From an uncultured Alphaproteobacteria bacterium (GTDB taxonomy: Bacteria > Pseudomonadota > Alphaproteobacteria > Rhizobiales > Xanthobacteraceae), in NCBI GenBank assembly GCA_963828475.1, contig CAWHFN010000012.1, positions 25,439-89,438 of the forward strand: 64,000 nt of DNA, read 5' to 3'. Below the pieces are notes generated by a model, which saw only the letters and a program-made list of their open reading frames with translations, searched no databases and was not told the DNA's origin. Both the position numbers and the translations under genes were made by a program. This document shows, one piece after another, positions 1-64,000 of the stretch. Every line of letters starts with the position of its first letter. The stretch's first letter is position 1.

Positions 1-55
1 GATGCGCCCGAACGACGAGTTCTACATGATGGGGCGGCTGCCGAAACAGGGCTGA
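1..55 (+). CDS. 3' end of a gene entering from outside the window (…MRPNDEFYMMGRLPKQG*)
   Basis: Open frame from position 2 to TGA at 53-55 with GC-rich codon usage; too short to identify. Confidence 0.4.
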   Translation, partial: MRPNDEFYMMGRLPKQG

Positions 56-73
56 GCCCGGAGGTTTCCCGCG

Positions 74-565
74 TTGCTGGACTGGACCGAAATCATACTG
101 CGTCTCGGCATCGCCACGCTCGCGGGCGGGCTGATCGGTCTCAACCGCGATCTGCACGGCAAGCCGATCGGATTGAAGACGCTGGGGCTGGTCAGCCTCG
201 CGACGGCCATGCTGATGGTGCCGGTCCATTCGAGCGAAGCCAAAATCGTCTCGGACGCCGGCAGCCGGGTGATGCAGGGAATCGTGACGGGGATCGGTTT
301 TCTCGGCGCCGGCGTCATTGTCCACGCAGGACGTCATTTCAGGGTTCGCGGGCTCACCAGTGCCGCCTGCACCTGGCTGGCGGCCTGTATCGGAATTGTC
401 TGCGGCCTCGGACAATGGCGCGTGGTGATCATCGCATTGGTCATCACCTTCGCGGTCCTGACCATTGGCGGCCGAATGGAACGCTGGTTGCACAAGAGGC
501 TTGGCGGCGAGGACGAGACCGGGCAGGAACCGCCTCCGGCCCCGTCGGACAGACGACCGACGTAG
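74..565 (+). CDS. MgtC/SapB family membrane protein
   Basis: N-terminal RLGIATLAGGLIGLNR, GLKT and GIGFLGAGVI motifs typical of the MgtC family; TTG start. Confidence 0.85.
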   Translation: MLDWTEIILRLGIATLAGGLIGLNRDLHGKPIGLKTLGLVSLATAMLMVPVHSSEAKIVSDAGSRVMQGIVTGIGFLGAGVIVHAGRHFRVRGLTSAACTWLAACIGIVCGLGQWRVVIIALVITFAVLTIGGRMERWLHKRLGGEDETGQEPPPAPSDRRPT

Positions 566-574
566 GGCCGTCAT

Positions 575-1192
575 TTAATCGGGTCCGCACCAGCCCGGCA
601 GATAGACCGCGTCCTTGGTCCTGGCAAAACCGAGCGCCTTCTCCATCGCCTTGTCGAAATTCGCCTCCACGCTTTTGCGCGAGATTTTGCGGCGCAGAAA
701 ATCCGCCCACAGAAATTCGCTGAACGGGGTGATGTCCTTTGCAAAACCGCCGATGCGGCGCAATTCTCCGGCGAGGCTGCGGAATGGATCGTCTGCCAGG
801 CCCGTGACCGACTTCGGCAGGTCCTTGAAGTGCCGCCGTTCGCCCTTGGTGTCGTAGGGATAGGCCCATCGCTTGTGGTCCATCACCGTCCAGAACGCCT
901 CGCGCTCGACCATGGTGAGATCGCCGATCACCGTGACCAGGACATGCTCGACGCCCTCATCATGCAGTGCACGCGCCAGATGATGATGGTCGACGACGTA
1001 ATGGTGCTCGTCCGGCCCGAGCACGACCGGGATCATGTGCTTGCCGAGCAGTTCGGCGCGCTTCTTTTCCGACTTTTGCTCGCGCCAGCGCTTGCGCTTC
1101 TCCTTTACCTCGCGCAGGCCGACCGTCATCTGGGTCGGACGCAGTGACAGGATCGGGACCGGCTTGAGGATCGGGTCGCGCGTATTGGCCAT
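575..1192 (-). CDS. ParB-like (ParBc_2-type) protein
   Basis: LRPTQMTVG, DHHHLARAL and DDPFRSLAGELR motifs. Real start is ATG at 1192 (MANTRDP) after GTAGAGGG; the longer ORF-track extension is spurious. Confidence 0.8.
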   Translation of the reverse strand: MANTRDPILKPVPILSLRPTQMTVGLREVKEKRKRWREQKSEKKRAELLGKHMIPVVLGPDEHHYVVDHHHLARALHDEGVEHVLVTVIGDLTMVEREAFWTVMDHKRWAYPYDTKGERRHFKDLPKSVTGLADDPFRSLAGELRRIGGFAKDITPFSEFLWADFLRRKISRKSVEANFDKAMEKALGFARTKDAVYLPGWCGPD

Positions 1193-1471
1193 GGTTTGCC
1201 CCTCTACTTCGTGCCCTGATCCGCAAAATGGCTCCCAAACAGGGTTTACCATGCCATGATGGTGCGAGCCCTCAAATGACCGCGACCCGAGGCTTGCGGC
1301 AGGCATGCCAGGATGGCCCGAAGCCGAACGCCACGGGCTTCCCGATCGACGGCAACAGGTTCCATCAAACGTTGCGCGTATGGATGGCTGCTCCGCAAGC
1401 AGTAACATTTGATGTTGGAAGCGCTGCCGCTGTGCTAAGGAAGGCGCAGGATTTTTCGCGGATCGGCGGCA

Positions 1472-1876
1472 GTGAAAACCCAGCGGCCCATTATTTCGGA
1501 CGATGAGCATGTCGTGCTCAAGTTCCGGCCGCGCACCTCCGCCCACCCGCCGGGCGGACGGGAAGAATCCGATCCGGCCAAGACGCCTGGCATCAAGACG
1601 CACAATACCAAGACACCCAATACCAACACCAAGACCCCCAACGCCAGCACGTCGCCTGCGGCGAACGACCTGTCCCACTACGAGCGGCCGCGCGACGAGG
1701 GCGACGATTTCCGTCATCGCATGCTCGCCAATATCGCAGCGCTCGCGTTCACCGTGGCGCTGACCGCCATCGGCATCTGGCTTGCGGTCAGCATCGCCGA
1801 TCTGCGCAAGACCCAGGATTGCGTCCTGATGGGCCGCCGCGACTGTGCGAGGATTTCGGTGACGCCGCTGGGGTAG
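1472..1876 (+). CDS. Hypothetical single-pass membrane protein with low-complexity KTP/TNT insert
   Basis: 134 aa; one hydrophobic helix (IAALAFTVALTAIGIWLAV) then C-x4-RRDC; near-tandem ACCAAGAC(A/C)CCCAA copies at about 1607-1642. Confidence 0.7.
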   Translation: MKTQRPIISDDEHVVLKFRPRTSAHPPGGREESDPAKTPGIKTHNTKTPNTNTKTPNASTSPAANDLSHYERPRDEGDDFRHRMLANIAALAFTVALTAIGIWLAVSIADLRKTQDCVLMGRRDCARISVTPLG

Positions 1877-1906
1877 TGACGCACGATCGTCGTACCAAAT
1901 CACCGC

Positions 1907-2004
1907 GTCATACCCGCGAAGGCGGTATCCAGTACGCTGCGGCCTCTCGGTTCTATCACTGCTGTCTCTGGAATACTGGATCACCCGCCTTCGCCGGTGA
2001 TGAC
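1907..2004. repeat. About 100-bp palindromic intergenic element (GTCAT…ATGAC ends, TCCAGTA/TACTGGA arms)
   Basis: Inverted termini and internal inverted arms are visible; resembles REP/MITE-like elements of Bradyrhizobiaceae (from memory). Confidence 0.75.
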
Positions 2005-2009
2005 GACTG

Positions 2010-2600
2010 AGTATGCGTCGGCATTCTCGCGACGCATTGCGCCCGAGGTTTGCATGAAACCTTGTCCCTCCTGAGAAGAGGGAGCAGGGAATGCCGGGTG
2101 CTTGCTGCACCCGCGGTCTCGTGTGCAATGTGCACGAGGAAGTGCGCACACGAGCATACAGGTACAGCCGGAGCACGCCGGCATTCCCTGCGCAATGGGT
2201 TGACGGCTTATGCCGCGCTCTCCCTGGAGACGAATTCGTCTTGCCTCCATCGCTGCCGGCTTGATGGCAAGATCGATCCGGTTGGACCAACTTCGCCACC
2301 GGCAGCTTGACATCAGCCACGGATGCCAGGACCACACGGTTTTGCCGTACGCTTCAGCGCCGTACGTCCTGCGCACCGTTCGCCACTCATGAGGTTCAAT
2401 TCACCCTGCGACGACCTTGTGCGCCTGACGCTGCCGCGTCCACCACAACCCGTCCCAACGTTCGTGACGATGGCCAACGCCCCTCTTCTTTGGGACGGGA
2501 TGGCAGGTTTGTAGAACTGATTTGGGGTAGCGGCGAAGCGAATTATTTCTTCGCACTGGACTGGACGGGGCAAATCAGATTGAAGCTGTTGGAGAAAATC
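2010..2600. repeat. About 600-bp highly structured non-coding element (dispersed Bradyrhizobium-type repeat)
   Basis: Perfect 14-bp stem 2084-2097/2178-2191 enclosing hairpins 2096-2112 and 2118-2154; CTGATTTG…CAAATCAG arms near 2517-2580; only implausible ORFs overlap it. Confidence 0.7.
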
Positions 2601-2765
2601 GTCCCATCGCGCAAGCCCGAATAGCCGCGGTCACCGGCTCGTGGGGCCTCATCCATTCTTCATCAGCTTTGTACCAATCGAACCGGACGAGAATTAGGTG
2701 CACCGTCGCTGCAATTCCCGTTACGTTAGGTCAGGACAAAAGCAAAAAGTACGAGGGAGGCACCG

Positions 2766-3806
2766 TTGAGAATCTCAATCGCTGCGGCAAGCTTTTTTCT
2801 CGCAACTCTCCTTTCCATTCCCGCACTGGCACAGACGAGGGCTCTGGTGACTGAAGAGATGATGGTCAAGACGGCCGATCCCGGCATCGAAATATATGTC
2901 CGCAACAAACGGCCGGCGGACATGACCTCGTTCCGGCCGGAGCAGACCGTGCTCTACGTGCACGGCGCGACCTACCCATCCGAGACGGCGTTCGACCTCA
3001 AGCTCGATGGGTTGTCCTGGATGGAATACATCGCCGCGCGCGGCTATGACGTCTGGCTTCTCGACCTGCGCGGTTACGGCAAATCCACGCGCCCTGCCGA
3101 GATGGCCGACAGGCCGGAAGCCAATGCGCCTGTTGTCACCGGCAAGACCGCGGTCAAGGACATCGGCGCGGCGGTCGACTTCATCCTGCAGCGCCGCAAC
3201 ATTCCGCGTCTCAACCTTCTGGGCTGGTCCTGGGGCACGACGCTGATGGCGACCTACACCACGCAGAACGCCGCGAAGGTCGAACGTCTCGTCCTCTACG
3301 CACCGGCCTGGATCCGGCAGACGCCTTCGCTGGTTCAGGCAGGCGCCGGCAAGCTTGGCGCGTACCGAATGGTCAACCGCGATCAGGCAAAGGAGCGCTG
3401 GTACACCGGCGTGCCCGAGGACAAGAAAGCCGCCCTCATTCCCGCCGGCTGGTTCGACGCCTGGGCGGATGCGACATTCGCAACCGATCCGGTCGGCGCG
3501 AAGATGACTCCCCCGGTCCTTCGCGCCCCCAACGGCGTCGTGCAGGACAGCACCGAATTCTTCGGCGCCGGCAAGCCCTATTACGATCCGGCCAAGATCA
3601 CGGTGCCCACTTTATTGGTCGGCGCCGAATGGGACCGCGACACGCCGCCTTACATGGCACAGACGCTGTTTCCGCTGTTGGTGAACTCGCCGGGAAAGCG
3701 CTACGTCGCGCTGGCCGAGGGAACGCACACCATCATCATGGAGCGCAATCGGCTGAAGCTGTTCGAGGCGGTTCAGGCGTTTCTGGAGGAGGCGAAACGG
3801 TCGTGA
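2766..3806 (+). CDS. Secreted alpha/beta-fold hydrolase
   Basis: Signal peptide, VHGATY oxyanion region, GWSWG nucleophile elbow, GTH catalytic His; RBS GAGGGAGG before TTG. Confidence 0.85.
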   Translation: MRISIAAASFFLATLLSIPALAQTRALVTEEMMVKTADPGIEIYVRNKRPADMTSFRPEQTVLYVHGATYPSETAFDLKLDGLSWMEYIAARGYDVWLLDLRGYGKSTRPAEMADRPEANAPVVTGKTAVKDIGAAVDFILQRRNIPRLNLLGWSWGTTLMATYTTQNAAKVERLVLYAPAWIRQTPSLVQAGAGKLGAYRMVNRDQAKERWYTGVPEDKKAALIPAGWFDAWADATFATDPVGAKMTPPVLRAPNGVVQDSTEFFGAGKPYYDPAKITVPTLLVGAEWDRDTPPYMAQTLFPLLVNSPGKRYVALAEGTHTIIMERNRLKLFEAVQAFLEEAKRS

Positions 3807-3975
3807 GAGGTAGTAGCTCGTAGGACGGGTGGATCATTACGGTGACACCCATTAAGCTGACCGATTGGACTGCACCCCGTCAGTGAGACGCACCAATTTC
3901 TGAGACAGCGGTCCTACGACCAAAAGCCGCCGTTTTTGCCGCCAAATCCAATGCGGTGGGACGAGCCCCTTTCCA

Positions 3976-4004
3976 TTGAACTAAGCCCCCCGCTCCGATA
4001 TACG
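3976..4004 (+). promoter_or_regulatory. Candidate sigma70 promoter for the acpXL cluster (TTGAAC-N17-TATACG)
   Basis: Hexamers at 3976-3981 and 3999-4004 with a 17-nt spacer, about 100 nt upstream of acpXL. Confidence 0.5.
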
Positions 4005-4100
4005 GGCTGTCAACTCCGGCCGAGGGGAACAGGGCCTTCCGGGGCCGTTCACCCGCCTCCTCAAGCCGTTCCGGATTAGCTCCAATATATCAAAGGCTTA

Positions 4101-4397
4101 ATGATGTCTTCTACATTCGATCAGATCGCCAACATTATCGCGGAGACCTGCGACATTCCGCGCGACACGATCAAGCCGGAGAGCCACGCCATCGACGATC
4201 TGGGAATCGACAGCCTGGACTTCCTCGACATCGCCTTTGCCATCGACAAGGCGTTCGGGATCAAGATGCCGCTCGAAAAATGGACCCAGGAAGTCAACGA
4301 CGGCAAGGCCACGACCGAGCAATATTTCGTGCTGCAAAATCTCGCCGATCGCATCGACGAACTGGTCGCCGCCAAGAATGCAGCGCCGGGCGCCTAG
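4101..4397 (+). CDS. acpXL: Specialised acyl carrier protein for lipid A very-long-chain fatty acid
   Basis: [18 protein letters not shown] phosphopantetheine motif plus [10 protein letters not shown]…YFVL, characteristic of AcpXL; cluster context. Confidence 0.93.
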
Positions 4398-4501
4398 AGC
4401 CATTTCCGTTCCGATTGACTCGGAACGGGGCTCCAGAATTCTTGGTTTTGACGCGTTTTCTTGACGCGAACCGGCCTCCACTTCGCTGGAAAACGCATTA
4501 G
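4394..4501. repeat. RIME-like rhizobial intergenic mosaic element (two palindromic modules)
   Basis: CTAGAGC…CCGTTCCGA/TCGGAACGG…GCTCCAG module, then TTTTGACGCGTTTTCTT…GAACCGG…CCACTTCGC…GAAAACGC; second copy at 53541-53599. Confidence 0.75.
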
Positions 4502-4510
4502 TCGCCCGCC

Positions 4511-4984
4511 ATGAACCTCGATTACTTTCAGCTCATCGACCGCATCGTCGACCTCAATCTCGACGAGAAGAAAATCACGGTCGAGGCACAGGTTCCGGCT
4601 GTTCACACCATCTTCGAAGGGCATTTTCCGGGTTTCCCGATCATGCCCGGCGTGCTGCTGACCGAAGCGATGGCGCAGAGTTCCGGCTGGCTGATACTCG
4701 GCGTCCTGAAGTTCGAGCGCATGCCGTTCCTGGCCATCGTGAAGGAAGCCAAGATGCGGGGTTTCGTCAGTCCCGGTCAGTTGCTGACGATCGAGGCGAA
4801 GCTCGAGCACGAAGGTTCCGGTTTTGCCGTCACCAAGGTCAAGGGACGCGTCGGCAAGGAATTGAAGTGCAGCGCTGAATTAACCTTCGGCCTTACCCCG
4901 TTCCCCGATCCGGCGCTTCGCGTTCACATGGACGCGAAGGCCATCGAGATCGGCTTCCCATTGCAGGCGATAACGCATGACTGA
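4511..4984 (+). CDS. fabZ: FabZ/FabA-family 3-hydroxyacyl-ACP dehydratase (FabZXL)
   Basis: FEGHFPGFPIMPGVLLTEAMAQ motif; lies between acpXL and fabF. Confidence 0.9.
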   Translation: MNLDYFQLIDRIVDLNLDEKKITVEAQVPAVHTIFEGHFPGFPIMPGVLLTEAMAQSSGWLILGVLKFERMPFLAIVKEAKMRGFVSPGQLLTIEAKLEHEGSGFAVTKVKGRVGKELKCSAELTFGLTPFPDPALRVHMDAKAIEIGFPLQAITHD

Positions 4985-6179
4985 GTCCAAATCTCCGGCG
5001 GCGAAGGAAGTCTGGATCACCGGCATCGGCATCGTCTCCTCGCTCGGCGAGGGGTTGGATGCGCATTGGGATGCGCTGAACGCCAAGACCATCAACGTCG
5101 ACGACAAGCGGTTTGCGCCCTATATCGTGCATCCGCTGGCGCCGGTCTCGTTCGACGCCCAGATCCCGAAAAAGGGCGACCAGCGCCAGATGGAAGCGTG
5201 GCAGCGCATCGGCACCTATGCCGCGGGGCTGGCGCTGGATTCGGCCGGCATCAAAGGCGACAAGGAAATCCTGGGGCGGACGGACATGATCGTCGCCGCC
5301 GGCGGCGGCGAGCGCGACCTCGCGGTCGACCTTGCGATCATGACCGCCGACGCCAAGGGCAATTCGAGTCCTGGCTTCCTCAACGAACGGCTGATGAACG
5401 ATCTGCGGCCGACGCTGTTCCTGGCGCAACTCTCCAACCTGCTCGCCGGCAACATCGCCATCGTGCATGGCGTGTGCGGAACGTCGCGCACCTTCATGGG
5501 CGAGGAAGCCGCCTCCATCGACGCGGCGCGGATCGCACTTGCGCGTATCGAATCCGGGCAGAGCGACATCGCCCTCGTCGGCGCCGCTCACAATGGCGAG
5601 CGCTCCGATCTGCTGGTCCTCTATGAATTCGGCGACTTCAATCTGAAAGAGAAGTATGCCCCGGTCTGGCAGCGCGAAGGCGGAAGCGGTTTTGCGCTCG
5701 GCTCCGCCGGCTGTTTCCTGGTGCTGGAATCCCGCGAACATGCCGAAGCGCGCGGCGCCAAGCCGTATGCAAAACTGACCAAGGTGGTCGCCGACCTCGC
5801 GCAGCGCAAGCAGCCCGGCGCGGTGACCCGATCGCTGGAAGCGCTGTGGCCGAAACTCGGCGTCGCCGGCGACAGCGGCAATTTGATCACCGGCGCGACC
5901 GGCGTCGAGCCGGTGACGTCGGAAGAAAAAGCGTTCCTGCGCCAGCACCCTGGGTTCGCCGTGCGCGCCACCGGAACGATGTTCGGCCATACGCTGGAGA
6001 CCCAGTTTCCGCTCGGCCTGGCGCTGGCCGCGCTTTCGCTCTCCCGCGGCGCGCTGTTTCCGCCCAATGATCCGACCGGGCTCGAGGTTGAAAAGGCAGG
6101 TCCCCCGGACCAGATTGTGGTGGTGGGGGCCGGTCACTGGCAGGGCGAAGGCATGGCCCTGGTCGAGGCCGTCAAGTAA
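4977..6179 (+). CDS. Beta-ketoacyl-ACP synthase family protein (FabF2XL-like, lacks the canonical catalytic Cys)
   Basis: Thiolase-fold KAS motifs; GEEAAS where the active paralog has TACASG; overlaps fabZ. Confidence 0.85.
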   Translation: MTESKSPAAKEVWITGIGIVSSLGEGLDAHWDALNAKTINVDDKRFAPYIVHPLAPVSFDAQIPKKGDQRQMEAWQRIGTYAAGLALDSAGIKGDKEILGRTDMIVAAGGGERDLAVDLAIMTADAKGNSSPGFLNERLMNDLRPTLFLAQLSNLLAGNIAIVHGVCGTSRTFMGEEAASIDAARIALARIESGQSDIALVGAAHNGERSDLLVLYEFGDFNLKEKYAPVWQREGGSGFALGSAGCFLVLESREHAEARGAKPYAKLTKVVADLAQRKQPGAVTRSLEALWPKLGVAGDSGNLITGATGVEPVTSEEKAFLRQHPGFAVRATGTMFGHTLETQFPLGLALAALSLSRGALFPPNDPTGLEVEKAGPPDQIVVVGAGHWQGEGMALVEAVK

Positions 6180-6201
6180 TCGGCGCAACATCGGGGGAAC
6201 C

Positions 6202-7479
6202 ATGTCAGCACCATCAGATAAATTCGGCAGGCCGATCGTCGTCGTCACCGGCATGGGCGTGGTGACGTCGCTCGGGGCCGGCAAGACGGACAATTGGCGC
6301 AAGCTGATCGCGGGCGAGTCCGGTATCCGCACCGTGACACGCTTCCCGATCGACGGCTTGAAATCCACCATGGCGGGCACGGTCGATTTCGTCAGCGTCG
6401 ATCCCGTAACCTCGACGGGATTGACCGAACGGCTGGCGGAAATGGCGACCGAAGAAGCGCTCGAACAGGCGTCCATTGGCGCCAAGGCCGATTTTCCCGG
6501 ACCGCTGTTTCTCGCGGTAGCGCCGGTCGAGGTCGAATGGCCGCAACGGCTCGAACTCGGACGCGCGATCGGCAAGACCGAATTCGGCTATGACGACATG
6601 CTGCGCGTCAGCGGCGGCGGCCGCTTCGCAGCCTACCATCACCGCTTCATGTTCGGCTCGGTGGCGAGCCACCTGGCCGAAACCTTCGGCACCAAGGGCT
6701 CGCCGATCTCGCTCTCCACCGCCTGCGCCTCCGGCGCGACCGCAATCCAGCTCGGCGTCGAGGCGATCCGCCGCGGCGATGCGGACGCGGCGCTGTGCGT
6801 GGGGACCGACGGCTCGGTCAATCCGGAAGCGCTGGTGCGGTTTTCGCTATTGTCGGCGCTGTCGACGCAGAACGACCCGCCACAGGCCGCCTCAAAGCCG
6901 TTCTCGAAGAACCGCGACGGATTTGTGATGGCGGAAGGCGCCGGCGCGATGGTGCTGGAGAGCTATAAATCGGCGATTGCACGCGGCGCAAAAATTCTCG
7001 GTGTGGTCGCCGGCTGCGGCGAGCTGACGGATTCATTCCACCGCACCCGCTCCAGCCCGGACGGCAAGCCGATCATCGGCTGCATGCGCAAGACGCTGGC
7101 CGATGCCGGCCTCGAGCCGGAGCAGATCGACCACATCAACGCGCACGGCACCGCGACGCCGGAAAACGACAAGATGGAGTACAACACGACCGCGGTCGTG
7201 TTCGGCGAGCATCTGCCGAAGATTCCGGTGTCGTCGAACAAGTCGATGGTCGGGCATACGATTTCGGCGGCCGGCGCGGTGGAAGCCGTGTTCTCGCTGC
7301 TGACGCTGGAGCACCAGCGGATCCCACCGACCATCAATTACGAGATTCCGGATCCGGCGATCCTGTTCGATGTGGTCGGCAACACCGCGCGCGACGCCAA
7401 GGTCACCGCCGTGATGTCGAACTCGTTCGGTTTCGGCGGGCAAAACGCCTCGCTGATCCTGACGCGCGAACCGGTCTAG
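6202..7479 (+). CDS. fabF: Beta-ketoacyl-ACP synthase II (FabF1XL-like)
   Basis: STACASGA, INAHGTAT and SNSFGFGGQN motifs; start ATG 6202 after GGGGGA. Confidence 0.9.
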   Translation: MSAPSDKFGRPIVVVTGMGVVTSLGAGKTDNWRKLIAGESGIRTVTRFPIDGLKSTMAGTVDFVSVDPVTSTGLTERLAEMATEEALEQASIGAKADFPGPLFLAVAPVEVEWPQRLELGRAIGKTEFGYDDMLRVSGGGRFAAYHHRFMFGSVASHLAETFGTKGSPISLSTACASGATAIQLGVEAIRRGDADAALCVGTDGSVNPEALVRFSLLSALSTQNDPPQAASKPFSKNRDGFVMAEGAGAMVLESYKSAIARGAKILGVVAGCGELTDSFHRTRSSPDGKPIIGCMRKTLADAGLEPEQIDHINAHGTATPENDKMEYNTTAVVFGEHLPKIPVSSNKSMVGHTISAAGAVEAVFSLLTLEHQRIPPTINYEIPDPAILFDVVGNTARDAKVTAVMSNSFGFGGQNASLILTREPV

Positions 7480-7500
7480 CGAGACAGCTGCTTCGCAAAA

Positions 7501-8436
7501 ATGAACCGCCTGCTCCTACGCACAAGAGCGCGCCTGCGCGACGCCGCAAAACCTGTGGCGGAAGCCGCCGTCGGCGCGCTGACGGTCGCGCTGTTGCGCA
7601 CCACGCGCTATTTCGATCCGGACAAGACCGCCAATTTCTTCGGCCGCGTCACCCGCTTCATTGGCCGGCGGCTGCGCGAGGACCGCATCGGGCGCGAGAA
7701 TCTCACGGCAGCTTTTCCCGAAAAGTCGCCCGAGGAGATCGAAACCATTCTGGCCGGCGTCTGGGACAATCTCGGCCGCATCGGCGCCGAGTTCGCCCAT
7801 CTTGACCACATCTGGGACTACGACGTCGATCATCCGGACAAACCGAGCCGCGTCGAGTTCGGCGCGCGGACCAAGCAGATTTTCGATGCCCTGCGCGACG
7901 ACGGCAAGCCGGCGATCATCTTCGCCAGCCATCTCGGCAATTGGGAGATCCCGGCGCTCGGCGCGGTCGCCCATGGGCTGGATTGCGCGATCCTGTTCCG
8001 CCGCCCCAACATCGAGTCCGCCGACCGCGCCATCGAACGGATCCGCGCCGTCAAGATGGGCACGCTGGTGCCGGCCGGCCGCGAGGCACCGCTCAAACTC
8101 GCCGAGGCGTTGCAGCGCGGCCAGCACGTCGCGATGCTGGTCGATCAGTACATGGGCAACGGCGTCGAGGTGACGTTCTTCGGCCGCAAGACCAAGGCTA
8201 ACCCGACGCTGGCGCGGCTGTTGCGGCAGGTCGATTGCCCCGTGCACGGCGTCCGCATCATCCGCCTGCCCAACCATAAATTCCGCGCGGAACTGTCCGA
8301 AGAGGTCAAGCCGGCGCGCGATGCGACGGGGCAGATCGATATTCAAGGCACGATGCAGGCGGTGACGTCAGTGGTCGAAGGCTGGGTGCGGGAGTATCCG
8401 GACCAGTGGCTGTGGCTGCACAGAAGGTGGCGGTAG
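7501..8436 (+). CDS. lpxXL: Lipid A acyltransferase (HtrB/MsbB family)
   Basis: SHLGNWE, LVDQ and YPDQWLWLHRRWR motifs; last gene of the acpXL cluster. Confidence 0.88.
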   Translation: MNRLLLRTRARLRDAAKPVAEAAVGALTVALLRTTRYFDPDKTANFFGRVTRFIGRRLREDRIGRENLTAAFPEKSPEEIETILAGVWDNLGRIGAEFAHLDHIWDYDVDHPDKPSRVEFGARTKQIFDALRDDGKPAIIFASHLGNWEIPALGAVAHGLDCAILFRRPNIESADRAIERIRAVKMGTLVPAGREAPLKLAEALQRGQHVAMLVDQYMGNGVEVTFFGRKTKANPTLARLLRQVDCPVHGVRIIRLPNHKFRAELSEEVKPARDATGQIDIQGTMQAVTSVVEGWVREYPDQWLWLHRRWR

Positions 8437-8446
8437 TTTAGCGAGC

Positions 8447-8533
8447 GTAGCCCGAATGGAGCGAAGCGCAATCCGGGACTATTTTTTTGTGCCGTCTCGC
8501 ATTTCCCGGGTTGCGCTTCGCTTCACCCGGGCT
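8447..8533. repeat. Inverted pair of GTAG-type REP sequences
   Basis: GTAGCCCGAATGGAGCGAAGCGCAATCCGGGA (8447-8478) and a near reverse complement (8504-8533). Confidence 0.8.
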
Positions 8534-8835
8534 TTTTATTTCATATTCGCTATTGTCTCTCGTGGAGCGCGCTGCGCACAGCTCTTTCGAAGACCGCTGC
8601 TGCCAGACGCAGTCGTCGTCAATCCAGGCCACCGCCGGAGGCGGCTGCGTAGGGCCTTGACGGCGGCACCAGGAAAATGCGAATCCGTAAGAAAGCGGGT
8701 TTCACGCGTCTGTCGGGTATGCCGTCTTGGCGACCGGCGTATCGGGCGCATAGCGCCGGTCCACGGGAGGCCGCTATAGTGGAAGCGGTTGATTGCGGGA
8801 GGGGCGGAAGGTGAACGAAAAGGCTACAGGCCAGC

Positions 8836-8949
8836 CTACCCGCCGAACAGCAAGCCGAGACTCCACGCCTTCAGCGCAACGGCCGATCCCAGGATGAAGA
8901 CGATCTGCAACAGCGTGCGCGTTGAAAAGAACGTGAGAATGTTGGTCAT
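8836..8949 (-). CDS. Small 37-aa hydrophobic protein (MTNILTFFSTRTLLQIVFILGSAVALKAWSLGLLFGG)
   Basis: RBS GGGAG 6 nt before ATG, own promoter-like hexamers, one predicted TM helix. Confidence 0.6.
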   Translation of the reverse strand: MTNILTFFSTRTLLQIVFILGSAVALKAWSLGLLFGG

Positions 8950-8967
8950 GTGATGCTCCCGGCGGGA

Positions 8968-8996
8968 GCTATAGGTGTTCGCTCGGGTTTCGGCAA
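8968..8996 (-). promoter_or_regulatory. Candidate sigma70 promoter (TTGCCG-N17-TATAGC) for the 37-aa ORF
   Basis: Hexamers at 8991-8996 and 8968-8973 on the minus strand with a 17-nt spacer. Confidence 0.55.
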
Positions 8997-9066
8997 CAAG
9001 AGTTTGTGGGGAGCGTAGCCCGTTCGTCATTGCAATGACGGAGAGAACGGTCGCAGCCGCGGCGCG

Positions 9067-10174
9067 TCACTTCCCCGTCTTCACCCTGGTCCAGAGCCGG
9101 TTGATGATGCGTTGCGTGGCGGGGTCGCGGGCCTGGATGACGAATAGTTTTTTCTGCGTCGCTTCGTCCGGATAGATATTTTTATCATTGAGGATCTTCG
9201 GGTCGACCAGCTTCTGGCTCGCGAGATTACCGTTGGCGTAGGACAGGAAGTCCGAATTCTTGGCGGCGACTTCCGGACGATAGAGATAGTTGATCAGCTC
9301 GTAGGCCTCGGCGACGTTCTTGGCATCCGCGGGGATCGCGAGATTGTCGAAGAACATCTGCGCGCCCTCTTTCGGAATCGTGTAACCGATTTCGATGCCG
9401 TTCTTGGCTTCCGCCGCGCGGCTGCGCGCCTGCATGATGTCGCCCGACCATCCCACCACAAAGCAGATTTCGCCGGACGCCAGCGCGCCCAGATATTCCG
9501 AGGAATGAAACTTGCGCACATTGGGCCTGATCTTGCTGACGAGTTCGGCGGCCTTTTCCAGATCGGCCTGTCTTGGTCGAGTTCGGATCGATGCCGAGAT
9601 AGCCGAGCGCCGCGGGTAGAATGTCGTCGGCGGAATCCAGCATGTGGATGCCGCAGTCTTTGAACTTGGCGAGATTCTCCGGCTTGAACACGATGTCCCA
9701 GCTATCGATTTTCACGTCCGGCCCGAGGATTTTCTCGGCCATCTTGACGTTGTAGCCGATGCCGGTGGTGCCCCACATGTAATTGGCGGCGTAATTGTTG
9801 CCGGGATCGTAGGTGGCGAGCTGACTGGTCACGACCGGCCAGGCATTGGCGAGGTTCGGCAGCCTGGACTTGTCGAGCTTGAGAAAGACCTTCGCCGTGA
9901 TCTGGCGCTGCAGGAAATAGCCTGTCGGCACCACGACGTCGTAGCCTGATTTTCCCGCCAACAGCCGCGTCTCCAGCGTCTCGTTGGCATCGAACGTGTC
10001 GTAGACCACCTTGATGCCGGTTTTCCTGGTAAACTCCTCCAGCACCCCCGGGGCCATATAGTTCGACCAGTTGTAGAAGTTCACGGTGCGCTCCTCGGCC
10101 TGCGCGGGCGGGAGCAACAGCGCGACCGTCATCGCACCGATCAGGCGAAGCGAATTTCGGAGCAGGTCACGCAT
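9067..10174 (-). CDS. potF: Polyamine ABC transporter substrate-binding protein; one +1 frameshift near 9571
   Basis: NFYNWSNY, DVVVPT, YMWGTTGIGYN and GWSGD motifs split over two frames. Removing one base from AAGACAGGCC restores NSTKQADLEK and a 369-codon ORF. Confidence 0.85.
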
Positions 10175-10177
10175 CGG

Positions 10178-11352
10178 CTACCTCTTGCGGCGGCCGTGCA
10201 CCGCGTCCGACAAACGCTCCAGCGCGGTATCCAGCGTTTCGTCCTTTTTGGAGAAACAGAACCGCACCACCGAGGTCACCGCATCCTGCTCGTAGAACGC
10301 CGACACCGGGATCGCGGCGACTTTATAATCCGTCACGATGCGGTTGCAGAACTCGACGTCGGTCTCGTTGAGGCCGAGCGGCGACAGGTCGACGGTGAGA
10401 AAATACGTGCCCTGCGACTTCAGCACGGGAAAGCCGATGCTCTCCAGCCCCTTGGTCAGACGGTCCCTGCTCCGCGCCAGCTCCTTGCGCATGTCGTAGA
10501 AATATTCGTCCGGCTTGCCGAGGCCATAGGCGACCGCGGCCTGCAGGTTCGGCGCGGTCGTGAAGGTGAGAAACTGGTGCACTTTTGCAGCCACCCGCAA
10601 CAGCGGCGGCGCGGCGCAGACGAAGCCGATCTTCCATCCCGTCAGCGAAAAGATCTTGCCGGCGCTGCCGACCTTGATGGTGCGGTCGCGCATGCCCGGG
10701 ATCGTGATCAGCGGGATATGCTCGCGGCCGTCGAAGATCGACATGCTCCCAGACCTCGTCGCAGATCGCGATGGTGTCGAACTGCTGGCAGTACCGCGCC
10801 AGCAATTCGAGGTCCTCGCGGGGATAGACCACCGCGGCCGGATTGAGCGGGTTGTTGAACAGCACCGCCTTGGTCTTGGGATTGAAGACGCTCGCCAGCA
10901 TCTCTTCCGTCAGCCGCCAGTCCGGCGGTTCGAGCCGCAACAGGCGCGGAATACCGCCGGCCTGGCGGATGATCGGCAGATAGCTGTCATAGACCGGCTG
11001 GAAGCAGACGACCTCGTCGCCGGGTTCGACAACGGCGAGGATGGACGGCCGTCAGCGCCTCGGTGCCGCCCGAGGTCACCATCACTTCCGTCATCGGATC
11101 GAGCGCGAGCTTGTGCCAGCGGCCGTAATGGGCGGCGATCGCCTGCCGCAGTTCCGGAATGCCCATCATCGACGGGTACTGGTTGTAGCCGTTCACCGTG
11201 GCATCAGCCGCGGCGCGGCGGATGTCCTCCGGCCCGGGGGCGTCGGGAAAACCCTGGCCGAGATTGATGGCGTTGTTGTCGCGGGCGGCCTGCGACATCG
11301 CCTCGAAGACGGTGACCGGAAGGTCGGCAAAGACCTTGTTCATGGATGTCAT
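10178..11352 (-). CDS. PLP-dependent class I/II aminotransferase; two +1 frameshifts near 11049 and 10740
   Basis: INLGQGFPD, NNPLNP, CDEVWEH and SAGKIFSLTGWKIG motifs in three frames; removing 2 bases gives 391 codons. Confidence 0.85.
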
Positions 11353-11360
11353 GGTGGAGA

Positions 11361-11690
11361 TCAGCCGCCGGTTTTGGTCGGCAATCCGGCTGCCTTCCAG
11401 CCGATGATGCCGCCGGCAAGATGCTTGTCATAGGGAAGGCCCGCCGCCTGGGCCGCCAGCGAGGCCGTCACCGAGCGCTTGCCCGAACGGCAGGCGAAAA
11501 CCACCTGCTTGCCCTGCGGGTCCGGAATGGCCGCCGGATCGAAGCTCTGCAGCGGAACGACCACACCGTCCGGATAGGCTTCCACCGCGACCTCGTTGGG
11601 TTCGCGGACGTCGACCAGGAGATAGCGGCCCTGCTCCATCCCCTTCGAGACGTCTTCCGGCGTCAAATCGTGCACCTGATGGTCCGCCAC
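11361..11690 (-). CDS. Rhodanese-like domain protein
   Basis: LVDVREPNE, ACRSGKRS and LAGGIIGW motifs; GTG start after AGGAGG. Confidence 0.88.
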   Translation of the reverse strand: MADHQVHDLTPEDVSKGMEQGRYLLVDVREPNEVAVEAYPDGVVVPLQSFDPAAIPDPQGKQVVFACRSGKRSVTASLAAQAAGLPYDKHLAGGIIGWKAAGLPTKTGG

Positions 11691-11839
11691 GCAATATCCT
11701 CCTGATAACCCCGCCAAGCAGGGCTCCCATCAGCCCCGCGGCGCGGGCGCCAAAGTCGCCCCTCGCGCGGGTAAAATCAAGCGCTGTAAACGGTTTAAAG
11801 CGGCGTCCGAACCTCCGGCCTCAGCTTCGCCGGAGGCGG

Positions 11840-12286
11840 CTATGGAAGTTCTTTTGCAATCGGCCAAGTCCCCTTTGGCGCTTGAGGACCGACCACCCGG
11901 TAACCTCGCCGAAGGTAGAAGTCGCGGGCGTTTGTGCTTGCCTCTGCATGCACCGAAGGGAACTCGCGGTCGCGGATCAGCCCTTCGAGCATACCGAGCA
12001 ATCCGGCGCCCACGCCCTGCCCGGCAAACTCTGGTGCAGCATACAAACCCTCCAGACAATCGCCGCGAATGGCCCCCCAACCGACGACGATGCCGTCCTG
12101 CTCGGCAACCCAAACTTCCAGCTCACGCAACTTTTGCGCCATTCCAGCGGGCGTGAGCTGCGACGCCCACGCCTGCGCCTCGCCCCTCGGCATCGTTGGC
12201 GGCGCGAGTTCCAGGATCGATCGTCGTCGAATGTCGTGGAGACGGCTTGCGTCCTTGCGCGTCGCTGGACGGTAAACGGCACCCAT
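11840..12286 (-). CDS. GNAT N-acetyltransferase
   Basis: LYAAPEFAGQGVGAGLL acetyl-CoA motif A; ARDFYLRRGY. Confidence 0.8.
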   Translation of the reverse strand: MGAVYRPATRKDASRLHDIRRRSILELAPPTMPRGEAQAWASQLTPAGMAQKLRELEVWVAEQDGIVVGWGAIRGDCLEGLYAAPEFAGQGVGAGLLGMLEGLIRDREFPSVHAEASTNARDFYLRRGYRVVGPQAPKGTWPIAKELP

Positions 12287-12401
12287 CGTCGCCTGCCCTG
12301 AATATTATTTGTCGCAATACACGCCATCATCATGCATCGCCTTGATTTCTGCACTTTTAGAGCAAACAAATTGCAAACATGTAACTCTTGGAGGACACGC
12401 G

Positions 12402-13019
12402 ATGATGGGGCGTGGGCTCGCGTTGTTACTCGTAGGACTGCTCGGCGGCTGCATGCAAGCGACGCTTGCGCCGTCATCGAATGCCAGTTTGACCGCAAGG
12501 GATCGGCAGTTGCTCGCCCACCCGCCTTATGCGCAGGCGAGCATTCCCGAAACATATCGCCGACATATTGTCGACTACACGCGCAGGGAGCAGCCGGGCA
12601 CCATCCTGGTCGATACCAACGCGCGTTTTCTCTACTACGTCCTGCCGGGCGGCAAGGCGATCCGCTATGGCGTGACGGTGGGGGAAGAAGCGCTGGCCTG
12701 GTCAGGCGTCGCCACGGTTGGCCGCATGGCTGAATGGCCGGATTGGATCCCGACGGCGGAGATCCAGGCGCGGCTCGGCCCCTACCCGAAGCGCATTGCC
12801 GGAGGTCCGGCCAATCCGCTGGGCGCGCGGGCGCTCTATCTTTACGAGGGCAACAAGGACACCCTGTACCGCATCCATGGCACCAACCAGCCGGAATATA
12901 TCGGCCATGCCATCTCGTCCGGCTGCATCCGCATGACCAACGAGGACGTTATCGATCTCGTGAACCGGGTGAAGCCAGGCGCGATCGTCGTCGTCCTCCC
13001 GCCGGGCCGGAGTGCGTAG
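12402..13019 (+). CDS. L,D-transpeptidase (YkuD/ErfK family) lipoprotein
   Basis: LLGGC lipobox, NPLGARALYL and YRIHGT…SSGCIRM catalytic motif; RBS GGAGG. Confidence 0.9.
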   Translation: MMGRGLALLLVGLLGGCMQATLAPSSNASLTARDRQLLAHPPYAQASIPETYRRHIVDYTRREQPGTILVDTNARFLYYVLPGGKAIRYGVTVGEEALAWSGVATVGRMAEWPDWIPTAEIQARLGPYPKRIAGGPANPLGARALYLYEGNKDTLYRIHGTNQPEYIGHAISSGCIRMTNEDVIDLVNRVKPGAIVVVLPPGRSA

Positions 13020-13223
13020 GGCGCGTACTTATAAATCCCGAAACGCCCAGCGACTTGGCGATGTCCGTGCTACGCTCTGAAGCGGAAATCCGAGCTGGTC
13101 TTCAGCGCGTCTGCTTTGTGCCCGATAGCGGCCTCATGCACCGCCGGAAAACCTGCACGTAAAGGACGTGCTTCTGCGTAAGCCCGATCGCGTGCCCAGA
13201 TTTGAGGCCGGAACCAAAAGTTA

Positions 13224-13853
13224 TCATGCACCCGAACCCGGTGCGGGACTGAGCGGGGCGCCTCCGACCGAAACAGGGCCGACAGGTTTAGGCCGTGCGG
13301 AGACTGTTTTTCGCGACGTGCGGACGACCCGAGCGCGAGGTTTTGAACGTGGGATGCTGATGCTGGAAGTCGTCAACGGCGTCACAGCGCTCTGCAGAGC
13401 CTCCGCCTGCGCCGCCAATGAGGAGAGTTGACGGGATATTCTTTTCAAATCCCCCTGTTGAGTTGCAGAGGTCTGCGTGAGCGACACCAACACAGCTGCG
13501 TTTTGCTGCTGCGACAACTGAATATCGTTCAGTGCCGCGCGGACGACGGGATCTGGTAACGGGGCCAAAGCCGTCTCACGTGGAGGTGCAGCGAAGCGAT
13601 TGAAATTCGGCAAGGAGAAGTCATCGAAATTGGGCAAAGAGATATTTGGCAAAGAGAAGCCGTCGAAGCTCGGCAAGGAGAAGTAGGTGAAACTCGATAA
13701 AGACGAGGGATTGAAGCTCGGCAAGGAATTGGCGGTGGCCGCACCGATGATGGCCAAGGCGGACAAAGACACCAGTATCGCCGGCGCCCGGCCCGAAGCC
13801 CCGCGCCGTGGCTGATTGTCTTGTTGCGTTTCCTTATCCGGTGTTTCGGCCAC
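13224..13853 (-). CDS. Hypothetical membrane-anchored protein with SLP[SN]F repeats and a coiled coil
   Basis: 209 aa; hydrophobic segment, five SLP[SN][FI] units, Q-rich helix, Pro/basic tail. Confidence 0.65.
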   Translation of the reverse strand: MAETPDKETQQDNQPRRGASGRAPAILVSLSALAIIGAATANSLPSFNPSSLSSFTYFSLPSFDGFSLPNISLPNFDDFSLPNFNRFAAPPRETALAPLPDPVVRAALNDIQLSQQQNAAVLVSLTQTSATQQGDLKRISRQLSSLAAQAEALQSAVTPLTTSSISIPRSKPRARVVRTSRKTVSARPKPVGPVSVGGAPLSPAPGSGA

Positions 13854-14045
13854 CTGCGCTCCCTACGTGTCAGACCAGTCGCAAGACTTCCCTCGCATAG
13901 CCGTCGCGTGGACGATGCAGCGACGGCTCGCGCGCGAATGCCCACCCAAATTCATCGTAAATCATGCACTTATATGGTTAATGCTTGGTTATTCGCAGCC
14001 GCCTGACGCGTTGCGCAGCGTGAGGGTTGCCGCCAAGCTGCCATC

Positions 14046-16241
14046 TCACGCGGCTGGCTTGGGCCGGACCTGCTGGGCTGGAATGCTCTCGTCTCGCTCC
14101 AGCGGCAGGGTGAATTGAAAGACGGCGCCCCGAGGTTCATTCGCGCTCGCCCACATCCGCCCCCCGTGAGCCTCGACCATCGACCGGCAGATCGCGAGGC
14201 CCATGCCCATGCCCTTTGGCTTCGTCGTGTAGAAGGCCGTGAAAACGCGCTCCACGTCCGCCTGATCCAGGCCCGGACCGGAATCGCGAACTGTGACGAG
14301 CACGCCGCCGGCGGCCTCCCTCTCCGTGTTGATCCGCAGCTCGCGCGTCCCCTCGTCGAAGCCGCCCATGGCTTCAACGGCGTTGAGGATCAGGTTCAGG
14401 ATCACCTGCTGCAGTTGGGTGCGATCGCCATCCACCCTGGGTAATCCCGGCGCGAGCTCGGTCTGCAGCAAGATGCCATGATTGAGGACTTCGCTTCGGG
14501 TCAGCGCGACCATTTCGAGGACGGCTTCATTGAGGTCGAACCGATCCTTCCGCGGCGGCACCTTGTGGATGAGGGCCCGGATCCCGCTGATGACGTTGCC
14601 GGCGCGCTTGCCGTCCTCGGCGATACGGCTGAGGGAGGCGCGAACCTCGTCGAGATCGGGCGGTTGGGCGCGCAGCCAGCGCAGGGCGGCCTGGGCGTTG
14701 GCAACCGTTGCGGCGATCGGCTGGTTGACCTCATGGGCGATCGAGGCCGACAGCTCGCCCATCGTGGTGACGCGGTTGACGTGTGCGAGCTCCGCCTGCA
14801 TGGCGCGCAAGGCTTCCTCCGCGCGCCTGCGTTCGGTGATGTGCCGCCCGACGCCGCGGTAGCCGACGAAGCGCCCGGTATCGTCAAACACCGGCAGGCC
14901 AGAGACGGACACGTAACGCTTGCTGCCGTCGGGCGCAGGCCGCGCGAGCTCGAAATCACGGAATGGCAGGTGGGCATCGAGCGTCTCGCGGTGCTTGCGC
15001 CAGGCCTCCTCATCAGGCTCCAGGTACGGCACTTCCCAACGTGTCTTGCCGATCTCGGAGCCCGATTCCGGCGCGTCGGCAAGGCTCTCTGCGAACTCCT
15101 GGTGAACAAAGCGATGTTGCGCATCGGTCTCCCAGTAAACGTCAAAGGAGAACTGCACGAGGGTGCGAAAGCGCTCCTCGCTCTGCCGCAGCGCTTCCAC
15201 CGCCCGCTTGCGCTCGGTCAAATCCAGCACAAAGCCGACACCTTGACTTGTACCTTCCCCGAACATCGCCCCGCCGATCAGCACCGGCACGCGGCTTCCG
15301 TCTTTCCGCACGTATTCCTTCTCGAATGGTTGGGCAGTTCCGATTCTCCTGAGCTCTGCCACGGTACGCGCGTCGCGGTCGCGCCATTCCGGCGGCGTCA
15401 TCGTTGTCCGGTGCAGGAGACCCGCGATGAGATCCTCCCGGTCGTATCCCACCATGCGGAGAAACTCGTCATTGGCCTCTAGAATGCGGCCCTCGACTTC
15501 CCAGATGATGATCCCGATGATGTTGGAGTCGACCAGGCGCCGGATCTTCTTGTCGCGCGTCTGGATATCGCTCTGGAGCTGGAGGTTCTCCTCTGTCGCT
15601 CTTTGACGCCGGATCGCTTCGAGCCGCGCCAGCGCCAACGCGACTCCGGCCAGGGCAGCGACAATGACGATGGCGGTCGCGATCAGCCAGACTTTGCGTT
15701 GTTCGAGTGCCTCGGCGCGCCTCTCCTGATCCACGCGCAGGAAGCGCTCGTGGTCCACCATCTGGTCGATCTGCGACCTTATCTCGTCCAGGCTGCGGAT
15801 CATCGCCAGCGCGGCCGGCCCGGACGTGGTTTGCGCCGTTTTGACGATGTCATCGATCTCGCGCAGCTTTGCCACGACGGTCAGCACCAGATGTCCGGCG
15901 CGATGACTCTGCAATGGATCGCCCGCGACCAGCGCCTGGAGCGCCTGCGCGTCGCGTCGTACGCTTTCGTCGGAGATGCCGTAGGCCTTGAGATATTGCG
16001 GATCGAGGGTCAGCAGATAGCCGCGCCTTTGCAACTCCACGTCGGCGATGACGGCCCGCAGCCGGTCCAGCGTCTCGAGCACCTGACGGCCGCGCTCCTG
16101 CGCAAGCGTTGCCGCTTGTCGCTCCTGCCAATATCGGAAGCCGAGAAACCCAGTCGCGACAACTATAGTTAGAAGAACCGCGACCACCAGCGCCAGCGGA
16201 CGAGCAAACCACCGAGAGGACTGGCTCAGAAGGACTGACAT
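14046..16241 (-). CDS. Sensor histidine kinase (CHASE3 + 2 PAS + HisKA + HATPase)
   Basis: RGYLLTLDPQYL (CHASE3-like) between two TM helices, two PAS/PAC blocks, IAHEVNQP H-box, DSGPG and GMGMGL G-boxes. Confidence 0.88.
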   Translation of the reverse strand: MSVLLSQSSRWFARPLALVVAVLLTIVVATGFLGFRYWQERQAATLAQERGRQVLETLDRLRAVIADVELQRRGYLLTLDPQYLKAYGISDESVRRDAQALQALVAGDPLQSHRAGHLVLTVVAKLREIDDIVKTAQTTSGPAALAMIRSLDEIRSQIDQMVDHERFLRVDQERRAEALEQRKVWLIATAIVIVAALAGVALALARLEAIRRQRATEENLQLQSDIQTRDKKIRRLVDSNIIGIIIWEVEGRILEANDEFLRMVGYDREDLIAGLLHRTTMTPPEWRDRDARTVAELRRIGTAQPFEKEYVRKDGSRVPVLIGGAMFGEGTSQGVGFVLDLTERKRAVEALRQSEERFRTLVQFSFDVYWETDAQHRFVHQEFAESLADAPESGSEIGKTRWEVPYLEPDEEAWRKHRETLDAHLPFRDFELARPAPDGSKRYVSVSGLPVFDDTGRFVGYRGVGRHITERRRAEEALRAMQAELAHVNRVTTMGELSASIAHEVNQPIAATVANAQAALRWLRAQPPDLDEVRASLSRIAEDGKRAGNVISGIRALIHKVPPRKDRFDLNEAVLEMVALTRSEVLNHGILLQTELAPGLPRVDGDRTQLQQVILNLILNAVEAMGGFDEGTRELRINTEREAAGGVLVTVRDSGPGLDQADVERVFTAFYTTKPKGMGMGLAICRSMVEAHGGRMWASANEPRGAVFQFTLPLERDESIPAQQVRPKPAA

Positions 16242-16477
16242 TGGCCTTAAGCCTTCGATGCCCGCGTGCGGCTTTTCTGATGCCGACGCAGAGTATTGCT
16301 AGTATAACGAAAACACAGCCTTGGTCCGCACGGGTAAGCGGGAACCGGCCCACTCAATTGCGCAGATCATACCGGCTGGAAGCCTGTTAGTCCCCTTGCA
16401 AGGGGCCCGAACGTCACGGGAAAACTCCGCGCTGTGAAGTCGCATCCTTCGGCCGGAGCAACCACAGGAGCAATCAA

Positions 16478-17878
16478 ATGGCTCCAGGTGAGAAGTTGCC
16501 TGGGAAGTTGCGTGAAAAGTTGCCGCGCAGTCCAGGGTCGGCCAGCCGGCGCAGCTTCGTCAAGGGATTGGGCGTCGCGGCGGCGAGCTTGCCCGCCCTC
16601 GCCATGCTGCCGCGGTGGGGATTTGCAGAGGATGTCGCCGCTACCTATGCCAAGGCTGCGCTGGATTGGAAACAATTTGCGGGGCAGACGATTACGCTGG
16701 CGGGCGCGATCCATCCCTGGTCAAGCGCGATCGCTGCGCTTTTGCCCGACTTCACCAAGCTCACCGGTATCAGCGTCGTTCCCGACTTCCGGCTTGAGAC
16801 CACCTATCTGGGCGCGCTGCCGATTCAGCTCAACCGTGGCGACAGCACACCCGACGTCTTCATGTTCACGACCTATGGCCAGGGCATCTCGGGAGGATGG
16901 CTCGAGCCGCTGAACGCCTATTATTCCGACAAGTCGCTGACCGATCCCCCCTGGTATGATGAGAACGACATTCTCAAGACAGCGCGGACCTTTCCGTTGT
17001 GGCGGGACGGCGAACGCTACGCCATCCCGATCACTTCCGAAGCGGTGACCTTGTTCATCAACGGCGACGCACTGGCAGCCAGGAACCTGCAGGTTCCCCG
17101 GACTTTCAAAGAGTTGCTTGTCACCGCCAACGCGATCAAGACCAGTGAGATGTCCGGGATCGCGATGCGGGCCCAAGCCGGCGGCAATTCGTCCGTGCCG
17201 GCCATGAGCTTCCTGTTCTCCTATGGCGCGGCGATGGTCGAGGACAACAAGGTCGCATTCGCAAGCCCCGAAGCGATCGCGGCCATCGAGATGTACGGGA
17301 AGTTGCTCAGCCAGGCCGGGTCTCCGGGTGTGAGCGGCTACGAATGGTACCATGTGCTGGACGACTTCCTGCAGCGCAGGACGGCGATGGCGATCGACAG
17401 CAGCAATTTCGCGACCGACATCTCCAATCCGGCAAAAAGCCACGTTGCCGGCAAGGCCGTGTTTGCCGCCTTTCCACATCTCGCCGGTCGCACGTCCGTG
17501 CCCTTCATGTCGCACTGGCAGGCATGCATCAATTCCAGGTCACGAAACAAGCGGGCGGCGTTCTTGTTTCTGCTGTGGGCGACAAGCAGGCCGACCTCGA
17601 TGCGAACCGCAGCGGCAGGGCTGGCGACGACACGCGTGTCGGCCTGGTCGAGCGAAGACTTCAAGAAGGCGTTCGGCGCGCAGGCTGCGGAGGCCGCGCT
17701 GACCAACTTGCAGAATGCCGATGTCGATCGCGCCAAGGCGATCCTTTTCCATCCGCAATCGAGACCGATCCTGGACGCCTTCATGATCGGCGTGAATGAA
17801 GTGGTCTCCGGAGCGAAGCCGGCGAAGATTGCGATGACCAACGCGGCCGAGAAGGCCAATGCAGTAATTCGTGGATAG
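16478..17878 (+). CDS. Tat-exported carbohydrate ABC-type substrate-binding protein
   Basis: SRRSFVKG twin-arginine motif; YAIPITSE and AAFLFLLWATS family-1 SBP motifs; RBS AGGAG. Confidence 0.8.
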   Translation: MAPGEKLPGKLREKLPRSPGSASRRSFVKGLGVAAASLPALAMLPRWGFAEDVAATYAKAALDWKQFAGQTITLAGAIHPWSSAIAALLPDFTKLTGISVVPDFRLETTYLGALPIQLNRGDSTPDVFMFTTYGQGISGGWLEPLNAYYSDKSLTDPPWYDENDILKTARTFPLWRDGERYAIPITSEAVTLFINGDALAARNLQVPRTFKELLVTANAIKTSEMSGIAMRAQAGGNSSVPAMSFLFSYGAAMVEDNKVAFASPEAIAAIEMYGKLLSQAGSPGVSGYEWYHVLDDFLQRRTAMAIDSSNFATDISNPAKSHVAGKAVFAAFPHLAGRTSVPFMSHWQACINSRSRNKRAAFLFLLWATSRPTSMRTAAAGLATTRVSAWSSEDFKKAFGAQAAEAALTNLQNADVDRAKAILFHPQSRPILDAFMIGVNEVVSGAKPAKIAMTNAAEKANAVIRG

Positions 17879-18110
17879 TAGCGCCGTGCCCGGACCGAAG
17901 GTCAGCGACGTTGCTGTCGAGTCAAGTGGCCGAAGATTTTTCGGTCCAGTGCTGGATGTACGACTCCCTGAAGCCGGTCCCAACTCCCAACGGTAAGAAA
18001 TTTCCATCCGTCAGAGCTGGGTACTCAACGATATCGAGAAGGTGAATTGAGCGATCGAGCCGCGCAACCAGCTTCCGGAAATCGCCGACCCTCGCGTCCT
18101 GTCCCTGGCG

Positions 18111-18680
18111 CTATTTTCTTTGCCGCCACTGCATGAATTTTTCAAGCAGGGCCTGGGATTTTTCGGGCGAATCTTTGGCCGTTCCAGCGGAGGCGGGTTC
18201 GGAAACAGCCGGCTCTTCGTTTCCTTGTATGTTTTGAAACTGCTTGAATCTTTGAAGCAGTTCCTGGGAGTCGTCGGACGTCGTCACCTGGGCCGGCGTG
18301 GCCGATGCAGGGGTTGAAATGGAAACGGCGAGTTCCGAGGGCTCGCTTTTCGACCTTGGAAACACGTTGAACAAAACGAGCGCCAGGATCGCAGTGACGC
18401 CGATCGCTGCGGCAATTGCGCCCGCAATGGCGAACAGTCCGCGTCGTGGACGGCGTTCATAAGCGAATTGCGACTCCAGCGGACGGGTGACTTTGGCGAA
18501 AGCCTCCTCGCGCATCTCATCATAGCGAGACAAAGGGGGCGTGGGAGGCAAATGGTCTGATCGCTGCGGTGTCCCGTTAGATCGCGGGTTCGCCATGCCG
18601 CGCGCCGAGCGCGGTGCGTAGTACAGCGGATCTTCCGGACTATCGGGGTTGGAATGGTCGTTCGCGCCGATGAAACTCAT
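18111..18680 (-). CDS. Hypothetical single-pass membrane protein
   Basis: 189 aa; DPLYYAPR N-terminus, one TM helix, two similar C-terminal helices; RBS-like AAGGAG upstream. Confidence 0.65.
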   Translation of the reverse strand: MSFIGANDHSNPDSPEDPLYYAPRSARGMANPRSNGTPQRSDHLPPTPPLSRYDEMREEAFAKVTRPLESQFAYERRPRRGLFAIAGAIAAAIGVTAILALVLFNVFPRSKSEPSELAVSISTPASATPAQVTTSDDSQELLQRFKQFQNIQGNEEPAVSEPASAGTAKDSPEKSQALLEKFMQWRQRK

Positions 18681-18956
18681 TTGCGCTACTCCTTACAATT
18701 TCAGATCGTCGCATCGGATTATTGCCACTCAAGGCTTCAGCTTGGCCTTCCGAGCGCCGTCCACAGTCTACACGAGATGCCGAGGGCATTCGCGCCCTGC
18801 GGCCAGCCGGGTAAAACCTCGATCCGCCGACCCCCGGCTTCAAGAGACTGATCCAAACCGGGATGCGTGTGGAGTCCGATGTTCTGTTCCGCCCAAAAAA
18901 CAATGAAGCTGTTGCCGTCCTGCGACAATTGCAGGCGGAATTCACGGGTTCACGCC

Positions 18957-20885
18957 CTAGATCGTGACCTGCGTTCCCACTTCCACCACGCGGCCGGTCG
19001 GAATCTGGAAATAATCCGTGGCGTCGTTGGCGGAGCGGCTAAGGCGGATGAACAGCAAATCCTGCCAGCGCGGCATGCCCGAATGCGCGGCCGGCTTCAG
19101 CGCGCGGCGGGACAGGAAGAACGACGTCGACATGATGTCGAACTGCCAGCCGAGCTTGCGGGCGATCGCCAGCGTCTTCGGCACGTTGGGCTGCTCCATG
19201 AAGCCGAATTTCAGCGTCACCCGCGAGAAGGTCTCGCTGAGTTGCTCCATCCGCACCCGCTCGGCCGGGTCGATCCGCGGCGTCGGCGCGGTCTCGATGG
19301 TGAGGATGACGTTCTTCTCGTGCAGCACCTTGTAGTGCTTGAGGCTGTGCATCAGCGCCGTTGGCGCACATTCGGGATCGCTGGTCAGGAACACGGCCGT
19401 GCCCGAGACGCGCTGCGGCGGACGCTTCTCCAGCATCGCCACCAGATCGGCCAGCGGAAATTCCAGCTTGCGTGATTTTTCGAACAGCAGCCGGCTGCCG
19501 CGCCGCCACGTGTACATCAGGAGCATCACAATGCCGCCGAGCGCCAGCGGCACCCAGCCGCCCTCGAACACCTTCAACAGATTGGCGGCGAGGAAGGTGA
19601 GATCGAGGAACAAAAACGGTGCGATCAGCGCTGCCGCCGCGACCGGCGACCATTTCCAGACCCGCCAGATCACGACAAAGCCCATCATGGCCGTGACCAC
19701 CATGGTTCCGGTCACGGAGATGCCATAGGCCGAGGCCAGCGCGCTCGACGAGCGGAACAGACCCACCAGCAGTATCACCGCAATCAACAGCAGCAGATTG
19801 ATGCGGGGAATGTAGATCTGGCCGGAATGGGCTTCCGACGTATGGCGAATTTCGAACCGCGGCAGCAGCCCAAGCTGGATCGCCGTACGCGTCAGCGAAT
19901 AGGCGCCGGTGATGACGGCCTGGCTCGCGATCACGGTCGCCGCCGTCGCCAGCGCCACCATCGGGATCAGCGCCCAGTCCGGGAACATCAGGAAAAACGG
20001 ATTCTCGATCGTCTTGGGGTCGGCGATCAACAGCGCGCCCTGCCCCAGATAATTTATCGCCAGCGACGGCAGCACGATGAAGAGCCAGGCGGTCTGGATC
20101 GGCCGCTTGCCGAAATGGCCGAGGTCGGCGTAGAGCGCCTCCGCGCCGGTGACGGCCAGAAACACCGCGCCGAGCGTCACGAAGCCGATCATGCCGTGAT
20201 GGAGCATGAAGGAGACGGCATGAAACGGGTTCAGCGCCAGCAGCACTTCGGGATGACGCGCAATCTGCGGCACGGCCGCGACCGCGATGACGGCGAACCA
20301 GACGCACATCACCGGCCCGAAGAACGCAGCGACGCGCGCGGTGCCGCGGGATTGCACGGCAAACAGCGCCACCAGGATGATCACCGTCAGCGGCACGACA
20401 TAGTGCTCGAAGGTTACCGTGACGAGCTTGATGCCCTCGATCGCCGACAATACCGACAGCGCCGGCGTAATGACTGCGTCGCCGTAAAACAGCGCGCCGG
20501 AAATGATGCCGAGCAACATGATTGCGGCCCCGCCCCTGGTGACCGCGCGCTGCGCCAGCGCCATCAGCGCCAGCGTTCCGCCCTCGCCATTATTGTCGGC
20601 GCGCAGCAGGATGACGACGTATTTCAGCGTCACCACCACGATCAGCGCCCACAGGATCAGCGAGAGCACGCCGAGCACGGCCTGCGGCGCGGCAGCGGCT
20701 GAAGTCGTCCCGCTGGCGGCAACCACCGCCTCGCGCAGCGCGTAAAGCGGGCTGGTGCCGATGTCGCCATAGACGACGCCGATGCTGCCGAGCATCAGCG
20801 CCCTGAAGGTGGCCGTGGAATGCGCTTCGCCATGCCCATTGGCCGCGGGCGTTTCCACCGCGGGGATCGCAAACTGGACTGACAT
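18957..20885 (-). CDS. kup: KUP/HAK/KT potassium transporter, copy 1
   Basis: [32 protein letters not shown] and [10 protein letters not shown] motifs; start ATG 20885. Confidence 0.95.
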
Positions 20886-21035
20886 GAGAGGGGGCCTCGT
20901 TTGCCGCACTGCACAATGCAGGAGGGCAGCCCTATACTCCCAGCACGCCTGCATAGGTTAGCCGGAATTCAGGCCTCCGCTATGCGTCGCCCGCATGGAT
21001 CGGAACAGTCCGCCGATATGAATAATCATTATGTA

Positions 21036-22934
21036 TCAGATAGTTACCTGAGTTCCAACTTCCACCACCCGGCCAGTGGGGATCTGGAAGTAGTCGGTGG
21101 CGTCGTTCGCCGACCGGCTCATGGCGATGAACAGATGGTCCTGCCACAGCGGCATGCCCGACTGCGCCGAGGGCTTGAGTGACCGCCGCGACACGAAGAA
21201 CGACGTCGCCATGATGTCGAACTGCCAGCCGAGTTTGCGCGCGATCACCAGCGCCTTGGGTACGTTCGGCGATTCCATGAAGCCGAACCGCAATCGCACG
21301 GTGGAAAACTTCTCGCTGATGGCTTCCATCTTGACCCGCTCGGACAGATCGACGCGCGGCGTCTCGGCGGTTTCGATGGTCAGGATCACATTGTGCTCAT
21401 GCAGCACCTTGTTGTGCTTGAGGTTGTGCATCAGCGCGGTCGGCACGAAGCTCGGATCGGAGGTGAGAAACACCGCCGTGCCCTTGACGATGTGGGGCGG
21501 ACGCTTTTCCAGGCTCTTGATCAGGTCCGCCAGCGGCACCTCGATGCGCCGCGTCTTGGCGACCAAGATCGTCGCACCCCGACGCCAGGTCCAGATCATC
21601 ACCGCCACGGAGATGCCGAACAGCAGCGGCACCCAGGCGCCTTCGAACAGCTTCAAGAGGTTGGCGGCAAAGAAGCTCATGTCGACGACGACGAAAGGCA
21701 GGATCACGGCCGCTGCCGTCGCCGCGCGCCAGTTCCACAATTTCCAGACCACGACAAAGCCCATGATGCCGTCGACCACCATGGTCGTGGAAACGGCGAT
21801 GCCGTAGGCCGACGCCAGACCGCTCGAGGTGCGGAACAATAGCACCAGCAGCACGACCCCGATCAGCAGCAGCCGGTTGACGCGCGGCAGATAGATCTGG
21901 CCGGCATGGGTTTCCGAGGTATAGCGAACCTCGAAGCGCGGCAGGAGGCCGAGCTGCACGGCCTGACGGATCAGCGAAAAGGCGCCTGTGATCACCGCCT
22001 GGCTCGCGATCACGGTCGCAGCCGTCGCCAGCACCACCAGCGGCAGCAGCAGGATTTCGGGGACCAGCCGGTAGAACGGATTTTCGATCGCCGCCGGATT
22101 GGACAACACCAGCGCGCCCTGCCCGAAATAATTGATCAGTAGCGCCGGCATCACGAGATAGAACCATCCGGCCTGGATCGGCTTGCGTCCGAAATGGCCG
22201 AGATCGGCGTAAAGCGCCTCGCCGCCGGTCACGGCCAGAAACACCAGGCCCATCGTCACCAACCCGATGGTGCCGTGGGAAAGCATGAACCAGATAGCAT
22301 ACCAGGGATTGATCGCCGCCATGACCGTGGGATCGTCCGAAATGTGGACGAGGCCCATCACCGCCAATGTCGCGAACCAGATCACCATGACCGGCCCGAA
22401 GGCGGAGGCGACGCGCGCGGTGCCGCTGCTCTGCACCGAGAACAGGACGACCAGAATGAAGATCGTCAGCGGCACCACATAATGTTCGAGCCCGGGCGTG
22501 ACCAGCTTGAGACCTTCGACCGCCGACAGCACCGAAATCGCCGGCGTGATCATGGAATCGCCGATGAACATCGAGGCGCCAACCACGCCGAGCGCCAGCA
22601 ACGGCCAGCTCCGCCGGCCGAGCGCCCGCTGCCCCAGCGCCATCAGCGACAACGTACCGCCCTCGCCGTTGTTGTCGGCGCGCAACAGCAGCAGCACATA
22701 TTTGGCGGTCACGACGATGAACAACGACCACAGGATCAGCGAGAGCACGCCGAGAACGATGGTGCGCGACACCGGCGCCCCATTTGCGGCGTGGGTAACG
22801 GCCTCACGGAATGCATACAGCGGCGAGGTTCCGATATCGCCGAACACGACGCCGATGCTTCCCAGCGTCAAGGCCAAAAAGCCTGAGGTGGCCTGCCCCT
22901 CATGGGCTTCGGTAGATGTGACGCTGACAGTCAT
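21036..22934 (-). CDS. kup: KUP/HAK/KT potassium transporter, copy 2
   Basis: [25 protein letters not shown] and the same C-terminus; start ATG 22934. Confidence 0.95.
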
Positions 22935-23092
22935 GATGGAGGGGAACGTTCTCGTCGTTGGTTTGATCCGGGCGGCTATCGACGCTTCCGCGCTGCCTGT
23001 CAATCGTCGGGCAAGCATAGCACCGCATGCGATGCGTAGCTCACGCAAAGCGGATCGAAATGACGAGATGGTATTATGGTAGTTCCGCCGTA

Positions 23093-23920
23093 TTACGGCT
23101 TGAGGTTTGGCGGAAGCGGCGGATTTTCGCGCATCAATGTGATGGTGACGCGACGGTTTGCCGGCAATGTCGGATCGTCGGGAAACAATGGCTGGCTGTC
23201 GGCCCTGCCGCCGACGGCGAAGATATGCGACGGCGGCAAACCCTCGCGTTCGAGAATCTGGCGCACGGCGTTGGCGCGGTCCGCCGACAGATCGAACGCG
23301 CCATATTCGCTGCGCGCCGGCACGAAACCGGCCGAGGTGTGGCCGACAATGTTGACCCGCAGCGGGGTCGCCTTCAACGGCACGGCCAGTTTCTGGATCA
23401 GCCGGCGGGTGCGGTCGTACGGCACCTTGGAGCCGTCGGCGAACATCGAGCGCCCGTCCTGATCGACGATTTCGAGATTGAGCCCCTCTCTGGTTTCCTC
23501 GAACATGATGTGCTTGGACACTTCGGTCAGTTCCGGCATGTCCTGCAACGCCTGGCGCAACGAGGCCGAGGCGAGCGCGAACTCGCGATCGACCTTCAGT
23601 CGGGCGCCGACCTCACTCTGCCGGTCCTTTTCGTCGGGTGTCGGCGTATTGGAGGCGTCCTCAGGCGAAATATGCGCGACATTCTTCATATTCGGCCGCG
23701 TCGGCAGGCCGTCGGATTCGACGATGCCGGAATATCGGGCCTCGGTCTGCACGCCGAACGCTTCACGCATCGAGCCGGCGACGATCTTCAACTTGGCGGC
23801 ATCCTGCGTGGAAAATGCGACCAACATCACGAAAAATGCCAGCAGCAGCGCCATCAGATCGGCAAAGGTCACGAACCAGCCGTGGCCGCCGTGCGCCTCT
23901 TCGCGTTTTTTCTTGGCCAT
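23093..23920 (-). CDS. motB: Flagellar stator B subunit (MotB/PomB family, OmpA-like domain)
   Basis: [21 protein letters not shown] segment; [14 protein letters not shown] and NRRV peptidoglycan-binding motifs. Confidence 0.9.
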
Positions 23921-23951
23921 GCTCTATCTCCCGCCGGGATGCCGTCGTCGA

Positions 23952-24725
23952 TCAGGCAGGAACCAGTTCGCCTTCGTCGTGGCGATGTTTTTCAGGCAGG
24001 TAGGCCAGCAGCATCTCGCGCACCAGCGCCGGGCTCTTGGAATCGCGGATCATCAGGATGCCGTCGATGATCAGCGTGCGATTGGTTTCCTCGTCGAGCA
24101 GCTTGCCGTGCAGCTTGTCGGCAATCGGCAGGCAGATCAGGTTCGCCACCAGCGCGCCGTAGAGCGTCGCCAGCAGTGCGGTCGCCATAAACGGGCCGAG
24201 CTTCGAGGGGTCCGACATGTTCGAAAACATCTGCACCATGCCGATCAGGGTTCCAATCATGCCGAACGCAGGAGCGCAGTCACCCATGGCGCGATAGATC
24301 TTGCTGCCTTCGTTGAGATGCATCAGGAAGTTGTCGCGGTCGCGCTCCATGTTGTCGCGGATGAATTCGAGATCGTAGCCGTCGGCGACGTAGCGAATGC
24401 CCTTAGCGAGAAACGGCTCGGCGGTTTCGACTTTTTCCAGTCCAACCGGACCCTGCTTGCGGGCAATCTCGGCGATGCGAGCTAGTTCGTCGACCAGATC
24501 GCGCGCCGACAGCCGGCTCATCGTGAAGGCAAACTTCAGACCCAGCGGCAGACCGTGCAGCATGACGCCCAGCGGAAATCTGATCATGGTCGCGGCGGTT
24601 GTGCCGCCGAAGATGATGATCATCGCGTGTTCGCTGATGAACATGTGCAGATCGCCGCCCATGAACACCATCGCCGCAATAACGGCGAAACCAGCCACAA
24701 GCCCGGCGGCCGTCATAATATCCAT
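23952..24725 (-). CDS. motA: Flagellar stator A subunit (PomA-like)
   Basis: APAFGMIGTLIGMV and ALLATLYG motifs; start ATG 24725 (MDIMTAAG). Confidence 0.9.
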   Translation of the reverse strand: MDIMTAAGLVAGFAVIAAMVFMGGDLHMFISEHAMIIIFGGTTAATMIRFPLGVMLHGLPLGLKFAFTMSRLSARDLVDELARIAEIARKQGPVGLEKVETAEPFLAKGIRYVADGYDLEFIRDNMERDRDNFLMHLNEGSKIYRAMGDCAPAFGMIGTLIGMVQMFSNMSDPSKLGPFMATALLATLYGALVANLICLPIADKLHGKLLDEETNRTLIIDGILMIRDSKSPALVREMLLAYLPEKHRHDEGELVPA

Positions 24726-24810
24726 GAAAAACTCCGACGCGTACGCGATACCCGGCCATTCTGGACGGTGCGCGACCCAAGCAACGTAGCGCAAACCTAC
24801 GACCTCGCCA

Positions 24811-24825
24811 TTAAAGAGGCGTAAA
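24811..24825. promoter_or_regulatory. Imperfect CtrA box (TTAA-N7-TAAA) upstream of the stator operon
   Basis: One mismatch to TTAA-N7-TTAA; CtrA control of flagellar genes is established in Alphaproteobacteria. Confidence 0.4.
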
Positions 24826-24916
24826 GCTTAAACTCGACGAGGGATCGTAGAAATGCGGGTGTAACCCGCGCGATCGCAAGGATTCGCTAACCATGATGCG
24901 TCCGCTCGCGCCGGCG

Positions 24917-25551
24917 TTACCACCTCAGGATACGCCTGCCGGCGAAATAGCCGGCCAGCACCACGGAGCCGATGGCGAGTGGATACCAGGTGATGACGAA
25001 CAACGGACTGTCGTCGAAGCAGTTCGCCGCATAGAATACGGCTGCAAGGCTGCCCGCAGCAAGACCAGCCGCCGCGCCGGCCAATCCCGGATTTGCCGGC
25101 GCACCGCTTTTCAGCGCCATGATGAAGAGCGCGAGCGGACCGCTGGCGAGCAGCGGGATCAATGTCATGCAGTTCGGGGCGTTGCTGCCGACCAGGCGGA
25201 CCGACCAGTCCGATCGCGATGTCGTCAGCAATTCGGCAGCGACGCCGGCGGCAAGCAGCATCAACGGAACGAGCAGCAATCTGGCCCACCAGCCCCGTTC
25301 GAATACCGGCCCGATGCTTCGGTACAATGCGGCCAGAGATACCGCAGCGAGCGGCACGACGACCGCAAATTTGAACAGGAAGCGAACGGTGCGCAGCGCG
25401 GCGTCGATGTCGTCGCGGAAGCCGATCCTGGAGAAGAAAAAATCGCAACAACGGCGATGGCCGGCACGAAGGCCGCCAAGAACGTCAGCCACGGTTTTCG
25501 TCCGACGACCCGGTCGGCAACCAGCGCCTGAATGAAATCTTCCGTTGTCAT
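24917..25551 (-). CDS. NrsF/OsrA-like (DUF1109) anti-sigma membrane protein; -1 frameshift in an A6 run near 25437-25442
   Basis: MTTEDFIQAL start, FLFKF, NCMTLIPLLASGP, GAPANPGLAGA and NCFDDSPLFVITWY motifs; 635 nt, one short of 212 codons. Confidence 0.75.
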
Positions 25552-25628
25552 CGCAAGATATCCCTGCAGAGCCTGCAAGCGGCCTTCGCAGTGCCGACGA
25601 GGCTGCGCCCGATAGTCCCGTCCACTAC

Positions 25629-25654
25629 TTCGCGCGGACCTCGCCGAATGTTAC
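25629..25654 (-). promoter_or_regulatory. SigF/EcfF-type ECF promoter (GTAACA-N16-CGAA)
   Basis: Exact spacing on the minus strand, 78 nt upstream of the DUF1109 gene; matches the GTAAC-N16-CGAA consensus recalled for Caulobacter SigF and B. japonicum EcfF. Confidence 0.65.
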
Positions 25655-25701
25655 TCACCTCCACAGTTCGCCGAACAAAAGGTCAAAACCTCCAGGAAAG
25701 A

Positions 25702-26238
25702 TCAGGGCCTCGGGGCGAGTTGCTCCAGCGTTTTGCGCACCTGATCGTGGTGCCTCCGTCGCGCGATCCATTCCTCCAGCGACAGCTTGCCGGGTCCACC
25801 CAACGCCAGCGCCACCAGCCCAGCCAGATAAAGCAGCAGGATTTCGTAGCCGACCGACCCGAATCTGATTCCGGTTTCGGTGACTTCCGCGAGCTTCACC
25901 GAGAAGAACCCGTATGGCAGGTGGACCGTAACGAGCGCCGTCAGCAGAACGCCCGCCATCGGTATGCTGACCCACGGGATCAATACGCCAAGCATCACCG
26001 CCGCGCCCCCGATCAGTTCCGTCAGCGTCGCCGCCCATGCCGCCAACTCGGGCGCGGGGACGCCGAGCGTGTGCAGAACGACCGCGAAAGTCTCCGGGCC
26101 ACGCGAGAACTTGGCATAGCCATGGGCCATGAAGCCGTAGCCGACCGCAAGGCGGATCGGCAGCGGCGCCCAGGCGGCAAGCGCGGGCATCAATGACGTC
26201 GAGGCTTTCTCGGAAGGCGGGCTTGGAATTTTCATCAT
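25702..26238 (-). CDS. DoxX family membrane protein
   Basis: RLAVGYGFMAHGYAK, ELIGGAAVMLG, GYEILL and GPGKLSLE motifs; start 26238. Confidence 0.85.
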   Translation of the reverse strand: MMKIPSPPSEKASTSLMPALAAWAPLPIRLAVGYGFMAHGYAKFSRGPETFAVVLHTLGVPAPELAAWAATLTELIGGAAVMLGVLIPWVSIPMAGVLLTALVTVHLPYGFFSVKLAEVTETGIRFGSVGYEILLLYLAGLVALALGGPGKLSLEEWIARRRHHDQVRKTLEQLAPRP

Positions 26239-26286
26239 TTCTATTCCGATTGTTGGTTGACGGTCATCGCGCATCAAGGCGCGCCT

Positions 26287-26303
26287 CCTTAAGCCAGCCT
26301 TAA
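26287..26303. promoter_or_regulatory. OmpR-family tandem box CCTTAAGCCAGCCTTAA, copy upstream of doxX
   Basis: Identical to 29583-29599; 11-bp periodic direct repeat. Confidence 0.7.
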
Positions 26304-26339
26304 ATCGCGACGGCGCGGGCATCACCCGATCGATCACGC

Positions 26340-27005
26340 TCAGAGAACCACGACCTTGGCGCCGAGCGGAACGCGGGCATAGAGATCGATGACGTCCTGG
26401 TTCATCATGCGGATGCAGCCGGAGGAAACCGCCTTGCCGATGCTGTCGGGCTCGGTCGTGCCATGGATCCGGTAGCGCGTGTCCTGCCCGTTCCTGAACA
26501 GGTAGAGCGCCCTGGCGCCGAGCGGATTTCCCGCGCCGCCGTCCATGCCGCCGGCCCACTTCGCGTAGCGTTTCGGCTCGCGCGCGATCATGGCCGGCGT
26601 CGGCGTCCAATGCGGCCATTCCTTCTTCTCCTGCACCGTGCCCGTGCCCGCAAAGGCCAGCCCTTCGCGGCCGACGCCGACGCCGTAACGGATGGCCTTG
26701 CCGCCTTTCTGGACCAGATAGAGAAAGCGCTTGTGGGGGTCGACCACGACGGTGCCAGGCGGGTTCGTCGAGCGATAGTCGACGATCTGCTTGAGGTATT
26801 GAGGATCGACATGCGATGTGTCGACGGCGTCCACCGCAAATTTCTCGGCCGCGCGCGCGGCGTAATGCGCGGTCACCGGCGACGGAACGCCTGAAAATTC
26901 GGAGTTTCGTAGCCCGTCGCCGGTGACCGCGCATCCGGCAAGGGCGAGCGACAGCAGCAATGCGGCGAGCCGCCGGCGTGCCTGTCGAGCGAACAGGTTC
27001 ATCAT
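26340..27005 (-). CDS. L,D-transpeptidase (YkuD family) lipoprotein
   Basis: LAGC lipobox, NPLGARALYL, YRIHGT…SSGCIRM. Confidence 0.9.
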   Translation of the reverse strand: MMNLFARQARRRLAALLLSLALAGCAVTGDGLRNSEFSGVPSPVTAHYAARAAEKFAVDAVDTSHVDPQYLKQIVDYRSTNPPGTVVVDPHKRFLYLVQKGGKAIRYGVGVGREGLAFAGTGTVQEKKEWPHWTPTPAMIAREPKRYAKWAGGMDGGAGNPLGARALYLFRNGQDTRYRIHGTTEPDSIGKAVSSGCIRMMNQDVIDLYARVPLGAKVVVL

Positions 27006-27041
27006 GATTTCGGTATCCGGATTAGGTTTGTGCAGCCTGGA

Positions 27042-27686
27042 CTATTTGGTCGTCTTCGCCCGCGCCCGCGCATCCGCCACGACCTTGATGAAGCCGTCAT
27101 AGTTGAGCGCCTGGTTGACCTTGTAGGCGCCGACCAGGAAGCCGGGAGTGCCTTGCAGGCCGATCGCGTCGGCAATGCTCAGGTTGCGCTTGATCAGGCG
27201 CAGGATGTCATCGGCGTGCGCCGCGATATCGGCGTCGAGCCGCGGCTGGTCGACGCCGGTCTTTCGGACCGCCTCCAGCATCTGCTCCCGGGAGATGCCG
27301 TAGCCCGGGATATCCATCAGCGCATGGTGAACCGGCAGATATTGGTCCTGATATTTCGCACCCAGCGCCAGCCGGGCGCCGACGATCGAGGTCTCGGCCA
27401 GGATCGGCCAGTCCTTGTAGACGAGGCGGATATTGCCGTCGGCCTTGACGATCTTTTCAAGGCTCTTTGCCGCCATCTTGCAGTACGGGCAGTTGTAGTC
27501 GAAGAAATCGACAACGGTGAGATCGCCATCGGGATTTCCAGCCACCGGCGCGTCCGGATCGTTCAGGATCATGTCGTGCGTGATGTGATTGTCGTCAGCG
27601 CGCGCCTGTCCTGGAATGACGAGTACGGCGGACATCGCCGCCAAGCGCAGGAATCCGGCGCGAGATATCGGATCGAGCATGTTCAT
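27042..27686 (-). CDS. DsbA-family (Com1/ScsC-like) thioredoxin-fold oxidoreductase
   Basis: FFDYNCPYC active site, YKDWPIL and GTPGF cis-Pro loop; export signal; RBS GGAG. Confidence 0.85.
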   Translation of the reverse strand: MNMLDPISRAGFLRLAAMSAVLVIPGQARADDNHITHDMILNDPDAPVAGNPDGDLTVVDFFDYNCPYCKMAAKSLEKIVKADGNIRLVYKDWPILAETSIVGARLALGAKYQDQYLPVHHALMDIPGYGISREQMLEAVRKTGVDQPRLDADIAAHADDILRLIKRNLSIADAIGLQGTPGFLVGAYKVNQALNYDGFIKVVADARARAKTTK

Positions 27687-27701
27687 TTCTCCTTGAAGGG
27701 G

Positions 27702-29537
27702 TTAGACGCGTGAGGCCTTGATGCGTGAGACCTTGGCGATCTTGCCGAGGAACCCATCGACGCCGATGTCGCCCACGACGCGCGCCTCGGCGATCTCGGT
27801 TCCGTCGGGATTGAGGAAGACGATCGTCGGCGGCCCGACCACCGCGAAACGCTGCATCAGATTTTTGCTCGACAGGTCGAAATGGGTGAGGTCGGCGCGA
27901 ATGAGCAGCATGCCGCGAAGCCGCTGCTGCACCTCGTCGCGGGCAAAGATGTTTTGCTCCATGAGCCGGCATTCGGTGCACCAGTCGGCCGAAAAATCGA
28001 CCATGATGGCCGTGCCCTGCTTGCGGCCGAGGTCGATCGCCTTGTCGAGTTCGGCTTCATTGGACACGACCTGGAAACCGCCGGCGCGGGCGTCCGGGGC
28101 CGAGGCGACCAGGCCGGCGGAAATCAGGGGCCGCAGCGGCCCATAGTCGGAGAGCGCGGCTCCGATGACGAGGACACAACCGTAAAACAGCGCCAGCACG
28201 CCGGAGGCGGCTCTCGCAAGGTTGGCCGGCCGCCACCGCGGCTCCTCAAACAGCGAGGGAACATCGAGGTAGAGGCCGACTGCGATACACAATCCGCCCG
28301 ATGCGGTCGCGGTTAGCGCGACCGGCAAAACGCGCGAAGCCATCCAGATCGCCAGCGCGACGAAGATGAAGCCGAAAATATGCTTCACACGCAACAGCCA
28401 TGCACCCGAGCGCGGCAGTATCCGTGTGCCGAGCACGCCGAACGCGATCAGCGGAAGCCCCATGCCGAGCCCGAGCGAGAACAGCGCCAGCGAACCGCGC
28501 AGCACATCGCCGGTTTGCGCCACATACACCAGCGCCGCGGCGAGTGGCGGCGTCACGCATGGACCGACAATCAGCGCCGATCCAAAGCCCATAAGTGCGG
28601 CGCCGCCGATCGACCCTTTGCTTCCGGCTGCCGCCGTCAGCCTCGCGGTCCAGGATTGCGGCAACTGCAATTCGTAAAGACCAAACATCGATAGCCCGAG
28701 GGCGACAAATGCCGCACTCATGGCCAGCACAGCCGGCGGCGTCTGCAGCGATGCCTGCAGATTTTCGCCGGACCAGGCAACGAAGATTCCAAGCGTGCCG
28801 TACGCTGTCGCCATCGCCAGAACGTAGGACACGGAGAGCACGAAACTGCGCGGCACGGATATACGGCCACCGGCGCGTGCGAGCATTCCCGACAGAATCG
28901 GAATCATCGGAAACACGCAGGGCGTCAGCGACAACAGCAGTCCGAATCCCAAGAATGCCAGCACCGTCGAAGCAAGGCTGCCGCCGAGCGTGCCGGCCTC
29001 GGTTTCGAGGCCGCCCGACGACGAAGGCGTCCAGGTCGGAACGTCGGGATTATCCTCGTTGCCGCCATGGGTCGGCGGGGGCATCGTCGCGCTTCCCGCC
29101 TGCGCGTCCTCGATCAGCAATGTCGCGAGGTCGATAGCCTTCGAGATTGGCGGGTAGCAGATCGAATTTTCAGCGCAGCCCTGATAGGTGACGACGATGC
29201 GACCCTTCTCCGGCAGCAATTCCGCCGGTACCGTCGCGATGCCCGTGCCGTGATAGACTTCGGTCAGACCGAAATTCGGATCGTCTTTGGGGTCGCCCTT
29301 TTCCGCCGCGATCCTGATGCGCTGGCCAGCGAGGGTGACGGCAATCCGGTCACGATAGAGGTAGTGGCCGGGGGCGATCGACCAGGTCAGTTCGATCCCC
29401 TCCTCCTCATCCAGTTGCGCGCGGAGCTGGAAGGCCTGATCCGCCGGCATCGGCGTCGCCGCCCAAACGGAACCGGCGGCAGCCATCACAAGCCTCAGCA
29501 GCAACGTAACGAAACCGGCAATGCGAACGTAGGGCAT
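27702..29537 (-). CDS. dsbD: Thiol:disulfide interchange protein DsbD
   Basis: Three redox modules: QGCAENSICYPP, LTPCVFPM/GPCVTPP and ADWCTEC; start ATG 29537 after AGAAGG. Confidence 0.92.
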   Translation of the reverse strand: MPYVRIAGFVTLLLRLVMAAAGSVWAATPMPADQAFQLRAQLDEEEGIELTWSIAPGHYLYRDRIAVTLAGQRIRIAAEKGDPKDDPNFGLTEVYHGTGIATVPAELLPEKGRIVVTYQGCAENSICYPPISKAIDLATLLIEDAQAGSATMPPPTHGGNEDNPDVPTWTPSSSGGLETEAGTLGGSLASTVLAFLGFGLLLSLTPCVFPMIPILSGMLARAGGRISVPRSFVLSVSYVLAMATAYGTLGIFVAWSGENLQASLQTPPAVLAMSAAFVALGLSMFGLYELQLPQSWTARLTAAAGSKGSIGGAALMGFGSALIVGPCVTPPLAAALVYVAQTGDVLRGSLALFSLGLGMGLPLIAFGVLGTRILPRSGAWLLRVKHIFGFIFVALAIWMASRVLPVALTATASGGLCIAVGLYLDVPSLFEEPRWRPANLARAASGVLALFYGCVLVIGAALSDYGPLRPLISAGLVASAPDARAGGFQVVSNEAELDKAIDLGRKQGTAIMVDFSADWCTECRLMEQNIFARDEVQQRLRGMLLIRADLTHFDLSSKNLMQRFAVVGPPTIVFLNPDGTEIAEARVVGDIGVDGFLGKIAKVSRIKASRV

Positions 29538-29582
29538 GGGGTACCTTCTGTGAACGATCCGGCGGCCCATGTGGCCTTGCGA

Positions 29583-29599
29583 CCTTAAGCCAGCCTTAA
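29583..29599. promoter_or_regulatory. OmpR-family tandem box CCTTAAGCCAGCCTTAA in the dsbD/response regulator divergent promoter
   Basis: CTTAAG-N5-CTTAAG; identical to 26287-26303. Confidence 0.75.
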
Positions 29600-29641
29600 G
29601 CCTGGAAGCCGACGCGGAAGTCCAAACGGGGAGCGGCTTGC

Positions 29642-30307
29642 ATGCGGATTTTGGTTGTTGAAGATGACCCGGTGCTCTCGGACGGATTGAAGGTCGGGCT
29701 CGGGCTATACGGCGCGACGCTCGACATCGTCGCCAGTTGCGCCGACGGTCACGCGGCGCTTGCGGCGGACGAATTCGACGCACTGGTTCTCGATCTGATG
29801 CTGCCGGACGGGTCTGGCCTCGATCTGTTGGCCGCGCTGCGCTCGCGCGGCGACCGCACTCCGGTGCTGCTGTTGACCGCGCTCGACGAAGTCGCTGACC
29901 GCATCAGGGGATTGGATGCCGGGGCGGACGACTATCTCGGCAAACCCTTCGATCTGGAGGAGCTTGCCGCCCGTGTCCGTGCCATCAGCCGGCGGAATGA
30001 GGGCCGCGCCTCGCCCCAGGCGTCCTACAATGGTGTGACGCTCAACCTCGCCCGACTGACCGTTACCGTCAGTGGAACATGCATCGGTCTTTCCCGCCGC
30101 GAGTTCGCCGTTCTCGCAGCGCTGATGGACCGGCCAGGCGCGGTTTTGTCCAAGAGCGACCTGGAAGCAAAGCTCTACGGCTGGCAGGAAGAAGTCGAAA
30201 GCAATACCGTCGAAGTCCACGTCCATAAATTGCGCACGAAAATCGGACGGACGAAGATCGAAACCCTGCGCGGGATCGGGTACCGGATGAGGCCCGTCGC
30301 CCCATGA
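29642..30307 (+). CDS. OmpR/PmrA/QseB-family response regulator (DsbR-like)
   Basis: LVVEDD, LDLMLPD, GADDYLGKPF and winged-helix VEVHVHKLRTK…TLRGIGY. Confidence 0.92.
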   Translation: MRILVVEDDPVLSDGLKVGLGLYGATLDIVASCADGHAALAADEFDALVLDLMLPDGSGLDLLAALRSRGDRTPVLLLTALDEVADRIRGLDAGADDYLGKPFDLEELAARVRAISRRNEGRASPQASYNGVTLNLARLTVTVSGTCIGLSRREFAVLAALMDRPGAVLSKSDLEAKLYGWQEEVESNTVEVHVHKLRTKIGRTKIETLRGIGYRMRPVAP

Positions 30308-31659
30308 ATTCGCTGAGAAGAAAACTCTTCCTGATCCTTGTCGCGGCCACCAGCCTGATATGGCTCGCCGCGACCTGCTGGATTTACGTCGGCGCCAGGC
30401 GGGAAGTCGAAAGCGTGCTGGACGCAAGACTGCAGGAAGCGGCGCGCATGGTGCTGTCGCTCGCGGGCAACGGCGTCGGTACCGCACAAAAGGGAGCAGA
30501 CCCCGGACAGGCTCCGGAGATCCTGAGTTACGAGCGACAGCTTTCCTGCCAGATATGGTCACTCGACGGCCGGCTGGTGGCGCGCTCCAGTGGAGCGCCG
30601 AACGAAAGCCTGAGCGACAGGAGAGCGGGCTTCTCCGAACGCCTCATCAACGGAGAGACGTGGCGCGTCTTTACGGCGGAAGACGGCGCCAAGGGCGTTC
30701 GCGTTCTGGTGGGAGACCGGCTCGGCCTGCGCGACCATTTCGTCGCGGAAATCATGAAGGGCATTCTCGCGCCGATGGCTCTTACGGTCCCATTGCTCGG
30801 ATTCCTGATCTGGGCAAGCCTCAATCGCGGGCTACGTCCGTTGCGGGGGCTCGCCGAAGAACTGGCGCGCAGAAGCGCCGACGACATGCGCCCCGTCGAG
30901 ACTGGCAAAATACCAACGGAAATCCGGCCGGTCATCGACTCGCTCAATTCCCTTTTCGCCAGGGTCCAGGATGCGTTGCGGCACGAGCGGGATCTCACCG
31001 CTTTCGCCGCACATGAGTTGCGGACGCCGCTGGCAGGATTGCGGACCCAGGCCCAGGTCGCAATGGCGGCCCGTGACGAGACAACGCGCGCCACGGCGCT
31101 CCGTCAAATCCTTGTCGGCGTCGATCGTACCACCCGCCTCGTTCGCCAGTTGCTCGCCATCGCGAAACTCGATTCGGCGCCGGAGACGATCCGGGCGAAC
31201 CAGATCAGCATCGGGGGCGTGATCGAAGAGGTCATCGACGCGCTGCCACTGTCGGACCGGGCCGTCCCCGTTACCGTCGATCCGGCCCTGACGGGCACCA
31301 TGGTTACGGCCAACCGGGAATTCCTTCTGCTGGCGGTTCGCAACCTGCATGAGAATGCCGCACGTCACATGTCGCAGCCGGGCGCCATTCGATGGTCGAT
31401 GGAGAAGGAATCCGATGCGCTTGCCGTTTATGTCGACGATGAGGGCCCGGGCATACCGCAGGAAGAGATTGCGCTGGTTACGAACCGTTTTTTCCGCGGC
31501 CGCAACAAGAGCCCGCTTGGGAGCGGCCTCGGACTATCAATTGTCGAGCTCGCCCTGCGCGCCAGCGGCGCACGGCTGATCCTCCAGAACAGAAGAGATG
31601 GGACTGGCCTGCGGGCGCAAATCGTATGGAGGCTCACGCCGGACGGCGTGACGCGGTGA
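30304..31659 (+). CDS. QseC-family sensor histidine kinase (DsbS-like)
   Basis: ATGA overlap with the regulator; periplasmic YERQLSCQIW (Cys82), HAMP, AAHELRTPL H-box, DEGPG and GSGLGL. Confidence 0.9.
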   Translation: MNSLRRKLFLILVAATSLIWLAATCWIYVGARREVESVLDARLQEAARMVLSLAGNGVGTAQKGADPGQAPEILSYERQLSCQIWSLDGRLVARSSGAPNESLSDRRAGFSERLINGETWRVFTAEDGAKGVRVLVGDRLGLRDHFVAEIMKGILAPMALTVPLLGFLIWASLNRGLRPLRGLAEELARRSADDMRPVETGKIPTEIRPVIDSLNSLFARVQDALRHERDLTAFAAHELRTPLAGLRTQAQVAMAARDETTRATALRQILVGVDRTTRLVRQLLAIAKLDSAPETIRANQISIGGVIEEVIDALPLSDRAVPVTVDPALTGTMVTANREFLLLAVRNLHENAARHMSQPGAIRWSMEKESDALAVYVDDEGPGIPQEEIALVTNRFFRGRNKSPLGSGLGLSIVELALRASGARLILQNRRDGTGLRAQIVWRLTPDGVTR

Positions 31660-31713
31660 GGATGCTGCCGGATCTGATCGCTTGCGGAATTCAATATCCA
31701 TCGAGGCGTTCCG

Positions 31714-32175
31714 ATGCGCATTGAAGTCTACCGTGCAGACCGCAGCTCGCTGCTGCCTCTGTTTGATCTTGCCGACGATTCCCGGGCACAGATTTGCAGT
31801 TACATTTCCCGCGGCAAAGTGCTCGTCGCCCGCGCCAGCGATACCGTGATTGGGCACCTGCAAATCCTCGAGACTGACGCTGCCGGCGTATTCGAGCTCA
31901 AGAGCATGGCGGTGGAGGCGGGCCACCAAGGCCAGGGCATCGGACGCAGCCTCGTCGAGGCGGCGGTCACTCATTGTCGTCTCCGCGATGGTCATCGGCT
32001 GTTTGTCTCGACGGCCACTGCCGATATCGGCAATCTGCGCTTCTACCAGCGTCAGGGCTTCCGCATGTACCGAATCGTGCAGGACGCATTCAGGCCCGAA
32101 GGCGGGTACGCGGAGGGAGTTCTGGTCGACGGAATACCGCTGCGCGACCAGGTGTTTCTCGAACTCCATCTCTGA
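31714..32175 (+). CDS. GNAT N-acetyltransferase
   Basis: MAVEAGHQGQGIGRSLV and NLRFYQRQGF. Confidence 0.85.
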   Translation: MRIEVYRADRSSLLPLFDLADDSRAQICSYISRGKVLVARASDTVIGHLQILETDAAGVFELKSMAVEAGHQGQGIGRSLVEAAVTHCRLRDGHRLFVSTATADIGNLRFYQRQGFRMYRIVQDAFRPEGGYAEGVLVDGIPLRDQVFLELHL

Positions 32176-32203
32176 CCGGGAGCGGTCCGCCTGACCGCGG
32201 CGC

Positions 32204-33172
32204 TCACTGCGCCTGCACGCCGATGCCGGCGGCCTTGATGATCGGCCACCATTTTTCGATTTCGGCCTTCTGGAAGGCGGCAAGGCCCTCCGGCGTCTGT
32301 TGCGCGCGCGGCGCGACGTCGAGACCGAGTTCGGTAAAGCGCTTCTGGATCGCAGGGTCAGCCAACGCCTCCACCGTCGCAGCGTTGAGTTTTGCGATGA
32401 CATCCTTCGGCGTGCCCTTTGGCGCCCAGAAGCCGAACCAGCCGGACATATAGAGGCCGGGTACGCCGGTTTCGTCCGAGGTCGGAATGTCAGGCATCGA
32501 GGCCGAACGCGCGGGCGAAAGATTGGCGAGCGCCTTGATCTTGCCGGCGCGGATTTGCGGCAGCGCCACCGCGCCCTGCACCACCAGCAGATCCACCGTA
32601 CCGGAGATCAGGTCGGTCATCGCGGGGCCGGCGCCGCGATAGGGAATGAACTGCACCTTCTGCCTGGTCAGGTTCTCGAACAGCACGCCGGTGACGTTCG
32701 CCGCCGCGTTCTGGTTGACGAAATTGATCTTGCCGGGATTTTCCTTCATCCACGCGACCAGCTCGGCCAGCGTCTTCGCCGGCAGGTCGTTCTTGGCGAC
32801 CATGAGCTGGGGATTGTTCGAAACAAGCGCGATCGGCTCAAAATCCTTTTCGAGGTCGTAGTCGAGCTTGTAGATGATGCTGCCGACATGGGTGTCCCAC
32901 TGGCCGATGTCGAAGGTGTAACCATCAGGCGCGGCGCGGGCGACGCGCCCGACGCCAATGCTGCCGCCGGCGCCGCCGACATTTTCGATCACGACGGACT
33001 GCCCGAGGAAGCTACGCATCCGCTCGGCCATGATCCGGGCGGCGGCATCGGTCGATCCGCCCGGCGGGAACGGCACCACCAGCGTGATCGGCCGCGAGGG
33101 GTAGGTTTGCGCTTGTGCTGGTACCGCACTGAAGAGGATCAGGAATGACAGCGCCGCCCGGAACCCCTTCAT
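32204..33172 (-). CDS. Bug/TctC tripartite tricarboxylate transporter substrate-binding protein
   Basis: YPSRPITLVVPFPPGGSTD, ENVGGAGGSIG, PYRGAGPA and PKGTPKDV. Confidence 0.9.
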   Translation of the reverse strand: MKGFRAALSFLILFSAVPAQAQTYPSRPITLVVPFPPGGSTDAAARIMAERMRSFLGQSVVIENVGGAGGSIGVGRVARAAPDGYTFDIGQWDTHVGSIIYKLDYDLEKDFEPIALVSNNPQLMVAKNDLPAKTLAELVAWMKENPGKINFVNQNAAANVTGVLFENLTRQKVQFIPYRGAGPAMTDLISGTVDLLVVQGAVALPQIRAGKIKALANLSPARSASMPDIPTSDETGVPGLYMSGWFGFWAPKGTPKDVIAKLNAATVEALADPAIQKRFTELGLDVAPRAQQTPEGLAAFQKAEIEKWWPIIKAAGIGVQAQ

Positions 33173-33207
33173 GACGTTTCCCCCTGTTTGTCGAACCCTG
33201 ACTTTTG

Positions 33208-33927
33208 TCAGTGGATCTCGGACGAGCGCTTCAGCGCCTCTTTCAGTTTTTCCAGCGTGAAGTCCGGGCTGCGTGCGATGTCCAGGATCGGCGTCTCGCG
33301 CCGGCCGCAGAGTTCGGCGGCTTCCGGAATCTTCGCCGCGATATCGATGGGGATCACGATGGCGCCGTGCTGGTCGGCGTGGATCAGATCATCGGAATGC
33401 ACCGTCATGCCGGCGACGCGCACTTCGCCGCCCCAGTGTTCGGCATGGACCCAGGCATGCGACGGCCCGACCGAACCGGCCAGCGCCTGAAAGCCCGGCG
33501 CCCATTGCGGGATGTCGCGGATCGAGCCGTCGGTGATGACGCCGAGGCAGCCGAGCGCCTTGTGCACGTTGCTCTGCACCTCACCCCAGAACGCGCCGTA
33601 GCCGGCATCGGCGCCGTCGATATCCTGGATCACGGTGATGCGCGGGCCGAAACCGGTGCCGACATATTCGTAATAGGCGATGCGGCGCTTCGACTGCTCG
33701 TCGGCCGGAAGCGTGGATTTGAGCACCGAGCGGATCGTCACGGTGCGGGCGTAACCCACCATCGGCGGCAAATCGGGGAACGGGCAGACCAGCGGCTTGG
33801 TGGTGTAGCCGATCAGGCGGCGTTCGGGCGCGACGATTTCCATCGCATTGCAAATCGTCGGCGTGTCATAGCGCGCCAGCGCCTCGAGGACGGAAGCAGG
33901 CAGCGGGGCGGTAACGGCTTTGTTCAC
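33208..33927 (-). CDS. RraA family protein (HMG/CHA aldolase-like)
   Basis: DTPTICNA, MVGYARTV, FWGEV, TDGSIRD and DLIHADQHG; GTG start after GGAGAG. Confidence 0.85.
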   Translation of the reverse strand: MNKAVTAPLPASVLEALARYDTPTICNAMEIVAPERRLIGYTTKPLVCPFPDLPPMVGYARTVTIRSVLKSTLPADEQSKRRIAYYEYVGTGFGPRITVIQDIDGADAGYGAFWGEVQSNVHKALGCLGVITDGSIRDIPQWAPGFQALAGSVGPSHAWVHAEHWGGEVRVAGMTVHSDDLIHADQHGAIVIPIDIAAKIPEAAELCGRRETPILDIARSPDFTLEKLKEALKRSSEIH

Positions 33928-34057
33928 GGCGTTCTCTCCTGATTTTTCGGCCCGGCTCTTCGAGGCCGTACGTCGCTTTAGCCCTATAGCCGAGATTGGA
34001 GGAGAACCCAACTCGGCGGCGGCTCATGGCAGATATATCGGAAGCGGTGCGAGATGC

Positions 34058-34945
34058 TCAGTTCAGCCGCGCCGGCCGCTCGTCCTCGGCATCATCAGAG
34101 GCGGGCGAAAACGTCGCGGCCGGCGTTGACGGTGCGGCGCCTTCAGCCGTTGCCGCCGGCTGCGCGGCAAGGGCGGCATTGCGCTCGTGGTCGCGATAGG
34201 TCTTCCAGCCCCAGGGCAGGCTCGCGAGGTACAGCACCGAGCCGATCGACAGGATGTGCCAGGGATAGCCGATCAACAGGGCTACGAAGAACACCACGGA
34301 GACGAAAACCGGCAGCACCATTTCGGGCGGCACCCGCATCCGCACCGTTTTGCCGGAAAAGACCGGCAGGCGCGACACCATCAGGAAGGCGATCAGCAGC
34401 GTGTAGGCCGCGGTCAGCATGGCCGGCGGCTTCGAGACGCCGAGGAACGCCAGATAGAACGGCAGCATCGCAAGGATCGCGCCGGCCGGCGCCGGCACGC
34501 CGGTGAAGTAGTTCGCCGCAAAGGCTGGCTTGTTCGGATCGTCGATCGAGGCGTTGAAGCGCGCCAGCCGCAGGCCGCCCGCGATCGCAAACACCATGGC
34601 CGCGATCCAGCCGCCATTGTTCAACTCTTGCAGCTGCCAGAAATACAGCATCAGGCCGGGCGCAACGCCGAAATTGACGAAATCCGCAAGGCTGTCGAGT
34701 TCAGCGCCGAATTTCGACTGGCCCTTGATCATGCGCGCGACGCGGCCGTCGACTCCGTCGAGTATGGCTGCGAACACGATGGCCGCGACCGCGAGCTCCA
34801 TCCGCCCTTCGATCGACAGCCGGATCGCCGTCAGCCCGGCGCAGATCGCGAGCAAGGTGATGACGTTGGGCACCAGCATCCGCACCGGTATCGGACGAAA
34901 CCGGCGGCGGCGCAGCTCAGGGTATTTGGGATCGGGGGTCAGCAT
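34058..34945 (-). CDS. pssA: CDP-diacylglycerol--serine O-phosphatidyltransferase
   Basis: DGVDGRVAR…GAELDSLAD CDP-alcohol phosphotransferase motif, LRLARFN and FTGVPAP; directly downstream of psd. Confidence 0.92.
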   Translation of the reverse strand: MLTPDPKYPELRRRRFRPIPVRMLVPNVITLLAICAGLTAIRLSIEGRMELAVAAIVFAAILDGVDGRVARMIKGQSKFGAELDSLADFVNFGVAPGLMLYFWQLQELNNGGWIAAMVFAIAGGLRLARFNASIDDPNKPAFAANYFTGVPAPAGAILAMLPFYLAFLGVSKPPAMLTAAYTLLIAFLMVSRLPVFSGKTVRMRVPPEMVLPVFVSVVFFVALLIGYPWHILSIGSVLYLASLPWGWKTYRDHERNAALAAQPAATAEGAAPSTPAATFSPASDDAEDERPARLN

Positions 34946-35020
34946 GCCTGCCACTATATAGCAAGCGGTGGCCCGGTTCACCATTGGCGGCGGCTTAGCC
35001 GTTTGGGCCGCCGGCGACGG

Positions 35021-35719
35021 TTAATCGGCCCGAAACGTTCGCCCCTGCTCGCTCGACCCGAAATCGGCCAAAATCGTCTCGCCAGCCACTGCCGTCTGGC
35101 CCTCGGAAACCAGCGATTTCGAACCTTCCGGCAAATATACGTCCAGACGCGAGCCAAAACGGATCAGGCCGAACCGCTCGCCGGCGCCGATCGACTGGCC
35201 TTCCCGCACGAATGAGACAATCCGCCGCGCCACCAGGCCAGCGATCTGGACCACGCCGATCCGACCCTGCGCGGTCGAGATGACAAGCGAATTGCGCTCA
35301 TTATCTTCGCTGGCCTTGTCGAGCTCGGCGTTGATGAAGGCGCCGGGCCGGTAGGCGATGCGGTCGATGCGGCCCGCCACCGGGCTGCGGTTCACGTGGC
35401 AGTTGAACACGCTCATGAAGATCGAAATGCGCGGCAGCGGCCGGTCGCCAAGGCCGAGTTCGGCCGGCGGCAACACCTGTGCGATCATGGAGACGCGGCC
35501 ATCGGCCGGCGCCACCACGATGCCGTCGCGCACCGGCGTGACGCGAACGGGATCGCGGAAGAACAGCGCGCACCAGATGGTCAACAGCGTGCCGATCCAG
35601 CCGAGCGGCGTCCAGATCCAGAACAGGATCAGGCTGACCAGCGCAAAGCCGCCGATGAAGGGATAGCCCTCGGGATGAATCGGCGGGATCTGCGTGCGGA
35701 TGGAATTCGCAATCGACAT
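35021..35719 (-). CDS. psd: Phosphatidylserine decarboxylase proenzyme
   Basis: [16 protein letters not shown] and IRFGSRLD (GS autocleavage site). Confidence 0.95.
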
Positions 35720-35776
35720 TAGGGCTCGCTGTTGTCTGGCCGACTTCCGTTTTAGGGAAGTAGCGCCGTATTTGGA

Positions 35777-37781
35777 TTATTCCGCGGCGGTTGCCAAGGG
35801 ATCTTTGGACAAGGGATCCTTGGGTGCGGACGGGTCCCTGGATTGATCATTGAGCGGATCATCGACCGGCGGTGGAGCGCGGTTCGGCGCCTCGTTGCCC
35901 TCGTCGATCTGGGCAAGCTTCTCCCGCGCCTCCTCGGCCTCGCGCTGCCTGTTCCACATGCTGGCATAGAGCCCGTCGGACGCCAAAAGCTGGATATGGG
36001 TGCCACGCTCGGCAATGCGCCCTTGATCCAGCACGATAATTTCATCGGCGCCTACAATGGTCGACAGCCGGTGTGCGATCACGAGCGAAGTGCGGCCACG
36101 CGAGACGCGCTCCAACGCTTCCTGGATTTCATGCTCGGTGTGGCTGTCGAGCGCGGACGTCGCCTCATCCAGCACCAGGATCGGCGGCGCTTTCAGCACC
36201 GTGCGCGCAATTGCCACGCGCTGCTTCTCGCCACCGGACAGTTTCAGGCCGCGTTCGCCGACCTGGGTTTCATACCCCTTCGGCGATAGGCGGATGAAAG
36301 TGTCGATCTGCGCCAGTTGCGCCGCCTCCTCCACCTCGGCATCGCTCGCCCCCCAGCGGCCGTAACGGATGTTGTAGCGGATGGTGTCGTTGAACAGCAC
36401 GGTATCCTGCGGCACCATGCCGATCGAAGCGCGCAGGCTCGCCTGCGTGACGTTGCGGATATCCTGACCGTCGATCAGGATTTTTCCGCTGGAGACGTCG
36501 TAAAGACGAAACAGCAATCGCGAAATCGTCGACTTGCCGGCGCCGGAAGGACCGACGATCGCCACCGTCTTGCCGGCGGGCACTTCGAAACTGAGGCCCT
36601 TGAGGATCGGCCGCTCCGCATCATAGGCGAAGCGCACGTCGTCGAAGCGCACATTGCCCGAGCTGACGACGAGCGGCGCGGCGCCCGGGATATCCTTGAT
36701 CTCGGGATTACGCTGCAGCACGTTGAACATCTTCTCGATGTCGATGACCGCCTGCTTGATCTCGCGATAGACCATGCCCATGAAATTCAGCGGCTGGTAA
36801 AGCTGGATCATCATGGCGTTGACCATGACGAAATCGCCGACCGTATTGGTGCCGTTGCGCACACCGAACGCGCACATCAGCATGGTCGCGGTGAGGCCGA
36901 AGGTGAAGATGATCGCCTGCCCGGTGTTGAGCACCGCTAGCGAGGTATAGGTCTTCACGCTGTTGCGCTCGTAGCGCTCCATCGAACGGTCGTAGCGCTC
37001 GGCTTCGCGTTGCTCAGAGCTGAAATATTTCACCGTCTCGTAATTGAGCAGCGAGTTCGATCGCCTTGGTGTTCGCCTCGGTGTCGGAATCGTTCATCTT
37101 GCGCCGGATTTCGATCCGCCATTCGGTGGCGAGATAAGTGAAACCCATGAAGATCACGACCGTGATCAGAACGGCGGCGACATAGCGCCAGTCGAATTGC
37201 CAAAACAGCACCGCCGCCAGCAGCGACACCTCGACGATTGTCGGGATCAACTGCAAGATCACCATCCGCACGATCACCTCGATGCCGGTGCGGCCACGCT
37301 CCAGCACGCGCGTCAGGCCGCCGGTCTTGCGCTCCAGATGGAAGCGCAGCGACAATTCGTGCATGTGGACGAAGGTGATGTAGGCGAGCTTGCGCACCGC
37401 ATGCATGGCGACGCGGGCAAAGATGCCGTCGCGCCACTGCGTCAGCACCGCCATCAGCACCCGTATCGCGCCGTAGCTTGCGGTCATCAGCAGGGGCGAT
37501 GCGATCAGCCACAGCATCCAGTTCGACGCTTCGACCGGCGCGGTGCCCATGCCGTTGAGCGCATCAATCGCCCATTTGAAGGTGAACGGCACCGTCAGCG
37601 TCGCGAGCTTGGCCGCCAGCAGCAGCACCATCGACCAGACCACGCGCATCTTCAGGTCAGCGCGATCGCCGGGCCAGATATAGGGCCACAGATGCACCAG
37701 CGTCCCGATCAGGGTCGCCTTTTCGGGCGAGTTGCTGGCCGGAGGTTGGGCGGCACGGTCGGGCGAATCAGGATCAGCCAT
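35777..37781 (-). CDS. Atm1/ABCB-family ABC exporter (TMD+NBD); +1 frameshift near 37061
   Basis: FHLERKTGGL, GPSGAGKST Walker A, LSGGEKQR and LDEATS. GAACTCG to GACTCG restores KAIDSLLNYE and 668 codons. Confidence 0.88.
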
Positions 37782-37993
37782 CGCTGTCGCGCCCAACGCA
37801 GGATGGCGCACCGGCCGCCGTCAGATGGTTTCTGATGATCTGCATATGCCCGTCATATAGAGCCTTTAACTCTGCCGTACAGCCTTGAAAGATAAATCTT
37901 TCCCCCGTTTGGTTCGATTTCGGGCCTATTTCTGCTGCATCAGCGAAACGAACCAGACTTGAGCTTTTCTGGGTGCAGTGCCACATGATCTCC

Positions 37994-38599
37994 ATGGATC
38001 AAATCAAAACTGTCTGTGTCTATTGCGGCTCCGGCGCCGGCTCCAGCCCCCGCTTTGTCGAAGCCGCGCTCGCCCTGGGAAAGATTTTCGCCGAGAATAA
38101 TATCCGGCTCGTCTATGGCGGCGGATCGGTCGGGCTGATGGGCGCGGTCGCCAAGGCCACGCTGGACCATGGCGGCCTGGTCACCGGGATCATTCCGGAT
38201 TTCCTCAGATCGCGCGAACATATGCTGTCCCGCGTTCAGGAAATGATCGTCACGCCCGACATGCACGAGCGCAAACGGCTGATGTTCGAACATTCCGATG
38301 CGTTCGTCGCCCTGCCCGGCGGCGTCGGCACGCTGGAAGAACTGGTCGAGCAGATGACCTGGCAGCAGCTCGGCCGCCACTCCAAGCCGGTTCTGCTCGC
38401 CAACATCGACGGCTTCTGGGAGCCGCTGATGGCGCTGTTGGCGCATATGCGCGAAACCGAGTTCATCCGGCCATCGCTCAACGTCGATATCCTCAAGGCC
38501 GATCGGGTCGAGGATATCGTGCCGCGCCTGCGCGCCGCCGCAGCGCTTACGCCCGAAGGCAGCAAGCAAATGGCGCCGGAATTGGCGCGAAAATTGTAG
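37994..38599 (+). CDS. LOG family nucleotide phosphoribohydrolase (TIGR00730 type)
   Basis: VYCGS, YGGGSVGLMG, MHERK and PGGVGTLEE motifs. Confidence 0.9.
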   Translation: MDQIKTVCVYCGSGAGSSPRFVEAALALGKIFAENNIRLVYGGGSVGLMGAVAKATLDHGGLVTGIIPDFLRSREHMLSRVQEMIVTPDMHERKRLMFEHSDAFVALPGGVGTLEELVEQMTWQQLGRHSKPVLLANIDGFWEPLMALLAHMRETEFIRPSLNVDILKADRVEDIVPRLRAAAALTPEGSKQMAPELARKL

Positions 38600-38602
38600 G
38601 CT

Positions 38603-38979
38603 TTACTCGCTGGGAAACGTCACCGCCTCGATGCGGTTGCCGTCGGGATCGATGGCAAAGGCGGCGTAATACTTGACGCGGTCATGCGGCCGAATTCCGG
38701 GCGCGCCGTCGGAGCGGCCGCCGGCGCTGAGCGCTGCGGCGTGAAACGCATCGACATCACCGGTCGTTTTGGCGCGAAGGCAGATATGCGTGCCGCTCTC
38801 GGGCGGGACCGGCGCCATGCCGGCGCGCAGGTTGATCCAGAATTCGGGGTAGGATTTGCCGAAGCCGATCGTGGCTGGACGGGTAACGAGACGGGAAAGC
38901 CCGAGCGGCGCGAGTGTCGCCTCGTAGAAGCGCGCGGCCGTTCGAGGTCGGCGACGCCGACGGAGATGTGGTCGATCAT
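38603..38979 (-). CDS. VOC/glyoxalase family protein; -1 frameshift near 38939
   Basis: MIDHISVGVADLE, HICLRA and YYAAFAIDPDGNRIEAV in two frames; adding one G restores ERAARFYE. Confidence 0.82.
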
Positions 38980-39020
38980 GGAATGGCCCCTGCGCTCTCC
39001 CCGCGGTCACTCGTAGCCCG

Positions 39021-40619
39021 TCACGCTGGCGCACCTGACTTCACCAGCTTGTAGACCACCGAATCCATCAGCGCCTGGAACGAGGCGTCGATGATATTGG
39101 GCGAGACGCCGACCGTGATCCAGCTCTCGCCGTTCTCGTCTTCGCTCTCGATCAGGACGCGCGTCACCGCTTCGGTGCCGCCATTGAGGATACGCACGCG
39201 GTAATCGATCAGCTTCAGACCCTCGATGTATTTCTGGTACTTGCCGAGGTCCTTGCGCAGGGCGACATCGAGCGCGTTGACCGGACCGTTGCCTTCCGCC
39301 GCCGAGATCAGCCGCTCGCCGGCAACGTCGACCTTGACCACCGCGAGCGCCACGGTGACGCGCTGGCCGTTGGCGTTGGAGCGCTGCTCGACATTGACGT
39401 CGAACTGCTCGACCTTGAAATATTCGGGCACCCGGCCGAGCGTACGCCGCGCCAGGAGGTCGAACGAGGCGTTGGCGGATTCATAGGCGTAGCCCGCCGC
39501 TTCCCGCTCCTTCAACTCCTCGACCAGGCGCGCCAGCTTCGGATCGCTCTTCTCGTAAGCAATGCCGGCGCGGTCGAGTTCCGCCATCACGTTGGAGCGG
39601 CCGGCCTGATCTGACACCAGCACCTTGCGATGGTTGCCGACGGATTCCGGCAAGACATGCTCGTAAGTTTGCGGATCCTTCATGACCGCGGAGGCATGAA
39701 TGCCGGTCTTGGTCACGAAGGCGCTTTCGCCAACATAGGCTGCATGGCGGTTCGGCGCGCGGTTCAGCATGTCGTCGAGCGTGCGCGACACCTTCATCAA
39801 TGTCGCCATCTTCTCCGCGGTGACGCCGATCTCGAAGGCGTCGGAGAATTCGTTCTTCAGGCTCAATGTCGGGATCAGCGAGCAGAGATTGGCGTTGCCG
39901 CAGCGCTCGCCGAGCCCATTCAGCGTGCCCTGGATCTGTCGCGCGCCCGCACGAACCGCGGCCAGCGAATTGGCGACCGCCTGCTCGGTGTCGTTATGGG
40001 CGTGGATGCCGACATGACTTCCCGGGATATGCTTGACCACAGCTCCCACGATGGTCTCGACCTCGTGCGGCATGGTGCCGCCATTGGTGTCGCACAGCAC
40101 CACCCAGCGCGCACCGGAATCATGGGCCGCCTTGGCGCAGGCCAGCGCGAAATCGGCGTTCTCCTTGTAACCGTCGAAGAAGTGCTCGCAATCGACCATC
40201 ACCTCGCGCCCCGCCGCCTTCGCAGCAACGACGCTGTCGCGGATCGAGGCGATGTTTTCTTCGTTGGTGGTCTCCAGCGCCACCCGCACCTGGTAGGCCG
40301 AGGACTTGGCGACGAAGCAGATCGCATCGGCTTTGGCCTCGATCAGCGCCGCAAGCCCCGGGTCGTTCGAGGCCGAACGGCCGGGACGGCGGGTCATGCC
40401 GAACGCGGTGAATTTGGCGCTCTCGAACCTTGGCTTGTCCGAAAAGAATTCGGTGTCGGTCGGATTGGCGCCGGGATAGCCGCCCTCGACATAGTCGATG
40501 CCGAGCTCGTCGAGCATCTGCGCGATGATCTGCTTGTCCTGCAGCGTGAAATCGACGCCGTTGGTCTGTGCGCCGTCGCGCAGCGTGGTGTCGAACAGAT
40601 AGAGGCGTTCGCGGCTCAT
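39021..40619 (-). CDS. cimA: Citramalate synthase
   Basis: DTTLRDGAQ, DCEHFFDG, CDTNGG, GIHAHND, GERCGNAN and C-terminal regulatory domain (GNGPVNALD). Confidence 0.9.
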   Translation of the reverse strand: MSRERLYLFDTTLRDGAQTNGVDFTLQDKQIIAQMLDELGIDYVEGGYPGANPTDTEFFSDKPRFESAKFTAFGMTRRPGRSASNDPGLAALIEAKADAICFVAKSSAYQVRVALETTNEENIASIRDSVVAAKAAGREVMVDCEHFFDGYKENADFALACAKAAHDSGARWVVLCDTNGGTMPHEVETIVGAVVKHIPGSHVGIHAHNDTEQAVANSLAAVRAGARQIQGTLNGLGERCGNANLCSLIPTLSLKNEFSDAFEIGVTAEKMATLMKVSRTLDDMLNRAPNRHAAYVGESAFVTKTGIHASAVMKDPQTYEHVLPESVGNHRKVLVSDQAGRSNVMAELDRAGIAYEKSDPKLARLVEELKEREAAGYAYESANASFDLLARRTLGRVPEYFKVEQFDVNVEQRSNANGQRVTVALAVVKVDVAGERLISAAEGNGPVNALDVALRKDLGKYQKYIEGLKLIDYRVRILNGGTEAVTRVLIESEDENGESWITVGVSPNIIDASFQALMDSVVYKLVKSGAPA

Positions 40620-41128
40620 GACGGAACTCCCGGCGCGGCATTGTCAGCCAGCGTCTTCTGCATCGTGGTGTTGGCGAGCCATTCGCCGTTGAGGGTGACG
40701 GTGTTGCGCTGTTTGGCGGCATAGCCGCGTTTCTTGAAGAAAGGCTCCGCGGTATCGCTGGCGTCGACCGTCAGGGATTTCGCACCGCGGGCGCCCGCCA
40801 GCTTTTCCAGCGCATCCACCAGCATCGACGCAACGCCCTGCCCGGCCACGCTCGGATGGACGAACAGCATGTCGATGTGGTCAGCGCCCTTGAGCGAGGC
40901 GAAGCCGACCGGCGCATTCTGAATGGTCGCGATCAGCGTCAATTGTCCGGCGAGCTTCTTGCCGAACGCCTCCTCGTCCTCGGCGGCCGCAGCCCAGGCT
41001 TCCTGCTGCGCCTCGCTGTAATCGTCGCCGGTCAACTCCTCGATGCTGGCAACGAAGATCGCCGCCAGCATCGGAACATCCGCCGGCAAAAACGGCCGCA
41101 AGCCGGGTTTGGGCAATGCCTGTCCCAT
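40616..41128 (-). CDS. GNAT N-acetyltransferase
   Basis: LFVHPSVAGQGVASML and FFKKRGY; stop overlaps the cimA start. Confidence 0.85.
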   Translation of the reverse strand: MGQALPKPGLRPFLPADVPMLAAIFVASIEELTGDDYSEAQQEAWAAAAEDEEAFGKKLAGQLTLIATIQNAPVGFASLKGADHIDMLFVHPSVAGQGVASMLVDALEKLAGARGAKSLTVDASDTAEPFFKKRGYAAKQRNTVTLNGEWLANTTMQKTLADNAAPGVPS

Positions 41129-41242
41129 CGCGTCAAAATACTCCGAACAGTCTCAAGGCCAGCACGACCGCGGCAACAATCAGCGCCCATTTGATGAAGA
41201 TGTAATAACGCCAGTGTTTCGGGAACGGCGTATCGGGACGGG

Positions 41243-42724
41243 TCATCGCGCGATCTCCCAAGTGGTTACGGGTTTTCCGTCGGCATCCTTGCCGTCCTTG
41301 ATGGCAACGCCCATGGCGGCGAGTTCGTCGCGGATACGATCGGACTCCTTGAAATCCTTTCGCGCTCGCGCTGCCGCACGAGACTTCAGCAGATCGTCCA
41401 CCTTCGCAGGATCAAGACCTTTCTCTCTCGCAGCCTCTTCTTGGAACGCTCGCTTAATGTCGCCTCTTACGTCGTCACTGCGAACATGATCGATTGCCTT
41501 CTCGAAGCCCAACAATTGCAAAGAACCTGCCAATTCATTTGCGGCATCAGCGGGATGATCGGTAGAGCGAGCGGCATTCGCTAGACGATACAGTTCGGTT
41601 AATACCGCCGACGTATTTAGGTCATCCGCAAGGGCATTGAGAACTCCTTCAGATGGCTTCATCTTCAATCGATTGGCAGCACTAGCCGCTTGCCGAAGTT
41701 TACCGTAACTCATCTCGGACTCGGCAAGTCCTGCGTCAGTCCAGTCGAGAGGCTGCCGATAGTGCGTTCTCAACATGTTGAAGCGCAAAATCTCGCCCCA
41801 TCGCGGATCTTTGGGACGGCCACTTAAAAGATCCCGGATCGTGAAGAAGTTGCCGAGCGACTTCGACATCTTCTCGCTTTCGAGCTGCAGGAAGCCGTTG
41901 TGCATCCAGACATTCGCCATGCGGTCGGAATGAAAGGCGCAGCAGGTCTGCGCGAGTTCGTTCTCATGGTGCGGGAACACCAGGTCGATGCCGCCGCCAT
42001 GAATGTCGAACTTTTCGCCGAGATGCTTCCAGGCCATCGCCGAGCATTCGATGTGCCAGCCGGGGCGCCCCTCCACCTTGATGCCCGCGGGCGACGGCCA
42101 CGACGGCTCGCCCGGCTTCGACGGCTTCCAGAGCACGAAATCGGTGTTGTGGCGCTTGTAGGGCGCGACGTCGACGCGGGCGCCCGCGATCATCTCGTCG
42201 AGCGAGCGTTTCGACAGCGCGCCGTAGCGCGGCATCACGGAATTGGCTTCGTTCATTGCCTGCGGCGAGAACAGTACGTGGCCCTCGGCGACATAGGCAA
42301 AGCCGCCGGCAACCAGCTTCTCGATGATCGCGCGCATCTCCGGGATATGCTCGGTCGCGCGCGGTTGTACCGTCGGCGCCAGGCAGCCGAGCGCGGTGAC
42401 GTCGTCCTGATACTGCCGATAGGTCTCTTCGGTAACCTTGCGGATCGCCTCGTTCAGGGGCACGCCGGGATAGTCGCGCGCGGCGCGCACGTTGATCTTG
42501 TCGTCGACGTCGGTGATGTTGCGAACGTACTTTACATGGCCGGCGCCATAGCGATGGCGCAGCACGCGGAACAGCACGTCGAACACGATCGCCGCGCGAC
42601 CGTTGCCGATATGGGCGAAGTCGTAGACCGTCGGCCCGCAGGCATACATGCCGACATTGTTTGGATCGAGCGGCACAAACGGCCGCTTCTCCTTCGTCAA
42701 CGTATCGTAAAGTCGCAGTTCCAT
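41243..42724 (-). CDS. cysS: Cysteine--tRNA ligase
   Basis: [15 protein letters not shown] (HIGH), [23 protein letters not shown] and KMSKS. Confidence 0.97.
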
Positions 42725-42798
42725 GGAAAACCCATCCGTTGCGGCCGGGCGTCCAGTGATCTCGGTTGGGAGAAAAGACGGCCTCAGCCAGCGAATCG

Positions 42799-42849
42799 CT
42801 AGCTAATAATCTCGCGGCAAATGCTGCAGATGGCGAGGAGACCGTTCAT
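42799..42849 (-). CDS. Putative leader peptide [16 protein letters not shown] upstream of cysS
   Basis: ATG…TAG, 16 codons with 2 Cys and 4 Ile; preceded by TTGACG-N18-AATGGT; followed by a hairpin and a U-rich tract. Confidence 0.55.
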
Positions 42850-43037
42850 GGTTCCACCATTGCGGTATCGGGGGAGCGGCGTCAAGCCTTGCTCGTGCCC
42901 GATTTGGAGCCGATCAGGCCGCCGAACCCCGCCGTAACCCTGCCATTCGCTGCCGCCCCGCTGCCTCATGGTTAATCATTATTAACACTTTGGGCCTATT
43001 CCTGAGGGCGGTTCCTCCTCCCCTGCCGGTGTCCTCC

Positions 43038-43343
43038 ATGCGATCCTCCGCACTCCTCGCCTGTGCCTTCCTGCTCGCCGCCTCGGCCGCTGCCGCCGAC
43101 AGCCGCGTTTTCATCATTGCCAACCAGGCCGATGGTTACGGCGTGGACGAATGCCTCGCCAGGGGCGAAAAATGCGGCGCCCACGCCGCCCGCTCCTATT
43201 GCCAGTCACGGGAATTTGCACAGGCCACCGCCTACCGCCGCGTCGATCCCGACGAGGTCACCGGCGCGGTTCCGAAAGACGGCGGCGATAGATGCTCCGG
43301 CCACGGCTGCCGCGAATACGTCGCCATCACCTGCCAGCGCTAG
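43038..43343 (+). CDS. Small secreted protein with six conserved-looking cysteines
   Basis: Signal peptide (…AAAA/DS); mature domain YGVDECL…CG…YC…C…C…ITCQR. Confidence 0.75.
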   Translation: MRSSALLACAFLLAASAAAADSRVFIIANQADGYGVDECLARGEKCGAHAARSYCQSREFAQATAYRRVDPDEVTGAVPKDGGDRCSGHGCREYVAITCQR

Positions 43344-43511
43344 CGGTAATTATTCCGCAGAATCAACGGTCGCTTTGCCACATCCGCGCCCCGGAAACGA
43401 CGTGACGCTGCCCTGAGAAGGGGGTATTGGATGCGGCCTTGGCCGCAGAATGCTGCCTTGGCCGCGCCGGCAGGCTTTCAAGCCGCGCGGATCAGCTCTC
43501 AATGGCCGGAT

Positions 43512-44663
43512 ATGCTGGAAATTCGCAACGCGCCCCTCTCCCTTCGGATTTTGACCTGTGCCGTCCTGCTCGGTTTGGCCCTCCGGGGCGCACCCGCTTT
43601 GGCGCAGTCGAACGATGACGCCATGGCGCAGATGAACCAGGACGCCCCGCCACAGCAGGGCGCGCAGGCCAATCCGATGTGCATACGGCTCGAAGGACAA
43701 TTGGCGACCATCGACCGTGGGGCGGGCACCGGCGACCCCGCCAAGGATGAACAGATCCGCCGCTATCAGGAAGCGCAGGGCAAGCAGCAGGCCGAACTCG
43801 ATCGGGTCACGCTGCAGGCCAAGCGGATGGGCTGCGAAAGCTCCGGCTTCTTCTCGCTGTTCAACGGCCGGTCCGCCCAGTGCGGTCCGGTCAACAACCA
43901 GATTCAGCAGATGCGCGCCAATCTCGACCAGATCACCACCAGCCTGGAGCGCCTGCGCAGCGGCGGCATCGGCGGCGCCGACCGCGAAAACCAGCGCCGC
44001 TCGGTGCTGACGGCGCTCGCGCAGAACAATTGCGGCCCGCAATATGCCGCTGCCGCGCGCGGTCCCGGCAACTTCATCGACAGTCTGTTCGGCAACAACA
44101 ACCAGACGCTCCCGCCGCCCAGCGCCGATCTCGGCGCGCCGTCCGGTACCTTCCGCACCGTCTGCGTCCGCACCTGCGACGGCGGTTATTTCCCGGTGTC
44201 GTTCGCCACCTACCAGGCGCGGTTTCAGGACGACGAGAAGACCTGCAAGGCGCTTTGTCCGGCGACGGAAGCGACGCTGTTCACCTACCGCAACCCCGGC
44301 GAGGACATCAACCAGGCGGTCTCGATCAACGGCCAGCCTTATACGTCGCTGCCGAACGCGTTCAAATTCCGCTCTGAGTTCAACCCGTCCTGCGCCTGCA
44401 AGGCCGCCGGCCAGACCTGGTCGGAAGCTCTGAAGTCAGTCGATGACAGGGCAGGCGTCGAACAAGGCGACATCATCGTTACCGAGGAGAGCGCGAGGCG
44501 CATGCAGCAGCGCGCGCAGCCGAAGGGCGCGCCACCGCCCAAGAAGGGCACCGCCGCTGCGCCGGCTGCCGCGACAGCGGCCCCGGCCGATACAACCGCT
44601 ACCGCCGCCGCCAAGGACAAGATCCGCACCGTCGGCCCGACCTTCATCCCGCCGAAGCAGTAG
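43512..44663 (+). CDS. DUF2865-domain secreted protein
   Basis: Signal peptide, coiled coil, FRTVCVRTCDGGYFP…CKALCP…CAC motif; start uncertain (43431 or 43512). Confidence 0.8.
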   Translation: MLEIRNAPLSLRILTCAVLLGLALRGAPALAQSNDDAMAQMNQDAPPQQGAQANPMCIRLEGQLATIDRGAGTGDPAKDEQIRRYQEAQGKQQAELDRVTLQAKRMGCESSGFFSLFNGRSAQCGPVNNQIQQMRANLDQITTSLERLRSGGIGGADRENQRRSVLTALAQNNCGPQYAAAARGPGNFIDSLFGNNNQTLPPPSADLGAPSGTFRTVCVRTCDGGYFPVSFATYQARFQDDEKTCKALCPATEATLFTYRNPGEDINQAVSINGQPYTSLPNAFKFRSEFNPSCACKAAGQTWSEALKSVDDRAGVEQGDIIVTEESARRMQQRAQPKGAPPPKKGTAAAPAAATAAPADTTATAAAKDKIRTVGPTFIPPKQ

Positions 44664-44674
44664 TGTAGCGAAAT

Positions 44675-46426
44675 TTATCCTTCGAACGCGTCCGCCGAGG
44701 CGCGGCCGGCGCGGGCGACCAGTTTCTCATCGGGCGCGGGCAACGCCTTGCCATTGTCGCGGAAGCGGTTGGTGATGGGATAGCGGCGGTCGCGGCCAAA
44801 ATTCTTTTCCGTGACCTTGACGCCCGGCGCTGCCTGCCGGCGCTTGTATTCGGCAATGTTGAGCAGCCGGTCGATCCGCGTCACCACGTCAGCCGGGAAG
44901 CCGGCCGCGATGATCGAGGCGAGCGGCTCCTCGCGCTCCACCAGCCGTTCGAGGATGCCATCCAGCATCTCGTAGGGCGGCAGCGAATCCTGGTCGGTCT
45001 GGTTCTCGCGCAACTCGGCCGTCGGCGGCCGGGTGATGATGTTGACCGGGATCACCTCGCCCGAAGGCCCCAGCGCGCCGTCCGGCTTCCATTCATTGCG
45101 CAGGCTCGAGAGACGAAACACTTCGGTCTTGTAGATGTCCTTGATCGGGTTGAAGCCGCCGTTCATGTCGCCATAGAGCGTGGCATAGCCCACCGACATT
45201 TCCGACTTGTTGCCGGTCGTCACCACCATCGCGCCGGTCTTGTTCGAAATCGCCATCAGCAACGTGCCGCGGGTACGCGCCTGCAAATTCTCCTCGGTGA
45301 TGTCGCGCGGCAGGCCGGCGAACGGGCCGGACAGGATTTTTTCAAAACCGTTGACGGCATCCGCGATCGGCAGCACCTCGTAGCGGATGCCGAGCGCTTT
45401 CGCGAGCTTTGCGGCATCGTCGAGCGACACCTGCGCGGTAAACCGAAACGGCAGCATCACGCCGCGAACCTGATCGGCGCCGAGCGCGTCGACCGCGATC
45501 GCCGCGCACAGCGCGGAATCGATGCCGCCGGAGACGCCGAGCAGGATGCCGGGGAATCCGTTCTTGCGGACGTAATCGCGCAGGCCCAGCACGCAGGCCG
45601 CATAATCGCCCTTGTCGCCCTCGACCAGCGGCGCCACCGGGCCGGAACAGCGCCAGCCGTCCGCGCTCTTGACCCATTGCAGCGTGACGATGCTCTCCTC
45701 GAACGCCGGCAGTTGCGCCGCGACCGAAAGATCGGCGTTGAGCGCGAACGACGCGCCGTCGAACACCAGTTCATCCTGCCCGCCGATCTGGTTGAGATAG
45801 ACCAGCGGCAGACCGCTCTCGGTGACGCGGGCGACCGCGATCGACAGCCGCAGATCGTTCTTGTCGCGCGCGTAGGGCGAGCCGTTCGGCACCACAAGAA
45901 TTTCCGCGCCGGTCTCGGCGAGGCATTCGACGATGTTTTCGTATTCCTCTGATTCTTCGAGCCAGATGTCCTCGCAGATGGGAACGCCGACCCGGATGCC
46001 CTTGACGGTCACCGGCCCCGCGGCCGGCCCGCGCGCGAACAGGCGTTTTTCGTCGAACACGCCGTAATTCGGCAGGTTCGCCTTGAAGCGAAGGGCGATG
46101 ATGCGTCCTTCATCGAGCAGCGCGCAGGCATTATAGAGCTTGCCGTCCTCGACCCAGGGTGTGCCGATCAGCATGGCCGGGCCACCGCCCGCAGTCTCGC
46201 GCGCCAGTTCCTCAACGGCGGCGCGGCAAGCGGCCTGCAGCGCGGGCTTCAACACCAGGTCTTCCGGCGGATAGCCGCAAATGAACAATTCCGGCAGCAC
46301 CACGAGGTCGGCGCCATCGGCCTTCGCCCTCTCGCGCGCCACCCGCGCCTTGGCGGCGTTGCCGGTGACATCGCCGACGGTCGGGTTTAGCTGGGCCAGC
46401 GAAATTGTGAACTTGGGTTCGGTCAT
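44675..46426 (-). CDS. nadE: Glutamine-dependent NAD+ synthetase
   Basis: Nitrilase domain (PELF, ICEDIW) plus SGGIDSA, ENLQAR and TGNKSE synthetase motifs. Confidence 0.95.
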   Translation of the reverse strand: MTEPKFTISLAQLNPTVGDVTGNAAKARVARERAKADGADLVVLPELFICGYPPEDLVLKPALQAACRAAVEELARETAGGGPAMLIGTPWVEDGKLYNACALLDEGRIIALRFKANLPNYGVFDEKRLFARGPAAGPVTVKGIRVGVPICEDIWLEESEEYENIVECLAETGAEILVVPNGSPYARDKNDLRLSIAVARVTESGLPLVYLNQIGGQDELVFDGASFALNADLSVAAQLPAFEESIVTLQWVKSADGWRCSGPVAPLVEGDKGDYAACVLGLRDYVRKNGFPGILLGVSGGIDSALCAAIAVDALGADQVRGVMLPFRFTAQVSLDDAAKLAKALGIRYEVLPIADAVNGFEKILSGPFAGLPRDITEENLQARTRGTLLMAISNKTGAMVVTTGNKSEMSVGYATLYGDMNGGFNPIKDIYKTEVFRLSSLRNEWKPDGALGPSGEVIPVNIITRPPTAELRENQTDQDSLPPYEMLDGILERLVEREEPLASIIAAGFPADVVTRIDRLLNIAEYKRRQAAPGVKVTEKNFGRDRRYPITNRFRDNGKALPAPDEKLVARAGRASADAFEG

Positions 46427-46470
46427 AAAGCAATGGTGCCTTGCACAAGAGCAAACTGCAAATGCTCGCT

Positions 46471-46824
46471 TTAGAACGCGCCTATGCGTTCGGCGATGGC
46501 AAACAGCCAGAATGCCCCGGACATCAGTAGCGCGACGCCGACCGCCGCGGAACCCATGTCCTTGACCCGCCCGATCTGTGGATCGTGGTCGGTGGTGAGC
46601 CGGTCGGCGAGCTTCTCGATCGCGGTATTGAGGATCTCGACCACCAGCACGAACGCCACCGCCGCGACCAGTTCAACCCTGCGCATCACGCTCGCGCCGA
46701 CCAGCCAGGCCAGCGGCACTGACAGCGCCAACGCAAACAGTTCCTCGCGGACGGCCTGCTCCGAGCGGATCGCAAAAGCGAGGCCATTACGGGTGTTGAT
46801 GGTGGCCCGCCAAAGTCGCAGCAA
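46471..46824 (-). CDS. dgkA: Diacylglycerol kinase
   Basis: EILNTAIEKLAD and KDMGSAAV motifs. Confidence 0.9.
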   Translation of the reverse strand: MLRLWRATINTRNGLAFAIRSEQAVREELFALALSVPLAWLVGASVMRRVELVAAVAFVLVVEILNTAIEKLADRLTTDHDPQIGRVKDMGSAAVGVALLMSGAFWLFAIAERIGAF

Positions 46825-46825
46825 G

Positions 46826-48215
46826 TCAAAGTCCCGCTGCGGCCGGCATCGGCTTGTCCTTGCCCGCCCGCTCCTGCTTGAGCAGTTCGGCGATCAGGAA
46901 AGCCATGTCGATGGATTGTTCGGCGTTGAGGCGGGGATCGCAGACCGTATGATAGCGGTCGTTGAGGTCCTCGTCGGTGATGGCGCGCGCGCCGCCGATG
47001 CATTCGGTGACGTCCTGTCCGGTCATCTCCAGATGGACGCCGCCGGCATGCGTGCCCTCCGCCGCATGGATGGCGAAGAACGACTTCACCTCCGACAGCA
47101 CCCGATCGAACGGACGAGTCTTGTAACCCGAGGTCGAGGTGATGGTGTTGCCGTGCATGGGATCGCAGGACCAGACCACGACGCGCCCTTCCCGCTGCAC
47201 GGCGCGGATCAGCGGCGCGAGATGGTCGCCGACCTTGTCGGAGCCGAAGCGGTTGATCAATGTCAGGCGTCCGGGCTCGTTGTCGGGATTGAGAATGTCG
47301 ATCAGCTTCAGCAACTCATCCGGCTTCAGCGACGGGCCGCATTTCAGGCCGATCGGGTTCTTGATGCCGCGGAAATATTCGACATGGCCGTGGTCGAGCT
47401 GGCGGGTGCGATCGCCGATCCAGATCATGTGGCCCGAAGTCGCGTACCAGTCGCCGGTCGTGGAATCGACCCGGGTGAAGGCCTGCTCGTAGCCGAGCAG
47501 CAGCGCCTCGTGGCTGGTGTAGAAATCGGTGGCGCGCAGTTCGGGATGGCTTTCGAGATCGAGGCCACAGGCGCGCATGAAGTTCAGCGCATCCGAAATA
47601 CGATCCGCCAGTTCCTTGTAGCGGCGCGACTGCGGGGAGTCCTTCAGGAAGCCGAGCATCCACTGATGCACGCTGCCGAGATTGGCAAAGCCGCCGGTCG
47701 CGAATGCGCGCAGCAGATTGAGCGTCGCCGCCGATTGACGATACGCCATCAACTGGCGCTGCGGATCGGGGATGCGCGGCTTCAGGCGTGAAGGCAATGT
47801 CGTTAATGATGTCGCCGCGGTAGCTCGGCAGTTCGACGCCGTTGATTTTTTCCGTGTTCGACGAACGCGGTTTGGCAAACTGCCCGGCGATGCGGCCGAC
47901 CTTCACCACCGGCAGCGCGCCGGCATAGGTGAGGACAACAGCCATCTGCAGCAGCACGCGGAAGAAATCGCGGATGTTGTTGGCGCCATGCTCGGCAAAG
48001 CTCTCGGCGCAATCGCCGCCCTGCAGCAGGAAGGCTTCGCCCGCGGCGACGCGCGCCAGCGCTTTCTTCAGGTTGCGGGCTTCGCCGGCAAACACCAGCG
48101 GCGGAAACGTGGCGAGCTGCGCCTCGACATCAGCCAATGCCTTGGCATCGGGATAATCGGGGACCTGCAGCACCGGCCTGGTGCGCCAGCTATCGGGCGT
48201 CCACCGCTCGGACAT
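46826..48215 (-). CDS. Class II DAHP synthase; +1 frameshift near 47779
   Basis: [41 protein letters not shown] and CDPRLN. GAAGCCGCGC to GAAGCGCGC restores EARIPDPQR and 463 codons. Confidence 0.9.
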
Positions 48216-48328
48216 GACGTTAACTCCTGAGCAAAAACCGCAACTTACAAGCGATTGTGAAGGCCGGTTTATACACAGGCCTTTAGCCGACCGCCAGTTA
48301 GATTTCCGGTAGTCCTGACAAACCCTTG

Positions 48329-48355
48329 CAGCAAAAGCCGATTTCGCTTTTGCTG
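48329..48355. promoter_or_regulatory. Perfect 10-bp inverted repeat CAGCAAAAGC-N7-GCTTTTGCTG (operator-like)
   Basis: Visible in the divergent DAHP synthase/hydrolase intergenic region. Confidence 0.5.
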
Positions 48356-48384
48356 TGGCCGCTCGCAACCGAGGAGAAGAAGCA

Positions 48385-48910
48385 GTGGCCGAGCCGGGGC
48401 TGGACGACGTATTCAGCGACGATATCACAGTGCCCGCGACGGACGGATATCCCCTCGCCGCAACGCTTTTTCTGCCCGCGGGGCCAAGCGCCACGCCGTC
48501 CTGATCAATTCGGCGACCGCCGTCCCTCGCAAGCTCTACCGCGGCTTTGCCGATTATCTCGCCAAGCGCGGTTGCGCGGTTTTGACCTACGACTATCGCG
48601 GCACCGGCGATAGCAGACAGCAGGCGCTGACCGGTTACAACCGGCCGAAATCGCTGGTCGGCTTCAAGGCTTCGAAGTCGGACTGGGCCGCATGCGGCGG
48701 CGGTCGCCTGGATGCGCGAGCGCTACAAGGCGCTGCCCTTCGCCCATGTCGGACATTCGTTCGGCGGACAGGCGCTCGGCCTGTTGCCGAACAATTCGGA
48801 GATTTCGCGCGCGCTGTTCATTGCAGCCCAGGCCGGCTACTGGAAACTGATGACGGCGCCGGAGCGCTACCGCGTCTATGCGCTGCTGAATTTCGTCGGC
48901 GCCCCCTTAC
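48385..48910 (+). pseudogene. Degraded, 3'-truncated alpha/beta hydrolase
   Basis: GTG start after GAGGAG. INSATAV, YDYRGTG and GHSFGG motifs lie in three frames (lesions near 48478 and 48693); similarity ends at NFVGAPL. Confidence 0.8.
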
Positions 48911-49083
48911 GCCCAGAAGCGTGCAAGCGCCAGACGGCGGTCCGGTTTGCCAAGATATTTAGTCAGGTAACTGCCACACCAGCCGTGCGCCCGGTGACCG
49001 TGATGCCGGTGTTGAGGACGCGCATTCGCCTCGACGGAAAAGACGAACAGCAGAACAGAAGCGGCCGCGAGAGGCTTCAACAT
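48907..49083 (-). pseudogene. 58-aa secreted-protein ORF, probably 3'-truncated
   Basis: RBS GGAG, signal peptide MLKPLAAASVLLFVFSVEANA, His-rich linker, WCGSY…LARFWA then stop exactly where the opposite pseudogene ends; absent from the ORF track. Confidence 0.6.
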
Positions 49084-49275
49084 CGGTTACTCCACAAACG
49101 CTGATGGCTGGAACAAGCGCGCCGCCAACAGCGCACGTTTCGGATAGTTCCGGCATGACTGCCATTCGTCCGCAGCAGAATGAGCGCCAAAATGAGCGTC
49201 AAGCCGGCCTTGAGGTACCGTTGAAACCAGTTCCTGCTTGCCGGATTAGCCTTCCAGCAATGTGAGAGGCCATCC

Positions 49276-49866
49276 ATGGAAGGCATTCGCGACGCAGTGC
49301 ATCTGTGCATCGACATGCAGAACATCTTCGGCAAAGACGGCGTGTGGGAAACGCCGTGGATGGAAAGGGTATTGCCGGTCATCGCGGATATCTGCGCGCG
49401 GTACACGGAACGGACGGTGTTCACGCGCTTCATCACGCCCGAGCAGCCGCAAGACCGGCGCGGCCAGTGGCAGGCCTACTTTACGACATGGCAGCGCGCG
49501 ACGCGCGGCAATCTCGCACCCGACGCGCTCGATATCGTGCCTGAGCTTGCGCGCTATTCGCCGCCGGCACTTGTCATCGACAAGCCCGCCTATTCGGCAT
49601 TCTTCGGCTCACGGCTCGGTCATTTGCTGGTGGAGCGACATGTCGGGACGGTGGTGGTGTCAGGCGCAGAGACCGACGTCTGCGTACTTTCCACCGTGCT
49701 CGGCGCGGTCGATCTCGGTTTTCGCGTGGTGATCGTGCAGGACGCCCTGTGCAGTTCCTCGGACACCGGCCACGATGCGCTGATGACCATGTACCGGACG
49801 CGGTTCAACAAGCAGATTGATCTGGTCAGCGCAGAGGAGCTGTTCGAGATGTGGCCTCCGGATTAG
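49276..49866 (+). CDS. Isochorismatase-family cysteine hydrolase
   Basis: IDMQN, DKPAYSAF and GAETDVCVLST catalytic motifs. Confidence 0.88.
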   Translation: MEGIRDAVHLCIDMQNIFGKDGVWETPWMERVLPVIADICARYTERTVFTRFITPEQPQDRRGQWQAYFTTWQRATRGNLAPDALDIVPELARYSPPALVIDKPAYSAFFGSRLGHLLVERHVGTVVVSGAETDVCVLSTVLGAVDLGFRVVIVQDALCSSSDTGHDALMTMYRTRFNKQIDLVSAEELFEMWPPD

Positions 49867-49936
49867 CCGCGCCGGGAACTGCCGCTACCCGTCCGACGTT
49901 GACTTCATTGCAGTCATCGCAGGAGAGGATCAACCT

Positions 49937-51013
49937 ATGACGGAGCCGGACGTTCGCCAGGGAATGCCGTCCGTCAAATTGCCCCGCTCGGAATTCGAGA
50001 AGCGCTATCGCGGCCGCTTCGTCGATCCGGCCTTCCAGCCGCTGCAGCGCGAACTCGACGCCATCGTCGCGGCCGCGTGGGATGCCTATAGCCATTCGCG
50101 AAAGGCGCCGCACACCCGCAAGGCCGGCCCCGGCTTCGCCGATCCGGACTATGAGATTTCGGTGGACTGGCTCGCCGCGCGCGAGGCTATTCTTGAAGCC
50201 CAGCGACGCCACGACGACGTAACCGCGCAACCGCGCATGCTCATCGTCAACGGCTCGACACGCAGCGAGCATACCTGCCCAGGCGAAATGTCGAAGAGCT
50301 GGCGGCTGGTCAAGCTCGCCGAGCCGGTGCTTGTCGAAATGGGATTCGCCGTCGACATCCTCGACCTGTCACGGCTGGCGTCGGAATACGGCCGGCAGAT
50401 TCATCCCTGCAAATCCTGCGTCTCCACCGCGATGCCGCTCTGTCACTGGCCGTGCAGTTGCTATCCGAATTATTCGCTCGGCCAGACCGACGATTGGATG
50501 AACGCGATCTATCCGCTGTGGGTCGCGGCCCACGGCATCCTGATCGTGGCGCCGGTGAACTGGTATCACGCTTCGACCGCGCTGAAGGCGATGATGGATC
50601 GCCTGGTGTGTGCCGACGGCGGCAATCCCGATCCGACGTCGACGCACGGCAAGCACGCCGATCAGGCCAAGGCGCTCGAGCTGAAGGGCTGGCCCTATCC
50701 GCGCCATCTGGCCGGGCGGCATTTCGGGCTCGTCGTGCACGGCGACAGCGCGGGCGCGGAGACATTTCGCCGCTCGCTTTCGGACTGGCTGACTGACATG
50801 GCGTTGATCTCGGCCGGGCGGACCAGCGTGGCCGATGGCTATATCGGCTATATGGAGCCCTACGCCACCTCGCACCAGGCACTCGACAAGGACCGTGAGT
50901 TTCAGGACGAGACGATCAACGTCGCCCGCGCGCTTGGCAATGCTGTGAAGCTCGCGCGTGCGGGGAAGCTGGAGAATCCGGCAGAGGGTCTTGCGGAGCC
51001 CAATCCGAAGTAG
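49937..51013 (+). CDS. Flavodoxin-like NAD(P)H-dependent FMN reductase with Cys cluster
   Basis: VNGSTRS, PCKSCVSTAMPLCHWPCSC, APVNWY and MDRLVC; RBS AGGAGAGG; start ATG 49937. Confidence 0.82.
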   Translation: MTEPDVRQGMPSVKLPRSEFEKRYRGRFVDPAFQPLQRELDAIVAAAWDAYSHSRKAPHTRKAGPGFADPDYEISVDWLAAREAILEAQRRHDDVTAQPRMLIVNGSTRSEHTCPGEMSKSWRLVKLAEPVLVEMGFAVDILDLSRLASEYGRQIHPCKSCVSTAMPLCHWPCSCYPNYSLGQTDDWMNAIYPLWVAAHGILIVAPVNWYHASTALKAMMDRLVCADGGNPDPTSTHGKHADQAKALELKGWPYPRHLAGRHFGLVVHGDSAGAETFRRSLSDWLTDMALISAGRTSVADGYIGYMEPYATSHQALDKDREFQDETINVARALGNAVKLARAGKLENPAEGLAEPNPK

Positions 51014-51016
51014 CTT

Positions 51017-51094
51017 CGTAGGATGCGTTGAGCGCAGCTATACCCATCACTCTCCGCGCAAGAAATGATGGGTATCGCTGCGACCCATCCTACG
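51017..51094. repeat. Inverted pair of GTAG-type REP sequences
   Basis: CGTAGGATG…ATACCCATCA followed by TGATGGGTAT…CATCCTACG between convergent genes. Confidence 0.78.
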
Positions 51095-51102
51095 CGCCGC
51101 AG

Positions 51103-51960
51103 CTACGCGCCCTTCCCGTAGCTGTAAAACCCCTGCCCGGTTTTGCGGCCGAGATGGCCGGCGGCGACCATTTCCTTCAGCAGCGGCGCGGGGCGGTATT
51201 TCGGATCGTTGAAGCCCTGGTAGAAGACTTCCATCACCGACAGCATGGTGTCGAGACCGATCATGTCGGCGAGCGCCAGCGGGCCGATCGGGTGGTTGCA
51301 GCCGAGCTTCATGCCGGCGTCGAGGTCTTCGGCCGTGGCGATGCCTTCCTGAAGCGCAAAGATCGCCTCGTTGATCATCGGGCACAGGATGCGGTTGACC
51401 GCAAAGCCCGGGCTGTTCTTCGCCGTGATCGAGACCTTGCCGATCTTTTTCGAAAACGCTTCCGCCTTGGCATGCGTATCGTCCGACGTCTGCAGGCCGC
51501 GGATCAATTCCAGCAGCGCCATCAGCGGCACCGGATTGAAGAAGTGCAGGCCGATGAAGCGGTCCGGCCTATCCGTCGCGGCGGCGAGCTTGGTGATCGA
51601 GATCGATGAGGTGTTGGTGGCGAGCAGCGCCCGCGGCTGCAGCTTTGCGCAGAGATCCTTCAGGATCTTCACCTTCAGGTCTTCGTTCTCGGTCGCCGCC
51701 TCGATCACGAGATCGCAGGTGGAAAATTTCGCCGTGTCCGTGCTCGTCGTGATCCGCGCCAGCGCGGCCTGCCTGTCGGCATCGGTCATCTTCTGCTTGT
51801 TGACCAGCCGCTCCAGGCTGTTCGACACCACCGACATGCCGCGGGTTAGCGCTGCGTCGGAGATGTCGGTCATGACGACGGGAAGACCGGCGGCGGCACA
51901 CACCTGCGCGATGCCGTTGCCCATGGTGCCCGCGCCGACGATGCCGATTGTTTCGATCAT
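51103..51960 (-). CDS. 3-hydroxybutyryl-CoA / 3-hydroxyacyl-CoA dehydrogenase
   Basis: GAGTMGNG, IEAATE, TNTSSISIT, GLHFFNP, NHPIGP and GRKTGQGFY. Confidence 0.92.
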   Translation of the reverse strand: MIETIGIVGAGTMGNGIAQVCAAAGLPVVMTDISDAALTRGMSVVSNSLERLVNKQKMTDADRQAALARITTSTDTAKFSTCDLVIEAATENEDLKVKILKDLCAKLQPRALLATNTSSISITKLAAATDRPDRFIGLHFFNPVPLMALLELIRGLQTSDDTHAKAEAFSKKIGKVSITAKNSPGFAVNRILCPMINEAIFALQEGIATAEDLDAGMKLGCNHPIGPLALADMIGLDTMLSVMEVFYQGFNDPKYRPAPLLKEMVAAGHLGRKTGQGFYSYGKGA

Positions 51961-52034
51961 GGGGAAAACTCCGTTATTGAATGCATGCCCGCATCGTTAT
52001 CAGAGTGCCGCAGCCGTCGGTAGTGTGCAGAGCT

Positions 52035-52114
52035 TAGTATGGGTGGAGCGAAGCGATACCCATCAATGGTGCTTCAAGGAAGGTGAAGGGTATCGCTTCG
52101 CTCCACCCATCCTA
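52035..52114. repeat. Inverted pair of REP sequences (same family as 51017-51094)
   Basis: ATGGGTGGAGCGAAGCGATACCC and its reverse complement GGGTATCGCTTCGCTCCACCCAT. Confidence 0.8.
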
Positions 52115-52120
52115 AGCCCC

Positions 52121-53506
52121 CTACTCCGCCGCCTGCCTCACATACCTTGCCGTCGGCGTGCGCATCGTCACCAGCTCTTCCGCCGCGGTCGGATGGAGCG
52201 CGATGGTCGCGTCGAAATCGGCCTTGGTCGCCTTCATCTTCACGGCGATGGCGACCGCCTGGACGATTTCGGCCGCCGTGTCGCCGACGATATGACAGCC
52301 GAGTACGCGGTCCGTCGTGCCGTCGACCACGAGCTTCATCAGCACGCGGGTGTCCCGGCCCGACATCGTCGCCTTGATGGGGCGGAAATCGGCCTTGTAG
52401 ATATCGACGTGACTGAATTCCGCGCGGGCTTCGGCTTCGGTCAGGCCCACCGTGCCGACTTCGGGCTGCGAGAACACCGCCGTCGGGATCGTCGCGTGAT
52501 CTACTGCTACCTGCCGCTTGCCGAATACGGTATCGGCGAAGGCATGGCCCTCGCGGATCGCAACCGGCGTCAAATTGAGGCGATGAGTGACGTCGCCGAT
52601 GGCGTAGATGTTGTCGACCGAGGTCTTCGACCAGCCGTCGACGGCGATGCCACCATTCGCCGGGTTGATGGCGACGCCGGCCTTCTCGAGCCCAAGATTG
52701 GCGACGTTCGGGTGCCGCCCGATCGCGAACATCACTTTCTCTGAGGCAATGCTCGAACCGCTCGAAAGGTGTGTGGTGAATTCGTTGCCGTGCCTGTCCA
52801 CCTTGTCGATGGTGCAGCCGGTGATGATGGTAATGCCCTGCTTCTCCATCTCGGCGCGGACGTGGTTGCGGACGTCCTCGTCGAAGCCTCGCAAAATGTT
52901 GTCGCCGCGATAGATCACCGTCACGTCGGAGCCGTAGCCGGCAAAAATGCCGGCGAATTCCAGCGCGATATAGCCGCCGCCCTGGATCACGATGCGCTTC
53001 GGCAGTTCGGTGAGATGAAACGCCTCGTTCGAGGAAATGACGTGCTCGATGCCGGGAATTTCGCGCCCGTGGTTGGGCGCGCCGCCGGTCGCGATCAGGA
53101 TGTATTTTGCGGTGACCTTTTCGCCGGTCATCAGCCGCAGCGTGTGGGCGTCTTCCAGCACCGCGCGGGTCTTTGCGATGCGGGCGCCTGATTTCTCGAC
53201 ATTGGCGGCGTAGATGCTTTCGAGGCGGGCGATCTCCTTGTCCTTGTTGGCGACCAGCGTCGGCCAGTCGAAGGAAACGTCCGATATGGTCCAGCCGAAA
53301 CCGGCTGCGTCCGCGATCTCGTGACGGACGTGCGAACCCATCACGAACAATTTTTTCGGCACGCACCCGCGGATCACGCAGGTGCCGCCCATCCGGTATT
53401 CTTCGGCGACCATGACCCTGGCGCCGTAGCCGGCGGCGATGCGGGCGGCGCGAACGCCGCCCGAACCACCACCGATGACGAACAGATCGACGTCGAACTC
53501 AGCCAT
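52121..53506 (-). CDS. gor: Glutathione-disulfide reductase
   Basis: GGGSGG, GGTCVIRGCVPKK redox disulfide, GGGYIA and HPTAAEE. Confidence 0.95.
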   Translation of the reverse strand: MAEFDVDLFVIGGGSGGVRAARIAAGYGARVMVAEEYRMGGTCVIRGCVPKKLFVMGSHVRHEIADAAGFGWTISDVSFDWPTLVANKDKEIARLESIYAANVEKSGARIAKTRAVLEDAHTLRLMTGEKVTAKYILIATGGAPNHGREIPGIEHVISSNEAFHLTELPKRIVIQGGGYIALEFAGIFAGYGSDVTVIYRGDNILRGFDEDVRNHVRAEMEKQGITIITGCTIDKVDRHGNEFTTHLSSGSSIASEKVMFAIGRHPNVANLGLEKAGVAINPANGGIAVDGWSKTSVDNIYAIGDVTHRLNLTPVAIREGHAFADTVFGKRQVAVDHATIPTAVFSQPEVGTVGLTEAEARAEFSHVDIYKADFRPIKATMSGRDTRVLMKLVVDGTTDRVLGCHIVGDTAAEIVQAVAIAVKMKATKADFDATIALHPTAAEELVTMRTPTARYVRQAAE

Positions 53507-53540
53507 ATCAATCTCGCCCGAAGCCGCTTCTGGTTTCTCT

Positions 53541-53599
53541 TCTTGTTTGACGCGTTTTCTTCATGCGAACCGGAAGTCCACTTCGCGTGAAAACGCTAT
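53541..53599. repeat. RIME-like module (second copy)
   Basis: TTTGACGCGTTTTCTT…GCGAACCGG…TCCACTTCGC…GAAAACGC matches 4449-4497. Confidence 0.78.
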
Positions 53600-54138
53600 C
53601 AAATATCCTTGCCGCGCTTCTTCATCTCGGCGCGGAACTGGCCGTTGATGACTTCGGCGAAGGCCTGCGCCCACTGGTTCATGTAGGACATGCTGAACTG
53701 GATGGCGCGAGGCTCGGCGGCCAGCAGTTTCTGGCCGAGCGGCGACTTGTAGAAGGTGACGAGGTCCTTCAGCTCCTGCTCGGTGAACTCGTTGGCGTAG
53801 ACCTGCGCCATGCCCTCGCCGATTTCCTTCTCGCGGCCGGCAAGATTCTTGGCAACGATCACAGCGACCTCGTTGAGGTCCTTCTGGTAGTTCAGATTGC
53901 TCTGCATCAGCACGTTCTTGGTCTGCTCGACGAGATTGGGAACGGCGTTGGCATACATCGCGCTCGCGTTCTTCATCGCCAGGATTTCCTTGGCGGCGGC
54001 GATCGCCGCCGGCGAGCCGGGCTTGAGTTGCGCGGTAGCGGCAGGCGCATTTTTCTGCTGCGCCTCGGCCGGAATGGCGGTCAGCGCCAGTCCTGCTGCA
54101 AGGCCGGCCGCCGACAAAATCCGTGAAAGGCTCTTCAT
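53599..54138 (-). CDS. DUF2059-domain periplasmic protein
   Basis: Signal peptide; FTEQELKDLVTFYKSPLGQK motif; start ATG 54138. Confidence 0.85.
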   Translation of the reverse strand: MKSLSRILSAAGLAAGLALTAIPAEAQQKNAPAATAQLKPGSPAAIAAAKEILAMKNASAMYANAVPNLVEQTKNVLMQSNLNYQKDLNEVAVIVAKNLAGREKEIGEGMAQVYANEFTEQELKDLVTFYKSPLGQKLLAAEPRAIQFSMSYMNQWAQAFAEVINGQFRAEMKKRGKDI

Positions 54139-54163
54139 TCCGATTTCTCCTCGATTACCGGCG

Positions 54164-54862
54164 TTACCGCCGCTCAACTACGCGAATTCCCTGGGCACCT
54201 GCCAGGACGGCGATGCTGGCCAGGCCAATGAACAACCCGTGTTCGACGACACCCGGGATCAGGCTCAAGAGGCCCGCCAGACGCGGCGCATCCACGATGC
54301 GCCCGAGATGGGCATCGACAATCCAGTGGCCGCCATCGGTGACAAAAACGTGGCCGTCCTTGCCCTTGCGGAGCCCCATTTGCCCGGAAACGCCGCTTTG
54401 GGCAAATGCCGTGGCCATGGCCCGTTGGGTAGCGGCCAGCCCGAATGGAATTACCTCCACAGGTAGGGGAAAACGGCCGAGAACATCGACCCATTTGGTA
54501 TCGTCGGCAATCACGATCATGCGATCGGAGGCCGCCGCCACGATCTTCTCGCGCAACAGCGCGCCGCCGCCGCCCTTGATCAGGTTCAGCGCGCCATCGA
54601 GCTCGTCGGCGCCGTCGACGGTGAGATCGAGCCGGTCGATTTCATCGAGCGTGGTCAGCGGAATTTTGCACGCTTCGGCCTGGGCGCGGGTCGCTTCCGA
54701 TGTCGGTACGCCCACCACGCGTAACCCGCCGGCAACCCTCTGGCCGAGCAGGTCGACGAAATGCCTGGCGGTCGAGCCGGTGCCGAGTCCGAGCTTCATG
54801 CCGTCCTGCACATGCTCCAGCGCCTGTGCCGCCGCCTGCCGCTTAAGTCCGTCCATATCCAC
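54164..54862 (-). CDS. rpiA: Ribose-5-phosphate isomerase A
   Basis: [23 protein letters not shown] and GVVEHGLF. Confidence 0.95.
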
Positions 54863-54958
54863 GTGCCGAATGCCTTCCGAAATCCGCCGATCCGCGGGCG
54901 CATGTCTAGCGTCGTTTGGGCCGCAGGAATAGCGCCATAAGACGCTATGCAAGGGGGA

Positions 54959-55795
54959 TTATGGAGCCTCTACCCGATCCATCGCGGCCAGAATGGCGGC
55001 AAATCGCGGCTCGACCTGGGCCCGCATGCCGGGATGGGTGAAAATGTAGAGTTCTTCCTCCCGGATCGCGGCCAGCACGCGCGCGGCGACGGTGGCGGGA
55101 TCGAGCCCCGCCTCGATCTGCCGTGCGATCTCGGCGACCATGGCGGCCGCCGGACTGGCGGGATCGAGCGGCTGCGATTGCCCGTAACGCACCGGCCGGT
55201 TGCGCCCGCTCTCGCCGATCCGGGTACGGACGAAGCTCGGACACAGGACGCTTACGCCGATGCCGAATGGCTTGAGCTGAAGGCTAAGGCCCTCCGACAT
55301 GCTGACGACGGCAAACTTGCTCGCCGCGTAAGGACTAAACCCCAGTCCGCCGTCCATGCCCGCCATCGATGCGGTGTTGACGATATGACCGCCTTCGCCG
55401 TGGGCGCGGATGTGCGGCAGGAAGCTTTTGATGCCGTGAAGCACGCCCATCAGGTTCACGTCGATGACCCATCGCCAATTATCCAGCGAGATGTGGTCGA
55501 TACCGCCGCCGGCAGCGACGCCGGCATTGTTGCAGACCACATGCACATTCCCAAAGGCGTCGAATGCGGCCTGCGCCGCGCGCTCGACGCTTGCAGCGTC
55601 GGCCACATCGCAGATGGTGCCGCTTATGTCGGGGGAGATTTCCTGCAGGCTTTTGACGGCAGCCTGCAGGGCATCCGGCTCGATATCGGCCAGCATCACC
55701 TTCATGCCGGATTGTGCAAACGCCCGGCCGAGCGCAAGCCCGATACCTGCGGCTCCGCCGGTTACAAAGGCTGTCTTGCCGGCGAATTCTCGCAT
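54959..55795 (-). CDS. SDR family NAD(P)-dependent oxidoreductase
   Basis: TGGAAGIG, NNAG, NTAS and YAASK. Confidence 0.9.
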   Translation of the reverse strand: MREFAGKTAFVTGGAAGIGLALGRAFAQSGMKVMLADIEPDALQAAVKSLQEISPDISGTICDVADAASVERAAQAAFDAFGNVHVVCNNAGVAAGGGIDHISLDNWRWVIDVNLMGVLHGIKSFLPHIRAHGEGGHIVNTASMAGMDGGLGFSPYAASKFAVVSMSEGLSLQLKPFGIGVSVLCPSFVRTRIGESGRNRPVRYGQSQPLDPASPAAAMVAEIARQIEAGLDPATVAARVLAAIREEELYIFTHPGMRAQVEPRFAAILAAMDRVEAP

Positions 55796-55862
55796 GGCGG
55801 TTCCTCCCGGGATTTGAACTTCCCTACTTGCATGATGCTTTGCCTGCCGCTAGCGAATTCCC

Positions 55863-56549
55863 ATGACCCTTCCCCGCACCATTGTCTTCGACCTCGATGG
55901 CACCCTCGTCGACACCGCGCCCGACCTGATCGCCGCGCTCAATTTCGTGCTCGACCGTGAAGGCGTGCCGCCCGTCCCGCTGAAATCGGCGCGCAACATG
56001 ATCGGCGCCGGCGCCCGCAAGCTGATCGAGCGCGGCCTCGAGCTGGAAGGCCTCACGATGAGCGTCGAGGACGTCAACCGCCTCTTCCGCAATTTCATCG
56101 ACTATTACGCCGCCCACATTGCGGACGCCTCGCGGCCGTTCGAGGGGCTGGAAGCCGCCCTCGATGAGCTTGCGGCGCAGGGCTGCCGCTTCGCGGTGTG
56201 CACCAACAAGCTGGAATGGCTGTCGAAGCGGCTGCTCGACCAATTGGGCCTGGGCGGACGATTTTCCGCCATCTGCGGCGCCGACACGTTCGGCGTCTCG
56301 AAGCCTGACCCCATCATCCTGCAGCAGACGGTGGCGCGGGCGGGCGGCGACATGGCTGCAACCATCATGGTCGGCGATGCCGGTCCCGACGTCGGCGTGG
56401 CGAGGCGAGCCGGCATTCCCGTGATCGGGGTCGAGTTCGGCTACACCGATGTGCCGATCGCCGAACTGAAGCCCGACCGGCTGATCGGGCATATGTGCGA
56501 GCTGCCGGCGGCGGTGGAAAGCCTCAGCAAGGCTCCGTCCCGTTCATAA
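55863..56549 (+). CDS. gph: HAD-family phosphoglycolate phosphatase
   Basis: FDLDGTLVD, CTNK, KPDP and MVGD motifs. Confidence 0.82.
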   Translation: MTLPRTIVFDLDGTLVDTAPDLIAALNFVLDREGVPPVPLKSARNMIGAGARKLIERGLELEGLTMSVEDVNRLFRNFIDYYAAHIADASRPFEGLEAALDELAAQGCRFAVCTNKLEWLSKRLLDQLGLGGRFSAICGADTFGVSKPDPIILQQTVARAGGDMAATIMVGDAGPDVGVARRAGIPVIGVEFGYTDVPIAELKPDRLIGHMCELPAAVESLSKAPSRS

Positions 56550-56592
56550 CCATCTGATTTGTCAGATGTATTTAAATAGCTAATACTCGGCG

Positions 56593-56607
56593 TTAACCAT
56601 TCTTTAA
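56593..56607. promoter_or_regulatory. Perfect CtrA box TTAA-CCATTCT-TTAA
   Basis: Exact TTAA-N7-TTAA, about 95 nt upstream of the lipoprotein gene. Confidence 0.65.
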
Positions 56608-56702
56608 CGATTTTGCCCTGATTGGTTGCAGCTTTGTTCTTGCGCTCCTATGGTTCGCCGTTGGGGACTGTGGCGGATTGCCGCAAGTCAGAGTGATCCA
56701 TC

Positions 56703-57136
56703 ATGCGTCGTGTCATCGCGATTGCCGTCGCGGGGCTAGCCTCGCCGGCTGCTCGGCGTTTTCTCTGGATTCCTTCAAGCCGGCGCCGCCGACGGTGAAG
56801 GTTGCGCTGGAATCGGCGCCACCGGGAGCGGATGCCACGACATCACTCGGACCGGCCTGCAAAACCCCCTGCTCGATCGACGTGCCCGCACCCGACGCCG
56901 GCTTCTCCGTCACCTTCGCCAGCCCCAAGTTCCAGCCGGTCACGGTTCCGGTCCAGGTGATCCGCAATCCCGGCGATTTTGCCTCGCCGGCGGCGACCAT
57001 CATCGATCCGAGCCCGGTGTTCGCGGAACTCACGCCGGCCGCGCCGCCGCCGAAGGCGCGCAAGCCGATGCGCCCGAAGAAGCCCAAGGCCGCCGCGGCG
57101 CCGACCGCTGCCCCGGAGCAGCCTGCGACCCGCTGA
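56703..57136 (+). CDS. PEGA-like lipoprotein; -1 frameshift in the G4 run at 56732-56735
   Basis: MRRVIAIAVAG joins ASLAGC (lipobox) if one G is added, giving 145 codons; SAPPGADA and CKTPC motifs. Confidence 0.72.
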
Positions 57137-57271
57137 ATCCCGGCGGCGCCTCCCGGACCTCGCAACTGCACCTGCAAGCTTGCTGATTGTAGGCGCCTTA
57201 CAACGTGCCTAGATTATGCTAGCGAGCTAACACCTGAAGACCCGGTACAAGGCAGTTGCAAGGCAGCTTGA

Positions 57272-58300
57272 ATGAGCGGATTCCCGTCACACGATCAGTT
57301 GTTCCAGCCGATGGTCGACCCTTTCGGCCGGACCATCCGGTACCTGCGCGTGTCGGTAACCGATCGCTGCGACCTGCGTTGCTTCTACTGCATGTCCGAG
57401 GACATGACCTTCCTGCCGAAAGCCGATCTCTTGACGCTGGAAGAACTCGACCGGCTGTGCTCGGCCTTCATCGCCAAGGGCGTGCGCAAGATCCGCCTCA
57501 CCGGCGGCGAACCGCTGGTCCGGCGCAACGTGATGTCGCTGGTACGCTCGCTGTCGCGGCATCTTTCGAGCGGCGCGCTTGATGAACTGACGCTGACGAC
57601 CAACGCTTCGCAACTGGCGCGCTTCGCCGGCGAATTGCGCGACTGCGGCGTTCGTCGCGTCAACGTCTCGCTCGACACGCTCGATGCGCAGAAATTCCGC
57701 GCCATCACGCGCTGGGGCGATCTCGACAAGGTGTTGGCTGGCATCGAAGCCGCGCGCGACGCAGGCCTCGCGGTCAAGATCAACGCGGTCGCGCTGAAGA
57801 ACATGAACGAGGAGGAAATCCCCTCGCTGATGGAATGGGCGCACGGCAAGGGCATGGCACTGACGCTGATCGAAGTCATGCCGATGGGCGACATCGGCGA
57901 AGGCCGGATCGACCAGTACGTGCCGCTGTCGCTGCTCCGCGCCCGCCTCGCCCAGCACTACACGCTGACCGACCTCGATGAAGATACCGGCGGCCCCGCC
58001 CGTTACGTCCGGGTCGGTGAAACCGGCGGCAAGCTCGGCTTCATCACGCCGATGACCCATAATTTCTGCGAGTCCTGTAACCGGGTACGGATCACCTGCA
58101 CCGGGACGCTGCACACCTGCCTCGGCCATGAGGATGCCTCCGATTTGCGCAGGCCGTTGCGAGCCTCCGCCGACGACGACCTGCTGTCGGCCGCGATCGA
58201 TCGCGCCATCGGGCTGAAGCCGAAGGGGCACGACTTCATCATCGACCGCCGGCATAACCGCCCCAGTGTCAGCCGGCACATGAGCGTTACCGGCGGTTGA
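57272..58300 (+). CDS. moaA: GTP 3',8-cyclase (molybdopterin biosynthesis)
   Basis: [15 protein letters not shown] radical SAM motif, TGGEP and FCESCNRVR…TC. Confidence 0.95.
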
Positions 58301-58653
58301 AATTTTCGGTGCGAGGTTAAGGCTGTTCGGCAACAATTGCGCCCTGCGCGCCGATTTTCCATTCCCCAATTGACGCCGCCCCGCCGCACTGAAATGGTGC
58401 GGCCGCTTTCACGCCAGCACGGCCGCGACAGGCCGCTGCATCTTCAAGGTGCAGTCAAGACGGCGGTAGCACGAGATGGGGGGACTATCGTCGCAATCGC
58501 TCCAGCGAATGAGCTGTGGATCCGCGCGCGCTTCGCGCCGGAACGACCCCGCGCGCCTGCCGCGCGGCGGCGGCTCTGCATGCCTGGCGGGACGTTGCGA
58601 TGCAATATCAATGAAAAATCCGGTGCGTCGATGACGTGTCCGAGGAGAGCGCA

Positions 58654-59193
58654 ATGCGTCCATTGCTGGCACTGAGCAATTCAATCGATTGGCTCAATGA
58701 GAAACTAGGCGGCATCTGCAACTGGCTCGTGCTCGCAGCCTGCGTGGTGAGCGCCGCCAACGCCATGATCCGCTACGCCTTCGGCTACTCTTCCAACGCC
58801 TGGCTCGAATTGCAGTGGTACATGTTCGCCGTCTTCGTGATGTTCGGCGCCTCCTATACCTTCAAGAAGAACGAGCATGTTCGCGTCGAAATTCTCTATC
58901 TGATGCTGTCCGAGCGCGGCCAGCTCCGGCTCGATCTGATCGGAACGCTTTGCTTCCTGATCCCGTCCTGCCTGCTGCTCAGCTATCTATCCTGGCCATT
59001 CTTCATGCAGGCCTACGTCGTCGGCGAGGCCTCGAGCAATGCCGGCGGCCTGCTGCGCTGGCCGATCAAGCTCGTCGTTCCCGTGGGCTTCGTTCTGCTG
59101 GCGCTGCAGGGCGTCTCCGAGGTGATCAAGCGCATCGCTGCGCTGAAGGGTTATGTCGTGATCGATGCGAAATACGAGAGGCCCACCCAATGA
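58654..59193 (+). CDS. TRAP transporter small permease DctQ, copy 1
   Basis: ELQWYMF and NEHVRVE motifs, four TM helices; RBS GAGGAG. Confidence 0.88.
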   Translation: MRPLLALSNSIDWLNEKLGGICNWLVLAACVVSAANAMIRYAFGYSSNAWLELQWYMFAVFVMFGASYTFKKNEHVRVEILYLMLSERGQLRLDLIGTLCFLIPSCLLLSYLSWPFFMQAYVVGEASSNAGGLLRWPIKLVVPVGFVLLALQGVSEVIKRIAALKGYVVIDAKYERPTQ

Positions 59194-60794
59194 TCACGCT
59201 GGAGATGATGCCGCCGCTGATGTTCGGCGGCTTGATTCTCGCCATGCTGATCGGCTTTCCGGTGGCCTTCACGCTGGCCGCGCTTGGGCTGTCGTTCGGG
59301 TTCCTGTCGATCTATCTCGGCTTCTTCGACATGAACTTCCTGCAGGCTATCCCCGGGCGAATCTTCGGCAGCGTGCTTTCCAACGAATTGCTGCTGGCTA
59401 TCCCCTTCTTCACGTTCATGGGCTCTGTGCTCGAGCGCTGCGGCCTGGCCGAAGACATGCTGGATTCGATGGGCCAGTTGTTCGGCCCGGTTCGCGGCGG
59501 CCTCGGCTATTCCGTCATCATCGTCGGCTTCATCCTCGGCGCGATCACCGGCACGGTGGCGGCGCAAGTCATCGCCATGGCGCTGATCTCGATGCCTGTG
59601 ATGCTGCGCTATGGCTACAATGTGCGCTACATCACCGGCGTGCTCGCCGCATCCGGCACCATCACCCAATTGGTGCCGCCCTCGCTGGTGCTGATCGTGA
59701 TGGCCGACCAGCTCGGCAAGTCGGTCGGCGACATGTATCTCGGCGCCTGGGGGCCGTCGGTGCTCCAGATCGCGCTGTTCGCCGGCTACACGTTCTTCCT
59801 CGGGCTGTTCCTGCCCCATCACGTGCCGGCCGTGCCGAAGGAAGCGCGGACGCTGACCGGCTGGCCGCTCTGGCGCAAATGCCTGATGGGCATCATTCCC
59901 TCGGCCGTGCTGATCTTCGTGGTGCTGGGTACCATGATGCTCGGCCTGGCGACGCCGACCGAAGCCGGCGCGATGGGCGCGATCGGCGCCATCGTTCTCG
60001 CCGCCATTCACCACAAGGAGCTGAGCGGCAAGGGGCACAAGATGCTGTTGATCGGCATCGCCGCCACCGGCGTCGGCGCGATCGTCGGAATCATGCTCGG
60101 TGAAGGCAAGCTGTTCAAGCTGACCTTCGCGGTGGTCTATCTCGCCGTTGTCTGGCTTTGCCTCGAAGCCGTCCGCATTCCGGACCTGCGCGACCTGATC
60201 AGGCAGGGCTACGAGTCGACGATGCGCCTCTCCACCATGGTGGTGTTCATCCTGATCGGCTCGACCTGCTTCTCCGTGGTGTTCCTCGGCGTCTCCGGCG
60301 GCGTCTGGCTCGAGCACCATCTGACCTCGCTTCCCGGCGGGGTCTGGGGCTTTCTGATCTTCATCAACCTCTTCATTTTCTTCCTGGCGTTCTTCCTCGA
60401 CTTCTTCGAGATCGCCTTCATCATCCTGCCGATGGTGGCGCCGATCGCGCAGAAGGTGCTGGCGCCGGTCGTGGGGCCGGATGCCGCGCTGATCTGGTTC
60501 GGCGTCATGCTGTGCGTCAATATGCAGACGTCGTTCCTGCATCCGCCATTTGGTTTTGCGCTGTTCTATTTGCGCGGCGTCGCGCCCAAGGAAGTGAAGA
60601 GTTCCGACATCTATTGGGGCGCGTTGCCCTGGATCGGCCTGCAGGCGATCATGGTGGCGATCGTGATCGCCTTCCCCGTCACGGTAACGGCGCTGCTCGA
60701 CAAGCCGCTCGACGTCGATCTCAGCAAGGTCAAGATCGTGGTACCGGAAATCGAGCTCCCTCCACCGCTGGATTTCGGCTCTCAAAAGCAATAG
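59190..60794 (+). CDS. TRAP transporter large permease DctM, copy 1
   Basis: LAIPFFTFMG, GTITQLVPPS, TPTEAGA and QTSFLHPPFG; ATGA overlap with dctQ. Confidence 0.92.
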   Translation: MITLEMMPPLMFGGLILAMLIGFPVAFTLAALGLSFGFLSIYLGFFDMNFLQAIPGRIFGSVLSNELLLAIPFFTFMGSVLERCGLAEDMLDSMGQLFGPVRGGLGYSVIIVGFILGAITGTVAAQVIAMALISMPVMLRYGYNVRYITGVLAASGTITQLVPPSLVLIVMADQLGKSVGDMYLGAWGPSVLQIALFAGYTFFLGLFLPHHVPAVPKEARTLTGWPLWRKCLMGIIPSAVLIFVVLGTMMLGLATPTEAGAMGAIGAIVLAAIHHKELSGKGHKMLLIGIAATGVGAIVGIMLGEGKLFKLTFAVVYLAVVWLCLEAVRIPDLRDLIRQGYESTMRLSTMVVFILIGSTCFSVVFLGVSGGVWLEHHLTSLPGGVWGFLIFINLFIFFLAFFLDFFEIAFIILPMVAPIAQKVLAPVVGPDAALIWFGVMLCVNMQTSFLHPPFGFALFYLRGVAPKEVKSSDIYWGALPWIGLQAIMVAIVIAFPVTVTALLDKPLDVDLSKVKIVVPEIELPPPLDFGSQKQ

Positions 60795-60999
60795 CTGGCG
60801 CCGGGCCGGACAGGCCGGCGCCCGGGGGTGGCGACCCCGATCCACAGGGCCAATTCCCTTTCAATATCAACAAACTTCCAATTGACGACGGCCGCGCCCG
60901 CTGGTTTGGTGCGGGGGCTTCATGCTAGCCCGGCTGGATAGGCCGCGGCGCCCTCAGGGCGCCGTCAAGACTGCAGATGCGAATTGGGGAGGGTTACCG

Positions 61000-61581
61000 T
61001 TGCAAGCGCTCTTGAAACTGAGCCGTGGAATTGACGCGTTCACGAGATGGACGGGCAAGCGCCTGGCCTGGTTAATTCTCGTTGCCGTGGTGATATCGGC
61101 CGTCAACGCGATCATGCGCAAGACGTTCGACATTTCATCCAACTCATGGCTCGAGCTGCAATGGGTGCTTTTCAGCATCGTCTTTCTGCTTTGCTCGCCA
61201 TGGACTTTGCTCGACAACGAACACATCCGGATCGACATCGTCAGTAATGCGATGCCGAAGACCGCACGCAACGTGATCGATGTCGTCGGACACACTTTCT
61301 TTCTGATTCCGCTGTGCATCGTCATGATCATCACCGGCGGCCCGTTCTTCATGCGGTCGTTCGAAGTCAACGAGCAGTCGGGCAATGCAGGCGGGCTTCC
61401 GCAATGGCCGGCAAAATCGCTGGTTATCATCGGGTTCACGTTCTTGCTGGTTCAGGGTATCTCCGAGCTCATCAAGCGCATCGCCGTCATGCGCGGCCTT
61501 ATTCCGGATCCACACGCATCACAGGTCCACGCGCTCGAGGCCGAGGTCGAACACCTCGTCGAGGCGATCGAAAAACGCTGA
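61000..61581 (+). CDS. TRAP transporter small permease DctQ, copy 2
   Basis: ELQWVLF and NEHIRID; TTG start after GGGGAGG. Confidence 0.86.
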   Translation: MQALLKLSRGIDAFTRWTGKRLAWLILVAVVISAVNAIMRKTFDISSNSWLELQWVLFSIVFLLCSPWTLLDNEHIRIDIVSNAMPKTARNVIDVVGHTFFLIPLCIVMIITGGPFFMRSFEVNEQSGNAGGLPQWPAKSLVIIGFTFLLVQGISELIKRIAVMRGLIPDPHASQVHALEAEVEHLVEAIEKR

Positions 61582-61609
61582 TCGCGCACGCGCTGGCAGA
61601 GGACAAGAG

Positions 61610-63265
61610 ATGACAGCCTTTCTTATCGCCAACATGGCGCCAATTATGTTCGCCTCGCTGGTGGTCATGCTGCTGCTTGGCTATCCGGCGGCATTTTCGC
61701 TCGGCGCGGTCGGCCTGCTTTTCGCCATCGTCGGCATCGAACTTGGAGAGTTCCGCCCGGACTTCCTGCAAGCGCTTCCCGAGCGCGTTTACGGCGTGAT
61801 GAGCAACGACACGCTGCTCGCGATCCCGTTCTTTACGTTCATGGGTTTGGTGCTGGAGCGATCCGGCATGGCCGAGGATCTGCTCGATACCATCGGACAA
61901 TTGTTCGGCACCATCCGCGGCGGTCTCGCCTATGCCGTCGTGTTCGTCGGCGCCCTGCTCGCCGCTACGACCGGCGTCGTTGCCGCTTCCGTGATCTCGA
62001 TGGGCCTGATCTCGCTGCCGATCATGTTGCGCTACGGCTACGACCGCCGGATGGCGACGGGCATCATCGCGGCCTCCGGCACTTTGGCGCAAATCATTCC
62101 GCCTTCGCTGGTTCTGATCGTGATGGCCGACCAACTCGGCAAGTCGGTCGGCGACATGTACGAAGGCGCCTTCATCCCGGGCATGGTGCTTGCGGGCCTG
62201 TATGCCTCATATGCCTTTCTCGTGACGATGATCTTCCCGAAGGCGGCGCCGGGGCTGCCGGCGGAGGCCATTGGCTTCCGGGAAAAGGACGGCAGCCGCG
62301 GACTATGGTCTCTCGGCGTGCTCACGCTGGCCAGTGTGGTTTTCGGCTGGTTCATGATGCGGCATTCCGAGACGCACGGCGCCGATTACGTCGTGCTGAG
62401 CATGTTCTACGGCATCCTGTTCGCGTTCTTCGTGGCGGTGCTAAATTGGGTGATCGACAAGCTTACAGGGTTCCGTTTCCTCTCGGCAATGGCGCAACAA
62501 ACGACGTTTGTCATGGTGCCGCCGCTGTTCCTGATCTTCCTCGTGCTCGGTACGATCTTCATCGGCATCGCGACCCCGACCGAGGGCGGCGCGATGGGCG
62601 CCGCTGGCGCGCTCATTCTCGGCGCGGCCAAGCGACGATTAAGCTGGGACCTGATCCGGCAGGCCACTGAATCGACCGCGAAGCTTTCTGCCTTCGTCGT
62701 GTTCATCCTGATCGGCGCGCGCGTGTTTTCGTTGACCTTCTACGGCGTGAACGGCCACGTATGGGTCGAGCATCTGCTGACTTCCCTGCCCGGCGGCCAG
62801 GTCGGCTTCCTCGTTTTCGTCAACGCACTTGTCTTCGTTCTTGCCTTCTTCCTCGACTTCTTCGAACTAGCCTTCATCATCATCCCGCTGCTCGGGCCGG
62901 TGGCGGAAAAACTCGGCATCGACCTGATCTGGTTCGGCGTGATCCTCGGCGTCAACATGCAGACTTCATTCATGCATCCGCCGTTCGGGTTCGCATTGTT
63001 CTATTTGCGCTCCGTCGCCCCGAAAGAATCCTACATCGATCGGGTCACCGGCAAGCGTATGGATCCGATCACGACCGGTCAGATTTATTGGGGCGCCGTG
63101 CCGTTCGTGGTCATCCAGGTCATCATGGTGCTGTTGGTGATCACGTTCCCGCAGATGGTGATGCATTATAAGGGCGTTGCCTCGACGATCGATCCGAACA
63201 CGATCAAGATCGAGGTACCGCAGATCGAGATGCCACCGTTGGATTTCGGACAACCCAAGAACTGA
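61610..63265 (+). CDS. TRAP transporter large permease DctM, copy 2
   Basis: LAIPFFTFMG, GTLAQIIPPS, TPTEGGA and QTSFMHPPFG; start ATG 61610 after AGAGG. Confidence 0.92.
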   Translation: MTAFLIANMAPIMFASLVVMLLLGYPAAFSLGAVGLLFAIVGIELGEFRPDFLQALPERVYGVMSNDTLLAIPFFTFMGLVLERSGMAEDLLDTIGQLFGTIRGGLAYAVVFVGALLAATTGVVAASVISMGLISLPIMLRYGYDRRMATGIIAASGTLAQIIPPSLVLIVMADQLGKSVGDMYEGAFIPGMVLAGLYASYAFLVTMIFPKAAPGLPAEAIGFREKDGSRGLWSLGVLTLASVVFGWFMMRHSETHGADYVVLSMFYGILFAFFVAVLNWVIDKLTGFRFLSAMAQQTTFVMVPPLFLIFLVLGTIFIGIATPTEGGAMGAAGALILGAAKRRLSWDLIRQATESTAKLSAFVVFILIGARVFSLTFYGVNGHVWVEHLLTSLPGGQVGFLVFVNALVFVLAFFLDFFELAFIIIPLLGPVAEKLGIDLIWFGVILGVNMQTSFMHPPFGFALFYLRSVAPKESYIDRVTGKRMDPITTGQIYWGAVPFVVIQVIMVLLVITFPQMVMHYKGVASTIDPNTIKIEVPQIEMPPLDFGQPKN

Positions 63266-63335
63266 TCGGGATCGGTGGATCGATTCTGATCATCGGTTCG
63301 GCTGCAGGCGTTGCTGCGACGGGTCTCGAAAGCTT

Positions 63336-63382
63336 GGCCAAAAAAATAACCCCGGAGCAAGCTCCGGGGTTTGTTTTTGGCC
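63336..63382. terminator. Bidirectional intrinsic terminator
   Basis: CCCCGGAGC-AA-GCTCCGGGG stem flanked by an A-tract and a T-rich tract, between convergent genes. Confidence 0.85.
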
Positions 63383-63400
63383 GAATGGACCTGATCCCCA

Positions 63401-64000
63401 TCAACTCTGCGAATGACGCGCCATGAAGTTGTCGTAGCCGACTTCGGCGACCTGGAACCACTGATACCCGTTGTTGGAGAAAGTAGTCAGCGATTCGTAG
63501 ACCTTCTTGAAATCGGCATTGGTGGCCGAGACTTCGCTGTGCAATTCCTTCGCCGCCTTGTAGGAGGCTTGCATCACAGGCGCCGGGAACGCGTGCAGTT
63601 TGGCGCCCCCCGCAAGCAGTTTGCGCAGGGCCGCAGGATTGGCCTGATCGTACCTCGCCATCATCCAGTTGTTGGCCTGGTGGCCCGCCTGCTCGAGCAC
63701 GGATTGATAGAACTTCGGCAGCGCATTCCATTTGTCGAGGTTGACGAAGGCCAGAAGCATCGGCCCGCCTTCCCACCAACCCGGGTAGTAGTAGTGGGGC
63801 GCAACCTTGTAGAAGCCGAGCTTCTCGTCATCGTAGGGACCGACCCACTCGGCACCGTCGATCGTACCTTTCTCGAGCGCAGGGTAGATGTCGCCGCCGG
63901 CGATCTGCTGCGGCACAGCGCCCAGCTTCTGCATGACCTTTCCGGAGAATCCGCCGATACGGAATTTGAGGCCCTTGAGGTCCTCGACCGTCTTTATCTC
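63401..64000 (-). CDS. TRAP substrate-binding protein DctP (TakP-like), 5' part outside the window
   Basis: DLKGLKFRIGG, GGDIYPALEKGTIDGAEWVGPYDDEKLG and YYPGWWE; frame is open to the window edge. Confidence 0.9.
   Translation of the reverse strand, partial: EIKTVEDLKGLKFRIGGFSGKVMQKLGAVPQQIAGGDIYPALEKGTIDGAEWVGPYDDEKLGFYKVAPHYYYPGWWEGGPMLLAFVNLDKWNALPKFYQSVLEQAGHQANNWMMARYDQANPAALRKLLAGGAKLHAFPAPVMQASYKAAKELHSEVSATNADFKKVYESLTTFSNNGYQWFQVAEVGYDNFMARHSQS

Follow-up and report, generated by a model that had tools for sequence, protein, structure and literature searches.

The classical multi-amino-acid attenuators of Proteobacteria are thrL, which reads Thr and Ile, and ilvL, which reads Leu, Val and Ile; like trpL, they belong to the leader-peptide attenuators of this phylum that were reportedly treated by Vitreschak and colleagues in 2004. 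In the translational attenuation of ermC and cat, stalling of a ribosome on the leader makes segment 2 available to bind segment 3, by which the downstream Shine-Dalgarno sequence is released; to our knowledge, hungry-codon translational attenuation with such ermC-like logic has not been described for any amino-acid-sensing leader in Proteobacteria. As regards cysS, the usual form of control in Firmicutes is a T-box leader, and in mycobacteria leaderless polycysteine uORFs are said to lie upstream of cysteine-related genes (a finding ascribed to Canestrari and colleagues in 2020), while we know of no mechanism of cysS control that has been studied experimentally in Alphaproteobacteria. The nearest published candidate is the uORFC-8-2 motif, a predicted and experimentally untested cysS attenuator reported only from Rhodobacterales, in which an AUG is conserved and the Cys codons, mostly UGC, lie within the first of two stems, with a U run at the 3' end and, occasionally, a junction of three stems; the two tandem Cys codons usually occupy positions 14-15 (Brewer et al. 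2021, RNA Biol 18:2417, PMC8632094). In Deinococcus deserti, cysS is preceded by a leaderless leader with two Cys codons, the transcription start of which has been mapped by dRNA-seq on the AUG (de Groot et al. 2014, PMC4007540). For the order to which the present DNA belongs, our literature search found neither a cysS leader nor a cysS-cimA operon, and no cysS leader peptide was found in the supplements of the S. meliloti Ribo-seq paper. An initial annotation of this DNA had stated that no described cysS attenuator was known to it in the group, which agrees with our search of this order and has to be amended by the prediction published for Rhodobacterales (PMC8632094).

The window analysed here is a stretch of 64,000 nucleotides from an uncultured alphaproteobacterium, and the features under discussion are encoded on its minus strand (Table 1). 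Upstream of cysS, the initial annotation had read TTGACG, 18 nt, AATGGT (42861-42856), 6 nt and ATG (42849-42847), followed by an ORF of 16 codons, and this reading proved exact to the base. The ORF, for which translation is predicted, has so far been unannotated in these genomes. A scan of the window against Rfam with E values up to 10 returned chance-level matches only (Bp1_781, with 16 bits against a threshold of 80), and neither a T-box nor another known leader was matched.

Table 1. Elements of the cysS leader and of the downstream operon in the window.
Feature	Position	Strand	Remarks
-35 box TTGACG	42885-42880	-	TTGAC 35-37 nt ahead of the uORF ATG in 63/73 distinct homologues; consensus cTTgac
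-10 region CAATGGT	42856..42862	-	predicted; family consensus cAt at -13..-11
Leader ORF	42849-42799	-	16 codons + UAG; probably leaderless
Leader ORF codons		-	ATG AAC GGT CTC CTC GCC ATC TGC AGC ATT TGC CGC GAG ATT ATT AGC TAG
Leader Cys codons TGC	42828-42826, 42819-42817	-	peptide positions 8 and 11 (CxxC)
Leader Ile codons	42829-42831, 42820-42822, 42808-42810, 42805-42807	-	
P1 5' arm ACGGUCUC	42838..42845	-	codons 2-4; cells 82-96% paired; double-sided changes at every P1 pair
P2 hairpin	42811..42837	-	both Cys codons inside; CUCGC...GCGAG, inner GCA/UGC; helices 4-7: 69-80% paired, compensatory changes
P3 hairpin AGCUAGCG-AUU-CGCUGGCU	42786..42804	-	UAG in 5' arm; segment 1 : segment 2; 92-93% paired
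P1 3' arm GAGGCCGU	42778..42785	-	pairs with ACGGUCUC; fold and covariation
Pyrimidine/U tract CUUUUCUC	42770-42777	-	directly 3' of P1; possible termination point
P4 small hairpin UCUC-loop-GAGA	42760..42773	-	loop variable; helix 10: 77% paired; 4/4 pairs with double-sided changes
Segment 2 CGCUGGCUGAGGCCGUCUU	42775..42793	-	P3 3' arm, P1 3' arm and first tract bases; can pair with segment 3
Segment 3 UGGACGCCCGGCCGCA	42740..42755	-	pairs with segment 2 or with Shine-Dalgarno region
Segment 4	42722..42739	-	3' arm of 3:4 hairpin; Shine-Dalgarno-like GGAUGGG (42730-42736) and AUG (42722-42724)
cysS, cysteinyl-tRNA synthetase	41243..42724	-	493 aa; start at 42724
37-codon ORF, small hydrophobic protein	41133..41246	-	ATG overlaps cysS stop (ATGA)
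GNAT acetyltransferase gene	40616..41128	-	
cimA, citramalate synthase	39021..40619	-	threonine-independent isoleucine route; 4-nt overlap with GNAT gene

A covariance model (R1) was built from the window leader and searched against 401 genomes of the order, of which 124 were matched, each in a single copy, with a spread over at least 25 families of this order; all 30 matches whose surroundings were fetched lie directly upstream of cysS. Beyond the order the model matched just one additional family, and it missed likely Rhodobacterales-type leaders (RCC peptides, families f193 and f94). Among relatives in the genus the 81-nt leader is 89-99% identical, as compared with 56-82% for the CysS protein, and given this excess in identity and the fact that the matches occur once per genome and adjoin cysS, they are not attributable to chance. 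The start codon occupies the identical model position in 79 of 79 homologues, and the 73 distinct leader ORFs from 25 families, which are 13 to 26 codons long, keep start, frame and stop position and are devoid of in-frame stops. Codons for Ile make up 28.7% and those for Cys 11.3% of the in-frame codons of these 73 ORFs, against at most 1.2% in the other frames, so that the description of the leader as rich in Cys and Ile, originally made from one sequence, extends to its homologues as a frame-specific enrichment. The third codon before the stop encodes Ile in every one of the 73 (ATT in 68), and at least one Cys codon is present in 72. Synonymous exchange of ATT for ATC and of TGC for TGT is seen, indels stay in frame (for example a 3-nt deletion in L013 and L041), and ATT outnumbers ATC 2:1 in genomes that are GC-rich, meaning that the rarer codon is preferred. 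Conservation of the leader is highest at the Ile codons, while its N-terminus, its length and the spacing of the Cys codons (CxxC, CC, CxC or a single C) vary across families, the tandem CC of families f4, f51 and f59 being located at positions other than 14-15. Conservation of the ORF and its Cys codons across relatives had been proposed earlier as a check, and ORF, frame, Cys codons and Ile codons were indeed all found to be kept in at least 25 families.

The promoter shows a comparable regularity, since the family consensus from the 73 distinct homologues places the -35 element at -36, followed by a 17-nt spacer, with C-1/A+1 conserved at the ATG, and a Shine-Dalgarno-like 4-mer precedes the leader ORF in just three of them. 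The promoter geometry initially proposed, with the start on the ATG, is accordingly conserved among homologues, an ORF-proximal Shine-Dalgarno sequence being almost never present. Both promoter elements are where they had been placed, with the correction that the -10 box is better positioned one base upstream, as CAATGG (42862-42857) after a 17-nt spacer; this shift follows the family consensus, and C-1/A+1 then falls on the leader ATG. Based on the conserved distance of TTGAC and the near-absence of Shine-Dalgarno sequences, the promoter geometry suggests that the leader transcript is leaderless and that transcription starts at or beside the A of the AUG. This arrangement resembles the D. deserti leader, with a start at the AUG of a short Cys-containing ORF before cysS that here is deduced from promoter geometry; it differs from the D. 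deserti and mycobacterial leaders in that the phyla are unrelated, a sequence relationship is undetectable, and theirs contain Cys codons only. In Bradyrhizobium japonicum, 192 mapped transcription starts fall exactly on start codons (PMC4842269).

The leader RNA is predicted to fold into a three-way junction of the helices P1, P2 and P3, which goes beyond the initial annotation and which has covariation support. The hairpin previously noted over the stop codon is present with 8 bp, or 10 bp (42806-42784) if U-A and U.G extensions are counted, and the pairing of codons 2-4 (ACGGUCUC) with GAGGCCGU, followed by CUUUUCUC, was likewise recovered and covaries across homologues. The single-sequence fold of the window leader gives the same junction, with a modest z-score of -2.2. 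In the homologue alignment the arms of P3 are 93% paired, compared with 13-47% when slid, and double-sided changes occur at 26 of the 28 pairs of P1-P4. Pairing of P1-P4 amounts to 84.4% (71.4% in shuffled and 28-48% in slid alignments) and compensatory cells number 299 against 103 +/- 11 in shuffles, both counts being made on a structural alignment that was fitted to the covariance model itself.

The codon content of the leader matches its operon, in which cysteinyl-tRNA synthetase and citramalate synthase are encoded downstream. The genes lie close together, with overlaps of ATGA and of 4 nt; the product of cimA matches TIGR00977 with 622.6 bits (cut-off 450), and the sequence of the 37-codon ORF is conserved 3' of cysS in relatives, although a Pfam search with its product gave no match. 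In all 44 genomes compared, cimA lies 1.6-4.6 kb 3' of the leader on the same strand. This link, which the initial annotation had not drawn, accounts for the Ile codons of the leader through the presence of an isoleucine biosynthetic gene in the cysS operon. Elsewhere in the class, cimA is found near cysS in 31 of 33 cases, and since the two genes are neighbours almost class-wide, an association between Ile richness and cimA adjacency cannot discriminate.

Three pairings of the leader are mutually exclusive, namely P3 (1:2), a 2:3 helix and a 3:4 hairpin. The 2:3 pairing recurs with the same offset in almost every family, and its cognate combinations surpass cross-family ones by 1.7-2.0 kcal/mol (Wilcoxon, 25 families, p=0.002 and 3e-5). 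At one 2:3 pair, an anchor-based count gave U-A 27, C-G 14, U-G 7 and mismatch 5, and family f59 displays a three-way change GCUAGU / ACUGGC / GUCAGU, its P3 being GCUAGU/ACUGGC. The 3:4 hairpin of the window has a predicted energy of -13.5 kcal/mol and most families show a similar CCCC/GGGGA pairing of segment 3 with the Shine-Dalgarno region; cognate preference is weak in this case (p=0.05 and 0.007). The competing 2:3 helix, also an addition to the initial annotation, is a predicted link between the 3' half of the junction and a conserved segment that otherwise pairs with the cysS ribosome-binding site. When free, the window leader is predicted to fold as junction plus 3:4 hairpin (-47.7 kcal/mol). 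Ribosome stalling was simulated by restricting the fold to the RNA downstream of the ribosome, masking of the footprint alone having given a sterically unrealistic P1 around the ribosome. If the simulated ribosome is placed on Ile14 or Ile15, the window RNA beyond it forms the 2:3 helix (-23.7) and 3:4 is lost, the unpaired probability of the Shine-Dalgarno sequence rising from 0.21 in the free leader to about 0.4. Across 22 families, however, equilibrium folding under simulated stalling did not open the Shine-Dalgarno sequence consistently (0.41 free, 0.42 Ile and 0.40 Cys; not significant), for which reason the translational arm is given less weight. In addition, the genus relatives L004, L031 and L015 carry inserts of 100-165 nt between segment 3 and the cysS Shine-Dalgarno sequence with an intact leader, so that the 3:4 output cannot work there as drawn.

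Taking together the ORF with its codon bias, the structures with their covariation, the operon linkage and the mutually exclusive pairings, we infer that leader and competing hairpins probably constitute a ribosome-mediated attenuator that reads Cys and Ile and raises expression of cysS, the small ORF, the GNAT gene and cimA upon shortage of charged tRNA-Cys or tRNA-Ile. The transcription start, the stalling and the output used, be it termination, translation initiation or both, enter this proposal as its conditional parts. Ribosome-mediated attenuation had already been suggested for this leader and gains support from the conserved ORF, the conserved codons and the covarying pairing, while termination at CUUUUCU becomes only one possible output. 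According to the proposal, transcription would begin on the A of the leader AUG or beside it, and a ribosome would read the 16 codons. With ample charged tRNA-Ile and tRNA-Cys, this ribosome would reach the UAG and depart, whereupon the junction would close, with P1 formed by codons 2-4 and GAGGCCGU, P2 over the Cys codons and P3 over the stop. In this closed state P1 would abut CUUUUCUC, a possible point of intrinsic termination, and in transcripts that read through, segment 3 (UGGACGCCCGGCC) would be free to form a hairpin with the Shine-Dalgarno sequence and AUG of cysS, leaving the operon off. A stall at the Ile codons before the stop would mask the 5' arm of P3, and a stall at the Cys codons would hold P1 open; either one would free segment 2 to pair with segment 3, in which case no P1 terminator stem would form, the ribosome-binding site would be released and the operon would be on.

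A more specific version, which we put forward tentatively and with considerable doubt, is that the leader would sense ribosome occupancy from two inputs and in a single pass, its main output in this genus being ermC-like release of the cysS ribosome-binding site, with the expression platform swapped for a terminator in other families. As the first codons of the leaderless uORF form a strand of P1, they would be read only by the first, co-transcriptional ribosome; stalls at Ile would mask P3 and stalls at Cys would hold P1 open, both setting segment 2 free for capture by segment 3. Such a swap of platforms across families, from a ribosome-binding-site hairpin to a terminator, would resemble the behaviour of riboswitches.

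Alternatively, the leader may act by pure classical transcription attenuation, in which the P1-closed junction with CUUUUCUC would be the sole regulated element, the 2:3 and 3:4 pairings would have no regulatory part, and any ribosome on the uORF would block P1 and termination. P1 is GC-rich, has 8 bp, covaries and runs directly into CUUUUCUC, which is found in all seven distinct sequences of family f1 (g1, g20) tabulated and is unchanged in the genus sequences shown; elsewhere the tract offers less to a terminator, the U content after P1 in other families being mostly 4-6 of 9 and just 2-3 in some. Multi-branched terminators such as a three-way junction are atypical, and a simple terminator scan of the window did not flag P1 with CUUUUCUC. 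A clear terminator consisting of hairpin and U run is present 3' of segment 3 only in some families, for example f47 and f28. The relatives with inserts past segment 3 keep their leader, which fits a decision taken upstream, and transcription reaches segment 3 only past the U tract, so that the 2:3 helix cannot be an antiterminator of a P1 terminator. On the other hand, the first tract bases covary with segment 3, from which it follows that pairing, and not U-richness alone, explains the composition of the tract, and the order-wide conservation of segment 3 and of the 2:3 pairing would be left unexplained. Although the Rhodobacterales cysS motif likewise ends in a U run (PMC8632094), we judge it unlikely that classical attenuation is all there is to this leader.

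In Rho-dependent attenuation, a C/U-rich, G-poor tract that is single-stranded in the closed state would load Rho and would be buried in the 2:3 helix upon stalling. In enteric bacteria, logic of this type operates in the leaders of mgtA and corA, and the tract after P1 is nearly purine-free in every family tabulated and takes part in pairing in the alternative fold but not in the closed one; with a length of about 14 nt it is, however, far below the size of a typical Rho loading site, which makes this mechanism quite improbable here. Even less credence is given to the idea that the ORF makes a functional small peptide instead of sensing codons, either as a CxxC metal- or redox-binding peptide or acting in trans like peTrpL. 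The peptide is conserved in the genus with its CxxC spacing, and a leader peptide of Sinorhizobium meliloti is known to have functions in trans (PMC7298713), but what the families retain is limited to the Ile and Cys codons together with the start and the position of the stop, and the variation in N-terminus, length and Cys spacing alongside these codons argues for regulatory codons and not for a folded peptide; the peptide could also act in trans while its codons serve as a sensor. Equally remote is an untranslated structured RNA (a riboswitch or protein-binding leader) in which the ORF would be incidental, because the strong nucleotide-level conservation, including that of the ATT near the stop, and the covarying junction which would suit it are accompanied by frame-specific Ile and Cys enrichment, an invariant start, synonymous changes, in-frame indels and the absence of in-frame stops, and because the window matched no Rfam family.

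Returning to the proposed attenuator of Cys and Ile supply, it shares with uORFC-8-2 its occurrence in Alphaproteobacteria directly upstream of cysS, a P2 that holds the Cys codons, a P3 next to it, and CUUUUCUC after P1, and it may be related to this published predicted uORF. It differs in belonging, as it seems, to another order, the initial annotation having named Bradyrhizobiaceae as the family, and in having its Cys codons at positions 8 and 11 and not in tandem at 14-15; Ile codons dominate here, the covarying three-way junction is regular and not occasional, and a competing helix lies downstream, while cimA receives no mention in the accessible part of the uORFC-8-2 paper (PMC8632094).

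As in thrL, ilvL and trpL, a short ORF rich in codons for the end products, with rare codons preferred, is combined with exclusive 1:2, 2:3 and 3:4 pairings and a stop codon at 1:2. Unlike in those leaders, the downstream products belong to unrelated pathways, a Cys aminoacyl-tRNA synthetase and an Ile biosynthetic enzyme, the ORF is apparently leaderless, the 5' end of the RNA is connected to the switch through an additional helix (P1), and the 3:4 hairpin of this genus lies over the ribosome-binding site without being clearly a terminator. The logic of the proposed translational arm, which the folding results favour only weakly, is that of ermC and cat, where stalling depends on drug and peptide, whereas uncharged tRNA is proposed as its cause here. 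Other 'uORF classes' that precede cysS in the remainder of the class (ICY-ending, CxCxC and LLPLIGRER) were considered and rejected, as they read like the conserved C-terminus of the upstream gene, in or out of frame; this gene we take to be that of glutamyl-tRNA synthetase (gltX).

The leader represents a compact candidate mechanism for the control of cysS in an order to which nitrogen-fixing symbionts as well as model phototrophs belong. It would bring together in one switch a leaderless uORF, a three-way junction and alternative platforms, either a terminator or a ribosome-binding-site hairpin. The adjacency of cysS and cimA in nearly every alphaproteobacterium sampled is an old and unexplained pairing, and a single leader appears to read the supply of both Cys and Ile despite their unrelated pathways.

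The elements that the initial annotation had described upstream of cysS are all present on the minus strand of the window: a TTGACG box, an 18-nt spacer, AATGGT and, 6 nt further on, the ATG of a 16-codon open reading frame with TGC at codons 8 and 11, the UAG of which lies inside the 5' arm of the hairpin AGCUAGCG-AUU-CGCUGGCU, while codons 2-4 (ACGGUCUC) are complementary to a downstream stretch, GAGGCCGU, followed by CUUUUCUC. The leader is located in a divergent intergenic region of 313 nt. RNAfold predicts for it a three-way junction closed by helix P1, with both Cys codons in hairpin P2 and the stop codon in hairpin P3, and besides this P4, which is a small hairpin, as well as another one over the cysS Shine-Dalgarno sequence and AUG. 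The fold z-score of the window leader is only -2.2, Rfam returned no match for it, and a simple promoter/terminator scan called neither element there.

Features of the leader, its operon and the adjoining region in the window
Feature	Position	Strand	Remarks
Promoter box TTGACG	42885-42880	-	
Promoter box AATGGT	42861-42856	-	
Leader ORF	42849-42799	-	
Segment 2	42793-42775	-	P3 3' arm, linker, P1 3' arm, first tract bases
Segment 3	42755-42740	-	UGGACGCCCGGCCGCA
cysS start	42724	-	
cysS-to-cimA unit	39021-42724	-	
37-codon ORF	41133-41246	-	small hydrophobic protein; ATG overlaps cysS stop (ATGA)
Palindrome	42971-42986		GTTAAT-N4-ATTAAC
Divergent gene	43038-43343	+	small secreted protein, 101 aa; signal-peptide-like N-terminus, several Cys

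Alignment of relatives' cysS upstream regions, suggested with the initial annotation as a check, showed that the ORF, its frame and its Ile/Cys codons are kept (73 ORFs, 25 families). Among genus members, within a sample of cysS loci taken from 40 relatives, the 81-nt leader is 89-99% identical as compared to 56-82% for the CysS proteins, and two members carry a 3-nt in-frame deletion in the leader; in the recognisable leaders of other families the N-termini have diverged, the Cys and Ile codons are kept and the stop lies within a GCUAGC...GCUGGC hairpin. R1, a covariance model derived from the leader, matched 124/401 genomes of the window's order, each exactly once, and 30/30 automatically retrieved matches are directly 5' of cysS; for the ORF statistics, 50 further matches were added to these 30. 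The start codon occupies the identical model position in 79/79 leaders (78 ATG, 1 GTG), and the distinct ORFs (n=73) are 13-26 codons long (median 16), with in-frame shares of 28.7% Ile and 11.3% Cys codons and at most 1.2% in the remaining two frames. Every ORF has at least three Ile codons, 72/73 have at least one Cys codon, and the third codon before the stop is invariably Ile; synonymous variation is seen (ATT/ATC and TGC/TGT), ATT outnumbering ATC 2:1 in these GC-rich genomes. As judged from sequence, this pattern is a signature of regulatory codons. A folded peptide or an untranslated RNA does not fit the pattern of Ile/Cys codons and the conservation of start and frame.

Regarding transcription of the leader, a TTGAC box begins 35-37 nt 5' of the ATG in 63/73 sequences, the consensus being cTTgac-N17-cAt...gcC|ATG, the C-1/A+1 pair at the ATG is of the type usual at transcription starts, and a Shine-Dalgarno-like 4-mer precedes the leader ORF in just 3/73. 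In Bradyrhizobium japonicum, 192 transcription starts fall exactly on start codons (PMC4842269), so that mRNAs of the leaderless type are nothing unusual in the group. Promoter geometry indicates that the leader transcript is probably leaderless.

The same intergenic region holds the perfect palindrome, at distances of 86 nt from the cysS -35 box and ~50 nt from the divergent gene and upstream of both. It probably binds a transcription factor, perhaps one acting on that gene, and near-identical GTTAA-N5/6-TTAAC copies occur at the matching position in genus relatives L002, L003, L004, L015 and L017. The divergent gene, the product of which has no Pfam or NCBIfam match, is also found next to the leader in L004 and L015.

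Covariation across relatives, likewise suggested as a check, was assessed on 85 leaders in an alignment fitted to R1 itself, a caveat that applies to the figures for the junction and P4. The junction pairs covary: within junction and P4, 26/28 pairs show double-sided changes, 84.4% of cells are paired versus 71.4% when shuffled and 28-48% with slid partner columns, and compensatory cells number 299 against 103 +/- 11 in shuffles. Two further pairings extend the initial annotation. Segment 2 is complementary to the conserved segment 3, and this 2:3 pairing recurs at a constant offset in nearly all families; cognate helices are 1.7-2.0 kcal/mol stabler than cross-family pairs (Wilcoxon, 25 families, p=0.002 and 3e-5), and a MAFFT alignment made without structural information has 71% of its cells paired, versus 33-47% when slid. 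An anchor-based tally for the first base of the tract and its 2:3 partner gave U-A 27, C-G 14, U-G 7 and mismatch 5, and in one family (f59) three strands are altered jointly (GCUAGU / ACUGGC / GUCAGU). Segment 3 can alternatively form a 3:4 hairpin with the purine-rich Shine-Dalgarno region just 5' of the cysS AUG (-13.5 kcal/mol in the window), a pairing that is possible in most families, with a weak cognate preference (p=0.05 and 0.007). Since P3, 2:3 and 3:4 are mutually competing, the layout is the classical 1:2 / 2:3 / 3:4 one, although, in contrast to classical attenuators, the leader adds P1, which joins the RNA 5' end to segment 2.

The genes 3' of cysS are tightly packed and comprise the 37-codon ORF, a GNAT acetyltransferase gene and cimA, which overlaps the GNAT gene by 4 nt and scores 622.6 bits against TIGR00977 (cut-off 450), the model for citramalate synthase, which catalyses the first step of the threonine-independent route to isoleucine. 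In 44/44 genomes of many families for which both leader and cimA were listed and their coordinates compared, cimA is 1.6-4.6 kb downstream of the leader on the same strand, and in the rest of the class cysS is adjacent to cimA in 31/33 cimA-bearing genomes; adjacency and shared direction thus extend to almost every alphaproteobacterium sampled. With cysS-cimA conserved downstream, the leader therefore precedes an old unit. In genera g19 and g20, both from the family of the window, no cimA match exceeded the cut-off; g20 nevertheless retains the leader, with a peptide ending in EIKS or EITS. The 37-codon ORF, without a Pfam match for its product, is unannotated-looking and kept 3' of cysS in many genus relatives, and resembles an operon gene for a small membrane protein made by translational coupling.

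Stalling was simulated by folding only the RNA 3' of a parked ribosome. If the ribosome is placed so that Ile14 or Ile15 occupies its A site, the window sequence is predicted to form the 2:3 helix (-23.7 kcal/mol) and to lose 3:4, the unpaired probability of the Shine-Dalgarno sequence rising from 0.21 to about 0.4; with the ribosome at Cys11, P3 would stay and the P1 3' arm would capture the beginning of segment 3. In the proposed mechanism, a ribosome without hindrance would depart at the UAG and the junction would close, so that P1 would adjoin CUUUUCUC as a possible termination point and the ribosome-binding site would be hidden in any longer transcript. Under Ile-tRNA shortage the stalled ribosome would mask P3, and under Cys-tRNA shortage it would keep P1 open; either stall would release segment 2, segment 3 would be sequestered and the operon would be on. 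This full sequence of stalls, segment 2 release and operon expression is, in our assessment, reasonably likely.

As for the output step, termination at P1 and the adjoining tract is possible, being consistent with a tract that is unchanged across the window's family, among the sequences compared, and with three genus relatives in which repeat-like insertions of 100-165 nt follow segment 3, ahead of the Shine-Dalgarno sequence, and the leader itself is untouched. However, the tract has no more than 2-3 U in some families, its bases covary with segment 3, and segment 3 is transcribed only after it, all of which argues against termination as the whole story. Shine-Dalgarno release as the general, translational mode across families is disfavoured by simulated stalling in 22 families, which gave no consistent opening (0.41 vs 0.42). 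Some families (f47, f28, f51) have a plain hairpin and U run 3' of segment 3, distant from the AUG, and since this arrangement is limited to some families the expression platform seems to vary between lineages. The inserts in L004 (~160-240 nt upstream of cysS), L031 (~100-200 nt) and, likewise, L015 consist of inverted repeats (e.g. CACCGGACCGGCTCTCGCATTCGCA...TGCGAATGCGAGAGCCGGTCCGGTG) that are both long and perfect and resemble REP or MITE elements; they are placed between leader and cysS start, so that segment 3 is parted from the Shine-Dalgarno sequence in these relatives.

According to Brewer et al. 2021 (PMC8632094), the motif uORFC-8-2 comprises 145 examples, exclusively 5' of cysS in Rhodobacterales, which have tandem Cys codons near positions 14-15 and a U run and form two stems or, rarely, a junction of three; it is interpreted, as a prediction only, as ribosome-mediated attenuation. 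A mapped leaderless 10-codon leader with 2 Cys precedes cysS of Deinococcus deserti (de Groot et al. 2014, PMC4007540). In the literature we found no account of such a cysS leader in the window's order, nor of an Ile/cimA link for a cysS leader. Outside the order, R1 matched one further family only; inspection of the sequence 5' of cysS in 80 additional genomes of the class showed same-build Ile/Cys leaders in a few more families, and also RCC-type leaders, which probably correspond to uORFC-8-2. In many alphaproteobacteria of other orders (loci L124, L146, L134, L188, L151 and L156), the gene directly 5' of cysS ends ...GPEL..LLPLIGRER.L.RL*, which we take to be the C-terminus of glutamyl-tRNA synthetase and which would give the row gltX-cysS-cimA; read out of frame, this gene end resembles a short uORF with Cys codons, a potential trap for scans.

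This kind of regulator is already known, and the version described here differs from uORFC-8-2 and known kin in its taxon, its dual Ile and Cys codon content, its obligatory three-way junction, its competing downstream helix and its cysS-cimA operon logic. The leader is very probably an Ile/Cys-reading ribosome-mediated attenuator of cysS-cimA, and its two over-represented codons, Ile and Cys, correspond to the two products of the operon, those of cimA and cysS.
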